DNA of 64,000 nucleotides from assembly GCA_902801255.1 (NCBI GenBank), contig CADCHO010000003.1, forward strand, positions 20,188 to 84,187, read 5' to 3'. The stretch's first letter is position 1; each line of letters starts with the position of its first letter. The DNA is from an uncultured Eubacteriales bacterium. GTDB taxonomy: Bacteria > Bacillota > Clostridia > Peptostreptococcales > Anaerovoracaceae. Shown here in pieces: positions 1 through 64,000 of this stretch. The notes under the pieces were generated by a model, which saw nothing but the letters and a program-made list of their open reading frames with translations, made no database searches and was not told the DNA's origin. The translations under genes and the position numbers were made by a program.

Positions 1-575
1 ACGCATGATGTGTTTCCGAATCCGCCCTGATGCTTATCACCGATCTTCGCTCCCAGTGCACATGCAGCATCTTCTATGACTTTCAGGCCATACTCTTCAG
101 CAATCGCATTGATTGCATAAATATCGCAGCACAGTCCGAATTCATGGACAGGCACGATTCCCCAAAGAACGTTTCCGGTTTCGCTGTTCACAAGCTTGCC
201 GTCCTTCATGACATAGTCTCTGCTGATGATCTCTCTGACCGCTTCAGCATCAACATTGAAGGTTTCTTCGTGTATATCTACCATGACAGGAGTTGCACCC
301 GCCGCCACGATGGAATTCTCGGTGGCAACGAATGTGAATGCAGGGACGATAGCATCCATGCCGGGACCCATCCACTCGCCTACCATAGCAAGATGCAAAG
401 CTGTTGTACAGGAAGTCGTCGCGACTCCCTCTTTAATGCCTTCATGCTCGGCTATCTTCTTTTCGAATTCAACACATCTCGGTCCGTTTGCGACCCATCC
501 TGAGTCAAGGGATCCTTTGATCTGTTCAAGCTCTTCTTCATCAAAATATGGTTTTGTAACCGGAATTTTTCTCAT
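1..575 (-). CDS. DegT/DnrJ/EryC1/StrS-family sugar aminotransferase, N-terminal part only (gene runs off the left edge)
   Basis: Not in the ORF track because it is open to the edge. My reverse-complement translation from ATG 575..573 gives MRKIPVTKPYFDEEELEQIKGSLDSGWVANGP..., a canonical DegT N-terminus. The start lies 1 nt after the TAA (579..577) of the upstream gene. The + ORFs 30..503 and 226..900 are antisense shadows. Confidence 0.8.
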   Translation of the reverse strand, partial: MRKIPVTKPYFDEEELEQIKGSLDSGWVANGPRCVEFEKKIAEHEGIKEGVATTSCTTALHLAMVGEWMGPGMDAIVPAFTFVATENSIVAAGATPVMVDIHEETFNVDAEAVREIISRDYVMKDGKLVNSETGNVLWGIVPVHEFGLCCDIYAINAIAEEYGLKVIEDAACALGAKIGDKHQGGFGNTSC

Positions 576-576
576 C

Positions 577-1140
577 TTATTCACCCTTTTCCGTCATGAC
601 GCCGTCATTAAGCTCGTACTGCCTTCCGCAGCATGGGCATTTCAGGTTGTCATCAAGCTTCTGACCGCACTTGCATACCCATGCAATTCTGCGTGCAGGG
701 TTACCTACTACCAATGCATATGCAGGAACATCCTTTGTGACCGTGCTGCCGCATCCTACCATGGCGTATTCGTTGATAGTTATACCGCATCTTACCGTGC
801 TGTTTGCACCGATGGAAGCTCCTTTTTTGACAAGCGTGTCGGAAATCTGCCAGTCAGCATTGAAAGCTCTTGGGAACATGTCATTTGTGAAGGTCATTGA
901 TGGTCCGAGGAACACATCATCCTCTACTGTTACTCCATGATACACATTTACATTGTTCTGGACTTTGACACGGTTTCCAAGCTTTACATGCTCGTCGATA
1001 TATACGTTTTTGCTGATGATGCAGTTCTCACCGATCTCTGCATCATTCCTTACCTGGGCCTGATTCCAGATCTTTGTTCCGTCTCCGATCACTGCTGCAT
1101 CACTTACTTCTGCTGTCGGATGTATGAAAATATTACTCAT
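577..1140 (-). CDS. Left-handed beta-helix (hexapeptide) N-acetyltransferase, WbpD/WlbB-like, with a C-terminal Cys4 ribbon
   Basis: [20 protein letters not shown]..., hexapeptide repeats, [24 protein letters not shown] tail. Start trimmed to ATG 1140, directly after the stop of the upstream aminotransferase (1142). Confidence 0.85.
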
Positions 1141-1141
1141 A

Positions 1142-2338
1142 TTATTTGTCCTCGTAGAATCTGTTAACCGTTTCAATAACGTAATTTACCTGCTCATCTG
1201 TCATTTCAGGGAATACCGGCAGGCATACCGACTGAGCAGAGATCATCTCTGCTACAGGCAGGCTGTCTCCTGAGATCCTGCTGTTTTTCGCATTAAATGC
1301 TTTCTGCTGATGAAGCGGTACCGGGTAGAATGTGCCATTGCCTACACCATTCTCCGAAAGGAATGCGCAAAGCTCACTCTTATACTCAGAACGTATTACG
1401 AACTGATGCCAGCAAGGCTTTGTGTCTTCAGCATACTGAGGCAGTTTGATCTTGTCTGTGAGTCCGTCAAAATACTTCTTTGCGATAGCAGCACGCTTTG
1501 CGTTGTACTCATCAAGATGTTTGAGCTTTACCGAAAGAACAGCCGCCTGCATAGCATCAAGACGCGAGTTGTGTCCGATAACATAGTTGAAGTACTTATA
1601 AGGGTTATACAGCTCTGTAGCCTCTTCAGCCGTATCGATAGACTCCTTGATACCTTCCTGAAGTTCAAGAGTTTTCGCTCCTGCTTCGCCTGCGCCATGC
1701 TCTTTATATGCTTTAAGCATAGTGTAGATGTCATCATCATTAGTGGTGACCATGCCGCCGTCGCCTGCACCGCCAAGATTTTTGGTAGGATAGAAAGAGA
1801 AACATCCGACATCACCAAGTGTTCCGGCCTTTTTCCCCTTATATTCACTTCCTATAGCCTGAGCATCATCCTCTATCACTTTGAGGCCGTGCTTCTTTGC
1901 GATCGCATTAATCCTGTCCATTTCTGCCGGAGCACCGAAAATATGTACCGGAAGAATCGCCTTTGTTTTTTCTGTGATCGCCTCCTCGATCTTATCAGGA
2001 TCGATGTTGTAATCGTTCTCCCTGACATCCACAAATACCGGAACAGCACCGACAGAAGCGATTGCTTCGGCTGTTGCGAAGAAAGAGAACGCGGTGGTAA
2101 TGACCTCATCACCAGGCTTCACATTGCATGCCTTCAGTCCGAGTACAAGCGCTTCTGTTCCGCTTGAGCATCCGGCTACATGTTTTGCCTTCAGATAGTC
2201 CTCCATTTCTTTCTCAAATCCGCTTACATAAGGACCGTTGATAAAGCAGCACTTGTCGAGAATATCAAGAAGTGCAGGCGCGATTTCATCTTTTATTTCT
2301 TTATATTGAGCCTTTAGATCTAAAAACGGTACGTTCAT
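1142..2338 (-). CDS. DegT-family PLP-dependent sugar aminotransferase (WbpE-like)
   Basis: 398 aa. [12 protein letters not shown].., [22 protein letters not shown] (Lys-containing PLP motif). GGAGG RBS upstream. Confidence 0.9.
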
Positions 2339-2399
2339 CTGTGTTTTTCCTCCCCTTTTATGCTGCCCTTTATTATTATATTAACTATAAAAATTATTA

Positions 2400-3368
2400 T
2401 CAGTCATAAGTTGCGCGTTCAAGCGCTTTTTCGCATATCTGTATTGCGCGGATAGCTACCTTTCCGTCTACCAGAACATCCTGCCCGTTGACGACTGCCT
2501 CATAAAAACTCTGAAGCTCTGCTCTGAGCGGCTCTATGATCGGCACAAATATCTTCTGCACTACAGCATCCTGTTTGTAAGCTCCGGAATGTCCGCTGTC
2601 AACCATCATCTCAGTGCCCTTTGTCACTGTAAGTGTCTTGTTGAGCAGGTCTGCATATACAACGCTTTCATCAGTATGAATCTCAAGCGTTCTTTCCTTG
2701 CTCTGCGAAACTCTGCTTGCATTTATAACTGCATGTGCATTGGATGAAAAGTCCAGCATGCAAGTCGCAAAATCGGTAGCCCCCGACTTTATAAGCTCTC
2801 CGTTGCCGCGTATATCGGTAACAGTCGCAGGCTCCATGAGATCGCATACGATATCGATGTCATGGATCATGAGGTCTTCAATAACGCTGACGTCCTTGAT
2901 GCGTCCGCTGCCGCTGAATGGACTGTAGCGATGAGCCTCGATGTAAAAGATGTTCTTGCCGTCAAGAATCTTTTTAGCCTCTTGTACAACGGCATTGAAT
3001 CTCTCGATATGGCCTACCTGCAGTTTGAGTCCGGCCTTTTCAAAAGCATCTGTCAGTAACTGCGCATCCTCGCTCGTAGTAGCAAGCGGCTTTTCAATAA
3101 GAGCATTTACTCCGTGCTCAAACACTTTCAAGCCGATTTCTTTATGCAGGGAAGATGGTACCGCAACTACTACAGCATCTACAGCGTCCAACAATTCCTC
3201 TATTGTTTTAAACGCTTTTGTGTCATACTTTTCTGCTACAGCAGCAGCCTGATCGTCATTTGCATCGTAGATACCGACAAAATCAAATCTCTTTTCATCG
3301 CTTATATTACGCACATGGTTCAAACCCATATGTCCGGTACCAATCACGCCTATCCTGAGTTTTTTCAT
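2400..3368 (-). CDS. Gfo/Idh/MocA-family NAD-dependent sugar oxidoreductase (WbpB-like)
   Basis: 322 aa. MKKLRIGVIGTGHMG Rossmann N-terminus, EKPLA motif. Confidence 0.9.
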   Translation of the reverse strand: MKKLRIGVIGTGHMGLNHVRNISDEKRFDFVGIYDANDDQAAAVAEKYDTKAFKTIEELLDAVDAVVVAVPSSLHKEIGLKVFEHGVNALIEKPLATTSEDAQLLTDAFEKAGLKLQVGHIERFNAVVQEAKKILDGKNIFYIEAHRYSPFSGSGRIKDVSVIEDLMIHDIDIVCDLMEPATVTDIRGNGELIKSGATDFATCMLDFSSNAHAVINASRVSQSKERTLEIHTDESVVYADLLNKTLTVTKGTEMMVDSGHSGAYKQDAVVQKIFVPIIEPLRAELQSFYEAVVNGQDVLVDGKVAIRAIQICEKALERATYD

Positions 3369-3426
3369 CTTTCCCTCTCCTTATTATCATTATGCAAACT
3401 GAATATATTTACAAACGGCAGAGCAC

Positions 3427-5814
3427 CTATATACCACTACCGATCTTCCAGAAGTACTTCGCTCCATCTTCACTTATTAACGGCTCAACACCGATTTCCC
3501 TAGTTATGCTTTCTATATCCTTCTCAGCCTTTCCCTTTTTCTTTTTATAATTTCGCTCATATAACTTTTTATCTAAATAGATTCCACCATACCCGGCATT
3601 TTTTATTTTACTTATCATTTGAGGCACTTCACATTTGGCTACAGCCTTTTGCCACTGTGCTTCCTCACGTCCCTGCATTGCGCCATAGCTCCAGTGAATA
3701 TTTTCTGTCTCAAGATATCCATTAAACATCCCGTATGAACCCTCGATATAGGAGGACGGCCACTCAAGATACGGCAATGTGAAGATCATATCTCCGCTAT
3801 TAAGTTCGCTTTCTATCCGGCCAAAGAACTGCCTTGAATTATTAAATTCTGAAGTGTCATACGGTATGAAATCAACAGTCTGGTCGAAAATTCCTACTGC
3901 CAGTATGCATAGGCTTATGCATATAACCCGCCGGTAATCAATTATATCCCTGAGGCCGTCTATCATCATTCCGATGATCAGCAGGCTGAGGAACATTATG
4001 ATAAGCGACATTCTGTTGTAACTCCTCATTGGCAGCACTATTGCTACTGAGATAATGCTTCCGATTCCTCCGATGGTAGCAATGATAAATGTCGCAAAAT
4101 TAAGCCAGCTTATCTCTTTATACTTATTCTTATCTGAAAAGATCAGCAGGAGCGATACAAGCAGTCCGAGTGATGCTATCAGACCTATCGATGCAGTTGA
4201 ATTTTCATTGACTAAAGGATAATTCCTGAAATATCCTGCTGCGATGCTGTTGAAAAGTGCGATCCTGTGCCCTATCCTCGGCAATATCAGCTGTACCAGT
4301 TTAAGCCCAAACGTCTCTACGTCACCTCTGTTGCGTACAGCCAGTTCTCCAAACGAATTTGTTCCTTCCAGTACCCAATACAGAACATTCGGCATAGCAT
4401 TGATAACCACACCTGTAACAGTTGAGGCAATAAATGCAAGAGGATACATCTCCTTTTTAATTGCTCTCCCGCGTTTATTTATTATCCGTATAACCATTGA
4501 AGCGGCAAGCAGGGCACATGTGAAGTAAGCATAGTACATACCTGTAAAAGCACACATGAAAGCCAGCATCATTCCGCACCAGAACTGCCTGTCGCGCTTG
4601 TCAGGATCGAGCTGGTCAGGGATCCTGCCCTTTACGACGTTAAGTGAGAGCATGCAGGCTATTGGAAGTGTGTAATACGGTGTAAGCCATATATGCACAT
4701 ATCTCATCTGTATAAACGAGCTGAATGCAAAAAGTATGCCAACCACATAAGAGCTGCTTCTACTGACATTCTGGTTTCTGGAAGCAGCGGCCGCAATGAT
4801 CGCAATAAGATAAAAGTTTGCAAAATAGAACAGGTTTATGATCAGGTAGGGATTGTCACTGAACAGCCCTATCAGTTTTACACAAATAAACGACAGACTG
4901 TCTGAATACGGATAGTCAAACATATCTCCGCCTGACAGTCCTCCTACTAAAGGATTCGCCATTGACAAGCCATTTCGGTCAATGTTTTTTGCAAGATAAT
5001 ATACCCCCATTTCATCTCCGCCGGCATATACAAGCGGAAATGAAATATCTGCTTTTCTGTACAGGAAAAGTAATAATATCGTCACCGAAAACACTATTGC
5101 GGCATAAAGAACTACCTCTCTTCTGAAATCCGGTGTCATTTTTATTCTTTTTCCCGGTTCCCTCCTTTTTATCCTTAGCCAGACATAGATAATAAGGTAG
5201 GAGAGCACTAAAAACAGAACCACCTGCATGATTTTTGCTGTGATCCACACAAGTATGCTGCTGTCTCTTGTTACTGTAAGAAAGTCTACTTTAAGGTTCT
5301 TTATCTCTATTCCGGCACTCCCGGAGGTGAATATCCTTAATTGGCAACTTTCGGGATGCTCTCCCCTGTAAAATGCTATTTCCTGCCGGATCTTATTCTC
5401 ACCGTGCTTCAGTTTAACAGTAAATTCATCACACGGATCATCAAAACCATCTCCGTACAGATCCACAGTCAGCTTGGTTTTCTTATCCGCTTTGTTTACT
5501 GCGGTAAAGCTGACCCTCAAAGAATCTCCTTTCAGGAGAAAAATTCCACTTGTAAACAGTTTAGGCCCTTTGTCAGCATCTGTTATCAGTACATTTTCTT
5601 CTACATGGTCATAAGGACTTTCAGAATCAAGCATATCTGAAGTATTCAGCACGTTTTTTTCAAGTACCTCAGTATATGTGACATCATCTATATGCGGAAT
5701 AATGGTAGAAGCAAGAATGCTGGCTACCAATACGACAAGCGCTATATAAGCCCTGCCTCCGTGAAAAATCTTTTTTTTGTTTCTTTGCTCCTTTGCAGAT
5801 CTACACATACACAT
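3427..5814 (-). CDS. Large polytopic membrane protein, GT-C-like (YfhO/GtrC-type candidate), with an extra N-terminal TM plus exported beta-rich module
   Basis: 795 aa with more than 10 hydrophobic helices. Residues ~215-795 align by eye with the 583-aa protein at 12649..14400 (NIHWSYGAMQGRE vs NLRWSYGSFAGEK). ATG 5814 with AAAGG upstream. Confidence 0.7.
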   Translation of the reverse strand: MCMCRSAKEQRNKKKIFHGGRAYIALVVLVASILASTIIPHIDDVTYTEVLEKNVLNTSDMLDSESPYDHVEENVLITDADKGPKLFTSGIFLLKGDSLRVSFTAVNKADKKTKLTVDLYGDGFDDPCDEFTVKLKHGENKIRQEIAFYRGEHPESCQLRIFTSGSAGIEIKNLKVDFLTVTRDSSILVWITAKIMQVVLFLVLSYLIIYVWLRIKRREPGKRIKMTPDFRREVVLYAAIVFSVTILLLFLYRKADISFPLVYAGGDEMGVYYLAKNIDRNGLSMANPLVGGLSGGDMFDYPYSDSLSFICVKLIGLFSDNPYLIINLFYFANFYLIAIIAAAASRNQNVSRSSSYVVGILFAFSSFIQMRYVHIWLTPYYTLPIACMLSLNVVKGRIPDQLDPDKRDRQFWCGMMLAFMCAFTGMYYAYFTCALLAASMVIRIINKRGRAIKKEMYPLAFIASTVTGVVINAMPNVLYWVLEGTNSFGELAVRNRGDVETFGLKLVQLILPRIGHRIALFNSIAAGYFRNYPLVNENSTASIGLIASLGLLVSLLLIFSDKNKYKEISWLNFATFIIATIGGIGSIISVAIVLPMRSYNRMSLIIMFLSLLIIGMMIDGLRDIIDYRRVICISLCILAVGIFDQTVDFIPYDTSEFNNSRQFFGRIESELNSGDMIFTLPYLEWPSSYIEGSYGMFNGYLETENIHWSYGAMQGREEAQWQKAVAKCEVPQMISKIKNAGYGGIYLDKKLYERNYKKKKGKAEKDIESITREIGVEPLISEDGAKYFWKIGSGI

Positions 5815-5826
5815 AAGCCTTTCAAA

Positions 5827-6048
5827 TCAAGCTGTTTCCTCAAAGAACCTTTTGTACTTTTCAATAAACCCCCCAAGAAAAGCTTTTTTTACAAAGACTT
5901 TCCCGTTTATACCCTTTGTTTCTGCAGCATCATGTTTATCCTGCTTGTCTACACCAGATTCTATTGCAAAAATTCCGTCCCTTGTATTGTCATATGGAAT
6001 GTCGGAGTCCTGAAAAGTTGTCGTTCCGGGAATATCCCACTGTGTTTT
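5827..6048 (-). pseudogene. Remnant of the C-terminus of a GT4 (family 1) glycosyltransferase
   Basis: My translation of the 'intergenic' minus strand, bounded by TGA at 6051..6049 and TGA at 5829..5827, has no start codon. It reads ..DGIFAIESGVDKQDKHDAAETKGINGKVFVKKAFLGGFIEKYKRFFEETA*. Compare the C-terminus of the GT at 14949..16157: ..AAEVMGINGRDFVKKSFSWDVIIEKYKKFFGD. Confidence 0.5.
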
Positions 6049-6051
6049 TCA

Positions 6052-6612
6052 TTATAAACCTTCATATTTCAAGCGAAATGTTTCAAAGCTCATCAGATTT
6101 TTGTCTTTCTCTGATACTATGGGATGCTTCGTTTCCCAAGCTATTCCTAATTCTGGTGAATTATATATAAGTCCTGTATCTGCGCCTTTTATATATTCTC
6201 CAATACATTTATATGACATAACTGCAAAGTCAGAAAGAACTTCGAATCCATGTGCAAATCCACGTGGTATATACAATACTTTATGGTTTTCTGCTGATAA
6301 GTTTACTTTTAAATGTCTCCCAAATGAAGCTGATCCTTTTCTAAGGTCAACGACAACATCATTTATTTCCCCATAAACCGTATGGACTATTTTTATCTGT
6401 GGATTTGCCGTCTGAAAATGTAATCCTCTTATTACACCTTTAACTGAATACGATTCAAAATCTTCAGCAGTTATGCCTTCTATTCCGAGCATCTCGAACA
6501 CATCCTTTTCGTAGTATTTAAGAAAATATCCTCTTCTATCTTCTCTTACAAAGGGTGTAATAACTTTTACTCCTTCTATATCAAGTGTTTCTATTTTGAA
6601 GTCCGTATTCAT
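6052..6612 (-). CDS. RmlC-fold cupin sugar-nucleotide 3,5/5-epimerase (AscE-like candidate)
   Basis: RGLHFQ, YIPRGFAHGF, GIAW motifs. Start trimmed to ATG 6612 (MNTDFKIE), which makes an ATGA overlap with the upstream stop at 6609. Confidence 0.85.
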   Translation of the reverse strand: MNTDFKIETLDIEGVKVITPFVREDRRGYFLKYYEKDVFEMLGIEGITAEDFESYSVKGVIRGLHFQTANPQIKIVHTVYGEINDVVVDLRKGSASFGRHLKVNLSAENHKVLYIPRGFAHGFEVLSDFAVMSYKCIGEYIKGADTGLIYNSPELGIAWETKHPIVSEKDKNLMSFETFRLKYEGL

Positions 6613-7523
6613 ACTTCTTTTGTCTCCTTCATCCATGATATTGTTCTAGCAACCCCTTCATAAAACGAAATTTCATTTTTACAGCCCATCTTGTCAATCT
6701 TGTTTGTCTCAATGTTTTTATAATCCAGAAAAGGTCCATTGAAAGGAACTTCTCCGAACATCAATTTCGATGTGCTTCCACAGATTTTTTTCATTTCTAT
6801 TACAAAGTCCTTTAGCTGTCTTTGTTCCGGGTTGCCAAGGTAATAACTTTGCATGTCAGTGCCATGTTTTCCTAAAAACAGCATCTTTCGTACTGCATCG
6901 GTAATATATATAAAATCATACAGCTGATTTCCTTCTGTCAGCGGTATGTCTTCATTCCCTATCATTTTCCTGAGAGTGCTATTAAAGAATCTAGGGGATG
7001 TCTCTCCTATCCCATATATATTAGATATCACAATATTAATGTAGTCTATTTTTTTATTATACGACACTGTCTTTGCCATATAGTCGGCACATAGTTTTGC
7101 GGTACTGTATATATATCCCAATCCAGGCCTACAGTTATCTTCAGAAAGATATTGTATTGCTTCGTATTCCATAATACTGCCAGCATTAATAAACTTTTTA
7201 CAATTAATCTCATCTGCGGTAACTAAAGCATTATACGTTCCTAGCACATTGCATAATTGTAGCTCAACATCTGCCCTGCCATTTCCTGAGGTCGCGCTCC
7301 ATCCAAGGTGATACCAGACATCACAGTCTTTAACAACACTGTATTTTTTCAGGTCTTTAATTTCGTTCAGGTCACAACATAAAATGGTTATTTTGTTTTT
7401 CCAACTGTCAGGTATTTTTTGAGGATCACGAACCACCGCAATGACTTCTTCTCCTGAACTAATCATTGCATTTATTAGATTGCTTCCCAAAAAACCTGTT
7501 GCGCCAGTGACTATTGCCTTCAT
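6609..7523 (-). CDS. NAD(P)-dependent SDR epimerase/reductase (CDP-4-keto-3,6-dideoxyhexose reductase candidate)
   Basis: 304 aa. MKAIVTGATGFLGSNL Rossmann motif and YSTAK catalytic Y-x3-K. Confidence 0.8.
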   Translation of the reverse strand: MKAIVTGATGFLGSNLINAMISSGEEVIAVVRDPQKIPDSWKNKITILCCDLNEIKDLKKYSVVKDCDVWYHLGWSATSGNGRADVELQLCNVLGTYNALVTADEINCKKFINAGSIMEYEAIQYLSEDNCRPGLGYIYSTAKLCADYMAKTVSYNKKIDYINIVISNIYGIGETSPRFFNSTLRKMIGNEDIPLTEGNQLYDFIYITDAVRKMLFLGKHGTDMQSYYLGNPEQRQLKDFVIEMKKICGSTSKLMFGEVPFNGPFLDYKNIETNKIDKMGCKNEISFYEGVARTISWMKETKEV

Positions 7524-7529
7524 TTGAAT

Positions 7530-8357
7530 CTACGCTTTCACTTTCAGATAAACTATCCTTGCAAACATTCTGAATATAAACATTCCTCGATGTATACAGT
7601 CATCAACTTTTTTTGTACTCATGTAATTATTATTATGGATATTACTCATCATTCTTGAGTCATCCTTAATATAAGTCTGTAATTTGGTTTTACTTGTTTG
7701 ATTATTTTTTGACACTCTGTATTTCATGAGCACTTCCGATATGTAACCCACTTTACCTGTATTAGCGATTTTTAGCCACATATCCCAATCTGCAGAGTAA
7801 TACATTGACGCATCAAAGCCTCCCGTTTCATTAAGTGCTGACTTCCTGAACAACACATTAGAAGGTTCCCCAAAGAGATTCTTTTCACGGTATGACCTTA
7901 ATGATATCTTTTTCCCTTCCATTATCTTGTTATTATTGAAAATACGCCGCTTCATCAGCGACGTCCCGTTTTCATTTATTATTTCAGAGGCACTAAATAC
8001 CATAACAACATCTTTATTTTCCCTCATGATATTGACTTTTTTCTCTATACAATCTCTGTTGAGTAAATCGTCAGCACATAATATGGTTATGTATTCACCT
8101 TTAGCATACTCTAAACATTTATTCCAATTACCAACCATGCCAAGGTTCTCGCTGTTCTGATACAAGCGAATATGACCCGACATATTCGCCTGCACAATAT
8201 TTACAGTATTATCTTCTGAACAATTATCTACTACTACTATTTCAATATTCTCATATGTTTGGTTTATAGCTGATAACAAAGTATCTCTAATGGTATTTTC
8301 GCCATTAAATACTGGAATACATATGCTTACTAAATCTTTTGAATTACTATTAATCAT
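7530..8357 (-). CDS. Family 2 (GT-A) glycosyltransferase
   Basis: 275 aa. VSICIPVFNGENTI.., VVDNCSEDNT, CADD motif. Confidence 0.85.
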   Translation of the reverse strand: MINSNSKDLVSICIPVFNGENTIRDTLLSAINQTYENIEIVVVDNCSEDNTVNIVQANMSGHIRLYQNSENLGMVGNWNKCLEYAKGEYITILCADDLLNRDCIEKKVNIMRENKDVVMVFSASEIINENGTSLMKRRIFNNNKIMEGKKISLRSYREKNLFGEPSNVLFRKSALNETGGFDASMYYSADWDMWLKIANTGKVGYISEVLMKYRVSKNNQTSKTKLQTYIKDDSRMMSNIHNNNYMSTKKVDDCIHRGMFIFRMFARIVYLKVKA

Positions 8358-8403
8358 ACCTTTTAATCTACTGCATTTTTATATTTAAGCATTTATATAT
8401 AAC

Positions 8404-9744
8404 TTATTTCACAGATTTGATTATTACCTCTGCCATATAATCTATCATCTCATCTGTCATCCCCGGATACACGCCGACCCAGAAAGAGTTATTCATGATG
8501 AAGTCCGTAGTTTCAAGACTTCCGACTACTCTATATGCATCTGTCCCTCTGATTTGGTCGAAGCAAGGATGCTTTGTCAGATTTCCGGAGAAGAGGAGTC
8601 TCGTCTGTACGTTATGTTCCTCTATATTTTTTGTGACTTTGTTTCTTTCCAAGCCGCTCTCTGGCTTTACCGAGATTAGGAATCCAAACCATGATGGCTC
8701 GCTGTTCTCTGCCGGTTCTGGCAAAATCAACTTATCTGCAACAACCTGGAGTTCTTCACGGAGTCTGTTCCAGTTGTATCTTCTTCTTTCAATGAATGAG
8801 GGAAATTTCTTAAGCTGCTCACAGCCAACGGCCGCCTGCATATCCGTCACCTTAAGATTGTAACCAAAGTGACTGTATACATACTTATGATCATATCCGA
8901 ACGGAAGCTCTCCAAACTTCCCATCAAATCTATGACCACATAGATTATCCCTACCGGACGGACAAACACAGTCGCGTCCCCAGTCGCGATATGAAAGAAT
9001 TAGCTTGTGCAACAACGGATTATCTGTATAAACACATCCACCCTCTCCCATAGTCATATGATGAGGAGGATAGAAGGACGATGCTCCTACATCCCCCCAT
9101 GTTCCGGTATACTTCGTTACACCATCAATCGTGTATTTAGAACCCAGGGCATCGCAGTTGTCTTCGATAAGCCACAGCTCATGCTTTCTGCAAAATTCTT
9201 TTATCGCTTTAATATCAAATGGATTTCCCAAAGTATGCGCGATCATCACAGCCTTGGTTTTTGAGCTAAGGGCAGCTTCAAGCTGAGTCACGTCAATATT
9301 GTATTGTGGCACTGTAACATCAACGAATACAGGTACTGCTCCGTATTGCAGAATCGGAGTAACTGTGGTTGGGAATCCGGCGGCTACTGTTATTACCTCG
9401 TCACCCGGCTTGATTCGTCTCTCTTCTAATTCAGGAGCCGTGAGTATCATAAATGCGAGCAGATTTGCAGATGATCCACTGTTAACAAGATGTGCGTACT
9501 TCACGCCTATCCACTTCGCGAATTCTTTTTCAAATTGATCTGCGAATCTTCCTGTAGTCAGCCAGAAATCCAGGGTAGCATCAGTAAGAGCCTGCATCTC
9601 CTTCTCATCAAACACTCTTGATGCATAACTAACACGATCACCCGGCTTGAACTCTCCTTTATTCTTTTTAAAAGCGTGATAATATTCTGCAACCAGTGCT
9701 TTTATCTGTTCTCTAGCTTCAGCTTCATTTTCCCAATTTGCCAT
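8404..9744 (-). CDS. rfbH: CDP-6-deoxy-D-xylo-4-hexulose-3-dehydrase (E1, RfbH/DdhC/AscC type)
   Basis: 446 aa. FYPPHHMTMGEGG has His where DegT enzymes have the PLP Lys. CVCPSGRDNLC matches the C-x-C-x7-C 2Fe-2S motif of E1. Confidence 0.9.
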   Translation of the reverse strand: MANWENEAEAREQIKALVAEYYHAFKKNKGEFKPGDRVSYASRVFDEKEMQALTDATLDFWLTTGRFADQFEKEFAKWIGVKYAHLVNSGSSANLLAFMILTAPELEERRIKPGDEVITVAAGFPTTVTPILQYGAVPVFVDVTVPQYNIDVTQLEAALSSKTKAVMIAHTLGNPFDIKAIKEFCRKHELWLIEDNCDALGSKYTIDGVTKYTGTWGDVGASSFYPPHHMTMGEGGCVYTDNPLLHKLILSYRDWGRDCVCPSGRDNLCGHRFDGKFGELPFGYDHKYVYSHFGYNLKVTDMQAAVGCEQLKKFPSFIERRRYNWNRLREELQVVADKLILPEPAENSEPSWFGFLISVKPESGLERNKVTKNIEEHNVQTRLLFSGNLTKHPCFDQIRGTDAYRVVGSLETTDFIMNNSFWVGVYPGMTDEMIDYMAEVIIKSVK

Positions 9745-10805
9745 TACCTTTCTCCTCCAGTAATAAACTCTTCTATCTGTTTATCCATCACAGCGCGTAT
9801 GTTTTCTCCATTGACCCATGCTTTACTCCATTCTACTGTTTTCTCAATTGCTGTCTCCAAATCCCAATGTGGCTTCCAGCCAAATGTTGATTTTAACTTT
9901 GAGCAATCCAGTTTTAAGAAGTTTGCCTCATGCGGACCTCCGTCATATTTATTGACCCATTTAAGACCCTCTCCCCAATGTTTTACAAACAAGTCTACCA
10001 GCGCACCGGTCTGGAAGCAATCCTTGTCATCGGGACCGACATTGTACCAGGATGCATATTTATGGTCACTGTACTGCATTGCAACAATCATAAGATATGC
10101 ATAAACAGGTTCAAGCACATGTTGGTAAGGTCTCGTCGAAAACGGATTTCTCACCGTTATATCTTCACCTCTGATTGCTGCCCTGACGCAGTCGGGTATT
10201 ATTCTGTCATTGGCAAAGTCTCCGCCGCCTATAACATTGCCTGCTCTTGCAGTAGATACTGCTACTCTGTCATCAGTAAAAAAGCTATTTTTATAACTGT
10301 GCGTCACGAGTTCAGAGCATGATTTTGAATTCGAGTACGGGTCGTAGCCATCCAGTGGTTCATTCTCCCTATATCCCCATTCCCATTCCCTATTTTCATA
10401 CACTTTGTCTGTCGTGACATTCAGGAATGATTTTACAGATGAGGTTTGTCTGACCGCCTCGCAGATATTTACCGTACCCATCACATTAGTACTGTAAGTT
10501 CCTACCGGATCTTTATAGCTGTCTCTGACTATTGGCTGAGCAGCCATATGGATAACGATTTCCGGCTGATACTCATGGAAAACATCCATCAGATGCTGTA
10601 GATCTCTAACATCGCCCTTGATATGTGTGATCTGGTCTTTTACTCCGCATAAATCAAATAGCCGGATTTGTTCCTTGCTGCAACTGGAATAACCAATCAC
10701 TTCAGCTCCCGCATTTACGAGCATTATAGACATCCACGTACCTTTAAATCCCGTGTGTCCTGTCAGAAGCACTTTCTTGTCTTTATAAAAGCTAATAATA
10801 CTCAT
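9744..10805 (-). CDS. rfbG: CDP-glucose 4,6-dehydratase
   Basis: LLTGHTGFKGTWMS.., YSNSK. Start trimmed to ATG 10805 (ATGA overlap with the rfbF stop). Shares 1 nt (TAATG) with the rfbH start at 9744. Confidence 0.9.
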   Translation of the reverse strand: MSIISFYKDKKVLLTGHTGFKGTWMSIMLVNAGAEVIGYSSCSKEQIRLFDLCGVKDQITHIKGDVRDLQHLMDVFHEYQPEIVIHMAAQPIVRDSYKDPVGTYSTNVMGTVNICEAVRQTSSVKSFLNVTTDKVYENREWEWGYRENEPLDGYDPYSNSKSCSELVTHSYKNSFFTDDRVAVSTARAGNVIGGGDFANDRIIPDCVRAAIRGEDITVRNPFSTRPYQHVLEPVYAYLMIVAMQYSDHKYASWYNVGPDDKDCFQTGALVDLFVKHWGEGLKWVNKYDGGPHEANFLKLDCSKLKSTFGWKPHWDLETAIEKTVEWSKAWVNGENIRAVMDKQIEEFITGGER

Positions 10806-11581
10806 TTCCATACCTTCCACGGGGCTTTGCCTGTATTCCAATAATTCTCCAATTTTTGTTTTTCTCTAAGCGTATCCATACATTGCCAAAACCCTTGGTG
10901 TATGTAGCCCATCAATTCTTTTTTTTCAACTAATCGATTCAGAGGGGCTTTTTCAAAAGGCGTATCATCTCCGTCTATCAATTCGAATATAGCAGGCTCC
11001 ATAACCATAAACCCAATGTTGATCAAATCTCCATCAGTATCTGACTTTTCTCTGAAAGCATTAATAAGACCTCCGTCTCCAACTTCCACTACTCCCTTAT
11101 TCTGTCCAAAGTTGTACATGCTCATTGTTCCGGTTTTGCCATGAGATTTATGAAACTGTAATAGTTCATTTATATTAACGTCAGCTACACCATCGCCGTA
11201 AGTTAACATGAATGTTTCGTCCCCTACATAATCTTTGATTCTTTTTATTCTTCCACCCGTTTGTGTATTGAGTCCAGTATCTATTATAGTAACTTTCCAT
11301 GGCTCAATATGTTTATTATGGACGATCATCTCACCCTCTCCGGTAGTGTAATCAAAGGTGATATCTGAAGTATGAAGGAAATAGTCAGAAAACCATTCTT
11401 TGATAACATGTTGTTTGTATCCTGCGCAGATTATGAACTCATTGAATCCATAATAACTATATAATTTCATTATATGCCATAGTATTGGCATTTCTCCTAT
11501 TTCAATCATTGGTTTCGGTTTAAGAGCTGATTCCTCAGTAATACGAGTCCCCAGACCGCCTGCTAATAACACGGTTTTCAT
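10802..11581 (-). CDS. rfbF: Glucose-1-phosphate cytidylyltransferase
   Basis: 259 aa. MKTVLLAGGLGTRI..KPKPMIEIGEMPILWHIMK, typical RfbF. Confidence 0.9.
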   Translation of the reverse strand: MKTVLLAGGLGTRITEESALKPKPMIEIGEMPILWHIMKLYSYYGFNEFIICAGYKQHVIKEWFSDYFLHTSDITFDYTTGEGEMIVHNKHIEPWKVTIIDTGLNTQTGGRIKRIKDYVGDETFMLTYGDGVADVNINELLQFHKSHGKTGTMSMYNFGQNKGVVEVGDGGLINAFREKSDTDGDLINIGFMVMEPAIFELIDGDDTPFEKAPLNRLVEKKELMGYIHQGFWQCMDTLREKQKLENYWNTGKAPWKVWK

Positions 11582-11634
11582 ATTTGGTCATCTCCTTATA
11601 TGCAAAGTTTTTCAGTATTGATCAATTGTTGATT

Positions 11635-12591
11635 TTATTTTTTTAAATATTTTTCAACTATAAATCTTGGCCTGTGTTTTGATTCCAAATAAATTTTACC
11701 TACATATTCTCCTACAATACCTATTGCCAGGAGTTCGAGTCCTCCTATGGCCCAGATTGAAAGAATCAAAGTTGTCCATCCCTTTACCACCTCATGTCCA
11801 AGCAAATAGGAAATTAAATAATACAGGAGCAATATAATGCTTGCAAAAAATATGATTATACCTAAACTTGTTATTAATCGAATCGGCTTAACGCTTAATG
11901 ATGTTATTCCATCAACAGCAAAAGCAATCATCTTTTTAAGAGGATATTTTGATTCGCCTGCAAAGCGTTCGTTACGTTCATATTCGACAACGTCTGTCTG
12001 AAAACCAATCATTGGAACAATTCCACGGAGAAACAAGTTTACTTCCTTGAATCCATCCAACTCTGCAATTGCCCTTGCGCTCATCAAACGATAGTCTGCA
12101 TGATTATAGACAATATTTACTCCCATTCCATTCATAAGCTTATAAAAGCCTTCTGCAGTAGTTTTCTTAAACCATGTATCTTTTTTTCTTGCACTTCTGA
12201 CCCCATAAACGATGTCGCACCCTGCAGTATATTTTTCAATAAACTGATCCAGTACTTCTATATCATCCTGTAGATCTGCATCCATGGAGATAACTACATC
12301 ACAGTCATTTTTTACCGTTATAAGGCCTTCTAGCAAAGTGTTCTGATGGCCTCTGTTTCTTGATGATTTTATCCCTAATACCAAAGGATTGTTTCCATAC
12401 ATTTCTTCAATGATTGTCCAGGTTTTGTCCTTTGAACCATCATCAACAAACACGATTCTACTGTCTTCAGAGATAATCTTTTCCGAAATCATCCGGTTTA
12501 GTTTGTCAGATAAGCGCTTTTCTGTTTCAGGAAGAACCTCTTCCTCATTGTAGCATGGTATTACTACATATAGTTTTGGAACTAATTGCAT
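11635..12591 (-). CDS. Polyprenyl-phosphate glycosyltransferase (GtrB/CsbB/ArnC-like GT2 with two C-terminal TM helices)
   Basis: 318 aa. VVIPCYNEEEVL, DDGSKD, DADLQDD, and a C-terminal hydrophobic pair. Confidence 0.85.
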   Translation of the reverse strand: MQLVPKLYVVIPCYNEEEVLPETEKRLSDKLNRMISEKIISEDSRIVFVDDGSKDKTWTIIEEMYGNNPLVLGIKSSRNRGHQNTLLEGLITVKNDCDVVISMDADLQDDIEVLDQFIEKYTAGCDIVYGVRSARKKDTWFKKTTAEGFYKLMNGMGVNIVYNHADYRLMSARAIAELDGFKEVNLFLRGIVPMIGFQTDVVEYERNERFAGESKYPLKKMIAFAVDGITSLSVKPIRLITSLGIIIFFASIILLLYYLISYLLGHEVVKGWTTLILSIWAIGGLELLAIGIVGEYVGKIYLESKHRPRFIVEKYLKK

Positions 12592-12648
12592 TATTCTTAC
12601 CTCTATATCTTTGTCCTTTCAGGTTTGTTTTTCACAGATGTTATTGTA

Positions 12649-14400
12649 TCACTCAAAATCATAATATAGCCATCTCCCGCTGCTTGATACAGCGGCCTCT
12701 ACTAAGCCATTTGCCTCAAAATCATTTGTCATTATTTGCAGTTCATAGTCAGAATAGCCCATGCTATCTACATATACTCCACTAAAGCCGTATTTTTTTA
12801 ATTCCCTTGCCAGATCAGGCATGTTCAAAGTTGCAATTTTTTCATTAATTGAATATGATTTCTCCCCTGCGAATGAGCCATAACTCCATCTCAAATTATC
12901 AGAATAAAGATATGGTAAAAGCAGCGCATCGGGATACATTCTATTAATATAGCCACTGGAAGGATAGTTATTAAATGGAAACTGATAAATTAACGAACCT
13001 TCATTCTCTATCTCTTCTATTCTGCTTACAAAGGTCTTCATTTCTATACCCTGCAATTTTGCCTCTTCATTGTTAAACCGCTCTTGATTCCATTGAGATA
13101 GAAAACATAAGACAAAGCATATTAACCCCACTAGAATTAATCGACTATATTGGCGGCGCTTTCCTCTATTGTCCCTGATTACTACATCAAAGACAGTACA
13201 AATCGTTAGAATGCATAAGAAGCAAATATAAACTGACATTCTATTTGTACATCTTGCTAGATCCATTACAAATAAGTATACAACTGTACCCAATCCGCCT
13301 ATCGTTGCGTATAAGATGCAAAAAATCGTAAGTAATGCTGCAGTCTTAACATCTTTATACTTGAAAGCATCTCTTGTTCCCCGTATTAGTACCACAGCCA
13401 TCATTACCACACCTATAACACCAACAAGGCCTAAGTATTCTGACACTTCGCTTTGTGCATAGGCTATTTCATAATACTCTTGCAACTTGTCATTTATAGC
13501 ACTGACACCTTCCATCTGTAGGGGAAAAAACAGTCTGAATATTTTTAACGAATATAATTCAGCATCCGTTATGCTTCTTATATTAGGTATGCTAATTGTT
13601 TTGTTTATAAGCCTGTTGAGTATATATGGAAGGATAGTTATAAGAAAGATCACAACAGTCATTACTCCCATTTTTAGCGATTGCCAGAATTCGAGTAACC
13701 TGTTATTCTTTATGGCCTTGCCTATTCCTGTTATTGCAATTAACAAGCATCCATAATAAAGGTAATACCCCATTCCTGAGTTTACCATTAGAATAATTAT
13801 TAATATGGTGATGATATTTTTTTTATTTTTAAAAAAACCTTTCCCTATTGCCAAATATTCTTCATCTTCGCCAATCCACAAGCAAAGAAGCACTTCCAGC
13901 GGAATTGAATATATCATTGAAAGCATTAAGTGTCCAATAGAACGATAGAAAACATAGAATTGCGTTTCATACAGAGCCGCTCCTGCTGCAGATAAATATG
14001 GGTGTATTTTTCTGGATGCCAAAACAAAATAACAAATCAATCCATTTAAAAAAAATGAACTTATAAATGTAAGATTAATTGCTTCTTCAATATTGTTAGT
14101 TATTTTGGCGAATATGTAAGCAAGAAAATGTACATCATTATCAAGATAGTAAGAAAGTGTTCCGCTACGATCAGTTCCGAAAACGCCTCCCAAGTATTCT
14201 GTTTTATAACCGATTCCACTATCTAAAAAGATTTTTATTTCAGACATAAAGGATGTTTCATCGCCACCTGAGTTATAAATCGCATAATGAATGTCAAATC
14301 CGCGCCCTCCAAATAGATAGATCGTTATTACACTCGAAAAAACCAATACAAGCAAGAATCCTATTAATAATCTTTTTTTGGTCACTTTAGTTGTATCCAT
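12649..14400 (-). CDS. Polytopic membrane protein, GT-C-like (candidate extracytoplasmic glycosyltransferase partner of GtrA/GtrB)
   Basis: 583 aa with many TM helices. Paralogous to the core of 3427..5814. Sandwiched between gtrB-like and gtrA-like genes. Confidence 0.7.
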   Translation of the reverse strand: MDTTKVTKKRLLIGFLLVLVFSSVITIYLFGGRGFDIHYAIYNSGGDETSFMSEIKIFLDSGIGYKTEYLGGVFGTDRSGTLSYYLDNDVHFLAYIFAKITNNIEEAINLTFISSFFLNGLICYFVLASRKIHPYLSAAGAALYETQFYVFYRSIGHLMLSMIYSIPLEVLLCLWIGEDEEYLAIGKGFFKNKKNIITILIIILMVNSGMGYYLYYGCLLIAITGIGKAIKNNRLLEFWQSLKMGVMTVVIFLITILPYILNRLINKTISIPNIRSITDAELYSLKIFRLFFPLQMEGVSAINDKLQEYYEIAYAQSEVSEYLGLVGVIGVVMMAVVLIRGTRDAFKYKDVKTAALLTIFCILYATIGGLGTVVYLFVMDLARCTNRMSVYICFLCILTICTVFDVVIRDNRGKRRQYSRLILVGLICFVLCFLSQWNQERFNNEEAKLQGIEMKTFVSRIEEIENEGSLIYQFPFNNYPSSGYINRMYPDALLLPYLYSDNLRWSYGSFAGEKSYSINEKIATLNMPDLARELKKYGFSGVYVDSMGYSDYELQIMTNDFEANGLVEAAVSSSGRWLYYDFE

Positions 14401-14449
14401 TTTCTAAACCTTTGATTAATCTGTTAATTCCCTTGTGCTGTCACGGGCG

Positions 14450-14914
14450 CTACTCTCTGAATGCCCACTTTTTATTAATAATAAAATTAATAGGTACGCT
14501 AAATAGGAGATTAATAATTGGTGCAATATATTTTGAAATGTGTAAAATATCAATCCATACAAATGAAAGTATGTTTGTCATTACTATTCCTGTAAAACCA
14601 TATGAAATATAGGTTTTTATCAATGTGGAAAAGATTTTTCGTTCCTCTCCTTCCTGAACCGTAAACACATATCTGTTATTCCAAAAGAAAGACCACAAAA
14701 CACTCAAAAAGAATGCTATTAGGTTTGCTGCAACATAGTCCCATGAAAGCTGGTATTTTTCAAGCATCTTTAGCGTAGCGATGTTTATACAATATCCAAC
14801 AACTGTATTTGAAACTCCAACTATTCCAAACTTAATAAATTGCACAATTGTTTTGTTTTTTTCGTCCATATGCGTTAATAACCGGTTCTTGAATCGCAAT
14901 TCAATCAAATGCAT
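14450..14914 (-). CDS. GtrA-family small membrane protein (candidate lipid-linked sugar flippase)
   Basis: 154 aa. FIKFGIVGVSNTVV.., FFWNNRYVF, INKKWAF. GGAGAGAG RBS before ATG 14914. Confidence 0.8.
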   Translation of the reverse strand: MHLIELRFKNRLLTHMDEKNKTIVQFIKFGIVGVSNTVVGYCINIATLKMLEKYQLSWDYVAANLIAFFLSVLWSFFWNNRYVFTVQEGEERKIFSTLIKTYISYGFTGIVMTNILSFVWIDILHISKYIAPIINLLFSVPINFIINKKWAFRE

Positions 14915-14948
14915 GGGGCTCTTCTCTCTCCATGCTCATCTGTACCCT

Positions 14949-16157
14949 CTACAAGCACTGATCTATGTCACCAAAGAACTTTTTATACTTTTCAATAATA
15001 ACGTCCCATGAAAAGCTTTTCTTTACAAAGTCTCTTCCGTTTATGCCCATTACTTCTGCTGCATCAGTATTATCAAGCAGATACTTCAATGCTCCTTCGA
15101 ACTCAAAATAGTCCTTGAACCAAAGACCTCCGTTGGATTCTTTACAGAAGTTTCTCGTAACGGCACATTGATCCGCTACCATAACAGGACGCTCCGCCAG
15201 CCAGCTCTCCATGATAACAAAGGAAAAGCTTTCGTGCTGCGAAGGCTGACATAGTACTTCTGCGGCTGCGTAGGCGTCATATTTATCCTGCCTGTCTACA
15301 AACCCCAGATCTCTGACATCGTTTCTGATTGAATCAGGGATCTCAACTGAACCTCCGCCTATCAGCACCAGACCGAGGTCGCTGTACTCAGGCATCCTTT
15401 TCTTAAACTCGCTGAAATACTGCAGCAAGGTATCAATATTCTTTCCTTTATCCTTTCTGCCTGCATACATTATGAAAGGATTTTCAATGTTGAATTTTTT
15501 ACGGAATCTTGCGGCATCACCTGTCTGATCGGTATTCATTCCGATCCCCATTACGATCTGTTTTATATCTTTGTGCAAAGGATAATTTGCAACCGTAAGA
15601 TCCCTTTCCGGTGCTGCATTGTACACCAGACCGGCTACCTTGGAAAATGTCTCTTTGAAATGCTCCATATAGAAATAGCTCTCATCATGAAAGCAAGGAA
15701 TCAGTATCGATTTCTCAGGGCATATCTGGCAGCCGTAGTATGTTGTCCCGAACATATACGGGACAAAGATGAAAGCTGAATAAGAGTCTTTGTTTTTCTC
15801 CATGTAAGCATACAGTCTGCTGCTGTTTGCCATGTTTTTGAGAAAGATCTCCTCTTCATCAATCGATATCGGAAGATTCCGCATCAGCTTTACATTAACA
15901 TCATTAAAAGCCTGCGTATCTCTGTGATCTGCCTTGAATCTGCGTACCAAAAGGTCTCCCTCCCTGTACTCGCCTTCCTTGTGGTAGTTTATATTCCAGT
16001 CGGAATTAAACTCCTTGATGCAGGTAGTCAGTATCTCAACGTCCATCCCTGCAGCAAGCAGATGCTTTGCGAGTTCTCTTGCCTCTTCCTCGGCTCCTCC
16101 CGGTATATTCATTCCGAACCACGGTGTAACGAAGGCTATAGTTTTCATATTGCTCAT
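14949..16157 (-). CDS. GT4 (family 1) glycosyltransferase
   Basis: The longest ORF starts at GTG 16202. Trimmed to ATG 16157 (MSNMKTIAFVTPWF), an ATGA overlap with the upstream stop. E-x7-E-like SQHESFSFVIMES. Confidence 0.8.
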   Translation of the reverse strand: MSNMKTIAFVTPWFGMNIPGGAEEEARELAKHLLAAGMDVEILTTCIKEFNSDWNINYHKEGEYREGDLLVRRFKADHRDTQAFNDVNVKLMRNLPISIDEEEIFLKNMANSSRLYAYMEKNKDSYSAFIFVPYMFGTTYYGCQICPEKSILIPCFHDESYFYMEHFKETFSKVAGLVYNAAPERDLTVANYPLHKDIKQIVMGIGMNTDQTGDAARFRKKFNIENPFIMYAGRKDKGKNIDTLLQYFSEFKKRMPEYSDLGLVLIGGGSVEIPDSIRNDVRDLGFVDRQDKYDAYAAAEVLCQPSQHESFSFVIMESWLAERPVMVADQCAVTRNFCKESNGGLWFKDYFEFEGALKYLLDNTDAAEVMGINGRDFVKKSFSWDVIIEKYKKFFGDIDQCL

Positions 16158-17320
16158 ATTCTTTCTATCAGATTTGTAAGTCTGTCGATAACAACGTTCC
16201 ACTTGTAGTTTTCGTCTACATATTTTCTTGCATTGGCCGTTATTGCTTCTCGCTCTTCTTCTTTTTCAAGAAGATAATTGACCTCAGCTTCAAACTCAAA
16301 ATAATTTGTATAATAAAGCGCTCCGTTGCTCTTGATACAGTGCCCTTTCAGCACTTCACATTTTCCGTTGACCAGTACGGGTGTTCCTACTGTCATGGCC
16401 TCAAGGACCACCATTGAAAGGCTCTCAAACTCTGACGGAAGCACTACCATTCTGGCTCCTGCCACCCCGTTTGTTTTGTCCTGTTCATCCAGGAATCCCA
16501 ATGCTACTATGCTGTCATCCTTAGGAATTTCGATAACAGGCTTTCCTATGAGCACAAGCTTTAGGTCTCCGCCATTGCGCTTTTTATATTCTTTAAAGTA
16601 TTTAAACAGAATATGACAGTTCTTGCCTTCGTCAATGCGTCCGACGTAAAGCAGATAATTGTCAAGATTGTATTTTTTCCGGAAGTCATCAGGATCTGTC
16701 TCACCCGGTTCTTCGATGCCTATACCACCGATATCATAAGGAATGTCTGTGTTGCCGAATTTTTTGTGTACGAAATTCTTTTCTTCTTCAGTATTAAAGA
16801 AGAAAGCACGCGGCATGTAGAACAGCCTCCTGATCATCTCCATTTTTAAGAAAGGCTCGTTATGAGCTTCAGGGATAAAAATGGCTTTATCAGCGACTTC
16901 CGGCAGTCCCTTAACAGTCGGATAAAACAGGTATGCAAAGAATATGAAAGCCTTGTAGTTATCTTTATTATCCTGTATATAACGGATCAGCTGCGGACAC
17001 AGCGGTCCTTGCTTGTCAAGCCACTCAGGTTCTTCATCAGGAGTGAGTCCTTCTCTGAGGAGCTTTCCGTTGATGGCATTAAACTCTCTTGCCTTTCTCT
17101 GTCTGTCGACACCAAAGCGATGGACTTTTACCCCGTTAATTACCTCTTCGTCCTGCTTGTATTCATTTTTCCATGACATGTAGTCAAGAGCCTTGGTTGT
17201 AACTACTTCAACGTCGTATTTACTCAATAAATGCTCGGCAAACAGACGGCACTGCAGCTCGGCCCCTCCGTTTACCTCAAGTCCGTATCGTTGAACAACA
17301 AGGCATATTCTGTCTTTCAT
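16154..17320 (-). CDS. GT4 glycosyltransferase (paralogue of 14949..16157)
   Basis: 388 aa. PSEFESLSMVVLEAM. ATGA overlap at 17317-17320. Confidence 0.85.
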   Translation of the reverse strand: MKDRICLVVQRYGLEVNGGAELQCRLFAEHLLSKYDVEVVTTKALDYMSWKNEYKQDEEVINGVKVHRFGVDRQRKAREFNAINGKLLREGLTPDEEPEWLDKQGPLCPQLIRYIQDNKDNYKAFIFFAYLFYPTVKGLPEVADKAIFIPEAHNEPFLKMEMIRRLFYMPRAFFFNTEEEKNFVHKKFGNTDIPYDIGGIGIEEPGETDPDDFRKKYNLDNYLLYVGRIDEGKNCHILFKYFKEYKKRNGGDLKLVLIGKPVIEIPKDDSIVALGFLDEQDKTNGVAGARMVVLPSEFESLSMVVLEAMTVGTPVLVNGKCEVLKGHCIKSNGALYYTNYFEFEAEVNYLLEKEEEREAITANARKYVDENYKWNVVIDRLTNLIERI

Positions 17321-18399
17321 TTGGTGCCCTCTATATAATCGCTCAGATATTTAAGGAACTGCTTTTCTATCACTTCATTATCAAAGTCTTTCAGTCGTTC
17401 TCTCTGTCCCTGCAGCAAAGCCTCTTTTACGTCTGCATGCTTCTGTAAATAATCTATAACGCCTGCAACTTCGAGAGGGTTTTTCTCCTTGATAAGGATG
17501 CCGCTTCCTCCCAATGTATAGGATATTGCCGAGCTGTCATACGCTATGATCGGTATGTCGAAAAACATTGCCTCAACCAGCGGAACACAGAAGCCTTCGT
17601 GTTCGCTCATGCAGATAAACGCATCTGCTATATGGTAGTATGCAAGGATCTCATCAAACCCGATATGTCCGGTAAAGATCACTTTGTCTTTCAGTCCCAG
17701 CTTTTCAGCAAACGAAGCCAGCTTATTATAGTAGATTTCTCTTTCGTCGAAATTTCCGACAAGGAACAACCTTGACTTTTCGTTGTAATTCTTCTGATAC
17801 TGATAGAAGGCTGCTATGATATCTTCATGGCACTTGTTTGGTGCGACACGTCCGGTAAACAGCAGGTTGGTATAACCGTCATCTGAGTATCTCTCAATAA
17901 CACCCTGATTCGGTTCCTGCTTGTAATCGTCGAACGGAATCAGTATCGGAAGCACGTCTATAGGGCATTTGTATCCGAGGTCTATCAGGTTCTGCTTGTT
18001 GAATTCCGAATCCGCAAGGCAATACTCTGCCTTGTCCGCCAGGAACTCAACGCCCTCTAAACCATATTTGCAGAGCTGCCATAGATTGTGGCTGTATCCT
18101 GAGAAGAATTCATATGGAGTTACATTATGATAAATTATCATCTTTCTTCCGTGGAAAGCCGGAAGTCTGAAGTTCAGCTCTGTGCCTACAGACAGATGAT
18201 AGATTATAACATCATCGTCCTTCAGCCTCGGCAGCTTTGAAATGCGGTGCGCCCTGCCCTGAGGAACTCTTGCTCCGATGTTTTCAGCATAGATCCCGGT
18301 CTCATAGCCTGCACCTCTTAATGCATTGTCCAGAGCCATAACATCATTGCCTACCGCATCTCCGTAGCTTAATGATGGCAGCATTTGAATAACTCGCAT
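17317..18399 (-). CDS. GT4 glycosyltransferase
   Basis: 360 aa. MSEHEGFCVPLVEAM motif. Confidence 0.85.
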   Translation of the reverse strand: MRVIQMLPSLSYGDAVGNDVMALDNALRGAGYETGIYAENIGARVPQGRAHRISKLPRLKDDDVIIYHLSVGTELNFRLPAFHGRKMIIYHNVTPYEFFSGYSHNLWQLCKYGLEGVEFLADKAEYCLADSEFNKQNLIDLGYKCPIDVLPILIPFDDYKQEPNQGVIERYSDDGYTNLLFTGRVAPNKCHEDIIAAFYQYQKNYNEKSRLFLVGNFDEREIYYNKLASFAEKLGLKDKVIFTGHIGFDEILAYYHIADAFICMSEHEGFCVPLVEAMFFDIPIIAYDSSAISYTLGGSGILIKEKNPLEVAGVIDYLQKHADVKEALLQGQRERLKDFDNEVIEKQFLKYLSDYIEGTK

Positions 18400-18402
18400 T
18401 GT

Positions 18403-18819
18403 CTATTCCTCCGCAGTCTTCTGGTTGTCTTTCAGTGATTTCAGCACATCTTCGTACTCTTCGATCAGTCGGTTCTGACTTTCAATGTAACCGAGCAGCT
18501 GTGCAAATGCCGATGCTACCTGCTGGTTGTAAAGGTTCTGTCCGTCTGACATAGGTGCGACAACAAAACCGACAAGCTTCCTGACTACCTTTTTGATGAA
18601 GCCCTTGACGCCTGTACCGATATTCTCCTGCTTCCATGGCACATATTTTGTTGCTTCCAGTGCGCCTACCATGTACCTGAATTCATCCGGGTTAAAATCA
18701 ACAGCACCAATATATGAAGCGTTGACGTCTCTGAATGACAGCATCTCCGGCGTGTACCCTTTATCGATAATATCCTGCCTTATCTCTGCCATTATTTCTT
18801 CAACGTTGATTTCCTTCAT
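18403..18819 (-). CDS. Hypothetical 138-aa soluble protein between wzt and the GT4 block
   Basis: Strong GGAGG RBS. MKEINVEEIMAEIRQDIIDKGYT.. with a helical, acidic C-terminus. I recognise no family. Confidence 0.6.
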   Translation of the reverse strand: MKEINVEEIMAEIRQDIIDKGYTPEMLSFRDVNASYIGAVDFNPDEFRYMVGALEATKYVPWKQENIGTGVKGFIKKVVRKLVGFVVAPMSDGQNLYNQQVASAFAQLLGYIESQNRLIEEYEDVLKSLKDNQKTAEE

Positions 18820-18855
18820 TGCTTTCCTCCTTCGACAGTTTTACCTACCTAAGAC

Positions 18856-20097
18856 CTAGTCGATCGTCCATTCATGCTCCAGGCTGATTATGCCGGCCTC
18901 CTGATGCGGATTTGAGACCGTGATCCTGAGAGCTTCTTTCCAGAAGTCATAATCAAATCCGTCAGGCTTATGGAGTTCAAAATCTATTTTATATACGCCT
19001 TCGTTGAGCGGAAGTCTTTTTATCTTGAGAACGGCCGTACCGTCACCTTCCAGTACTACAGGCTCAGATGTATCTATAAGAGTATTTGTACCATAGACAT
19101 GACTGTTGTCGTCCCTGTAAACAGCTAGTCCTATGACCGTATCTTCAATCTTATAAACCGCGTTGTACTTGATCTCAATATTGCAGCTTTCATTGCTTGC
19201 AAAGGCTCTTACGTCTTCGCCTTTGTCGTTATAACACGTGACAGAAGTCATTATCACTTCGCCGCTGCCCCAGCGGTTTTTATCTTCTGCTCTGTTGTAG
19301 CCGCCCTTTGCTGCATCTGCAGCCCTTGCCAGTTCTACAGCTTGCGCATTGCCTGATGCCCTGCTGCTCATATAGATCATGTAAAGCGGGTCTACATCTC
19401 TAGGAAGGCCTTCCGCCTTGATAACACCTTCGTGTATCCAGATGCTTCTGTCGCAGATCTGCTCTATCTGATTGAGGGCGTGCGAAACAATGACTATCGT
19501 CGTTCCGCTCCCTTTTATCTCTCTCATCTTGTTGAAGCACTTAGCCTGGAAGCCGGCATCACCGACCGCCAGAATCTCATCTACGAGCAGGATATCTGCG
19601 TCAACATTGATCGCTACCGCAAACGCCAGACGCATATACATACCGGAGGAATAGGTCCTTACCGGATTGTCGATAAACTCTTCAAGTTCTGAAAATGCGA
19701 TTATGTCATTCAGCCTTGCGTCTATCTCCTTTTTAGTCAGGCCAAAGATCGCGGCATTTATATAAATGTTTTCGCGTCCGCTCATATCAGGATGGAATCC
19801 TGCGCCAAGCTCAATAAGACTTGCGACGCGTCCTGCCATCTCGATAGTGCCTGAATCAGGGTATATGATGCGGGTGAGGAGCTTCAGTGTCGTGGACTTT
19901 CCACAGCCGTTGTGGCCAATCAGTCCGATAGCTTCTCCTTTTTTCACTTCAAATGAAATGCCCCGCAGAACATGCCTTACTTCATATCTGTTTCTTTTGG
20001 TAAACAGGACTTTTTCCTTAAAAGTGCTTCCTTTATCGTAATAGACCTTGAAGGACTTTTCTAAATTATGTACTTCTATAGCGTTTTCAGGTTTCAT
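18856..20097 (-). CDS. wzt: Polysaccharide ABC exporter ATP-binding protein with C-terminal glycan-binding (Wzt_C-type) domain
   Basis: 413 aa. GHNGCGKST Walker A, YSSGM signature, LLVDE Walker B, plus a ~160-aa beta-rich C-terminal extension. 1-nt overlap with wzm. Confidence 0.85.
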   Translation of the reverse strand: MKPENAIEVHNLEKSFKVYYDKGSTFKEKVLFTKRNRYEVRHVLRGISFEVKKGEAIGLIGHNGCGKSTTLKLLTRIIYPDSGTIEMAGRVASLIELGAGFHPDMSGRENIYINAAIFGLTKKEIDARLNDIIAFSELEEFIDNPVRTYSSGMYMRLAFAVAINVDADILLVDEILAVGDAGFQAKCFNKMREIKGSGTTIVIVSHALNQIEQICDRSIWIHEGVIKAEGLPRDVDPLYMIYMSSRASGNAQAVELARAADAAKGGYNRAEDKNRWGSGEVIMTSVTCYNDKGEDVRAFASNESCNIEIKYNAVYKIEDTVIGLAVYRDDNSHVYGTNTLIDTSEPVVLEGDGTAVLKIKRLPLNEGVYKIDFELHKPDGFDYDFWKEALRITVSNPHQEAGIISLEHEWTID

Positions 20098-20891
20098 TAC
20101 AGTTCCTCTGCGAAGCCTTTCTGCAGTTTTTCAAATACGGCCCATCCAATTATGCAAACGACAATGCCCAGCAGCAATGCCATGCCTATATAGTGCATGT
20201 CAGGTATCTCTTTATAATACAGAATCTGACGATACGCGTTTATCAGAGGTGTCGTCGGATTGTAGTTCCATATCGTCATCATTAACGGATGGTTTGCCAG
20301 CGCTCCTTCTACCATCTGCTGTCCATACATTACAGGGGTAAGGAACTGCCATGCCATTGCGACGATGGCCATGATGTTCTGCATGTCTCTTACATAAACT
20401 GTCAGCGCTGAGAAAATCATGCACATGCCGAGACAGATCACGTATTCAACTATCATGATGATCGGCAGGAACAGGCATGCCACCGGATTTATTCCGAATC
20501 CCGTTACTATCAGTACTGCAAATACGACTACAAAGCTGAGCAGCATGTTGACGAATGTCGCTGTAGTATGTGCGATAGGCAGCACTTCTCTCGGGAAATA
20601 GATCTTCTTTACAAGATCCTGATTTGCAAGGATACAGCTTGATCCTCCCGTTAAAGCAGAACTGAAGAATATCCACGGCACGAGAGCCACAAATAAGAAA
20701 ATGTAGTACTTCTCTATCCCGGCTCTCATGATCACTGAAAAGACCAGTGTGTATACTATTAACTGAAGTAAAGGATTCAGGAAATTCCACAAAAACCCTA
20801 AGACCGCACCTTTATAGCGGCCGCGCAGTTCTCTCTTCACAAGAGATGCGATCATTTCTCTGTATGCATATAATTCTTTGGCTTTTTTCAT
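20097..20891 (-). CDS. wzm: ABC-2 type polysaccharide exporter permease
   Basis: 264 aa, 6 TM. LVKRELRGRYKGAVLGFLWNFLNPL is the typical Wzm/TagG N-terminus. Confidence 0.9.
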   Translation of the reverse strand: MKKAKELYAYREMIASLVKRELRGRYKGAVLGFLWNFLNPLLQLIVYTLVFSVIMRAGIEKYYIFLFVALVPWIFFSSALTGGSSCILANQDLVKKIYFPREVLPIAHTTATFVNMLLSFVVVFAVLIVTGFGINPVACLFLPIIMIVEYVICLGMCMIFSALTVYVRDMQNIMAIVAMAWQFLTPVMYGQQMVEGALANHPLMMTIWNYNPTTPLINAYRQILYYKEIPDMHYIGMALLLGIVVCIIGWAVFEKLQKGFAEEL

Positions 20892-21970
20892 CTATTGTCC
20901 TTTATTAGCTCCAGCCATTGCCTGGCTGCTTTTTCCCAGCTGTACTTCGACAGCACTTCCTTTTTGCTTTCTTTCAGCTCTTCTTGCAGAAGGCTGTCCA
21001 GATCTACGTCTGCATTCCGCGGATCTATATAGTGAACGGCTCCTCCGAGTATCTCTCTGTGAACCGGAATATCAGACACTATGCATTCAGTCCCAACCGA
21101 CATTGCCTCAAGCGGCGGTATCCCGAAGCCTTCATAAAGTGAAGGGAATAAAAAGGCCTTCGCGTGCCTCATAAGAGACTTCATCTCCTCATCGCTGAGA
21201 TATCCGGTGAACAGCAGATTTGACGTGTTTTCGTCAGGCAGTCCATCACTCCATATAGCTTTATCTATTCCTCCGCAGATAACAAATGTTGCATCCGGAT
21301 TTCTAAGCGATACATTCTTTATCCATGTATGGTTTTTATGTGCTGCCAGTGTTCCTACCGTAAAGTAGTAATCTCCCCTTTTGATCTGCGGAAACCTTTC
21401 AAAGATGCTTTCATCCTCGCCGATTCTGTCAAAATGCTGCCAGCCGCAGCCTATGATATGAAGCTTTCTGTCAGGCACCCTGAAATACTTCTGTATTCTT
21501 TCTTTTGAGAATTCAGAGATCGTCACTACTTTATCGGCATGCATCAGCCCGATTACAGACTGCAGCCTGCACACTGACCTGAACTTTAAAGAGTCATAGT
21601 ATCCGATGTCAGGATCTTTCTCCATATATCTCACGTCAGCCATTGTAATGATCGAATGCCTTACGACGGAATACTGTGTTACAGGACTTATGACTCTTCT
21701 GTTTGTCCTGTAGGCATAGCTTCGAAGCTCAGTAGTTGTCCACCGTCTGCTGTCTTCATTACCCAATGTAGTGATCTTTATGTTATTGAGCTCCGGTGGA
21801 TCTACCAGTCCGTCTCCCGGAACGCATAATTCAAGTTCCAGATCCTCATCACAAATCAGCCTGTCAAGCTCACGCAGGATCTCTCTCCCTGTGCGTCCAA
21901 GACCGGCAACGCTTTTTGTAATAAAGTGTCCATTAATTATGTAACTGTTTTCTCTGATTTTTTTACTCAT
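20888..21970 (-). CDS. GT4 glycosyltransferase (WbpY/WbpZ-like rhamnosyl/mannosyltransferase candidate)
   Basis: 360 aa. [15 protein letters not shown]. Confidence 0.8.
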   Translation of the reverse strand: MSKKIRENSYIINGHFITKSVAGLGRTGREILRELDRLICDEDLELELCVPGDGLVDPPELNNIKITTLGNEDSRRWTTTELRSYAYRTNRRVISPVTQYSVVRHSIITMADVRYMEKDPDIGYYDSLKFRSVCRLQSVIGLMHADKVVTISEFSKERIQKYFRVPDRKLHIIGCGWQHFDRIGEDESIFERFPQIKRGDYYFTVGTLAAHKNHTWIKNVSLRNPDATFVICGGIDKAIWSDGLPDENTSNLLFTGYLSDEEMKSLMRHAKAFLFPSLYEGFGIPPLEAMSVGTECIVSDIPVHREILGGAVHYIDPRNADVDLDSLLQEELKESKKEVLSKYSWEKAARQWLELIKDNR

Positions 21971-23000
21971 TCTTCAGCATGTCAAGCAGCAGTCCGGCTG
22001 ATTTTTCCCAGCTGAACTGCCCAAGGGCGTGATCCCCGGTCCCGGTTTTCTCTTTCATCAGTGCGTCAAGGTCGACCTCTGTATTATACGGGTCTATGTA
22101 GTGCACACTGTCTGATAGCACCTCAGGAAGAGATGCCGTATTCGAGCTGATTACCTCCGCACCTAAGGCCAGTGCCTCGATTGGCGGAAGTCCGAATCCT
22201 TCATATAACGACGGGAATATAAATGCTTTGCAGTTCTTCATCAGAGAGCAAGCATCTTCATCCGATATGAAGCCCAGCATATGAACGTTTTCAGGTATTT
22301 CCGTATACTCCGTCTCATAATGCTTCCCCGCAATTGCAAATGTCTCATGCGGATTTCTTCCGGCAGCTTCTATGATCCACTTCCCGTTCTTATTTTTTGC
22401 CAGAGTTGCCAGTGAGAAGAAAAACTTCTTCTTTTCAAGGAAGGGATATCTTTCTTCCCAGTCACTGCTTTCCCTGTACTGTCTCACATGCTGCCAGGCA
22501 CAAGGAACGACTGTTATCTTCCCTTTTGCCTTCGGATAATACTTTTCGATCTCTTCTTTACAGAAATTACTTATAGTAATGATCTTTTTTTCGTGGCTTG
22601 TGATATACGAATACTGCAGGCAGTGCCACATTCTCGAAAGGCGGTTTCTGAATGTCGTGTAATGCGACGGATTCACCTTATACATGATGTCAAGGATCGC
22701 AGTGATCCCCGGCTGCATAAACAAAGGTGTAACATTGCACAAGTTAAGGCAGAAGCTGTCCCTGCGGCGCCTCACATATTTTCTGAGCACTGTCTGTTCC
22801 CAGATTATCCCGCCTCTGTTACCTGCCTGCTCAACGCGTATCCTTTTATAATCCGGTATGTCGTGTGCAGTCGGAGGCACCAGAAGCGTGATATCCATCG
22901 AATCATCCATCAGAAGATCCAATGCGGAGAGCAGTTCCCTTGCATACCTGACAAGGCCCTGCATCCTGTCTTCCATGAATCTCCCGTTGATAATGATCAT
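21963..23000 (-). CDS. GT4 glycosyltransferase (paralogue of 20888..21970)
   Basis: 345 aa. [15 protein letters not shown]. Confidence 0.8.
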
Positions 23001-23911
23001 TCTTTTTCTCTCCAGTAGTTGAGTACTTCGCTGAGTACTGTGTCCATTCCGAGCTCAGGCTGCCAGCCTGTATGAGCTGTAAGCTTGTCGTGATTGCCGC
23101 ATACCACAGGAGTGTCGCTCGGTCTCATGCGTGCAGGGTCCTGTCTGACCTCGATCTTCGCATTAGCCATGCTGACCAGCTTGTCCAGAATCTGCTGTGC
23201 AGTATAAGTCTTGCCCGAGCAAATGTTATATATCTCTCCTGCATGACCTTTCTCTGCTACCAGTCTGACTGCCCTTACGGCATCCCTGACATGTGTGAAG
23301 TCTCTGGCGCTCTCAAGATTGCCCACCGAGAGGTATTCCTTCTCTCCTCTTTCAACTTCAACTATGCCGGATGCGAAATCAGGAACCATGAATCCCTTAG
23401 CCTGTCCCGGTCCCACCAGATTGAAGAACCTTATCATGCATACGTTCATGCCGTATGCCCTGGTATAAAGCTGTGCGAATTTATCCTGAGCCGACTTCGA
23501 GATGGCATAAGGAGTCATAGGATTGACCGGCATATCTTCGGTCACATTAGCTCCGCGCTCACCAAGTGAGCCGTACTCGTCAGAGGAACCTATTGTTATA
23601 ACTCTCATCGACGGATCTACCGCCCTGACAGCCTCAAGGATGTTGATCAGTCCGATCGTATTAAGAGAAACTGTCAGCTGAGGTTTCTTCCATGACAGAC
23701 CTACATTTGCCTGTCCGGCCATGTTGATCAGCACATCAGGCTTATACTCTGAAAGTATATCGAGCACCATCTCAGGGTTCATTATGTCCATTGCTACGAT
23801 TTTGTCAGTCGCAAACAGATCGCAGCATACCACCTCGTAACCATTCGCTTCGAGCTCGGCTGCCAGATGTGAGCCGACAAAGCCCTTGCCTCCGGTTATC
23901 AGTGCTTTCAT
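22997..23911 (-). CDS. rmd: GDP-4-dehydro-6-deoxy-D-mannose reductase (GDP-D-rhamnose synthase) candidate
   Basis: 304 aa [42 protein letters not shown]. This pattern is Rmd-like rather than Fcl-like. Translationally coupled to gmd (ATGA). Confidence 0.7.
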
Positions 23912-24942
23912 TTTAAACCAGCCTCCTTCTTGGCAAGCTGCAGATCGTGTTCAGCCATTATTGCGCAAAGCTGCTCATAGCTTGTCTTCTGAGGATCCCA
24001 GCCGAGCTTTGTTCTTGCCTTTGTAGGATCGCCCCAAAGATTGACTACGTCAGTCGGACGGTACCACTTAGGATTTACGCATACCAGCATCTTACCGGTC
24101 TTCTTGTCGTAGCCCTTCTCATCCATTCCTTTGCCCTTCCACTCGAGCTCGATGCCGTCGTTGGCGAATGCGAGAGTTGTAAACTCACGGACCGTATGCT
24201 GTACGCCTGTTGCGATAACATAATCATCCGGCTCGTCCTGCTGGAGTATGAGCCACATGCACTCAACATAATCCTTTGCATAGCCCCAGTCTCTGAGCGA
24301 GTCAAGGTTTCCGAGCTCAAGGTGATCCTGGAGTCCGCATGCGATACGTCCTGCTGCCAGAGTGATCTTACGTGTTACGAAGTTGTCGCCTCTTCTCTCA
24401 GATTCGTGGTTGAAGAGGATACCGTTACATGCGAAGATGCCGTATGCTTCACGGTACTGTCTTATCATCCAGTATCCATACTGCTTAGCAACTGCGTAAG
24501 GCGAATATGGATGGAAAGGTGTGTTCTCGTTCTGAGGCACTTCTTCTACTTTTCCGTAGAGCTCGCTTGTGCTTGCCTGATAGACTCTGCATGTTTTGTC
24601 GAGTCCTGCTGTGTGAACAGCCTCGAGTATCCTGAGAACTCCGAGAGCGTCTACATCACCCGTGTACTCAGCGGCATCGAAAGATACCTGCACATGGCTC
24701 TGGGCAGCGAGGTTGTAGATCTCGTCAGGCTTGACCTGAAGGACGATGCGGATAATACTTGATGAATCCGACAGATCTCCCTCGTGAATAATCAGTTTAT
24801 CGAGAATGTGATCTATACGTGCTGTTGTGGAAACGGAAGCTCTTCTGATGATTCCGTGTACTTCGTATCCCTTCTCGAGCAGAAACTCTGCAAGATATGA
24901 TCCGTCCTGTCCCGTAATACCTGTTATGAGTGCTTTCTTCAT
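23908..24942 (-). CDS. gmd: GDP-mannose 4,6-dehydratase
   Basis: 344 aa. [45 protein letters not shown]. Confidence 0.95.
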
Positions 24943-24952
24943 GATTTCTCCT

Positions 24953-27277
24953 TTATATTTTCGTTGTTACAACTGATAATTGACCTTTTATAATCAACGG
25001 ATTTTTCGATGCCGGTATAAAGATGCTCTCACCGGCGCTTATCTCCATCGATTCTCCTTCTATCTCCACGACGCCGCTTCCTATGATGCAGACCATGGCA
25101 TGGAAGCTGTCATCGTCGAGCTGCATTGTTATGCTGCCGTCTATTTCCGAGATCGTCGTCTCAAAGTACTTGCATCTTATCTGCTTCTGACCGAGTGCAT
25201 CTGTGACGGTATTGAGTCCCTCAGGAACATACCTGTCATAGTTGAGCACGTCCAGCGCTTTGCTGAGATGCAGTTCTCTCGGATTGCCGAACTTGTCCCT
25301 GCGGTCATAGTCGTACAGCCTGTAAGTGCAGTTGCTGCTCTGCTGTATCTCGCAGATCAGGTTCCCCGCACCTATCGCATGTACTGTCCCTGCAGGAATG
25401 AAGAATACATCTCCCGGTTTCGTCGGATAGAAGTTCAGCACATCCATAATGGTGTTATTGCTTACCCTCTCCGCAACCTCTTCTCTGCTGACATCGCGGT
25501 TGAATCCTACATAAAGGCCGGCGCCCGGTTCGGAATTGATCACGTACCACATCTCGTTCTTTCCATACTCGTTCTCGTTGGCAAGTGCGTAATCGTCTCC
25601 CGGATGCACCTGTACGGACAGATTCTGCTTTGCATCGATCAGCTTTATGAGTATTGGGAACGACTGAAGCGGTGCGCACTTCCAGCCCAGGATGTCCTTT
25701 CCGACCTTTTCTATGTAGTCAGTGAAGGTAAGTCCCTTATGCCTTCCGCTTGCTATGATACTGTTGCCGGCCGGATGTGCTGACAGCTCCCAGCTCTCGG
25801 CAATAATATCGTAGTCACATTTTTTATTGTAAATATCCCTGAGACGTGTACCTCCCCAAAGGTAGTCCTTGAATGCCGGTGAAAGTCTTACTAAAGGATC
25901 AGGTGTAAAGCCGAGATCTTTCTCTGTAACTCCGCGGCCTGATACCGACCTCATATCCGAGTCATTTATGTTTTCACCGGTGACTGTCTCTATGAGTACG
26001 AGCAGTTTGTCTTCCGGATTGGATATCTGATGATTGACCCCCGGTGTGACCCCTACGTTTTCCGTCTCATGATAAATCTTTGTTTTACCGTCGATCGTTA
26101 TTAGGGCACTGCCCTCAATGATGGTCCAGTTTTCGCATCGCTGGTCATGACTGTGCTCATAGATGGTGCCGCCCGGAAGTATATTGATGCGGCGGAGCAG
26201 ATAACCTTCTCCGCGTGCAAGATCCTCACGGTATCCCCATTCACGGTATATCAGCGGTCCGTATGCAGCACTCCTTCGCACTTCCTCATGCTCTCTGAAA
26301 ATATCTTTCAGCTTATATGACCGGCCTCTTTTGCCTACGTAAATCGCATCCGGAGTATTTACAACGATCGCGTCATCAAGGCCATTGACAACAACTGTCT
26401 GATCCGGATCTCTGTTGATGACCTCAGTACCGTCACTGTCATAGACCACGCTTGCTCCATACGTTGCAGCCTCGGTCTTCTGAAGGTCCTCGAGTCTGCC
26501 GATGTCGCTCCAGCCAAATCCGACCGGGAGGCCTATCTTATTTTTCGAAGGCTCTATAACGCAGTTCTCAACAGATATGGCCTCTATGTCATTCAGGACC
26601 TTTGCCTCATACAAGGATCCTCTCTGTGCATCTTTTCTGAGCGGATACGCTTTGCGGCACGCTTCAAACAATGAAGGTTTTAGGCGCTTTAGTTCATTAA
26701 GGAAAACGCCTCCCTGAAAGAGCAGCATGCCGACGTTCTGATATGCATCAAGATCTTTCAGCATTGCAGCCTGCTCTTCATCAGGTTTTTCTATAAACAT
26801 CTCCCCCTGTCCGGTGAAGTATCCGAAGCGCCTGCTTATTGCAGATGCCTCTATGCCGAACAGCACTATGCGGTCTTCCTGTGCGAGATTTTTGGCCTCA
26901 AGGATCGCATCCTTGTAGCTGAGGCCCTCGCAATCTCCTGTATCCACAAGATGGTTGGCAGGCACCACGAACACATACTCTGAAGGCTGAAGATCCATGC
27001 ATGCGAGCGTAATAGCCGCAGTAGTATGTCTTGGCTCCTCTTCATATATGCATCTGTATGTTATGCCCTGAAAGGCTTCCATCTGGTTGGAGACAGCCGA
27101 GCGGTAATCGTAATTTGTGACGATAATAAACTCATCACAATATGCCATATTCCTGGCGATCGTCTCCTGGAATATGGAATGATTTTTCTGTATTTGTATG
27201 AACTGCTTAGGCAGATCTTTCCTGGAAAGAGGCCACAGTCTTTCTCCTCTTCCTCCTGCCAATACAACGCATTTCAT
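24953..27277 (-). CDS. Three-domain fusion: mannose-1-phosphate guanylyltransferase, cupin domain and class I phosphomannose isomerase
   Basis: 774 aa. [12 protein letters not shown] and FIEKPD (NTP-transferase). [15 protein letters not shown] (cupin). [35 protein letters not shown] (ManA-type PMI). Confidence 0.85.
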
Positions 27278-28353
27278 TAGAGTAGTTCGTCTCTTTCTGC
27301 CTCTTTGAGTGCGTCCACTATCTTCTTAACATTCTGTGCCTTGTCTTTGCGGCATACCATGATAGCATCAGCCGTCTCTACGATGACGATGTTCTCCACA
27401 TCCACAGCTGTTACTATACGTCCGGATGAGTAGATGACCGAATCCTTCACTCCTATTGCTGTGACATCGCCGACGATTACGTTGCCTTCTTCATCAGACT
27501 CATGAAGTATATCCATCATATCCCAGCTTCCTACGTCATTCCATCCGCAGTCGCCCGGGATAACAAGAACGTCACCCTTAGCTGCGCTAGGTTCCATGAC
27601 GGCATAATCGATGGAGATCTTGCGGATCCTCGGATACACCTCATTAAGAACTTCCTGCTCGGAGGCAGTATTCATTGCATCTCCGATAGCTTTGAGATCC
27701 TCATAGATGTCAGGATTGTACTCTTTGAGTTTATCAAGGATGAGCGAAGCCTTCCATATGAACATTCCGCTGTTCCACGCATATTTACCGGATTCAACGT
27801 AAGCCTTGGCTGTCTCTTCATCCGGTTTCTCGCGGAACTCGATAACAGGTTTTACCGCTCCTTCTGCATCGGAGTCATACTTGATATATCCGAATCCTGT
27901 TGAAGGGAACGTTGGCTTGAGCCCGATCGTGACCAGCTTGTCTTCAGTTTCAGCGGTGTGAATTGCGGTTTTGAAAATCTCTGTCAGCGCCGGAACATCC
28001 TCGATATAGTGATCGGCCGGAGTGATGACCATTACTCCGTCACCATACTTGCGGAGTATCTCCATTGCCGAGTAGCCTATGCAGGCTGCAGTGTTTCTGG
28101 CTGCCGGCTCAGCAAGGATGTTTCTCGGGAGCACCTTGCCCTGTGTAGCTGTCAGCATCGAAGGTGCCTGCACGTCCGCAGTCACAATAAAAATATTGCT
28201 TTTGTCTATGACTGTGGCCATGCGCTCAACGGCCTCATTTACCATCAGATCTTTTCCTGACAGATTCAGTAACTGTTTTGGTGTCTTCTGCCTTGACAGA
28301 GGCCAGAAGCGTGTACCGCCTCCGCCGGCCATGATAACTCCGTAATGATTCAT
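27277..28353 (-). CDS. manC: Mannose-1-phosphate guanylyltransferase (stand-alone, no cupin domain)
   Basis: 358 aa. GGGGTRFWPLSR, FREKPD. Confidence 0.9.
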   Translation of the reverse strand: MNHYGVIMAGGGGTRFWPLSRQKTPKQLLNLSGKDLMVNEAVERMATVIDKSNIFIVTADVQAPSMLTATQGKVLPRNILAEPAARNTAACIGYSAMEILRKYGDGVMVITPADHYIEDVPALTEIFKTAIHTAETEDKLVTIGLKPTFPSTGFGYIKYDSDAEGAVKPVIEFREKPDEETAKAYVESGKYAWNSGMFIWKASLILDKLKEYNPDIYEDLKAIGDAMNTASEQEVLNEVYPRIRKISIDYAVMEPSAAKGDVLVIPGDCGWNDVGSWDMMDILHESDEEGNVIVGDVTAIGVKDSVIYSSGRIVTAVDVENIVIVETADAIMVCRKDKAQNVKKIVDALKEAERDELL

Positions 28354-28384
28354 GTCTGCTCCTTGTTGTGAATTTCTTTAAAGA

Positions 28385-29545
28385 TTACAGCGAATTGATA
28401 AAATCTTTGATGTTTCTTTTGAATTGCTCCGGGGTGAAGTTTTCTTCGACTCTCTTTCTGGCAGCTTCGCCCATTTTTTGTCTGAGTTCAGGGTCTGCTG
28501 CAAGCGTCCTTACAGCCTCCGCAAATGCATGGCTGTCGGCATTAGGGCATTCTATGCCTGTTATGCCGTCAAGATTGACGTAGTTTACACCGCTGCCGTA
28601 GATATAGAATGTGACAGCCGGTTTTCCGTAGTACATGCCTTCTGCAAGCGCGAGGCCAAATCCTTCGTTTCTTGTAACGGACGGAAAACTTATAAAGTCG
28701 CAGGCATTGTAATACGCCCGTTTCTCAGAATCACTGATCCTTCCGAGAAACTCTATCTTATCGTCTCCCTTAGCCTGCTCCTTGAGTTCTTCTGTCAGCT
28801 CACCCTCGCCTGCGATCAGGAATTTAACATTCTCTCCCTGCAGTTCGCGTGAAGCTTCAATAAGATACTTCAGTCCTTTGTATGGAACATGCCTTCCTAT
28901 AAAGAACCCGACAACACTGTCTCCGTATCTTTTTCTTATATCCTCTGAAAGCTTCCTGTCCTCGTCACTGAGGACCAGCTTTGAAGTATCGATCATATAC
29001 GGCAGCACTTTTTTCTTCGATCCGAACTGCTTTGTGAATTCCGATTTATCCACATGCATAGGCGTAGCACCAAGCACGCACTGCATACGGTCTATCAAAG
29101 CAAGGTTCTGATGATGGAACAGGTGCTTCAATACCTTCTGCTTTGTAATATCCAGATGCCAATACAGAGCAAGTTTGAAGTCTCTCTTTTTATATTTGAG
29201 CAAATAATAAGCCTGGAATGGATTCGGGTAGTGAAATATAACTACATCCGGTTTAAATCCATCCATCAGTTTTTTCAGCTCGCGCCCGAAAGTCAGCGAC
29301 ATTGACTGGGATGCCGCTTTTACAAAACAACCGCACTTTATTATCTCAACTCCGTCGACTTCGTCATGTATGGTCTCAGCTCTGTGACATACATGATCTC
29401 CGTCTGCAGAATCCTCGTTAAAGCAGATGACCTTCTGTTCAAAATCCGGGTCATCCTTAAGCGCATTCGAAATGTCTCTGGCTACCTGCTCTATGCCTCC
29501 GATGTGAGGGTAATAATAGTTTGAGATCTGAAGTACTTTCTTCAC
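28385..29545 (-). CDS. GT4 glycosyltransferase
   Basis: 386 aa. PSVTRNEGFGLALAEGM. GTG start at 29545, immediately after the upstream TAA. Confidence 0.8.
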   Translation of the reverse strand: MKKVLQISNYYYPHIGGIEQVARDISNALKDDPDFEQKVICFNEDSADGDHVCHRAETIHDEVDGVEIIKCGCFVKAASQSMSLTFGRELKKLMDGFKPDVVIFHYPNPFQAYYLLKYKKRDFKLALYWHLDITKQKVLKHLFHHQNLALIDRMQCVLGATPMHVDKSEFTKQFGSKKKVLPYMIDTSKLVLSDEDRKLSEDIRKRYGDSVVGFFIGRHVPYKGLKYLIEASRELQGENVKFLIAGEGELTEELKEQAKGDDKIEFLGRISDSEKRAYYNACDFISFPSVTRNEGFGLALAEGMYYGKPAVTFYIYGSGVNYVNLDGITGIECPNADSHAFAEAVRTLAADPELRQKMGEAARKRVEENFTPEQFKRNIKDFINSL

Positions 29546-31006
29546 TTATTGAGCTCCGTCCCGATGTATCACCGCAAAGAACGTTCTGAAGATGCAAAGA
29601 GCATCCAGATAAAGCGAACAGTTCTTAACGTAGTAGTATTCAAGTTCAAGTCTTTCTTTATAGCTTATATTGGATCTTCCGTTGCATCCCCACCAGCCTG
29701 TCACGCCCGGTCTGACCTTGTTGTAAAGAGTCAGCCCATTATGGGCTTCAAGCTCTCCTGCGACAAGAGGACGCGGTCCTACGACCGACATGTCTCCCTT
29801 TATAACATTTATGAACTGAGGAAATTCATCAAGCGATGTCTTTCTGAGGAACTTGCCGATGCCGGTGATCCTTGGGTCTTTATCAAACTTCTGGTTCTTT
29901 TCCCATTCTTCGCGATATTTCTCCTGCTTCAGCAGTTCTTTAAGGGCTTCATCTGCATTCGGAATCATCGATCTGTATTTGATCAGCTGAAAAGGTTTCC
30001 CATACTGGCCTATACGTCCATGCGTATAGAAGATTGGTGCTGTGTCGCCCGTGAGCAGATACGCTATCTTGATTATGACCGTCAGCGGTATAAGCACGAT
30101 CAGCCCTATAATGCCGAATATGATATCGAGGCCCCTCTTGATAATCAGATAGAATGCCTGGTTGCTGTCCATGGCATACGGGCCAACGGATATCGTATTA
30201 AAGCCTCCTACATTTGATATGAACTGGTCATCAGTCTTGATTCCTACGAGCGATTCGATATCAAGGTTGACGTTTACGCCATTATCAACTAACGCTTTAT
30301 AACTTGAGGCAGCGATCAGCCTCGGGTCTACCGAAACGAAAACGTCGTCTATATGATTATTCTCGACAAACTCAACGATCTTGCTCTTTTCAACTACAGG
30401 GATGCCGTTTATTTCTGTCTCATTGCATTCATCGCACGGAAAACAGAATCCGGCGATCCCGTATTCCCTGATCTCAGCCGAATCGATGCTTTCGGTAAAC
30501 TCCTCAAGACCTGAGTAATTTATAATTGCAAACAGCTGCCTTTCTCTGACATTGCTAAGTTTGATCTTTCCCGAAAGGATCAGCCTCTTCCTTACATACA
30601 GGAACAGTAAAGAAGTGATGTAGTAGAAGGCAAAAGTCAGTACAAGAGTAAGACGGGAATATACAGCTCCTATTTTCATCAAATAGAAGAAGATCGCTAC
30701 AAGAACAAAGCTATATAGTGTCAGCAGGAACAGCTTAACGGCATCCTGATAATACGGCCGTCGCAGTATTCCGCTGTAAGGATTGATGGCAAGGGTTATT
30801 GCTATATTGATGAGGCACAGTACGACCAGTACTGCCTGCCATGAAGAATTCAGGAGAAGGGATATATCACCAAAGCGTACCAGAAGAGCCAGCACAAATG
30901 AAATAACAAGCGCAAGCAAATTGAGCGCTATAAAATCCACGTGTTTTATCCAGCTGTATTTGTTTTGTACATGCATATTAGTTGGTACAATAAAGAATAG
31001 CGCCAT
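29546..31006 (-). CDS. Initiating polyprenyl-phosphate hexose-1-phosphate transferase (WbaP/EpsL-type 'bacterial sugar transferase')
   Basis: 486 aa. N-terminal TM block plus the C-terminal catalytic domain ..DEFPQFINVIKGDMSVVGPRP. No clear RBS at ATG 31006, so the exact start is uncertain. Confidence 0.85.
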   Translation of the reverse strand: MALFFIVPTNMHVQNKYSWIKHVDFIALNLLALVISFVLALLVRFGDISLLLNSSWQAVLVVLCLINIAITLAINPYSGILRRPYYQDAVKLFLLTLYSFVLVAIFFYLMKIGAVYSRLTLVLTFAFYYITSLLFLYVRKRLILSGKIKLSNVRERQLFAIINYSGLEEFTESIDSAEIREYGIAGFCFPCDECNETEINGIPVVEKSKIVEFVENNHIDDVFVSVDPRLIAASSYKALVDNGVNVNLDIESLVGIKTDDQFISNVGGFNTISVGPYAMDSNQAFYLIIKRGLDIIFGIIGLIVLIPLTVIIKIAYLLTGDTAPIFYTHGRIGQYGKPFQLIKYRSMIPNADEALKELLKQEKYREEWEKNQKFDKDPRITGIGKFLRKTSLDEFPQFINVIKGDMSVVGPRPLVAGELEAHNGLTLYNKVRPGVTGWWGCNGRSNISYKERLELEYYYVKNCSLYLDALCIFRTFFAVIHRDGAQ

Positions 31007-31116
31007 TCGTATTGCGTCCCGGCACTATTACTCCTTTCCCTGTTATTGGTTCTATTTTATAGAGATTTCGCGTATTATTCAAGAAATTCACTATATCTTC
31101 AATATATTTATATATA

Positions 31117-31154
31117 AACCCCTGCATCTTGTTTTTACAAATGTTGCAGGGGTT
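31117..31154 (-). terminator. Hairpin downstream of rmlA (weak intrinsic terminator candidate)
   Basis: AACCCCTGCA (31117-31126) pairs with TGCAGGGGTT (31145-31154). The trailing tract on the minus strand is AU-rich, not a clean U-run. Confidence 0.35.
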
Positions 31155-31191
31155 TTCTACATATCATTTATTGTGTTTTTAATTGCTCTTA

Positions 31192-32091
31192 CTAAAGTAC
31201 GACTTTGCCTTCGAGAACGGCTTTCAGACGCTCTCCGTACGGGCTCTTTCCGTAGCGTTTTACACTTTTTGCGAGCATTTCTTCGTCGATCCAGCCCATG
31301 TGGTATGCTATTTCCTCAGGTGAAGATATGGTCATGCCCTGGTACTGTTCTATCATGCTGACGAAGTCTGTCGCCTTCTGCAGGCTGTCAAAGGTGCCTG
31401 CATCCATCCATGTATAACCTCTTCCGAGAAGCTGGGCATTGAGCCTGCCCTCCTTCAGGTACATGTCGTTTAAAGTGGTGATCTCGAGCTCTCCGCGAGC
31501 TGACGGCGTCACTTTATCTGCCATGTCGCTCACGCCCTTAGGATAGAAGTAAAGTCCGACTATCGCATAATTGCTCTTCGGCTGTTTAGGCTTCTCTTCT
31601 ACTGAAATGACCTTGAGGTTACGGCCGTTCTCTTCTTTTTCGAACTCCATTATGCCGAAGCGCTTCGGATCCTCTACGTAATAGCCGAAGATCGTCGCTC
31701 TGCCTCTCTCAGCATCTTCGCGGGCATCTCTTAGTTTGTGGTTGAGACCGTTGCCGTAAAAGATATTGTCGCCGAGCACCATTGCACATGCATCATCGCC
31801 GATGAATTCACGGCCTATAGTGAACGCCTGAGCAAGTCCCTCCGGTTTCTCCTGAACAGCATAAGACAGTTCAATGCCAAACTTGGAGCCATCGCCCAGA
31901 AGCTGCTCGATCCTCGGTGTATCCTCAGGGGTGCTTATGATAAGGATCTCCCTGATTTTTGCCAGCATAAGGGTCGACAAAGGATAGAAAATCATCGGTT
32001 TGTCATATACCGGCAGCAGCTGCTTCGATGTTACTATCGTGAGCGGATAGAGTCTTGTGCCGGCTCCGCCGGCGAGGATAATGCCTTTCAT
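31192..32091 (-). CDS. rmlA: Glucose-1-phosphate thymidylyltransferase
   Basis: 299 aa. MKGIILAGGAGTRLYPLT..SKQLLPVYDKPMIFYPLS. Confidence 0.95.
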   Translation of the reverse strand: MKGIILAGGAGTRLYPLTIVTSKQLLPVYDKPMIFYPLSTLMLAKIREILIISTPEDTPRIEQLLGDGSKFGIELSYAVQEKPEGLAQAFTIGREFIGDDACAMVLGDNIFYGNGLNHKLRDAREDAERGRATIFGYYVEDPKRFGIMEFEKEENGRNLKVISVEEKPKQPKSNYAIVGLYFYPKGVSDMADKVTPSARGELEITTLNDMYLKEGRLNAQLLGRGYTWMDAGTFDSLQKATDFVSMIEQYQGMTISSPEEIAYHMGWIDEEMLAKSVKRYGKSPYGERLKAVLEGKVVL

Positions 32092-32133
32092 ATAGGGGTC
32101 TCACTTTCTTTAATTTGCATGGCTTTTTGCCAC

Positions 32134-32979
32134 TCACTCTGTATAAATGCTTCTCAGTTTCGCAAGCTTTTCGGCGTCCAGTCCGTAAGCTTCTTTCAGG
32201 AAGCTCTCGAGAGAACCGTACTTTATCTTTGCCGCGCTCACTGCATATCTCAGATCGCTCTCTTTTACTGCGCGCTTTCCTTTCTTATATGCCTTCTTCG
32301 CATATTTTTTCAGGAAGGAATTTGTCATCGCGTAATCCTGATAAGCAGTCTCCTCATCAACTCCAAGCGCGATCAGCGTCATAAAAGAGGCAACGCCCGT
32401 TCTGTCTTTTCCGTATGTGCAATGCATGAGCACTCCCCGGCCGGACTCGTTCGCGAGCAGCTGATCGAAATAGCTCCTGTACATGCCCTGGGAATAATCG
32501 CTCATAACAAGGCTGTAAGTATATGAGCGATTTGCTTTATTGAAGCTTTTAAGAGCGGCCTTGCGCAGCTTCTTTTTGCTCTTTTTTCTCAGCTTTTTAT
32601 ACCGCTTTTTCGGAGCCTTCTTTGACGGAGACCTATTGTATTTCACAGGTATGTTTTTATACTCGACTCCGCCTATGCGTTTATCCGGGCAGTATACAAA
32701 GTCCGGAGCATAGCGGAAGTCTATCACCTGCCCGAGGTTGTACTCCGTCTGGAGCCTGACCAGATCTGTCTGAGTGGCATATGCGAGCTCCCCGCTTCTT
32801 ATCAGCACTTTTCTTTTGACGGTCCTTCCGTCTACAGTACTGTATCCGCCCAGGTCTCTTGCATTCAATATCTTGTCGAAGCCGATCTCCTGCTCATCAA
32901 AACTGCCTGCCAGGACAACACTTGTCGCAGCAAGAACAGTCAGCAATAATAATGATATGATCCGTTTAAGTCTGTTCAT
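32134..32979 (-). CDS. Exported/anchored protein-tyrosine-phosphatase-like protein (CX5R, Y_phosphatase3-like)
   Basis: Start trimmed to ATG 32979 (MNRLKRIISLLLLTVLAATSV, GGAG RBS). HCTYGKDRTG active-site motif. Confidence 0.75.
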   Translation of the reverse strand: MNRLKRIISLLLLTVLAATSVVLAGSFDEQEIGFDKILNARDLGGYSTVDGRTVKRKVLIRSGELAYATQTDLVRLQTEYNLGQVIDFRYAPDFVYCPDKRIGGVEYKNIPVKYNRSPSKKAPKKRYKKLRKKSKKKLRKAALKSFNKANRSYTYSLVMSDYSQGMYRSYFDQLLANESGRGVLMHCTYGKDRTGVASFMTLIALGVDEETAYQDYAMTNSFLKKYAKKAYKKGKRAVKESDLRYAVSAAKIKYGSLESFLKEAYGLDAEKLAKLRSIYTE

Positions 32980-33048
32980 TTCTTTCTCCTGCTGATAGTT
33001 TTGCCAGTGCAGCCCCGGCATACAGTCATGAAATCAAGTTCTTCGTTA

Positions 33049-34914
33049 TCAGTTTCCTGCTGCCTGCGGAGCTTCATTCGGGAATACTTTCCAGTACTCC
33101 TCAAGTGAGATCACGCCGGTCTGTGGATCCGGAGTGATAGTGATTCCTTGATATGTGAATTTCTTCTTTACGATAGCTCCGTCACCGCCGGCATAGTAGT
33201 GGTTGCCCTTGTAAGTAACAAACTCATTTACTGCCAGAGGACCACCCTTCTTTACATAGTACTGATGGCTTCCGTATGTATATATGCCTGCCTTAGTTAT
33301 AACAGCACAGTTAGCGTTGGTCAGATACTGTTTGCCCTTCCAGGCGAAAGCGCCGGCCTTAAGAGATCCATCGTTCTGAGCCAGGTATTTCTTGCCCTTT
33401 GCAGTGAAGAATTTATTCCTGTAGAGCTTGCCGCCTTTACGCGAATAGTATCTTTTTCCGTTATACGAGAATGCTCCGGCTTTAGTTCTCAGCACACCCT
33501 TTGTACTTGCATAATAAAGGTTATTCTTCCATGTGAAAATGCCTTTAAAGAATGCTCCGTTGCTGCCGGCGATATACGTTTTACCCTTGTATTTTACCTT
33601 CTTGTTTGTGCTGATCTTGCCGCCTTTATTGACATAGTATTTATTACCTGCCCAGGAAACGACACCTTTCTTTGTGCGGATCACTCCATTAGCATCTCCG
33701 TAATAATAAGACTTACCCCACTTGTGGACTCCGACACCGATAGTACCGTCAGCCAGAGCATGATATGTTTTCGATCTGCTCTTGAACGATTTGTTGACCG
33801 CGAGTGCTCCTGATGAGTCGAGCACATAGTAAAGTGCGCCGCCTGCGTTTACAAAGCCAGGTGTGGTGCAGATAGAACCGTCTGCCAGAGCAACATACTT
33901 ATTGCCTGCGTAATCAACGACTCCCGGCGTAGTTCTTATAGCGCCGCCATTGCCGGTGATATACCTCTTTCCATCAGCTGTCGTTATGATCTGATTCGCT
34001 ACGGTGTACAGTGATCCATCAGAAAGAGTGTAGTACTTAGCCGTTCCCTTATAAGTAACAAAGATTGAAGGTGTCTTGTTTACATAACCTGAAGCATCGC
34101 GATACCATGCTGCTCCTGCATAACTAAAGATTGCTTCATCCACCTTCACCTGACCGGTCGAATCTACATAACGCCATCTGGTAACGCTTGGATCAAACAC
34201 TATGCTTTCTGCAGTCTGGATCTGGCCGCCCAGATTTACGAAGTATAGTTTACCTTCGTAAGTGAGCAGACCTGCATCTGTCCTTGCGAAGCCTTTGTCT
34301 CCTACGTAGAACTTCATGTCAGTTCCCCAGATACCACTGATAGCAACAATTGAGCAATCGTTGTTAACTGTGTCATTCAGAACAAGGTAAGAAAGAGTCT
34401 TTCCATATAGAGGATTACCTTCTACGATTTTGTTCCAGATGCCGTCAGTTGTTACATCATACTCGTATCTGTCTCCTGTTGATACAGTAACGATACGTGT
34501 TTCCGGATTAACGGTGCCATCAGATTCAGCATAGTAAAGTCCGTTTCCGGTCGTACCGTTTTTCTTAGGAGCTTTGAAAAGGCCCGTATAAGGAACTCCA
34601 TCACCATTTAAATACTTATTGCCTTCCCAGTGATCTGCAGCCCCCGCCGCTGCTGCTTCAGCCTTTACGACCTCCTGCTCTGCAGGTGCCAGCGCAGCCT
34701 CTTCAGGTGCTGTTTCCGGCGCTTCTTCCTGTACTGCTTCCGTTACCTCTTCAGCCTGTTCCTGAGCGACTGCTGCGTTTTCTGCATCATCGTTCAGTTC
34801 AGCTTCAGCTTCAACAGCATCTCCCGGATCAGCCGGTGCTTCAACGTCCGCGAAAACAGCAGCCGGGCTGAACACCATCAAAAGCGACAGTAAATAAATA
34901 ACATATTTCTTCAT
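33049..34914 (-). CDS. Secreted protein with an acidic linker and ~20 cell-wall/choline-binding-type repeats
   Basis: 621 aa. Signal peptide, then an E/A/P-rich tract, then reiterated G.(K/R)YY...dG....G motifs. Confidence 0.85.
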   Translation of the reverse strand: MKKYVIYLLSLLMVFSPAAVFADVEAPADPGDAVEAEAELNDDAENAAVAQEQAEEVTEAVQEEAPETAPEEAALAPAEQEVVKAEAAAAGAADHWEGNKYLNGDGVPYTGLFKAPKKNGTTGNGLYYAESDGTVNPETRIVTVSTGDRYEYDVTTDGIWNKIVEGNPLYGKTLSYLVLNDTVNNDCSIVAISGIWGTDMKFYVGDKGFARTDAGLLTYEGKLYFVNLGGQIQTAESIVFDPSVTRWRYVDSTGQVKVDEAIFSYAGAAWYRDASGYVNKTPSIFVTYKGTAKYYTLSDGSLYTVANQIITTADGKRYITGNGGAIRTTPGVVDYAGNKYVALADGSICTTPGFVNAGGALYYVLDSSGALAVNKSFKSRSKTYHALADGTIGVGVHKWGKSYYYGDANGVIRTKKGVVSWAGNKYYVNKGGKISTNKKVKYKGKTYIAGSNGAFFKGIFTWKNNLYYASTKGVLRTKAGAFSYNGKRYYSRKGGKLYRNKFFTAKGKKYLAQNDGSLKAGAFAWKGKQYLTNANCAVITKAGIYTYGSHQYYVKKGGPLAVNEFVTYKGNHYYAGGDGAIVKKKFTYQGITITPDPQTGVISLEEYWKVFPNEAPQAAGN

Positions 34915-35003
34915 ATATTCATCTCCTTCCCTTTGCTTGCCCGATTCGGCACATACAACCCCATATTAATTGAATTTTACCATATTCCATAAAAGGAAAA
35001 AAA

Positions 35004-35055
35004 GAAGAACCAATTAAAAGAACCGCCGCCGGTATGTCTATACCAGCTGGCGGTT
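35004..35055 (-). terminator. Intrinsic terminator after the DJ-1 gene
   Basis: A 15-bp stem with one bulge (35021-35035 / 35040-55). On the minus strand it is followed by CUUUUAAUUGGUUCUUCUUUUUUU. Confidence 0.75.
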
Positions 35056-35076
35056 TTTAGCGGTTAATTGCCGTAT

Positions 35077-35622
35077 TTAGTGCTTGTAGCAAATCGCCCT
35101 TTTGATCTGCCCTACGGTCTCTTCTCCAACCAATATCTTAACCAGCTCAAATGAGAAGTCGAACGATGCGCCGAGGCCCTGTCCTGTTGTGATCCTGCCA
35201 TCAGTCACAACACTTTCTCCGGTCAGTTTTGCACCGGCCATATGGCCCTCAAAGTCCGGATGGCAGGTCGCTCTTTTGCCGTCGAGCAGTCCAAGAGCAG
35301 CCAACAGCGACGGGGCTGCGCAAATAGCCGCCAGATGTTTTTGCGCGGCGAACTCTTTACACTTCTCTACAACCAAATCGTTTGCACCGAGGTTCTCGGT
35401 ACCGAGGCGTCCGCCCGGCAAAACGATCAGATCGACCGTGTCGTAATCGATATCAGCGGCCATCGCGTCGGCCATCACCTTGATGTGACGCGAGGAGTCT
35501 ATCTGCAGACCATCCATGGCCGAAGCCATGATCGTCTCAACTCCGGCCCTGCGCAGGATATCCACTGCGATCAGGCCTTCACATTCTTCAAATCCATCTG
35601 CCAGAAATACTATCGCTTTCAT
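35077..35622 (-). CDS. DJ-1/PfpI/ThiJ-family protein
   Basis: 181 aa. AAICAAP nucleophile elbow. Confidence 0.9.
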   Translation of the reverse strand: MKAIVFLADGFEECEGLIAVDILRRAGVETIMASAMDGLQIDSSRHIKVMADAMAADIDYDTVDLIVLPGGRLGTENLGANDLVVEKCKEFAAQKHLAAICAAPSLLAALGLLDGKRATCHPDFEGHMAGAKLTGESVVTDGRITTGQGLGASFDFSFELVKILVGEETVGQIKRAICYKH

Positions 35623-35702
35623 ACTATTCCCCTTACCTTTACTTTAATGATCTTTGTTACTGTATTTGCTTTATTGTATCACATGACCTGAGCGAGTTTG
35701 AC

Positions 35703-36065
35703 CTACTCGCAGCAATAGCCCATTCTATTGTCCATATAAATAATACTTTCAATATCCTCACGTATGCGGACTTCTGTTTCAGCCGCATTTTCTTTATCAT
35801 CGCCCGGAACCGAGATGTATATCTCAATTTTCGGCTCAGCAGAGGATGGTCTTATTTCCACGGACGGACCTCCTGCAAGGTGGTACTCTAAAGCATCTTT
35901 TTCAGGTGCAGTTTTCTGTTGCCCGTCCGCACCTTTGCTGTGATCCAGCACACTCTCGACTTTTATTCCGCCTATCGACTTAAAGCCGCAGCGGAACATT
36001 TTTATTACCAGCCGCATATCTGAAATGCTGCCGTCTTCGAACTGATAAATATACTTATTTTTCAT
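35703..36065 (-). pseudogene. Stand-alone C-terminal (domain IV) fragment of a phosphoglucomutase/phosphomannomutase
   Basis: 120 aa. ..VEIRPSSAEPKIEIYISV.. corresponds to the RPSGTEPKIK(F/I)Y loop of alpha-D-phosphohexomutases. The three N-terminal domains are absent. Confidence 0.55.
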
Positions 36066-36815
36066 TCAATCATGCCTCGTATCGTCACCGTAGCACTCAC
36101 AGAATCTTGCAGCAAATGACGGCTCCTCATCATGCTCGTACAGATGTGAAATATCTCCGAACGAAAGCATTCTCAGCGAAGCTATGCCCTCGCGCCGCTC
36201 CTCGGTCACTATCGTAGTAACCGACGAAGGCTGCGCACAGAAGCCATGCCAGACAGGCATAGGCGATACACCCCAGATATGGCTCAGCAGCACACTTTCA
36301 ACGCCAAAGTGGCAGAACAGCACGATGACGTCGTGATTGGGCCTCTCCACACGGTAAAGGCTCTCTTCGCGACGGTATCCGTGCCTTGCAATCAATGCGT
36401 CAAACTGATCTGCGACCTTGCGGTACTCATCACCCACGTTTCCCGCTGCCATTCGTTCGTTCTCAAACCAATGGTTCGCCAGAAACAGACGTGAATCCTG
36501 CACCCAGTCCTCCGGCACCCAGTCCCAAGGAATGCGCTTTCTGGTCAGATCGTCAGGTCTGTCAATAAACACGTCAAATTCCCTGAGCCACGGAAGCACT
36601 TCAGCCGTGCAGCCCAGCTTGCGGAGTGTAGGCGATGCAGTGTCCTGAGCCCTGCCGTAAGGTGACATGTAAAAATGCACCTCGCCGTGCTCAGTCTTAT
36701 CCTTCAGCTGTTTTACGAGCATCTCCGAAAGGTATTCCGCCTCGCGCCAGCCCTTTTCCGTAAGCGAATCAATCGAATAATCCGGCTCCCCATGTCTGAT
36801 AATCAGAATCTTCAT
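36066..36815 (-). CDS. Histidine phosphatase (phosphoglycerate-mutase superfamily) protein
   Basis: 249 aa. MKILIIRHGEPDYS (RHG motif). Confidence 0.85.
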   Translation of the reverse strand: MKILIIRHGEPDYSIDSLTEKGWREAEYLSEMLVKQLKDKTEHGEVHFYMSPYGRAQDTASPTLRKLGCTAEVLPWLREFDVFIDRPDDLTRKRIPWDWVPEDWVQDSRLFLANHWFENERMAAGNVGDEYRKVADQFDALIARHGYRREESLYRVERPNHDVIVLFCHFGVESVLLSHIWGVSPMPVWHGFCAQPSSVTTIVTEERREGIASLRMLSFGDISHLYEHDEEPSFAARFCECYGDDTRHD

Positions 36816-37600
36816 TACTTAACCTTTATCTTGACCGTTACAGTCTGCACTGCGGATGGATCATGAGCTGCATCCCCATTTGCCAGGACCGCCACTTTCA
36901 TCTTATAGGTGCCCTTCTTTAATTTCTTCTTCACCATGACCTTACCGGTCGAAGCGTCGATTCTGAAATACTTCTTAAAGGACTTCTTCCCCTTCTTGAC
37001 CGAAACCAGAGAGTATGTCTTCACGCCCTGCCCTTCATTTGCAAATGCGAAGGCCATGGCAGCATCCAGATACTGGTTCTTTTTCTTCAGCTTTTTATAC
37101 TTAACTGTCGCAGTCTTGCCTGCGACAGCAAGCGTGTTTGCGACTTTTGGGGCTGCAGGCTTTTCGACGACATCAATAGCCGGCGTAAAAAACAAATCAC
37201 CTCCGGTGCCTCCAATAGCGATACATATGTTGACAAAATATCCGACACTCGCTATATCTGCTGTTACATCAAGACTTGCTATACCTGTGCTGCTATCATA
37301 GGAAAATGGGACCATAATATTCGTTGGGGCGTAAGTGCTCAGATAAACATCTACCGTACCGTCACCGTAATTAAAAAACGATTCCAGCATTTGTTCATAG
37401 GCAGTGAAGGTGTCCTCCACATTTAAATAAATTGTAGAACCACTTTCTATCTTTCCGTCCTTTAATCCATTGACGTGCTCCGTAAAATCCAAATTTGTCT
37501 GGCCTGCGTATGCTTCCTGCGTCATCATTGGCATCATTGCAATCACCATCAGAACAGCTAAAAGCATCGCTATCACATTATTTTTCTTTTTCACGGCCAT
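36815..37600 (-). CDS. Exported protein with a Lys-rich beta-type C-terminal module
   Basis: Start trimmed to ATG 37600 (MAVKKKNNVIAMLLAVLMVIAMMP..AYA) with a GGAGGGGG RBS. 1-nt overlap with the downstream start. Confidence 0.7.
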   Translation of the reverse strand: MAVKKKNNVIAMLLAVLMVIAMMPMMTQEAYAGQTNLDFTEHVNGLKDGKIESGSTIYLNVEDTFTAYEQMLESFFNYGDGTVDVYLSTYAPTNIMVPFSYDSSTGIASLDVTADIASVGYFVNICIAIGGTGGDLFFTPAIDVVEKPAAPKVANTLAVAGKTATVKYKKLKKKNQYLDAAMAFAFANEGQGVKTYSLVSVKKGKKSFKKYFRIDASTGKVMVKKKLKKGTYKMKVAVLANGDAAHDPSAVQTVTVKIKVK

Positions 37601-37750
37601 ATCCCCCTCCTTTCCCGTTTCTCCATCTTCTTTTATATTTGAAATTGTATCAGAAGAGTCCGGATCCTGCGACAAAATAGGACTTTTTGACATGAAAAAG
37701 TGCCGGCGAGAACATTCCCACCGACACCTGATTCGAATTCTTCTAACCGA

Positions 37751-37933
37751 TTATTTTGTAAGTCCTTCTGCGACCTCAATTCCCTTTGTGAAAATGTCCC
37801 AGAAATCAATTGGTAATTTAACCGGAATATGCATCGTAAGGTTTCCCGGAATAGGCAGGCCATACTTGTTCATATATGCAACTGTTCCGGCTACTCCGCC
37901 GATGATAGCTGTGCAAGTAAGAAGTTTCTTCAT
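37751..37933 (-). CDS. Small (60 aa) hypothetical protein with a hydrophobic N-terminus
   Basis: ATG 37933 is preceded by GGAGGGAG at ~8 nt. MKKLLTCTAIIGGVAGTVAYM... Confidence 0.5.
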   Translation of the reverse strand: MKKLLTCTAIIGGVAGTVAYMNKYGLPIPGNLTMHIPVKLPIDFWDIFTKGIEVAEGLTK

Positions 37934-38013
37934 TTCTAAATCTCCCTCCATTCAGAACACTAAAGACGCTGTGATAGTTTCTTTATACCACTCATCACAG
38001 AAGAATACAACTG

Positions 38014-40896
38014 CTATGGCTGGGTTGCTTGTGTATAGTACTCTCCGCGATAGTAGACTACGTCTTCAGGCTGCGGCGGGTACTCTCCCTCCGTGATATC
38101 CGGAATCTGCCTCATTATCTTGCTCCATAAGTAGGCTGCATTCCCGGACGATCCGCTCATTACAGTATTATGGTCTGTACCGATCCAGAGTGCGGCCGAG
38201 TACTTCGGCGTAAATCCAACAAACCAGTAATCGTAGTTATCGTTTGTGGTTCCTGTTTTGCCTCCTACCTGAGTGCCGTAGATCGATGCGCTCCGCGCTA
38301 TACCCCTTGATACTACAGACTCAAGGCAGTCTCTCATTATGAACGCCACGCTCTCATCAAGCACTCTGGTGCCTTCCGTTTCTTTAACCAGGAGCGCCTT
38401 TCCCTTGGAGTCAGTCACCTTTGTGTATGCGGTGCCGGAGTTTCTTATTCCTCTGTTAGGGAAAGTCGCATAGGCAAGCGCCATGTCAAGCGGCGTCGTT
38501 CCGTATGTCATAGCTCCCAGAGCCAAAGCTGCCGGATTGTAGTCATTAGTCGGAACAGACAAGTCATCGGCAACCGTGGATATTCCGAACTTCTTCAGCA
38601 TCTCCATCGAATAATCCGGTCCGACCTGCAGCTGGATCTTCACCGCGCACGTATTGATCGACTGCTGCAGTGCTGTCCTGAACGTCCTGTATCCCGAGAA
38701 TCTTCTTGAGAAGTTGAGCGGCCAGATTTCGTTATTTATCTTAAGTCTCTCGTCCATAACAACCGATCCGGCTGTTATATAGTTGCCCCAGCGTCTTATA
38801 CCTTGTCTGTCGATGCCGTAATCGGTAAATGGGAAAGGCATTCCGCGTTTGGCGTAATCTTCACTTTTCTGGAGGGCTGCAGAGTAAACGGCCAGCGGTT
38901 TTATCGAAGAACCAGGCTGGCGCGGTGATGTTGCTCTGTTGAACAGCATCTGTCCCGTGGTGTTTCTTCCTCCCGCCATCGCGCGGATGCAGCCGGTGCC
39001 GACTTCCGTCACTACCATTGCCGCCTGCGGGTTTTCAATTGAGTACGGGAAGTTGTAATCGTCGCTGAATTCAGTGGTGATCGCGTTCTGTATATCCTGA
39101 TCGATAGTCGAGTAGATACGGAGGCCGCCTGTGTGTATGAGCTGCTCCGCCTTATCCACGGACATGTTATACTTATCCGCCAGGTCATTTGCCACCTCGG
39201 TCGTGAGGAAGTCCGTGAAATATGAAAGCTCATTCTGCTTTTTCTCTATATGCGGATGCAGGATCTTGGCGATCTTCTTTTTCGCGCCATCTGCCTCAGA
39301 CGGGTCTATGTAACCCTGCTCAGCCATCAGGTCGAGCACCAGATCCCGCCTTTCGGCGGCCATCTCATTTGCATACAGCTTGGACTTTTTGAGGTAAGTC
39401 GTATCCTCATCCTCGTAGTCTTTCAGGAGGGCGTAGGTATCAGGCGCCTGCGGCAATGCCGCGAGTGCAGCGCTTTCTTCAAGATCGAGCTCTCTCACTT
39501 CCTTTCCGAAATACGTGTAAGCCGCGGCTTTGATACCATAGCAGCCATATCCCAGATAGATGGTGTTCAGATACGCCTCAAGGATCTCGTCCTTTGAGTA
39601 TGCCCTTTCGATCTTGAGGGCGTAGATCATCTCGCGTAGCTTACGGCTTAATGTTCGCTCGCTCTTTATATCCGCAAGGAACACGTTTCTGGCAAGCTGC
39701 TGCGTGATGGTGGACGTACCGCTGATCTCCTCAGAGCGTCCGGTCAGCTTGCTGAGAACAGCTCCGAATAAACGCTTGTAGTTAAGGCCGTGATGTTTGT
39801 AGAATGTTTTGTCCTCTATTGCAATGAAGGCGTTCTTAGTAACCTCCGGGATGTCGGCTATAGGTACGACCTCTCTGTCTTCCGTGTAATACAGCTTGTC
39901 GATCTCCTCTCCCTTTGCGTCATAGATGATAGAGCTCAGATCGATGTTGGAGTAGATGCTGCTGGCATCAGGATCTATAGCCGGAACAGAATTATATGCG
40001 TAAATAAAGGCTCCCACGAACGCGGCCACGAAGAGTAGAAGCACACCAATAAGCACGCGGCCTTTCGTCAGCCAACGCTTATTGCTCTTGGTCTGCTTGG
40101 CCTTTTTATCCTTTTTCGCCTTCTTAGACTTGCTTTGCCTGGCCGGCGTAGCTGCCTCGACAGACTTGTCCTCTTCGACAACCGCTGACGTCTCCGTAGG
40201 CTCAATCTCTTCTGCAGACTCATCCGGCATGTCAGCTTGAGCAGACTCGACGCCCTCAACCTGTATGATGGCCTCAACTGGCTTATCTGGCTTAGCTGCT
40301 TCTACTGGCTCGGTAGCCTTAGTCTCCTCGGCAGGCTCGGCGACCTCAGCCGGCTCGACAGCTTTAACAGCCTCAGCAGGCTCATCAAGCTTTTCCTGCT
40401 TTTCAGGCTTCTTTGCCTTTGCCGCCTTTTTAGATTTATTTTTCTTATTTTGCTTGGCCGGCTTCTCAACCTTTGCAGTTTCTGCCGGCTTGTCTGCCGT
40501 GTCGGCTTCGATAGGCTTGGCGGGCTCAACAGGCTTGGCTGCTACGACCGAGTCTTCCTTCTTTTCAAGCTTGGTCGCTGCGACCGGCTCAGCTTTCTTT
40601 TCCGGTTCAGCAGGCTTTACCGGCTTAGATGGCTTAGCCGGCTTGTCAGTCTTGGCCGGCTCGAAAGCCTTCACGAACTCGGCAGTCTTGCGTTTTATAT
40701 AGCTAAATATACTTCCCCTCGATTTCTTACCGGCACTGTCGTCGATCTCTTTCCAGGTGAAGTTTATGTTTTTGCTGTTATTATCTTGTTCTTTGACTTT
40801 ATCGTTTATATTATCTGCCACGTCTACTACCTGTGCACAAAAATACTCAGCTCTTTTTAGAGCTGTTTTGGAGTCTGTCCCCATCTCCGGGGGCAT
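38014..40896 (-). CDS. Class A penicillin-binding protein (GT51 transglycosylase plus transpeptidase) with a long low-complexity N-terminal tail
   Basis: EDKTFYKHHG and TITQQLARN (GT51). SSIK and KTGTT (transpeptidase). The longest ORF begins at TTG 40923. ATG 40896 or 40884 is more likely, so the start is uncertain. Confidence 0.9.
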   Translation of the reverse strand: MPPEMGTDSKTALKRAEYFCAQVVDVADNINDKVKEQDNNSKNINFTWKEIDDSAGKKSRGSIFSYIKRKTAEFVKAFEPAKTDKPAKPSKPVKPAEPEKKAEPVAATKLEKKEDSVVAAKPVEPAKPIEADTADKPAETAKVEKPAKQNKKNKSKKAAKAKKPEKQEKLDEPAEAVKAVEPAEVAEPAEETKATEPVEAAKPDKPVEAIIQVEGVESAQADMPDESAEEIEPTETSAVVEEDKSVEAATPARQSKSKKAKKDKKAKQTKSNKRWLTKGRVLIGVLLLFVAAFVGAFIYAYNSVPAIDPDASSIYSNIDLSSIIYDAKGEEIDKLYYTEDREVVPIADIPEVTKNAFIAIEDKTFYKHHGLNYKRLFGAVLSKLTGRSEEISGTSTITQQLARNVFLADIKSERTLSRKLREMIYALKIERAYSKDEILEAYLNTIYLGYGCYGIKAAAYTYFGKEVRELDLEESAALAALPQAPDTYALLKDYEDEDTTYLKKSKLYANEMAAERRDLVLDLMAEQGYIDPSEADGAKKKIAKILHPHIEKKQNELSYFTDFLTTEVANDLADKYNMSVDKAEQLIHTGGLRIYSTIDQDIQNAITTEFSDDYNFPYSIENPQAAMVVTEVGTGCIRAMAGGRNTTGQMLFNRATSPRQPGSSIKPLAVYSAALQKSEDYAKRGMPFPFTDYGIDRQGIRRWGNYITAGSVVMDERLKINNEIWPLNFSRRFSGYRTFRTALQQSINTCAVKIQLQVGPDYSMEMLKKFGISTVADDLSVPTNDYNPAALALGAMTYGTTPLDMALAYATFPNRGIRNSGTAYTKVTDSKGKALLVKETEGTRVLDESVAFIMRDCLESVVSRGIARSASIYGTQVGGKTGTTNDNYDYWFVGFTPKYSAALWIGTDHNTVMSGSSGNAAYLWSKIMRQIPDITEGEYPPQPEDVVYYRGEYYTQATQP
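40020..40700 (-). repeat. Low-complexity K/P/A/E-rich coding repeats (KPxEP / AKPVEP type) in the PBP N-terminal tail
   Basis: Reiterated GGCTT/GGCTC-rich DNA. Protein reads ..KPAKPSKPVKPAEPEKKAEP..AKPVEPAKPIE..VEPAEVAEPAEE.. before the single TM helix (VLIGVLLLFVAAFVGAFIY). Confidence 0.7.
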
Positions 40897-41136
40897 AATG
40901 AAATTGTACCAAAAGTGTAGCAAACATGCGATAGAAAAGCAGTCTTTTTACCGACTTATTACTTAATATATCTGGAGTTTGTAACCCATATTTTTAAGAT
41001 AAAGTCATGCACTACTTAATGACAATGCGGGTTTGAGCGCGCACGGGATAATGTACCTCGAAGTATGTTGTTCTCCCGTGCGTGCTGTCCCACAATTTAC
41101 CAGAGGGTAACAATATAGAAGCAACCTGTCTTTCGC

Positions 41137-41979
41137 CTATAATCTTGGCAGCACATCATTTTCAATTATGCTTTTTATCATCGGAATATTTATAACTCCA
41201 TCTATGTCATAAGTAACTATCAGGTTCTTCCATGGTACTATTCCAACGCCCTCAAAAGCTTCCATTTTTCGCTTGTGCCTGTTCTGATATACTGCTTGAT
41301 CCATCATGCCCGCATGTTCCCAGTAAAACTTCTTTCTTTCCCGGTCGCGGAATGTAAAATCCGAAGAATACGGCCAGTTATTAATCCTTATTACCTCTTC
41401 ATATCTGAAAGGAACTCCATAATTTACCAGCTGCTCAACGATTGACTGCTCTGACTTCGACCTTACATTGAAGCCTGCAGATGTCGGAAATTTCCTGTTT
41501 TCTGGTTTGTATGTGCTTTTCTCATAAGTCTCTTTTGCCCATTCTACGTGGCGCATGATCCCCTCAAGATACTGATCAGTCTGATTGATCCCCGGCCTGT
41601 CAAACAAACCTTTGAAAAAGTACTCATCCGGCAAACTTCTATACGGCTTCAACATTTTATTGCGCAGATAGTCAATATCCATAGGCTGAAGCTTCTCCCC
41701 CGCTTTTGATAGAACATCGATATTATTCCTCAGTATCTTTATGGAGCGGTTAAGGTACTCCTTTCTTGCAAGCGACTTAAGCATTTCGGTTTCTTGGCCT
41801 ACCACGGACCTGATGTACTTCCCATTATTCTGAAAAGTATGATAGAACGTATCCTTTCCATGTGTTTTACAGCATGCCAGACTGCCCTCAACGCAACCCT
41901 CATATTCCCGGATGTAGTTCTCTAATAATTTAGAGCTCTCATACATCATTTGTTCAATTTGATCTTTGTAAGTACTCAT
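41137..41979 (-). CDS. Hypothetical protein with a possible PD-(D/E)xK-like nuclease C-terminal region
   Basis: Start trimmed to ATG 41979 (MSTYKDQIEQ). C-terminal pattern SKSEQSIVEQL..PFRYEE..YSSDFTF..YWEHAGM resembles TnsA/Vsr-like folds. This is a weak by-eye call. Confidence 0.5.
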   Translation of the reverse strand: MSTYKDQIEQMMYESSKLLENYIREYEGCVEGSLACCKTHGKDTFYHTFQNNGKYIRSVVGQETEMLKSLARKEYLNRSIKILRNNIDVLSKAGEKLQPMDIDYLRNKMLKPYRSLPDEYFFKGLFDRPGINQTDQYLEGIMRHVEWAKETYEKSTYKPENRKFPTSAGFNVRSKSEQSIVEQLVNYGVPFRYEEVIRINNWPYSSDFTFRDRERKKFYWEHAGMMDQAVYQNRHKRKMEAFEGVGIVPWKNLIVTYDIDGVINIPMIKSIIENDVLPRL

Positions 41980-42229
41980 TTTTCTCACTTTCGATGTAGA
42001 ATGGCTAGTTTTATTGCCTTTTTTACACCCAAATCCATGAAATGGATGTATTTTTATATCATTTTGATATATTTTTGCATTTTTTATCTCATTTAGAAGC
42101 ATTTATCCGTGCAAAACAGTGAAGATGATGCATCTCTTGCTTATTGTATGAGAAATCTACATCATATCTGTGTTAGTAAAACCTGTGCTATAAATGATTA
42201 TCTAGTCCTAGTAAAAGTTTATTCTAGCC

Positions 42230-42269
42230 AATAAAAAATGTCGAACGAGCAAGGCACTCATTTCGACAT
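42230..42269 (-). terminator. Intrinsic terminator at the 3' end of the candidate ncRNA
   Basis: ATGTCGAA (42238-45) pairs with TTCGACAT (42262-69), with an inner GAG/CTC extension. On the minus strand it is followed by UUUUUUAUUGG. A second small hairpin TGACCT/AGGTCA lies at 42274-42290. Confidence 0.75.
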
Positions 42270-42330
42270 TAAATGACCTTTTTCAGGTCACTACACCTTA
42301 TTCTGAGTCTTGGGAGCTCCTCCTACTCAA

Positions 42331-42469
42331 ACCGTGTTGCATTGCTGTGTTGGCTGACCTTGTCTTGTATCGCGGTACTGGTCGATCCTGTCTTGCACTG
42401 CTATGCCAGCCGACACAGTCTCGCATCGCTGTAATGGTCGGCTCTGTCCCCTTTGATACTGTCGGCTTA
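42331..42469 (-). repeat. Five degenerate ~28-nt tandem direct repeats inside the ncRNA candidate
   Basis: + strand units: accgtgttgcattgctgtgttggctga / ccttgtcttgtatcgcggtactggtcga / tcctgtcttgcactgctatgccagccga / cacagtctcgcatcgctgtaatggtcgg / ctctgtcccctttgatactgtcggctta. Confidence 0.6.
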
Positions 42470-42924
42470 GACATCCATATGTGAGCTGTCAACTTATCTT
42501 CAGTTTCAATGAAAATTCCCTTCATGCCGGAAAGTCCGGTCTGCTCCGAGAGCCCCAGCGCTGGCCGGCGGGACTACTAAACCCGCGCGGACAGCTATAG
42601 AGCGGGGCGATCGGCTAAGCTGACCCGGTGAGGCCACAGGAGGGCGAACCGAACATCGACATAAAGATAAAGGCATGCATACTACACGCTCATCCATGCC
42701 GCTTTGAGGGTTTGCAGCACTCGTTCTGCGTATGTCACGCAATAACAGCTGCCCCGCTGAGCCTGCTCCTACTAAATGTCAATAAAAACCACCAAAAAAT
42801 TATCAGGCACGATTTTCCTTGAAATTCCAAGGGTTTGGAGCGCCATTCAATTTCTCCCTAATGAACAATCAGCAACTACACAATTAGGGGTATCCGATTT
42901 GTATAATAAGGACAAATATTCAAG

Positions 42925-42957
42925 AACAACAAAAAAGCCTTCTGTTTCCAGAAAGCT
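42925..42957 (-). terminator. Intrinsic terminator closing the recombinase operon
   Basis: Minus-strand RNA reads AGCUUUCUG-GAAA-CAGAAGGCU (one G-U pair) followed by UUUUUUGUUGUU, 50 nt after the stop at 43008. Confidence 0.75.
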
Positions 42958-43007
42958 CAATCAAATTCTATATAGTGCAGCCTGATTATTATTTAATATT
43001 CATGGAC

Positions 43008-43406
43008 CTATAATGCGTTTTCCGGATCTACAAACTCGTCCGGATTAATCACCTGGGCAGTTGTGAGATCAAAATCAACCAATCGGTATTTTTCATGAAC
43101 AATTCCATACACAACATACGTTGTTTCCTTATCCCAGCCACATGCCTTATAAATTACTGAAACAAATGGGCTGCTTGAAATCTCAAAGGTGTATTTATCT
43201 CCCTCAATTAATTCTGGAACCCGAAAGTTATCTCTATCGATGGCCTCGCAGCACTGCACTGCAATATGCTTTTCCTTAGAATTCAGCAGGAATCTTATAT
43301 AGTCCGGATTTCCAATAGCCCTTATTGTTGCATGATGAATAAGGAGTCTGCCGCGCCTTAATGAAAACGACAGCCCTACTTTAATGTCAGACCTGATATC
43401 TATCAT
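43008..43406 (-). CDS. Hypothetical protein, third copy of the recombinase-associated domain
   Basis: 132 aa. ..YIRFLLNSKEKHIAVQCCEAIDRDNF..VIYKACGWDKETTYVVYG..VDFDL. Homologous by eye to 43411..44097 and to the recombinase C-terminus. Confidence 0.7.
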   Translation of the reverse strand: MIDIRSDIKVGLSFSLRRGRLLIHHATIRAIGNPDYIRFLLNSKEKHIAVQCCEAIDRDNFRVPELIEGDKYTFEISSSPFVSVIYKACGWDKETTYVVYGIVHEKYRLVDFDLTTAQVINPDEFVDPENAL

Positions 43407-43410
43407 TTTT

Positions 43411-44097
43411 TCATTCCTTATCTACTCGATTCATAGAAGCAAATGATCCATAACCAGTTATGCTCTCAAGAGTAACATTGCTATGATCCTCTACCGGAAC
43501 ACCAAAAGAATTGTGCCAGTCATCAGGATAGAATGGTTTTCTGGCCATTTTTATTTCCTCAGCTTCTCTTGCTGCAATCTGCTCTGGCGTATAAGATGAA
43601 TTTTCAGCTTCAGCAATCATTTGCTCTTTGGTTTTTTTCTTATGTTCTTTAGTTATCTCAGTTTCATCCAGTTCGAATACGTATAATACATATCCTTCAT
43701 AGTTGATTCTATGCCCAAGGATCTTGTACCTACAGCTGTTATCCCATCCCATAAGATCATAAAGTCTCTGAGAAAACGGTTTACTGGTAATCTTGCGGCT
43801 CTTCCTTTTATCAGGCTTCGCTATACACCATCTAATAGCATCCTTGTCCTCTTCTTCACATTGCCTAATTGCTATTCGATGTTGCTCACTGTTTACAAGG
43901 ATCTGAATGTAAACTGCATCTTCCAAACCATTGATACAAGCTGTATTGAAGGTGATACTGTCTTTTCTGATAGTAACTGCAGGTTCTCTAAGGTGAGCGA
44001 ACATTTCACGTCTGGCTATCTGATAGCCATCATAACTGAAAGTGTCTTCTATTTCTGCAGCCCTTTCCATCATTACCTGAGTATCCATTTCACTCAT
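43411..44097 (-). CDS. Hypothetical protein, second copy of the recombinase-associated domain
   Basis: Start trimmed to ATG 44097 (ATGA overlap with the recombinase stop). ..ITFNTACINGLEDAVYIQILVNSEQHRIAIRQCEEEDKDAIRW..RLYDLMGWDNSCRYKILGH..VFELDETEI. Confidence 0.7.
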   Translation of the reverse strand: MSEMDTQVMMERAAEIEDTFSYDGYQIARREMFAHLREPAVTIRKDSITFNTACINGLEDAVYIQILVNSEQHRIAIRQCEEEDKDAIRWCIAKPDKRKSRKITSKPFSQRLYDLMGWDNSCRYKILGHRINYEGYVLYVFELDETEITKEHKKKTKEQMIAEAENSSYTPEQIAAREAEEIKMARKPFYPDDWHNSFGVPVEDHSNVTLESITGYGSFASMNRVDKE

Positions 44098-46007
44098 ACA
44101 GCACACCTCATTTCTTCGATTAGCTTTCTGGATTCAGCCTTTACCTCCATCAGAACTGATTCGCTTACACCTCCTGCAGTAGCATAGTATTTGGCTGGTC
44201 TTAGTATTTCCCAATTACCCTTATACCGTATCCTTTCATATAAAGTAGTTGCTCTATCTGAAGAACTACTCCCAAAATGGTTTTCCCATTCTTCAGGATA
44301 TACGGTTTCTACGCCAATGATCTTCACTTCCCCTGCTACATCAGGATCTTCTTCCTCAAATAAATTAGCTTTTATATTGCCAACATCCGCTAATTGTTTG
44401 CCTGTATAATCAGACTCTTCCTCCTGAACCAGGCGGATGATTTCTGGTTCAGCGAGATCGAACAGAAGCATTTGGGTATCACCATCAGATAGGTATTGGC
44501 CACATAGTTTATATTTATTAGTAATATCCCAGCCGGCTACTTCATATAAAGGAGCTGCAAATCCACTAATGCTCCTCTGCAGACCAACCCATTTCCCATC
44601 TCTTTTCCGACCCCACATGATTGCATTAGGACTATCCGGATTACACGGTCGGATTGCAATACACTTTTCTACAGTATTAAATAAGAGCTCTACAAACTCC
44701 ACATCCCTGAATTTTTTGAGACAAATAGAGTTAAATGAGACTCGACCATCTTTAATTGTCATAACAGGTTTATCATTGGTAGAGAAAAACTGCGTTCTGA
44801 CTATCTCAAACCCATCCAGATCAAAACGATCTTGTAATCCTGATTGTTCTGATCCAATCAGGTCTTCTTTGGCATTATGACTGTTATAAGCACTTTCTGA
44901 TGCATTTTTATAGTCTTCTACTGTAAAGCCTCTGCACATTCGGTTTACAGATACAAACCCTTGAAGCGCTCCTTCATCAACCACATCAAGAGTCGGGAAC
45001 TCATTCTGGCCCCTGCTATAACGCGCGATCTCAAGCTTGGCCTGAACTGCGTTAAAGACATCTCGACTTACGATAGCCTCATGATGATCATATTCAAGTA
45101 CCTGTTTACGGTTCTTATTGTTCTTTCGCTTTTTGTGCTCCCAAAAGTCATATGTATATGTTTTCCAGCTCAGAATATCTCCACAATATCTTTCGTTCTT
45201 AAGGATCTGTCTTATACCGGATGGATTCCAGCTTATGTTTCCTTTCTTTGATGGGCGCCTTAGCTCATTTAGGAGTTGAGAGATTTCACTGAGTGTGAGA
45301 CCAGCAAGATATGAATAGAACATGAGCTTCACAGTAATAGATTCTTCATTATTTATAATGAGATCTCCATTTTCATCATGATCATATCCTAATAGCACCG
45401 GTGTCAGAAAATTCCCGTTATCAAATCGCTTTTCAAGGGACCAGTTCATGGAATTGCTCTTGGTTTTGGATTCTTCCTGGGCTGATGCTGCAAGTACCGT
45501 TAATAGCAACTCGCTCGTAGCATCAAGCGAATAGAAGCCTTCATTCTCAAACTTCACTCCGACTGGTGGGTTTAATTGAGCAAGCTTTCTTACAACGCTC
45601 AGACAGTCAACTACATTTCTGGCAAACCTTGATACATTTTTTGTAACAATGACATCAATCTTGCCTGCATAGCAGTCTGCAATCATGCGATTAAACTCAT
45701 CCCTGTTTTTAAGAGATGTTGCGCTTATACCCTCATCTGCATATATACCTGCAAAAATCCAGCCAGGAGTATCATTGATTTCCTTCTCATAATGCTTTTT
45801 CTGCAGCTCATAAGAAGTTGTCTGCGCCGGGTCATCCGTTGATACTCTGCAATAAGCGCATACACGCCTATTTACATTTTCATCTCTTAAAGAGTTGATC
45901 TCTACAGCTGGTATTACAATACGCTGCCGGTCTTCATGATTATCATTCTGTATTTTCTGACGAATCAGTTCTCTTTGTTCGTTTCTATCTATGCTCTTAC
46001 CGTTCAC
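44094..46007 (-). CDS. Large serine recombinase with an extra C-terminal domain
   Basis: 637 aa. VCAYCRVSTDDPAQ (catalytic Ser), VTKNVSRFARN, recombinase domain ..YGY... GTG start at 46007 with AGGATGG upstream. The C-terminal ~120 aa carry the repeated domain. Confidence 0.9.
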   Translation of the reverse strand: MNGKSIDRNEQRELIRQKIQNDNHEDRQRIVIPAVEINSLRDENVNRRVCAYCRVSTDDPAQTTSYELQKKHYEKEINDTPGWIFAGIYADEGISATSLKNRDEFNRMIADCYAGKIDVIVTKNVSRFARNVVDCLSVVRKLAQLNPPVGVKFENEGFYSLDATSELLLTVLAASAQEESKTKSNSMNWSLEKRFDNGNFLTPVLLGYDHDENGDLIINNEESITVKLMFYSYLAGLTLSEISQLLNELRRPSKKGNISWNPSGIRQILKNERYCGDILSWKTYTYDFWEHKKRKNNKNRKQVLEYDHHEAIVSRDVFNAVQAKLEIARYSRGQNEFPTLDVVDEGALQGFVSVNRMCRGFTVEDYKNASESAYNSHNAKEDLIGSEQSGLQDRFDLDGFEIVRTQFFSTNDKPVMTIKDGRVSFNSICLKKFRDVEFVELLFNTVEKCIAIRPCNPDSPNAIMWGRKRDGKWVGLQRSISGFAAPLYEVAGWDITNKYKLCGQYLSDGDTQMLLFDLAEPEIIRLVQEEESDYTGKQLADVGNIKANLFEEEDPDVAGEVKIIGVETVYPEEWENHFGSSSSDRATTLYERIRYKGNWEILRPAKYYATAGGVSESVLMEVKAESRKLIEEMRCAV

Positions 46008-46019
46008 TGTTTCACCATC

Positions 46020-47003
46020 CTATTGTTCAAGATGCCAGTACCAGTCATTACCCTTTTTATATGAAACAATATCCAATTCCTGTTTCGCAGATTCAATAGT
46101 CCGCTTCCCTATTCCAGTTGCCATGATGCGTTCAAATATATCGTTACTTATCATGTCTTCGTTATTAAGAAGTAGCATCAAGCAGGCCTTAGCTCTTTCA
46201 ATCTTTCTTTCTCCAAAGCTGCTGCTTGATAATAATTCTTCAGCCGATATGTCATATTTGCCTACCCATTGGAACCCTTTTTCTCTATCAAGTCTGAATG
46301 CATATGCATTTCCTTCTGGTGCAAGGCTGCTTTTAACAGGGACAATTATGCGAATATCTGGATCCTCTTTATCTCTTCCTACCATCAAGACACTTCTTGC
46401 AGCAGCTGCTATATCGATGCTTCCCAAGCCTCTATATATGCTTTTCCCGTTAGATCCGCCTTTATTCATATGGCCTATAAGTACAACAGCACATCCAGAT
46501 TCTTCTGCGTTTTTTGCTAGTGCTGCAAAAGCTGATCTGAATCCTCCGGGTGTCTGACTATCTGTATCTTTTCTGAGAAAAGCTTGAACTGGATCTATGA
46601 CTAAAAGTTTGGCATTTGTGTCTGTTATGGCTTTTCGGAATCGTTCATCTCCAATCGACAGGCCAGCAGCATAATCAGCATTAATAAATGCTACTTTAGA
46701 ACAATCTGCGCCAGCTTTGATCAGCCTTGGTTTAATCGTATCCTCTTTACCATCTTCTGCCCCTTGAAATATGACGGTTTGTGGTTCACATGTAGTTTCC
46801 CCTGTCGGAATACTCCTTCCGGTGGTAATCATTGCGGCAATCTGAAGCATCAATGTCGTTTTACCTTCACCCGGATCACCTTGAACGATCGTTACCTTCC
46901 CATAAGGAATGTACGGATACCATAACCAAGAGACATCCCTGGCTTGTATAGAGTCATAGTATTCCAACTTGTAATAATCATCTTGATTCATAGACATAAG
47001 CAT
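46020..47003 (-). CDS. RecA-fold AAA_25/RepA-like ATPase with a C-terminal wHTH-like tail
   Basis: 327 aa. VTIVQGDPGEGKTTLMLQIAA Walker A, LLVIDPV Walker B, VVLIGHMNKG. Confidence 0.8.
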   Translation of the reverse strand: MLMSMNQDDYYKLEYYDSIQARDVSWLWYPYIPYGKVTIVQGDPGEGKTTLMLQIAAMITTGRSIPTGETTCEPQTVIFQGAEDGKEDTIKPRLIKAGADCSKVAFINADYAAGLSIGDERFRKAITDTNAKLLVIDPVQAFLRKDTDSQTPGGFRSAFAALAKNAEESGCAVVLIGHMNKGGSNGKSIYRGLGSIDIAAAARSVLMVGRDKEDPDIRIIVPVKSSLAPEGNAYAFRLDREKGFQWVGKYDISAEELLSSSSFGERKIERAKACLMLLLNNEDMISNDIFERIMATGIGKRTIESAKQELDIVSYKKGNDWYWHLEQ

Positions 47004-47050
47004 AATATAAAGCTGTTCCGTTTATGTTCTATTTAGGCTAATTCTATTAA

Positions 47051-47097
47051 TAATAATCTATATAGATTATTATATCTTCCTCAAAAATCGTTTACAA
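47051..47097 (-). promoter_or_regulatory. Near-consensus sigma-A promoter overlapped by a perfect 22-bp palindromic operator
   Basis: The minus strand reads TTGTAA (47097-92), a 17-nt spacer, then TATAAT (47074-69). The palindrome TAATAATCTATATAGATTATTA lies at 47051-47072. The site sits between the divergent HTH gene (47160 +) and the AAA_25/recombinase operon. Confidence 0.7.
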
Positions 47098-47108
47098 TCT
47101 TAATGTAC

Positions 47109-47654
47109 TTAAACACTTTCGTTTAATGCATGGGGTAAACTATAAGAGGTGCATTTCCTATGGAACTCGACTATGTGAAAATCGGTCAGAGAATAAAAGC
47201 AGCAAGAACTGCAAAAGGGTATACACAATACAAGCTTGCAAAAGTCACTAATATATCCCAGGCTCATATTGGTCATATAGAAGTTGGATCTACAAAGCTT
47301 GCGCTTTCTCCATTCAAGAAGCATTCCATTGAGTTTTTCATCATGTATTATAACAACCACCTCATTATTGATTCTTTTGACATCAACCGAATAACCATTG
47401 TCCTCCAGTTCAAAAAGGATCCTCATTACATCCTTCGGCTCATATCCCTCTGGTCCTCTCAGGGCACCTTCACTGACACCGAGCGCTTCTGCTAGCTTTT
47501 TTATCGTTTCTTCATTAGGCGCTCTTAGGCCTCTTTCATATTGGGCAATTCTGATATCTGCACTTCGATATGGATAATGCATCTCTAAGCCTACTTCCTT
47601 TTGTGTTAAGCCTCTGACCTTCCTAGCATATAAAATCCTATCTCCAATATTCAT
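47109..47654 (-). CDS. XRE-family HTH regulator; only the first ~120 codons (47654..~47295) look native
   Basis: MNIGDRILYARKVRGLTQKEVG...IKKLAEALGVS...LEWRKRKL. The remaining ~60 codons (Cys/Phe-rich) are antisense to the + HTH fragment. Confidence 0.7.
   Translation of the reverse strand: MNIGDRILYARKVRGLTQKEVGLEMHYPYRSADIRIAQYERGLRAPNEETIKKLAEALGVSEGALRGPEGYEPKDVMRILFELEDNGYSVDVKRINNEVVVIIHDEKLNGMLLEWRKRKLCRSNFYMTNMSLGYISDFCKLVLCIPFCSSCCFYSLTDFHIVEFHRKCTSYSLPHALNESV
47160..47297 (+). pseudogene. 5' fragment (~46 codons) of an XRE/Cro-type HTH repressor gene
   Basis: AGAGGTG RBS. MELDYVKIGQRIKAARTAKGYTQYKLAKVTNISQAHIGHIEVGSTKL is a good HTH_3 N-terminus. After ~47297 the frame is merely antisense to the convergent XRE gene. 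Confidence 0.55.
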
Positions 47655-48099
47655 CGTGTATTCCTTTCTTTGCTACCATCTGCTCGATCAAATCATCAAA
47701 TTTAAACTTTATCTCAATATGCTCTGAATCATATATGCAGTCGATCAGGATATAGTCATAATCCTTCTTCACATCCTTCAAGAGATTGCTTAGTTGTTTC
47801 TTTTCAGAGTATTCTTTTTCTACAGCGTGTCCAATACCTTTCCCCCCTACTTTTCGAGCAACCAATCTCATCGGTTTACGTACAACTCGGTTACTGTACT
47901 TCTCTACGTTTTCAGACAAATTACAATCAATATCCGTTCTTCCTGAAGCAATAAAGGCTGCCAGTCTTCTTTCAAGCAGCTTTGTCCTTGGTCCAGTGGT
48001 AATCCATCCTGATTCCAGTGTCTTAGCTACTTCCATTATTTCAGCTTCAGTTATGTCTGGTGGGCTGAAAGGTATTATTCTTCTGATTTTTTCTCTCAT
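47638..48099 (-). pseudogene. Chimeric ORF: 5' fragment of a DegT-family aminotransferase fused to unrelated sequence (ParA-like snippet)
   Basis: IPFSPPDITEAEIMEVAKTLESGWITTGPRTKLLERRLAAFI is a DegT N-terminus. The rest of the ~380-aa fold is missing. The later ..KKDYDYILIDC.. resembles the ParA Walker B region. Confidence 0.6.
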
Positions 48100-48111
48100 C
48101 TTATTTACCCT

Positions 48112-50214
48112 CTATAATTTCTCCGTCTTTTTTGCTAGCATCTCTATCATCTGTCGCTCATATGCTTCAGTCTTTCTATCTGTTCCGTGTCTACCAGCTG
48201 GATGATATGTATCTACATATGACTCCACTATTCCTCTAATATCTTCGTCCCTATCTTCATAAGCTGCGTCAAATAACGCAGGAAGTCTCTCTATAAATTC
48301 ATCTTCATCAAAAGGTATTGGTTTGCCTATATTGATCAACTTGTTGGATGTTTTTGTCATTCCTTCTTCATCCATAAGTCTTTCTTCAAACAATTTCTCG
48401 CCTGGCCTAAGCCCTGTATATACTATTTGAATATCTTCATCAGGTTTCAATCCGGAGAGTTTAATCATATTTCTTGCCAAATCATCAATTTTTACAGGAG
48501 TCCCCATATCTAATACGAAAATCCTCCCTTCGCCACCGAATGTAGCCGCTTGAAGTACCAGTGCAGCAGCCTCTGGTATTGTCATAAAATACCTAATAAT
48601 ATCAGGATGTGTGACTGTGACTGGGCCACCAGCTGCTATTTGTTCCCTAAATCTAGGAATTACAGATCCATTTGAGCCAAGAACATTCCCGAACCTTACT
48701 GCAACAAACTTTGTTCTAGGCTTTTCAGGTGGAATGAGTGTGTAATCTGTTCCTTCTTTTGCTTGGTCATTTTTTACCATAAATGTATTACTATCAGTAT
48801 GCATATCCGGTATTTCATTTGCTTTGCCTTCTGCGATTTTCTTTGCAAAAGATTGAACTATCATTTCACAAAGCCTCTTGCTGGCTCCCATTATATTAAC
48901 TGGATTTACTGCTTTGTCCGTGGAAATGAGGACAAACTTCTCACAGTTAAATGCCATTGCAGCGTATGCAGTGAAATATGTGCCCATGACATTGTTCTTG
49001 ATTGACTCACATGGACTATCCTCCATCAAAGGCACATGCTTATGTGCTGCAGCATGAAATACAATATCAGGTTTATATTCTTCAAATAATTTCTTAACTC
49101 TTCGGCTGTTTCTAACGGATCCTATTAGGGTGACAAGATTCAACTCAGGATATTTATCCATGAGTTCCAATTTGATAGCATGCGCATTATTTTCATATAC
49201 ATCAAATATGATTAATTGCTTCAAATCAGGTACGCTTGCTACCTGCCTACAAAGCTCAGATCCAATTGACCCTCCTCCACCTGTAATAAGCACGGTCTTA
49301 CCCGATAGATATTTTTGCACTTCTTTAGAGTTTAGTTTTACTGGCTCACGTCCAAGAAGATCTTCTACATCTACTTTCCTAAGAGAGCTAACAGATACAT
49401 CCCCTAAAGCCAACTGATACATTCCTGGTAAATTCATGATTTCGCAGTCTGTTTCCCTGCAGATATCTATGATTTTCTTTCGCTCTTTTGCAGAGATACT
49501 TGGAAGTGCAATATATATTTTATCTACATCAAGTCTACGAACAGTTTCAATAATCGATTCTCTTCCACCAACAACTGGTACTCCATCTATATCGCGGCCC
49601 CATTTATTTTTGTTATCATCGATAAAAGCAACTATTTGTTCCTTCATATCTGCCGTTCTCTTTACGTCCCTGCTAAGGAGTTGGCCTGCGCTTCCAGCGC
49701 CGATTATCAAGACACGGCTGTAGCTTTTTTTTGCATTACTTGCTCTTAATAATAGGATAAATCTATATGAAAACCTTACTGCAGTAATCAAAAATGCCTG
49801 CAATATAGCACCCATGATGAAGTAAGAATACGGCATCCTGTTTACTGTATACTCTGTGTTCTGTATTAGGCCATGAAGAACGATTGTTACACCAATTATA
49901 TGTATTATTGTTGTAGTGATCGATGCTACAGTAATTCGTTGAAGCTCTTTAAAACTTGCAAATCTCCATATACTATTGTAAAGACGGCAAACCCAGAAAA
50001 CTAATACGCATAAAAAAGCATACAAAGGAGCAAAGTAAAGCCATGGTTGGTAATAAATAACTGGAATTCTTGAAAAAGAAAAATCAAATCGAATTAATAA
50101 AGCAAGTAAATAAGCTGCTGTTACCGCAATTAAATCGTATGCGACCAGATAAAAGGACACTAGATGCCAATGCATTATTCTTTTATTTCTTTTCATTCTT
50201 TTCTTGTTGTCCAT
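48112..50214 (-). CDS. CapD/PglF/WbpM-type membrane-anchored UDP-sugar 4,6-dehydratase (full length, AT-rich)
   Basis: N-terminal TM block, LIIGAGSAGQLL, VLITGGGGSIGSEL. The longest ORF starts at TTG 50223; ATG 50214 (MDNKKRMKRNKR) is preferred. Confidence 0.85.
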   Translation of the reverse strand: MDNKKRMKRNKRIMHWHLVSFYLVAYDLIAVTAAYLLALLIRFDFSFSRIPVIYYQPWLYFAPLYAFLCVLVFWVCRLYNSIWRFASFKELQRITVASITTTIIHIIGVTIVLHGLIQNTEYTVNRMPYSYFIMGAILQAFLITAVRFSYRFILLLRASNAKKSYSRVLIIGAGSAGQLLSRDVKRTADMKEQIVAFIDDNKNKWGRDIDGVPVVGGRESIIETVRRLDVDKIYIALPSISAKERKKIIDICRETDCEIMNLPGMYQLALGDVSVSSLRKVDVEDLLGREPVKLNSKEVQKYLSGKTVLITGGGGSIGSELCRQVASVPDLKQLIIFDVYENNAHAIKLELMDKYPELNLVTLIGSVRNSRRVKKLFEEYKPDIVFHAAAHKHVPLMEDSPCESIKNNVMGTYFTAYAAMAFNCEKFVLISTDKAVNPVNIMGASKRLCEMIVQSFAKKIAEGKANEIPDMHTDSNTFMVKNDQAKEGTDYTLIPPEKPRTKFVAVRFGNVLGSNGSVIPRFREQIAAGGPVTVTHPDIIRYFMTIPEAAALVLQAATFGGEGRIFVLDMGTPVKIDDLARNMIKLSGLKPDEDIQIVYTGLRPGEKLFEERLMDEEGMTKTSNKLINIGKPIPFDEDEFIERLPALFDAAYEDRDEDIRGIVESYVDTYHPAGRHGTDRKTEAYERQMIEMLAKKTEKL

Positions 50215-50289
50215 TACAATCAATCTTTCTTCAACTGTTTTAATTGATTTAGCCAGCTAATATTCTTTATCTATGATCAATACGACAAA

Positions 50290-50318
50290 CAGCCTTTAGA
50301 TTTGTTATCTAAAGGCTG
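50290..50318 (-). terminator. Perfect 12-bp hairpin between the capD fragment and the full-length capD
   Basis: CAGCCTTTAGAT-ttgtt-ATCTAAAGGCTG. On the minus strand it is followed by UUUGUCGUAUUG, a modest U-tract. Confidence 0.5.
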
Positions 50319-50464
50319 CAAGTACAGTTCCATGTTTTAACTTTTTTCCAGTATCTTGGGCCAAACTGGAGACTAATAGAAACCGTTTGGACCTGCAATA
50401 CTGTAAACAACTAAAACTGAAAAGTCTTGCAACCTGGTCAAAGCCAGTGTTTCCAACGGTTTTC

Positions 50465-51007
50465 TTAAGTTGTCCCTATTATACTATTCAACCCTATAAG
50501 CATTATGTTGCTCTCAGAGTTCCTGTCTCTGCTCGCTCTGAGAAGTAATATGAATCTATATGAGAAGCGGACAGCTACTATTAATATGAACTGGAACAGT
50601 CCTCCGAGTATGTAATAGGAAAAAGGCATTCTGTTAAGGGTGTACTCTGTGCCTCTTGTAAGAATGTTGAGGACTATGGTCACGCCTACAATATGTATGA
50701 CAGTAGTGACTATAGTCGCCTGAGTGATCCTTAACAATTCAGTGAAGCTTGCAAATCTCCAAATGCTCCTGTACAGTCTGGCTCTCCAGAACACGAGTAT
50801 ACAAATTACCGCATAAAAAGGCGCAAACAGCGCCCATGGTTGTAAGTAAATGACAGGTATTCTGGAGAAAGCAAAATCGAATCTGAGCAGAAGTGCCATA
50901 AAGTACGCTAAAGTGACTGCTATCAGGTCATAAGAAACCAGATATAATGACACCAGCTGCCAGTGCTCAAAACCAAATATTCTCTTTTTGTTGTTTTTCT
51001 TATCCAA
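50465..51007 (-). pseudogene. Truncated capD: N-terminal membrane domain only (180 codons)
   Basis: Collinear with and similar to residues 1-~175 of 48112..50214. Both share the FSRIPVIY motif (FAFSRIPVIYLQPW here, FSFSRIPVIYYQPW in the full-length gene), as well as SIWRFASF and VRFSYRFILLLRAS. It ends where the Rossmann GAGSAG motif should begin (..NIMLIGLNSIIGTT*). TTG start. Confidence 0.75.
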
Positions 51008-51719
51008 GTAATTCCTCTGTGTATTTGTCTATTTGTGCGAGCCGCTCCGCGCCGCAGCGCTTTTCTATGGCGGCGCGGGCATCGGCGAGGTTTGGCTTTC
51101 TGTCTGTAAGGTTATGGCAATCCGAGCCGATGATGACATTGTCATAGCGGCTCAGCAGCTCCATACTTGTTTTGTGCATGTGATTGCGTCTGAAGATTGA
51201 TCCTGCATCGATTATGTCTTCGCAGTTGAGCTGTATGGTGAGCGGCATATCCAGCAGGCAGTCCCATACGTGCCTGCTCTTCTGAAAATGCTCATAGCGC
51301 TCCAGGTGGGCAAGTATAATGTGCAGGCCGCGCCTGTCCATCAGCTCGCTGATGTCTTTTGAGATGTCGCTGTGCCACTGAGCAAAAGGCAGCTCGAGCA
51401 GCAATATGTCGGTGCCTTCTATGCAGAGATCCTCGAGCTGCTTAGCGCGGCCGATGCCGCTGAAGTAATACACTTCAGCGCCGGCTGTGATTCGAGGCAG
51501 ATCAGGCTCTTTTACCAACAGTTCCTTTGTCTTCTCAAAAGCCCTGTTGCGTCGCTCCAGAAAACTCTCTATCGATCTTCTGTGTGCATAGAAATGCGGG
51601 GTAGCATAGATATGAGACACGCCCATGGTCTGCTCCATGTGAAGCATCTTTTCTGTCATGTCTATATCTCTGCTGCCATCGTCGATACCGGGTAAAATGT
51701 GTGTGTGAAAATCTATCAT
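51000..51719 (-). CDS. cpsB: PHP-family tyrosine-protein phosphatase (CpsB/CapC type)
   Basis: 239 aa. MIDFHTHILPGIDDGS. Confidence 0.9.
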   Translation of the reverse strand: MIDFHTHILPGIDDGSRDIDMTEKMLHMEQTMGVSHIYATPHFYAHRRSIESFLERRNRAFEKTKELLVKEPDLPRITAGAEVYYFSGIGRAKQLEDLCIEGTDILLLELPFAQWHSDISKDISELMDRRGLHIILAHLERYEHFQKSRHVWDCLLDMPLTIQLNCEDIIDAGSIFRRNHMHKTSMELLSRYDNVIIGSDCHNLTDRKPNLADARAAIEKRCGAERLAQIDKYTEELLG

Positions 51720-51738
51720 TTGTCTTTAGTTAGAAAAG

Positions 51739-51774
51739 ACCGCCCGGGTTTGGTGATCCGCCAACCCGGGCGGT
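51739..51774 (-). terminator. GC-rich 12-bp hairpin inside the cps regulatory operon (terminator/attenuator candidate)
   Basis: ACCGCCCGGGTT (51739-50) pairs with AACCCGGGCGGT (51763-74). On the minus strand it is followed by CUUUUCUAACUAAAG, just upstream of the cpsB ATG. Confidence 0.5.
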
Positions 51775-51807
51775 ACAGTTGCACAACTGTTGCAATGCTT
51801 GAAAAAG

Positions 51808-52383
51808 CTATGCGATAGTAACAGTCTTAGCTGCCGATGGCTTGCTTACATACTTGCCGTTCTTCTCAGTAACAGTGATCTTCCATGTACCGGCTTCGAG
51901 TTTCAGCTTAGCCGAACGGGATTTAACGGTCTTCTTGACTACTTTTCCGTCAGCTCTTACGCAAGTGATGACATACTTCTTAGCGCACTTTCTCTTAGCC
52001 CACTTTACAGTAACGGTCTTGCCTTTCTTCTTTGCACTCTTGATCTTTGTACTGCAAGTGATCTTGTAGAATGTCTGGCCTGCAATCCTGACCTCATAGT
52101 TTTTGTGCTTCTTGAGGCCTGTGATGTTAGCAGCTCCGTTGGTAACTGCAACGGTCTTCCACTTTCCGCCCTTGACTCTGTACTCTGCAGCAGGAGCGCT
52201 TGTGGTAACATTGATCGACGTATTGCTGGCTACCTCAACACTTGTAGGCACTACTTGAGGTGTAGGTGTTACAGGCTTTGTTGGTGATGGAGCACCTGCT
52301 GCGAATACGCTGATTCCGGATGTCATCATCAGAGCAAGAGCAACGAATACTGCGATCAGTCTGCTTGTTCTTTTTGCACCCAT
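51808..52383 (-). CDS. Exported protein with a Lys-rich FN3-like C-terminal module
   Basis: Start trimmed to ATG 52383 (MGAKRTSRLIAVFVALALMMTSGISVFA) with an AAAGGAGG RBS. Confidence 0.7.
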   Translation of the reverse strand: MGAKRTSRLIAVFVALALMMTSGISVFAAGAPSPTKPVTPTPQVVPTSVEVASNTSINVTTSAPAAEYRVKGGKWKTVAVTNGAANITGLKKHKNYEVRIAGQTFYKITCSTKIKSAKKKGKTVTVKWAKRKCAKKYVITCVRADGKVVKKTVKSRSAKLKLEAGTWKITVTEKNGKYVSKPSAAKTVTIA

Positions 52384-52448
52384 TGGTTTTTTCCTCCTTT
52401 CTTCGATTGTTCTATATAGCAAGCGGTTCCCGGGAACCGCTGACTATC

Positions 52449-53192
52449 TTATTTGTCTCCCGTGCCGTAGTAGGTACCGTAGTACTTGCCGTAGTACTTG
52501 CCGCCGTACTTCTTGCCGTAATATCCGCCCTTGTTCTCGTTGACTCTGTTGAGCACTATGCCGAGAAGCGGGCAGCCTGCTCTTTCGAGCTGCCTTACGG
52601 ATTCTCTTACTACGCCCTTAGGTGTGGCTGCGCTTCTTACGCACAGTATCGCACCATCGCACAGGTTTCCTATTTTTTCACCGTCAGACACCAGCCCCAG
52701 CGGCGGTGCATCGATGAACACATATTTATAACGCTTCGCAAGTCCGTCGAGCAGCACCATGAATCTTTTGGATTCGAGCAGCATTGACGGGTTGACGATA
52801 TTTTCTACATTAGGTATAAGGTCTCCGTAGCCGTACTTTGTGTGCACCAGCACTTCTTCGAGTGAAGCATTGCCTGCCAGCAGATGCGATGTTCCCTTCA
52901 TCTCCTTGCCGTCTTCTCTGTGCAGATCATACTTTGTATACAGAGTTGAATTACGCATGTCAGCATCCAGAAATACTGTCTTTTCCCCTGCCTCTGCCAT
53001 CTGGTTCCACAGATTGAGTGCGAGGAAAGACTTTCCTTCGTTAGGCTCTGAGCTGATAATCATTATTTTGCGTACATCGCTTCCCAGGAAGGATATGTTG
53101 ATCCTGAGTCTGTTGACCGCCTCTTCGACAGAGTAAGGCAGCTGAGGTGTGTTGCCGAACACGACCATATTTTCTTTATATATCGTTTCCAT
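52449..53192 (-). CDS. cpsD: BY-kinase (CpsD/CapB-type tyrosine autokinase) with a C-terminal Tyr cluster
   Basis: 247 aa. SSEPNEGKSF Walker A, FLDADMRN, VFIDAPPLG, tail GGYYGKKYGGKYYGKYYGTYYGTGDK. Confidence 0.9.
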   Translation of the reverse strand: METIYKENMVVFGNTPQLPYSVEEAVNRLRINISFLGSDVRKIMIISSEPNEGKSFLALNLWNQMAEAGEKTVFLDADMRNSTLYTKYDLHREDGKEMKGTSHLLAGNASLEEVLVHTKYGYGDLIPNVENIVNPSMLLESKRFMVLLDGLAKRYKYVFIDAPPLGLVSDGEKIGNLCDGAILCVRSAATPKGVVRESVRQLERAGCPLLGIVLNRVNENKGGYYGKKYGGKYYGKYYGTYYGTGDK

Positions 53193-53199
53193 ATCTCAC

Positions 53200-54027
53200 C
53201 TACCTGCCTATGCTGCTTGCCTTTTTACGGCTCTTTCCGTATTTACCGAACTTACCGTATTTGCCGAACACTCCGCGTCTGCGTTGCCTAGCCTTCTCAT
53301 CTGAGGAGTCAAGGCCTTCTATCTTACCCTCAGGTATGACTGTGAGCGGCATTACTCCGAATTCTCTCTCAATATCTTCTGCTGTCTTGAACGTGTCGTC
53401 CATCAGGAACTGCACTGTGAAGATCGCCAGCATTATAAGCAGTCCCAGCAGAGCTCCTATCATTGTATTCTTTGTGAGGCTCGGTGAACTCCTGTTGACC
53501 GGCACTATCGCGTACTCAGCGATATGCGGCTCCGGTGTCTCCATCAGCTTTGGCAGCTCGCTGACGCCCTTCTGAGCCAGGGCATTTGCGATATTCATCG
53601 CCTCTTTCTTATCTGTGCTGGTGACATCGATCTTGATGATCCTCGTGTTGTTTACAACAGACAGATTTATCATATTGACCAGCTGATTGTAGCTGTACTC
53701 GAGTCCCTGCTCCTGAATGACGCCCTCTATGATAGGCCTTGTCTTTAGCAGCTCCACATAGTCGCCGGATATGGACTGTCCGATGTTAAGGTCAGTCAGG
53801 TCTACCACTGACTGTGAAGACGAGCTTACCATGTACATCTTCGAGGTTGCTGTATACTTTGGTGTAATGGCGAACTGAGTTATAAGCCCTGCCAGCAATG
53901 CGCCGACAAGAAAAGCTCCGATGATCCACCATATTTTTGTCATGTAAAAACCGAAGAGTTCGATCAGATCGATCTCCATCTCTTCATCTCTTCTGTCCTT
54001 TATCTCGATATCCGTATTCTGATTCAT
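53200..54027 (-). CDS. cpsC: Wzz/CpsC-type chain-length/kinase-modulator membrane protein
   Basis: 275 aa. EIDLIELFGFYMTKIWWIIGAFLVG.., second TM near the C-terminus, unusual tail RRGVFGKYGKFGKYGKSRKK. Confidence 0.85.
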   Translation of the reverse strand: MNQNTDIEIKDRRDEEMEIDLIELFGFYMTKIWWIIGAFLVGALLAGLITQFAITPKYTATSKMYMVSSSSQSVVDLTDLNIGQSISGDYVELLKTRPIIEGVIQEQGLEYSYNQLVNMINLSVVNNTRIIKIDVTSTDKKEAMNIANALAQKGVSELPKLMETPEPHIAEYAIVPVNRSSPSLTKNTMIGALLGLLIMLAIFTVQFLMDDTFKTAEDIEREFGVMPLTVIPEGKIEGLDSSDEKARQRRRGVFGKYGKFGKYGKSRKKASSIGR

Positions 54028-54058
54028 TCCGGGAAAGTGCCTCTCTGTCTGTCGTTAT

Positions 54059-55078
54059 CTATTCTTCATCCTGGTAGAGATCCATCACCTTGCCGAGCAC
54101 TGATATTATTGAGTCTTCATTTACATAGAACTCCTCGTGCTCTATTCCGTCGCCCTGCGTATCGCCGAACTTTGTGGTGCCGTCGAGCTGCAGTATGCCG
54201 AGGTTATCGTACTGTATCATGTGATTGGTCAGCCTGGATATCTCGCTTCCGTCACCGCTCGTCTCTACGCTGCTGCTGAGCTGGTCGTACAGGTCATTCA
54301 CGTACTCAGGGTTGTCTCTCAGCTGGCCTATCACCATGCTGTAGGCCTTCTGCATGTACTGGGTCTGGCGAGCCATACGGCCCTTGTTGCTGCCGTCGCC
54401 GACGCTCATCCTCGCCCTTACGAACTTCTCTGCCTGATCGTCTGTCAGGTGCACTGTTGCGCCTTCTGCGAATTCAGGGTCTATGTTCGTCATGTCTTCT
54501 TCAATGTTTACTGTAACACCGCCGATGGCATTGTTTATCTTATCGATATCAGCCATGTTGATGGTGTAATAGTCGTCTATCCTGAGACCTCCCAGTAGCG
54601 TCGAAAGTGTAAGCACGGTGTTGTTGTTGCGCTTGTTATCATCTTCACCGTACCAGTGGGCAACGCATATCTGTTGTTTTTCGTACTCTACTATATTGCC
54701 CTCTTCATCGACCGTCTGAATATCTACCATACTGTTGCGATCCACCTGTATGAAGGCGAAGCGCTCTGTGGTATTGTCTATGAGAAGCAGTACAAGGAAG
54801 TCCGCCATTTTGCCGCTGTACTTCTCACCGAGGTTCTCGCCGCCGCCGTCTGTTCCTATCAGCAGGTATGTATCGATGTTGTCATCTGATTTGTAGTCAA
54901 CGCCGCCGATTGTCAGCTCTACTCCTTCATCCTCATCGCTCCAGTCGCCGCTGTCACCGAACTGTTCATCGAGCAGCGTGCGGTTTACGACAAAGCGCAG
55001 CACCAGCCAGAACAGCAGTATCGCCAGCAGCGCGATGACTACACCCAGTATTATTTTTCGTTTACTGTTAATTCTCAT
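54059..55078 (-). CDS. LytR-CpsA-Psr (LCP) family glycopolymer ligase/regulator
   Basis: 339 aa. N-terminal TM, LLIGTDGGG, ADFLVLLLID, IGGVTVNI. Confidence 0.85.
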   Translation of the reverse strand: MRINSKRKIILGVVIALLAILLFWLVLRFVVNRTLLDEQFGDSGDWSDEDEGVELTIGGVDYKSDDNIDTYLLIGTDGGGENLGEKYSGKMADFLVLLLIDNTTERFAFIQVDRNSMVDIQTVDEEGNIVEYEKQQICVAHWYGEDDNKRNNNTVLTLSTLLGGLRIDDYYTINMADIDKINNAIGGVTVNIEEDMTNIDPEFAEGATVHLTDDQAEKFVRARMSVGDGSNKGRMARQTQYMQKAYSMVIGQLRDNPEYVNDLYDQLSSSVETSGDGSEISRLTNHMIQYDNLGILQLDGTTKFGDTQGDGIEHEEFYVNEDSIISVLGKVMDLYQDEE

Positions 55079-55284
55079 AAATGCATATCATCCGTGCATT
55101 TTGTTTTATTTTTGTTGCGTAATTTGCGTAAATTATAGTAAAAAAAAGCACCTTAAAGGCAAGGATCAAATACAGAGTATTCGGTTTTCCTTTCTTTAAA
55201 GTACTACGTTTAATTCTTAAAGATATCGGATCAATTGCCAATCCCTGCGAGGTGCAGAAACGTTGACAATCTTTATGCCGCATT

Positions 55285-55313
55285 ATTATATTCATCTATT
55301 TGCCTTTTTTCAA
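55285..55313 (-). promoter_or_regulatory. Near-consensus sigma-A promoter for the LCP-cpsC-cpsD operon
   Basis: The minus strand reads TTGAAA (55313-08), a 17-nt spacer, then TATAAT (55290-85). This predicts a ~200-nt leader, which contains a tandem TTGCGTAA x2 motif (+ 55114-55132). Confidence 0.6.
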
Positions 55314-55366
55314 GCATTTAGGCAATAAATATTAATAAAACAAGCAACAATTAAATAATTAACAAA

Positions 55367-56284
55367 TCAGGCGGCGGTTTTCAGCGCATATATGTAATTA
55401 TACCGTTTCACATGATGCTTCTTGTCGTCGTGCTTCTGACTCGTCGTGTAGTAGAAGCCGGCGTAGAATCTGTCACCGTCATGGAATATGCACTGCAGCT
55501 CATTGCCCGGCGCCTGCCCGTAGGCGAACTCCATTGCTCCGACGTAAGCGCCCGACATATCGTGTATCGTCACCATATTATACTTGCGCTTGCCCTTGAA
55601 GCTGCGGACATCGTAAATATAGTCGCCAACGCTTTCCATTCCCTGGTTGAGCAGGCCTGTCATTTTGCCTTTGAGCTTCACATATCTGACCGGCTTCAGG
55701 TTTCCGTCCAAAATGATGACATTGTTGTTTCCTCTCAGCCTTCCAATGTAACAGTCATACTTTTCGTTATACGTTATGGCAGTGAAGCCTTTGTACTTTC
55801 TGACCACTGATTTCGGGATCATCTTTGAAGCCTTCAGCTTTATGTCTTTTTTCGTAACGACCGTTAATGTTTGCGGATCTATGAATACGACTCTTTTTCC
55901 CTTGACCTGACAGCAGGTCGCCAGCAGCAGGTTTCTTCTTGTATTGAACGTGAGATTGTTTGCGTGGTAGACAGGCAGCGGACCTGATACCATCACCACG
56001 TTAAGACTCCCGAGCTCTGCTTTAACTATCCTGCACTTGTTTTTATTGCGGTCGAACAGAGTGTAGTAGACAAAGCCGCCATTAGCGCAGGCACCCTGCA
56101 GAGTGTCGTATCCGTAAAGCTTCTGGCCTGCGGCTGCGCGAAGGTCGAACACTTCGCCGTTCTTTGTGAGAAGCTCCATGGAGCTGTACCCGAAGATTGG
56201 CTCAGCATAAACCGGCAGGCTTGACGTTATAAGGATGAAGGCCGCGAACAGGGTCGCGGCCATGTGCTTCATACTTTTCTTCAT
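55367..56284 (-). CDS. Exported hypothetical protein
   Basis: Start trimmed to ATG 56284 (MKKSMKHMAATLFAAFILITSSLPVYA), which avoids overlap with rubrerythrin. No family recognised. Confidence 0.65.
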   Translation of the reverse strand: MKKSMKHMAATLFAAFILITSSLPVYAEPIFGYSSMELLTKNGEVFDLRAAAGQKLYGYDTLQGACANGGFVYYTLFDRNKNKCRIVKAELGSLNVVMVSGPLPVYHANNLTFNTRRNLLLATCCQVKGKRVVFIDPQTLTVVTKKDIKLKASKMIPKSVVRKYKGFTAITYNEKYDCYIGRLRGNNNVIILDGNLKPVRYVKLKGKMTGLLNQGMESVGDYIYDVRSFKGKRKYNMVTIHDMSGAYVGAMEFAYGQAPGNELQCIFHDGDRFYAGFYYTTSQKHDDKKHHVKRYNYIYALKTAA

Positions 56285-56295
56285 TATTAATAGTA

Positions 56296-56835
56296 TTAAT
56301 AGTTCTCTGCGTTGATTTCGAAGTATGCCTTTGGATGTGCGCATACAGGGCACATCTCAGGAGCTTTAGTTCCAACAACGATATGACCGCAGTTGCGGCA
56401 CTCCCATACTTTGACCTCGCTCTTTGCAAAGACCTCCTGTGCCTCTACGTTGTGCAGCAGTGCGCGGTAGCGCTCCTCATGATGCTTCTCTATCTCGCCT
56501 ACCATGCGGAACTTAGCTGCGAGTGCCTTGAAGCCTTCCTCCTCGGCTGTCTTAGCGAAACCTTCGTACATATCGGTCCACTCGTAGTTCTCGCCCTCAG
56601 CTGCCTCGAGAAGGTTTTCAGCTGTTGTGCCGATGCCTTCAAGCTCCTTGAACCAGATCTTTGCATGCTCCTTCTCGTTGTCTGCGGTCTTAAGGAAGAG
56701 GGCCGCTATCTGCTCGAATCCCTCCTTCTTGGCCTTGGATGCGAAATATGTGTATTTGTTGCGAGCCTGGGATTCGCCTGCAAAAGCGGCCCACAGGTTC
56801 TTTTCAGTCTGAGTTCCTTCGTACTTATTAGCCAT
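56296..56835 (-). CDS. rbr: Rubrerythrin
   Basis: 179 aa. [19 protein letters not shown] (ferritin-like di-iron) plus C-terminal CRNCG..CPVC rubredoxin. GGAGG RBS. Confidence 0.95.
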
Positions 56836-57074
56836 GATCTTATCCTCCTTTTTTATGGGTTTCTCTGCATTGATTCAACCCGCGGATGTCCGGATTTAGA
56901 CATCATTTGCAGAAACCGGGCTTTAGTTACAGGAAAATTGTAAACTCAAAGTTTCTCTTTGTCTATACACTTAATGCCCAATTATAATACCGCGCCCCAA
57001 AAGACCTGAAAATATGCTACAATTCGGATGTATAGATTCAGTGGACAGAGTTCCACTGAAAACGGAGGGACAAC

Positions 57075-57803
57075 ATGAACATTTTTAAGACCGGACCTAG
57101 ATTTATCAGAGGCTATATAGAGACTATGCGCTACACCTCGCTTAAGAAGCAGTTCAAGAAGCTGCGCGAGGCCGGCGACATTGAAGGTGAAAAGGAGCTC
57201 ATCCGCTTCGGGCAGAAGCGCTGGGTGGAGGCCATGACACCGATACTGGGTCTCACCTACGAAGTTCACGGCGAGGAAAACGTTCCGGCTCCTGAAGACG
57301 GACCTTTCATGTTATACAGCAACCACCAGAGTTTTGCAGACATTTGCGCAACGCTCTGGCTGATGAAGGACCACGGCATGATGGGCTATGTCTCCAAAGA
57401 GGAGTGGCGCAAGTACCCTATCCTGGCAGATGTTGTCGAATACTCGCGCTCCATTTACCTGATTCGCAACAATCCTAAGGAGGCGGTCAAGGCGCTGGGC
57501 GAAGCTAAGAAGATGCTCGACATGGGCTTCAACCTCTGCATCTTCCCTGAGGGAACACGTTCGCAGTGTCATGAGATGGGCGAGTTCAAGGCCGGCGCTT
57601 TCAAGTTTGCCGAGAAGGCGAAAGTTCCTATCCTGCCGGTGACCATTGACGGCACGTACCATTTCTTCGAGGAAAAGGGTACCTGGAACCCTGCGCATAT
57701 AAAGATAACCGCGCATCCGCTCGTGCATATAGAGAATATGGACAAGCATGAGCAGAAAGAAGCTCAGGCTGCGATAGAGGAGACTATCCGCAGCGCGCTG
57801 TAG
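57075..57803 (+). CDS. plsC: 1-acyl-sn-glycerol-3-phosphate acyltransferase
   Basis: 242 aa. NHQSFADI (HX4D) and FPEGTRS. GGAGGGA RBS. The only convincing + strand gene. Confidence 0.9.
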   Translation: MNIFKTGPRFIRGYIETMRYTSLKKQFKKLREAGDIEGEKELIRFGQKRWVEAMTPILGLTYEVHGEENVPAPEDGPFMLYSNHQSFADICATLWLMKDHGMMGYVSKEEWRKYPILADVVEYSRSIYLIRNNPKEAVKALGEAKKMLDMGFNLCIFPEGTRSQCHEMGEFKAGAFKFAEKAKVPILPVTIDGTYHFFEEKGTWNPAHIKITAHPLVHIENMDKHEQKEAQAAIEETIRSAL

Positions 57804-57840
57804 ACATACAGTTTTTTACCAAAATAGTATAAAAGTCTAA

Positions 57841-57877
57841 ACGGGATGCCGTGATTATACGGCATCCCGTTTTTTTC
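57841..57877 (+). terminator. Intrinsic terminator after plsC (shared by the convergent minus-strand gene)
   Basis: ACGGGATGCCGT-gattat-ACGGCATCCCGT followed by TTTTTTT. Confidence 0.85.
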
Positions 57878-57907
57878 ATCTGTCGGGAAACGACTTCCCT
57901 TTTTCAG

Positions 57908-59284
57908 CTATTTAACCTTAACGCTCTTAGACTTCCAGTCTGAGACGTGATTGCCCGCCGCGCATGCACGTATGCGTACGTAGTACGTTGTCTTTGACTG
58001 CAGACCTTTGATCACCTTTGAAGTCTTCTTCTTCCCTGCCGGAACGGTCTTCAAGATGGTCGAGAAGTTCGGATCGGTTGATACCTGTATCTGGATTCCG
58101 GAGATCTTCTTAAGATTCTTCTTGCTTACCTTCTTCCATTTTACAGTGATCTTCTTCTTGGCTGCTTTTGGCTTTGAGATCTTTACTATCGGAAGATCCA
58201 TGATCTCACTCGGTTGAGAATTTACAGTAGTGTTCGAATTTGCTTCCGCTGCCTTCTGAGCATCGGTCTTCTGAGCGTTGATCGTATTAAGCGCAGTTAT
58301 TTTAGCTGCATTTACTGCATCTATAGTCGCCGCAGCTTCGATTGCCGCTATTCCATCTTCAATGGCCTTCTCTACATTTGTCTTTTCGTTACCACTATAT
58401 GCACTTGTATTGATACCGGTAAGCTCAGCTTTCGCTGCCGTCTTTGCTGCTTCAAGGTCATCGGCTGGTGTTGCCGGTATAATTGTTGCCTTATAAGGAG
58501 TTGATTCTGCCGCGGTTAAATTCCCCTCTTCATCTTCAATTCCGCCGAACATTACCCAGAAAGTGTTATCCCCTTCTGGTGTCCAAGGTGTTTTATACTG
58601 GTCATCTTCGAGACTTGGTGCATAATATCCGCCCTGGAGATAATCTTCATCTTCCAGAACGTACCATTTAATCCAAGTATAGTCACCCGCAGTTTGTTCT
58701 TTAGCTACAACTGTTTTAATTGTGCCATCGGTAAGTGTAGCTGTTATTGTATCACCATTGCAAAAGTCATAGTCATATCCATCAATTTCAACCTCTTCAT
58801 CAGATTCATCAAAGCGCCATATCTTGGTCTTATCAGTGTCTTCACGAAATTGGAATCTTTGATTATCTTCATTTTGAGTAAACGAAACAGAAATAGACTG
58901 GATTTGTGCAGTCCAGCCGGCATCGGGATAAGGAGAGGTAACATAGAAATCCACCGGATATGTACGTCCATCAATATCTGTAATTACACAGCGATAGATT
59001 CCAGGCTCTGTAACCGTTATCTTTTTTGCGTACTCATCTTCGCCCAGTTCAATATTCGTACCTGTTCCGGAATTTGGAATTTTATACCATTTAAAGGTAT
59101 AGGCTCCAAATTCCTCGATTTCATGAATTACTACTTCAAGTTCTGCTTCGCCCCCTTCCAGCACAGGCGCGATGTTTTTTGCTTCAGCAGACCAGCCATC
59201 GTACGCGAAAGCAAGTGCAGGCATAAGTGTGAGCACCATTACCAAAGAAATAAAAAGGGCAAGTGCTCGTTCTTTGATTTTCAT
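57908..59284 (-). CDS. Secreted surface protein with Ig-like N-terminal region, helical A/K/E linker and C-terminal FN3-like Lys-rich module
   Basis: 458 aa. Signal peptide. ..KITVKWKKVSKK..GIQIQVSTDPNFS..TTYYVRIRA.. GGAGG RBS. Confidence 0.8.
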   Translation of the reverse strand: MKIKERALALFISLVMVLTLMPALAFAYDGWSAEAKNIAPVLEGGEAELEVVIHEIEEFGAYTFKWYKIPNSGTGTNIELGEDEYAKKITVTEPGIYRCVITDIDGRTYPVDFYVTSPYPDAGWTAQIQSISVSFTQNEDNQRFQFREDTDKTKIWRFDESDEEVEIDGYDYDFCNGDTITATLTDGTIKTVVAKEQTAGDYTWIKWYVLEDEDYLQGGYYAPSLEDDQYKTPWTPEGDNTFWVMFGGIEDEEGNLTAAESTPYKATIIPATPADDLEAAKTAAKAELTGINTSAYSGNEKTNVEKAIEDGIAAIEAAATIDAVNAAKITALNTINAQKTDAQKAAEANSNTTVNSQPSEIMDLPIVKISKPKAAKKKITVKWKKVSKKNLKKISGIQIQVSTDPNFSTILKTVPAGKKKTSKVIKGLQSKTTYYVRIRACAAGNHVSDWKSKSVKVK

Positions 59285-59561
59285 ACAATCCTCCTAACTA
59301 ATACTCTCCATACATCGTGTAACTGTTGCGTTTTTATCAGTTACACATACATACAACATTAACATCTGTTAAGTTAATTTTATCTTACTTTATTCTTCAA
59401 ATCCATAGAATTTCTGTATTACAGCATTAATTAACTGTATTTTATTCATCTGTTATGACAGTCTCTTCGGATTGAAGAAATACGTGTTATGTTGCGCTTT
59501 AGAAGAGATTGAGGTTTAGAACTTGCTTGCTCTTTTTACTTCTTATTTGGTTTTTAGCCGT

Positions 59562-62129
59562 TTACAGTACGCTCTCTAATGATTTCATAGCTTCGTATTT
59601 TTTGCGGTCTTCTTCGCTGACGCTTGACTTCACCTTGCTGATTATGCCAAGGATATCGTCTGTCTTGACCGGCTCTGCCTCTGCACCATCGCCTGCAACG
59701 ATCTGGCGCTTTACGTATATCTCTTTCGCCTTGTTGGCGATCGCTACGATGTCTGCACAGGTGTAGCCATCGAGTTTTTCAGACAGCAGGTCTATATCCG
59801 CGTCGTAAGGAATAGGTTCAAGTGTAGAACTGAGGAGCGCCTTTATGGATTCCTTGTCCGGCAGCGGGATGTAGATCTTGGTGTCGAAACGACCCGCTCT
59901 CATGAGCGCTCCATCGAGTGAATCAGGTCTGTTGGTAGCTGCGATCACCATTACGCCGTCGAGCGAATCCATGCCATCGATCTCGGTGAGCAGCTGGTTG
60001 ATGATGCGGACTGAGCCCTCATTGCCGCTGCGTTTTCCGGCAATCGCGTCGATCTCATCGAAGAAAATGATTGAAGGCTTTGTCTCGCGGGCATCCCTGA
60101 ACTTGCGTCTCAGGTTTTTCTCGGACTCTCCTATCCCTGCGCCAAGCAGTTCAGGTCCATTGACCACATAGAAGTTGGCGTCGCTCTCGTCAGCAGCGAC
60201 CTTCGCGAAGAATGTCTTGCCGCATCCCGGAGGGCCGAAAAGAAGGATTCCCTTTGATGCCGGGATTCCGAACTGCCTGTACTTTTCCGCATTTTTGATA
60301 GGGCTCTCGATCTTGTCCTTGAGTACCTTCTTGACCTCATCCATGCCTTTGATGTCATCCCAGCTGAGCTTTTTGGTTTCTTTTCCTGTGTTGTCCTGCT
60401 GGGCTACTGATGAACGTATATACTTTTTACTGTAGAGCTCATAGCGCTCCTGCAGATCAAGTGTGTATGAAGGTAATGTGTATGCTATCCTGTCAAGCAG
60501 GTCATTTACAGTGAGCTCCTTGAAGTCGTTTTCTCTGTAAGCATTCTCGCAAACAGCCTTGATGTCTGCTCCTGTAAATCTTTCAGTATTCTTTACGAGC
60601 TTGTTGATCTCAGCATCACTGAGGTTTGCCTTGCCTTTGAGATATTTCTTGAAGAGCGCTTTCCTGCCTTCAGGATCCGGTGCTCCGACATAAATTATCC
60701 TGTCGAATCTGCCCGGTCTCATGGCAGCTTCGTCTATCATCTCAGGATTGTTTGTGGTTGCGACTACGAATACGTTCTTCAGCTCGTTGAAACCGTCCAT
60801 CTGCGAAAGGAAGACGTTGATTATCGAGGTCTCATAGTTTGCTTCCGACTCCATTCTTTTGCGCAGGAACGCCTCTACCTCTTCGAAGCAAATGATTGCA
60901 GGAGCCTTTGCTCTTGCCTGATTGAATATATTCTTGAGGTTTTTCTCGGATTCACCTACCCATTTCGACATGAATTCGGCTGCGTTTACAAGAATAAGAT
61001 TCATCTTGCTCTCGTTTGCGATGATCCTTGCAATAGTAGTTTTACCTGTTCCCGGAGGGCCGTAAAGGAGCAGTCCCTTTACAGGTCTCATGCCGGTTCT
61101 GGCCACCTTGTTGAATTCAGCTTTGTCTACATAAGGCTTTATTATATCCTGGATCTCCTGCTTTGTAGCATCGTAGCCTGCAAGGCTGTCCCATGTCTCT
61201 CCGGAATTCACTGCAGTTACTCTCGCGAATGCAGCTCTGTCGTTATCCCGGTTTTCAATATCGATAGCGACTGCGCTCGCCCACGGTCTGCTTACAATAT
61301 AGCCTGCCAGCAAGCCAATGACAGCTCCGCCGATCGGAAGCTGTACGTCAGCCTTGCATACAACCCTGATCACCACATAAACGACAATTGTCAGGACGGT
61401 AAGGATGAGGAAATTTACCGCATCTATTACATCCTGATTCAGAGTCCTGATAAGTCTTGCCTTTACGAAGAGCCAGTGCGCGATGATACCGAGCACAAGA
61501 AACGCACCCAGTATAATAAGGAAATTCTGCATTCCTGATGCCTGGATGATCTGGTAGTCTCTCAGGAGATTGAACTCGTTGAAAATGTCTTCCATCTTCC
61601 CCTGGTAGGGTATGAAGTTGAATCCTTCAGGATAAAGGAAGTTCGGCAGTCCGCTTGCGCAGAAGAACAGGCTCCATGCTCCCCACAAGGTTGAGAAGAA
61701 TGCCGGCTTATACGAATAATCATATTTTGAATACATGCAAAGTCCGAAAAACAGTATCGCAAAGCCTACTCCCTGGAGCGGAGATCCCGGAATGAATGCA
61801 AGAGGCATCATGATAGTTGCCCATGCTGTAGGGTGCGAGCTGCTGTAAAGCAATACCATAAGCACGACAATTAATGCCGCCATGATCCCGCTGATATGGG
61901 ATATCGCCATGAACGCTGCAATCGCTGCCAGAATTACTGAGAACGCAGGAACAGCATAAAATGCTAAACCTATCGCTGCTCCGCATGCCCAGCATGTGCC
62001 TGAAGTCAGTCCGCTTGTTGCCAGCAGTATCTTGATGGCATACATTACAGTCAGCGCACCGATCGCATTCCAGATCTTGGCATGGTACATATTGTCCAGT
62101 GCTCTTCTTATGTTTTCCAAAGCTGTCAT
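59562..62129 (-). CDS. Membrane-anchored tandem AAA+ ATPase (classical/Cdc48-like clade, two ATPase modules)
   Basis: 855 aa. ~290-aa polytopic N-terminus. D1 has GPPGTGKT and AIICFEEVE. D2 has GPPGCGKT, SIIFFDEIDA and ATNRPDSLDGALMRAGRFD. Confidence 0.85.
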   Translation of the reverse strand: MTALENIRRALDNMYHAKIWNAIGALTVMYAIKILLATSGLTSGTCWACGAAIGLAFYAVPAFSVILAAIAAFMAISHISGIMAALIVVLMVLLYSSSHPTAWATIMMPLAFIPGSPLQGVGFAILFFGLCMYSKYDYSYKPAFFSTLWGAWSLFFCASGLPNFLYPEGFNFIPYQGKMEDIFNEFNLLRDYQIIQASGMQNFLIILGAFLVLGIIAHWLFVKARLIRTLNQDVIDAVNFLILTVLTIVVYVVIRVVCKADVQLPIGGAVIGLLAGYIVSRPWASAVAIDIENRDNDRAAFARVTAVNSGETWDSLAGYDATKQEIQDIIKPYVDKAEFNKVARTGMRPVKGLLLYGPPGTGKTTIARIIANESKMNLILVNAAEFMSKWVGESEKNLKNIFNQARAKAPAIICFEEVEAFLRKRMESEANYETSIINVFLSQMDGFNELKNVFVVATTNNPEMIDEAAMRPGRFDRIIYVGAPDPEGRKALFKKYLKGKANLSDAEINKLVKNTERFTGADIKAVCENAYRENDFKELTVNDLLDRIAYTLPSYTLDLQERYELYSKKYIRSSVAQQDNTGKETKKLSWDDIKGMDEVKKVLKDKIESPIKNAEKYRQFGIPASKGILLFGPPGCGKTFFAKVAADESDANFYVVNGPELLGAGIGESEKNLRRKFRDARETKPSIIFFDEIDAIAGKRSGNEGSVRIINQLLTEIDGMDSLDGVMVIAATNRPDSLDGALMRAGRFDTKIYIPLPDKESIKALLSSTLEPIPYDADIDLLSEKLDGYTCADIVAIANKAKEIYVKRQIVAGDGAEAEPVKTDDILGIISKVKSSVSEEDRKKYEAMKSLESVL

Positions 62130-62227
62130 AATAGTTAGAATACCTTTCCTTTTTTCTATATATAATAAATAGTGGATTCAATCTTTGCCAGTATATTTTT
62201 TTGTGCCGGCTTCTTCAGCAGCTGCCG

Positions 62228-64000
62228 CTAGGATACTTTTACCTTCCTGCCGCAATTCTTTTTCGTGAAATACTTCCTGTACTTCTTTACATATTTCTTA
62301 TTGAGCTTCTTCCTGCCGACTTTCACCTTGACCCTCTTCACTTTGGAGCCCTTGAGTGAGCCTTTGACGCTTGCCTTTGTAAGCTTCTTCGTCTTTACAA
62401 TGAGCTTAGTTGCTTTTGTCTTCGCAAAGGCCTTCGCATTGATCGCATTTACGACGTACTGTTTGCCGCCGGACTCGATGTAAGCAGGGATTATCACGCT
62501 CTTTGCATTCCGCGCTTTCACGAGCATTGCCGTCCTGCTGTCGGCCGTATCTGAAGTGATCACGTAATTTCCGCCGTTGAAGTTTACAGCTGTGCCGGTT
62601 TGGTCCGCAAGCGCGCCGGCATCAGGTTTGTCGGTGCCGGAGCCATCTGCCGGTGTACTGCCGCCGTCGCCATTTACTGTGACCTTGCATTTCAGCACTT
62701 CGCTCGTCTCGGCATTGACTGCCATTACGTATGCGGTTCCCGGCGCGACCGCTGTAACAACACCGATCTTGTTGACCTTCGCAACCTCTTCATCCGTAGA
62801 TATCCAGAGGAACTTCGGCGATTCGCAAGGAGCCGGTGAAGCGACAGTGAGCACCTGACTGTATTCTCCCGGCTCAAGTGTCAGAGAGGTCTTGTCGATC
62901 TCGACGCTTCCGCAATCGTTCATATCCGCTGCGCTGACAACATGCAGTTTGAACGATTTTGAGACGCCGTTGCTGAGTGTTCCTGTGATGGTCACATCTC
63001 CTGTTTTATAAATAGTCAAGGTGTCGAAGTCATTGTCAGGTTCGGCGATCTTATTGTCTGTGCTGGTCCAGGTGATCTTCTGATCAGCGGCATCCGCAGG
63101 CATCACACTGAAAACCGGTGCGTACATGGTTTTATCCTCGGCCTCGTACATCCGGACATAAGCATCGTAGTGATCGAAGAATATATCTGTTGCCTGGATG
63201 CCCTCGCCTTTTTCAATGTAGTTCGCTGTGAGTACGATGTCCTCCGTGATCTTGGAGTTTTCACCGTAGTATTTCCCTTCCGCATCTGCCCAGTTTTTGA
63301 ACGTGAACCCCGGTTTTAAAGGAGCCTCAGGAATGTCCTTATTTGTAAGCTTTCCCACTACGTCCACTTCGCTGACGACCTCGCCGTCAGCCATGAAAGT
63401 GACGTGATGCGGATCCGTGGAGAGCTCGCTGACCGCCTTGTCGACAGCTTCCGCCCTCTCGTTGATCCAGGTGCGCAGCTGCTCGATCACTTCCCTGTAC
63501 TCTGTGAACTGGCCCTTTTTGGAGCCGTTCTTCTCCCAGTCGTACATATATGTCGTCTCCATCTGCTCGATGTATTTGTCGAGGCGGCCACCTTCTTTTG
63601 TGATCTCGTTGAGCTCGTCCTTCAGGTAGACTTTGTCCTCCGGGCTGTCCCCTTCGCTCTGACTGTATTCTTTGCTCCAGCGTTCTTTGACTTTGCTGAC
63701 GAACACAGGATCACGCATCATTATATCGAACCAGTCCATTCCGGTCGTGTCGATGGAGTCTCTCGGAGGGATATCGTGATCGGTGCCGCCCCAGGCCACG
63801 GAGTCGAAATCCCAGAGAGGTCCCCAGTAGAGCTTGCCCGGGTCAGTATCACTTTGTCTCTTTTTATAGAGATATGTGCTGCCGTTGATGTACGCATCTC
63901 CGTTGCTCGAGAACTCCTGGACCCACCAGTAATCTACCGCCGCATCAAGGTCGATATAGTCGGTGTACGGATGCCCGTCTGCATCCTTAAAGTCCTTGCC
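62228..64000 (-). CDS. Surface protein: CotH-like domain, Big_2 Ig-like domains and BspA-type LRR/Lys-rich C-terminus (N-terminus beyond the right edge)
   Basis: The frame stays open from the listed GTG (63799) to 64000. My translation reads ..GKLYWGPLWDFDSVAWGGTDHD (CotH-like). ITWTSTDNKIAEPD and LWISTDEEVAKVNKIGVVTAVAPGTAYV (Big_2). ..VIIPAYIESGGKQYVVNAINAKAF.. (LRR). Confidence 0.75.
   Translation of the reverse strand, partial: GKDFKDADGHPYTDYIDLDAAVDYWWVQEFSSNGDAYINGSTYLYKKRQSDTDPGKLYWGPLWDFDSVAWGGTDHDIPPRDSIDTTGMDWFDIMMRDPVFVSKVKERWSKEYSQSEGDSPEDKVYLKDELNEITKEGGRLDKYIEQMETTYMYDWEKNGSKKGQFTEYREVIEQLRTWINERAEAVDKAVSELSTDPHHVTFMADGEVVSEVDVVGKLTNKDIPEAPLKPGFTFKNWADAEGKYYGENSKITEDIVLTANYIEKGEGIQATDIFFDHYDAYVRMYEAEDKTMYAPVFSVMPADAADQKITWTSTDNKIAEPDNDFDTLTIYKTGDVTITGTLSNGVSKSFKLHVVSAADMNDCGSVEIDKTSLTLEPGEYSQVLTVASPAPCESPKFLWISTDEEVAKVNKIGVVTAVAPGTAYVMAVNAETSEVLKCKVTVNGDGGSTPADGSGTDKPDAGALADQTGTAVNFNGGNYVITSDTADSRTAMLVKARNAKSVIIPAYIESGGKQYVVNAINAKAFAKTKATKLIVKTKKLTKASVKGSLKGSKVKRVKVKVGRKKLNKKYVKKYRKYFTKKNCGRKVKVS

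Follow-up and report, generated by a model that had tools for sequence, protein, structure and literature searches.

The GC-rich core of an intergenic spacer beside a serine-recombinase operon is a mosaic of unrelated noncoding pieces and not one gene. One of these pieces, termed module A, is a genuinely conserved, base-paired element whose pairs have been kept by compensatory changes. The core lies in the window, the whole stretch of 64,000 nucleotides that was analysed, which derives from an uncultured Eubacteriales bacterium of the Anaerovoracaceae. The explanation favoured here, and held with moderate confidence, is that a new small structured RNA is represented in this mosaic spacer by a truncated copy. 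An earlier note on this DNA had expected the region to contain a conserved structured noncoding element, perhaps of a new class, and that expectation is borne out by the covarying module A, for which Rfam 15 offers no match; because the element is missing from Rfam 15, it is probably a new class. The extent, strand and genetic setting proposed in that note fare less well.

No long open reading frame crosses the spacer between the minus-strand ORF at 41137-42102 and a minus-strand gene for a 132-aa protein that starts at 43008. The CDS-free gap formerly placed at 42103-43007 does exist, but its limits change. Homologues of 280 aa dominate among the relatives of the downstream ORF (nearly all of ~200 are 278-285 aa long and begin at Met42 of the query), so that the true start is Met42 at 41979 and the gene is 41137-41979; the CDS-free spacer is therefore 41980-43007. 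Within this spacer, GC content is 0.51-0.58 over 42300-42700 as compared with 0.29-0.35 on either side, in agreement with the GC-rich core within AT-rich surroundings described earlier. The small ORFs of the core likewise overlap one another and look noncoding, with no Pfam match at E<=10. ARAGORN finds no tRNA or tmRNA gene. Promoter-like sites occur at chance level in a scan, with none well placed for module A on either strand, and neither the terminator scan nor inspection yields a convincing terminator for module A on either strand.

As the GC content of the core matches that of host coding regions and several ORFs of 50-80 aa overlap within it, the core could be read as a protein gene that decayed after arrival from a donor of higher GC. 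This reading deserves hardly any credence, given the lack of Pfam matches, a 28-nt sequence period in the core that is not a multiple of 3, and substitutions in module A that compensate base pairing and are not of a synonymous-like kind. An exhaustive search with the 75-aa ORF that covers the 28-nt repeats returns repeat-inflated chance matches only: the two matches among 1.8 billion representative proteins are both to giant repeat proteins and reach their scores by adding up 5-8 weak stretches, each with a pairwise E of ~1e-4. These two matches are taken as no homology, leaving the 75-aa ORF without a credible protein relative.

Comparison with related loci separates the core into its pieces. 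The first, at 42228..42302 on the minus strand, is a host intergenic terminator region, identified from blastn against four loci (L006-L009; 79% over 76 nt), from alignment and from gene order. It contains a Rho-independent terminator, made up of a hairpin (42238-42269) and the U6 tract that follows it (42232-42237), together with a second small hairpin (42274-42290). The four loci carry an 80%-identical orthologue of the 280-aa protein in the gene order SEC-C protein, tadA, 280-aa gene and PBP, and their spacer between tadA and the gene matches window positions 42228-42302 and the stretch just upstream of the gene, with nothing between. Since hairpin and U6 tract are present 3' of tadA in these relatives without the GC-rich core, they represent a host terminator; the two hairpins and U6 tract pointed out earlier are thus real, but they are not the 3' end of an RNA encoded by the core.

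The second piece is an array of four degenerate 28-nt tandem units, arranged as two 56-nt super-units, at 42336..42447, to which no strand is assigned. In an autocorrelation analysis, identity at lags of 28 and 56 is 57% and 64%, respectively, values attained in none of 2000 shuffles; the signal is nonetheless weak, and TRF does not call the units. The periodicity reported earlier is therefore upheld, but the number of units is four and not five. Neighbouring units are able to pair with each other (AGCCGAC...GUCGGCU). With nhmmer, the repeat region is found in the sister contigs only, and a 15-nt piece of the repeats (TGCCAGCCGACACAG) recurs downstream of module A in locus L029.

Module A itself occupies 42534..42654 on the plus strand (covariance model R1, 122.5 bits, E 3e-23). 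It is followed on the same strand, at 42655..42690, by a remnant of the linker that joins it to a second element, module B, in other loci (AAAGAUAAAGGCAUGCAUACUAC...); this remnant, delimited by blastn against L003/L004, junction sequences and a linker alignment, ends just short of the point at which module B starts in relatives. The remainder, 42691..43007 on the minus strand, is noncoding DNA situated 3' of the serine-recombinase operon's 132-aa gene; it is shared with the sister contigs only. The minus-strand operon terminator anticipated here is indeed called by the terminator scan, at 42935-42958.

How these pieces came together is suggested by the two sister contigs, L003 and L004, which match the window at 92-97% identity on either flank and hold 4.3 kb of extra DNA between window positions 42678 and 42691, the indel breakpoint, so that the core is split in two. 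The extra block contains two epimerase fragments, Abi_C, a metallophosphatase, APH, two small ORFs and module B, and in these contigs the DNA of 42691..43007 adjoins a truncated epimerase gene and not module A. Separated by 4.3 kb in the sister contigs, the two halves of the core need not occur as one unit. The order of pieces in the window would then be host terminator, lineage-specific repeat array, module A, a stump of the A-B linker and recombinase-operon DNA, with the 4.3-kb indel presumably having brought the last of these next to module A while removing module B and the accessory genes.

These observations bear directly on the original proposal that the whole segment is a single minus-strand RNA of ~480-570 nt, running from the recombinase-operon terminator to the hairpins and U6 tract and representing a large new class like ROOL or GOLLD. 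A continuous GC-rich, ORF-poor stretch with a minus-strand terminator at each end, its sequence conserved throughout in the sister contigs, is what such an RNA might look like, and folding of the 571-nt segment gives a z of -2.6 relative to shuffles on the minus strand. The gain in folding energy is modest and is seen on both strands, with the plus strand (z -3.3) even better than the minus strand. Genes occupying 4.3 kb interrupt the core in the sister contigs, the 3' hairpins belong to the host and occur without the other pieces, and only 42534-42654 (121 nt) has homologues beyond the sister contigs in blastn and nhmmer searches. A single large RNA is consequently very unlikely, and the claim of one ~480-570-nt unit does not survive the comparison; transcription from the minus strand is likewise disfavoured, as G.U pairs and folding energies of module B, described below, point to the plus strand.

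The helices on which the large-RNA proposal drew meet with varied fates. The long-range helix proposed to enclose ~150 nt fails: its 5' arm at 42601-08 pairs locally with 42552-56 inside module A, and its 3' arm, which lies at 42751-58 and not at 42761-68, is mutated without compensation in L003, where it is 4.3 kb away. The GCGGG/CCCGC helix at 42568-86, by contrast, covaries, appearing as GCGAG/CUCGC in relatives. The arms of the TGCGT/ACGCA helix are present. The GGCATG/CATGCC hairpin is also present in the window, but it lies across the indel junction, with 4.3 kb between its arms in the sister contigs. The CCGGA/TCCGG helix is not conserved.

Known RNA families do not account for the region either. 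A cmscan of the whole 64 kb against Rfam 15 (4227 models) gives no match at the gathering score, and at E<=10 the interval 41900-43200, searched on both strands, shows five chance-level matches to unrelated families, the best of them at 18 bits. ROOL, GOLLD, OLE, HEARO, raiA, tmRNA, RNase P, 6S and SRP are without a match at either threshold, so that the suggested likeness to large noncoding RNAs of the ROOL/GOLLD type finds no backing in the models. Full-length A-B exemplars from other loci return nothing from Rfam at E<=1. As a positive control, the same procedure recovers raiA in the related loci L020/L021 at 135 bits. The minus-strand sequence GGUCAG...GGAGCAGACC suggested an SRP-like reading, which was rejected, as no SRP model matches even at E<=10.

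The repeat array raises another interpretation, in which the minus strand would encode a cassette resembling a type III toxin-antitoxin system, with the 28-nt repeats as RNA antitoxin, then a terminator and the 280-aa protein as toxin. The order of features on the minus strand is that of such a cassette (repeats, 42447-42336; hairpins and U6, 42290-42232; 280-aa gene from 41979), and the window thus resembles ToxI/ToxN in having short tandem repeats, a terminator and a protein gene on one strand. There are differences, however. The repeats are 28 nt long and degenerate, the units being only ~57-64% alike; the 280-aa gene begins 250 nt past the terminator, with a promoter-like extended -10 of its own; and no repeats lie upstream of the orthologues that are 80% and 60% identical. 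Moreover, the protein is unrelated to ToxN/AbiQ, with no match to the PADLOC toxN models and a C-terminus that is PD-(D/E)xK-like. A toxin-antitoxin cassette of this type is accordingly most improbable.

What remains of the core beyond its host and lineage-specific parts is module A, and the case for its structure is strong. In the window it folds as a rod of ~90 nt with five stacked helices (42538-42625), followed by a second hairpin (42626-42651). The rod comprises P1 (GGUCUGCU/AGCUGACC), P2 (CCGA/UCGG), P3 (GCCCC/GGGGC), P4 (GCUG/CAGC) and P5 (CCG-GCGGG/CCCGC-CGG), with a tandem G.A between P2 and P3 and a 6-nt bulge, UAUAGA, between P3 and P4; the asymmetric bulges CUA and UAUAGA are conserved. 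P5 is capped by the loop ACUACUAAA, which is retained in 15 of 16 copies, the loop length being 9-10 nt. In the window, the second hairpin combines a tandem G.A with the loop ACAGGA; across copies the loop is of the type ARRGGA, and in one clade the tandem G.A is replaced by canonical G-C/U-A pairs.

In a MAFFT alignment of the 16 distinct copies, all from one bacterial family, pairing extends to 96.9% of cells, and double changes are seen in 15 of 35 pairs. The covariation score is 0.264 as compared with 0.104 +/- 0.011 in shuffles, of which none in 500 reaches the observed value, and controls with slid partners give at most 6 double-change pairs and scores of at most 0.051. The window copy of module A refolds on its own to the consensus structure in a single-sequence minimum free energy prediction.

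The distribution of module A is narrow. All 16 distinct copies come from rumen Anaerovoracaceae/Mogibacterium assemblies, one per locus. A pattern built on the conserved block finds module A once per genome in 5 GTDB species, all of them represented by MAGs of rumen Anaerovoracaceae, Mogibacterium or "Clostridiales", and also matches six JGI metagenome contigs. The covariance model R1 likewise finds exactly one copy per locus and adds a divergent copy in L034-L037 that the pattern misses. A strict pattern scan of the 2.9 million viral contigs of IMG/VR gives no module A match, a loose pattern gives 6, none of which is confirmed by the covariance model, and blastn against phage and plasmid collections does not find the element.

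In six lineages (the sisters L003/L004, L024, L025, L027, L028 and L031) module A is followed on the same strand by module B, the layout consisting of a 40-100-nt linker, a conserved lead-in UAAUGACAAUGCG, a second rod (GCGCGCACGRGA...UCYCGUGCGUGC) and a covarying mini-hairpin of 4-5 bp. The alignment of the module B stem shows A-U/G-C exchange, and the terminal mini-hairpin covaries. In the window, the module B that adjoined A has been lost, the linker ending at ~42690 where B would begin, and five other lineages have A-only copies, so that the window copy may still be functional. A copy of module B, B1, is nevertheless found in the window at 41017..41107 on the plus strand (covariance model R2, 90.4 bits, E 1e-17, and alignments); it has the lead-in UAAUGACAAUGCG and then the hairpin GCGCGCACGGGA...UCCCGUGCGUGC. 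Whereas in relatives B lies directly 3' of A, B1 and its linker are displaced beyond the 280-aa gene. The B1 copy is also present in L003, in which linker and B are duplicated, one on each side of the 280-aa gene, and is missing from the same spacer in L006. A Shine-Dalgarno/anti-Shine-Dalgarno pseudoknot between a GGAGG loop of the second hairpin of A and a CCUCC after B was also considered and is not conserved, with counter-examples in the AAGUGA loop of L029 and the loop GCCUACAGC of L003.

Module B is also informative about the strand, for which module A alone offers no choice. G.U pairs within module A are rare and symmetric (5 on the plus strand and 6 on the minus strand), so that by itself the element fits a hairpin in single-stranded DNA equally well. 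In the stem of module B, however, most or all copies have G.U at four positions, which are pairs only on the plus strand of the window. Module B folds better on the plus strand by 4.4-8.9 kcal/mol in 7 of 7 copies, module A folds better on the plus strand in all lineages but the L010 group, for which the minus strand is the better one, and the next undisrupted gene is co-directional with A, taking A as plus, in six lineages. Because of the G.U pairs of B, the folding energies of both modules and the co-directional genes, an RNA from the plus strand is favoured, and we infer from these features of sequence that the A/B element acts as RNA, and not as single-stranded DNA, on that strand.

A contrasting view is that A (and B) act as DNA, either as a single-stranded hairpin or as a landmark for recombination or integration (an attachment site or a hot spot, for instance), with the varied cargo beside A/B explained by insertion of mobile and variable genes at the landmark. 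The almost purely Watson-Crick pairs of A, with wobble symmetric between strands, would suit such an element, as would the duplication of linker and B around the 280-aa gene in L003 and the mobile or variable DNA beside A/B in the window and L003, in L028/L031, in L029 and in L015. For the window and L003, this DNA comprises the 4.3-kb accessory block and the operon of the serine recombinase. IS256-type transposases, which we take to be such from an N-terminal resemblance, directly follow B in L028/L031; an ORF near A in L029 is presumably transposase-like on the same grounds; and in L015 the A region is wholly replaced by unrelated DNA with a tandem array of 22 nt x 6.5. Yet at the four G.U positions of B the opposite strand would have C.A mismatches, and DNA would have G.T mismatches; adenines abound on one strand in the asymmetric bulges and loops that A conserves, as they do in RNAs. 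The junctions show neither target duplications nor a shared core, no att-like direct or inverted repeat of at least 10 nt links 42600-42800 with 46.9-51.5 kb, and A is missing from the viral, plasmid and phage collections searched. A role as DNA is therefore unlikely.

The serine-recombinase operon next to A in the window encodes an HTH protein, an AAA_25 ATPase, a large serine recombinase of 637 aa (Pfam Resolvase and Recombinase) and two small ORFs. The tie to this module drawn in the earlier note does not extend to relatives, as module A occurs in many loci without any recombinase. A bridge RNA or seekRNA of the IS110 type was also entertained and set aside: the neighbour is a large serine recombinase and not a DEDD enzyme, and A mostly occurs without any recombinase.

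A more consistent neighbour is the gene for the 280-aa protein, at 41137..41979 on the minus strand of the window. Upstream of this gene, TACATC/GGGTGTA motifs are repeated. The protein is predicted to combine an N-terminal alpha-beta3-alpha domain with a C-terminal restriction-endonuclease-like domain of the PD-(D/E)xK type. Its family, of which 574 proteins match at E<=1e-5 and for which a second, profile-based search returns mostly the same close relatives, has invariant E...D...EH...K residues, and in PADLOC the C-terminus of PDC-S68 matches the 280-aa protein (E 5e-23). The AlphaFold2 model (pLDDT 88) has weak Foldseek matches to TnsA, NucS and a Cas4-family protein, and searches with the whole protein, by Foldseek and by sequence against the PDB, give weak PD-(D/E)xK matches only. 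For the N-terminal domain (domain model pLDDT 90), the best matches are prefoldin-like and not significant (E 0.07). Identity of this domain as a dsRBD was examined and rejected, the dsRBD matches having TM<=0.27, and the structure searches with the protein reveal no recognisable RNA-binding fold.

Module A most often adjoins a gene of this family, but the association is not obligatory. It lies 0.3-0.6 kb from such a gene in six lineages and 2.7 kb away in L014, making seven in total, and the adjacency is kept down to 26-30% protein identity and in at least 6 chromosomal contexts. Flanking genes vary by lineage and include PBP, an HD protein with a CCA-adding enzyme, an ABC transporter with SIR2, and rfbA. 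Orientation varies too: A and the gene are divergent in the window and L003/4 and in L023 (26% protein identity), they are co-directional at 58-60% protein identity in L010/12/13, L017/18/19/30/32 and L034-37, and in L024 a homologue of 30% identity comes after A-B. Conversely, five lineages have the 280-aa gene without A within 3-5 kb (L006-9, L015/16, L020-22, L038 and L039-41), and in L029 and L033 module A is seen without the gene. Nor do A and the protein agree in their degree of similarity; in L024, A is 85% identical to that of the window and the protein only 30%.

Taking these observations together, A, with B where present, would most likely be a small independent noncoding RNA made from the plus strand of the window, in which A forms a rod-shaped hairpin with conserved bulges and a short second hairpin and B adds a second rod and a small hairpin; the A-B total would be ~270 nt, single-copy and confined to rumen Anaerovoracaceae. 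As to function, the best guess is that A acts together with the adjacent 280-aa protein, or on its expression; an alternative guess is that A is an independent RNA, or merely a DNA landmark beside which variable genes pile up. The more specific proposal, in which the 280-aa PD-(D/E)xK-fold protein would have A (with B) as its RNA partner and form with it an undescribed two-component RNA-nuclease module, is speculative and unlikely. Such a module would consist of two adjacent, independently oriented genes and might serve in defence, in mobile-element functions or in RNA processing.

Known systems offer partial parallels. Like tracrRNA with Cas9 and omegaRNA with IscB/TnpB, A adjoins a nuclease-fold gene across deep protein divergence, and as with tracrRNA, whose orientation relative to the protein gene is known to vary, the orientation of A with respect to the 280-aa gene is variable. 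Unlike these guide systems, A has no evident guide-like variable segment, its loops and bulges being conserved, and unlike Cas9, IscB and TnpB, the 280-aa protein is PD-(D/E)xK-like without RuvC or HNH, and many members of its family have no A nearby. REP/BIME elements are similar in that A and B are GC-rich imperfect hairpins in AT-richer spacers, often beside terminators, but A and B differ from them in being single-copy per locus and per genome, far longer, and marked by conserved asymmetric bulges. ROOL is ~580 nt and GOLLD ~800 nt in size; module A is far smaller (~120 nt, or ~270 nt with B) and is a simple rod and hairpin, not a multi-junction RNA. Module A is also like the orphan noncoding RNA motifs uncovered by comparative genomics, of the raiA, ROOL and HEARO type, and the 'Gene; sRNA' families of Rfam, in that it is intergenic, GC-rich relative to its surroundings and narrow in phylogenetic range, with a conserved fold maintained by compensatory changes.

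If true, the large-RNA reading would have meant a new giant bacterial RNA. The window instead illustrates that a GC-rich "island within an island" can arise when an indel joins unrelated spacers. The well-supported outcome is a new, small structured motif whose neighbourhood, a family of uncharacterised nuclease-fold proteins, is reproducible. Earlier orphan motifs that covaried strongly and had a consistent protein partner have led to new RNA-protein systems, and module A merits an entry in motif catalogues.

The 280-aa family of nuclease-fold proteins, whose genes often lie near module A (the conserved structured element at 42534-42654), is represented in the window by a minus-strand gene at 41137-41979. 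Inclusion of 41980-42102 extends this gene upstream to an ORF of 321 aa, which is probably mis-started, as the roughly 200 homologues of the protein are 278-285 aa in length and begin at the position equivalent to Met42 of the longer ORF. Comparison with Pfam, NCBIfam and PDB sequences gave no match for the family. The AlphaFold model of the window member is nevertheless confident (pLDDT 88) and shows a PD-(D/E)xK-like C-terminal domain, which corresponds to the C-terminal part of PDC-S68, a PADLOC candidate.

In the ~450 nt upstream of each gene of the family, a short motif specific to the lineage occurs 5-6 times, in both orientations. It reads TCTACATC/GGGTGTA in the window (41985-42170, minus strand) and the related locus L006, TACACCC/GGGTGTA in L010 (5780-5990) and L034, and GAAGTAC/GTACTTC in L023 (3830-4290). 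These copies resemble operators or recognition sites. Elsewhere in the window, the class A PBP ORF at 38014-40923 is 969 aa long with a transglycosylase domain that begins only at residue ~338, and its relatives are annotated at 676-960 aa, so that it has either a long N-terminal extension or a wrong TTG start.

A compact minus-strand operon at 43008-47654 of the window encodes an HTH_3 regulator (181 aa), an AAA_25 RepA/RadA-like ATPase (327 aa), a large serine recombinase of 637 aa that is CcrB-like (5e-32) and, last, proteins of 231 and 132 aa with no family match. The operon is situated within a low-GC polysaccharide-biosynthesis region reaching to about 51 kb and probably represents a small integrative element, the ends of which were not found. 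In the sister contigs L003 (982-5314) and L004, a 4.3-kb block missing from the window holds truncated genes for Epimerase_2 and NAD-epimerase, together with Abi_C, a metallophosphatase and an APH-family kinase; it looks like a variable defence/resistance patch adjoining the element formed by module A and the hairpin module B. In the related loci L020 and L021, a raiA RNA (Rfam RF03072, 135 bits; 6059-6221) lies directly 3' of the 279-aa family gene and 5' of hpf/raiA, and in L021, unlike L020, the 3' end of the adjoining comF-like gene carries an insertion that encodes two large serine recombinases.

In L015, the position at which the near-identical locus L014 has module A is occupied by a 22-nt tandem repeat (2238-2379; 6.5 copies, 90% matches, unit TCGATCGCCTGTCGTTTGCTTG), which has GTCGAT..CCTGTC..TTGC in common with the window's degenerate 28-nt units. 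Downstream of module A in the JGI contig L029, ~280 nt of GC-rich sequence (3238-3520) contain several perfect hairpins, one of which shares TGCCAGCCGACACAG with the window repeat unit at 42397-42411, which suggests shuffling, between lineages, of the short hairpin modules that surround A.
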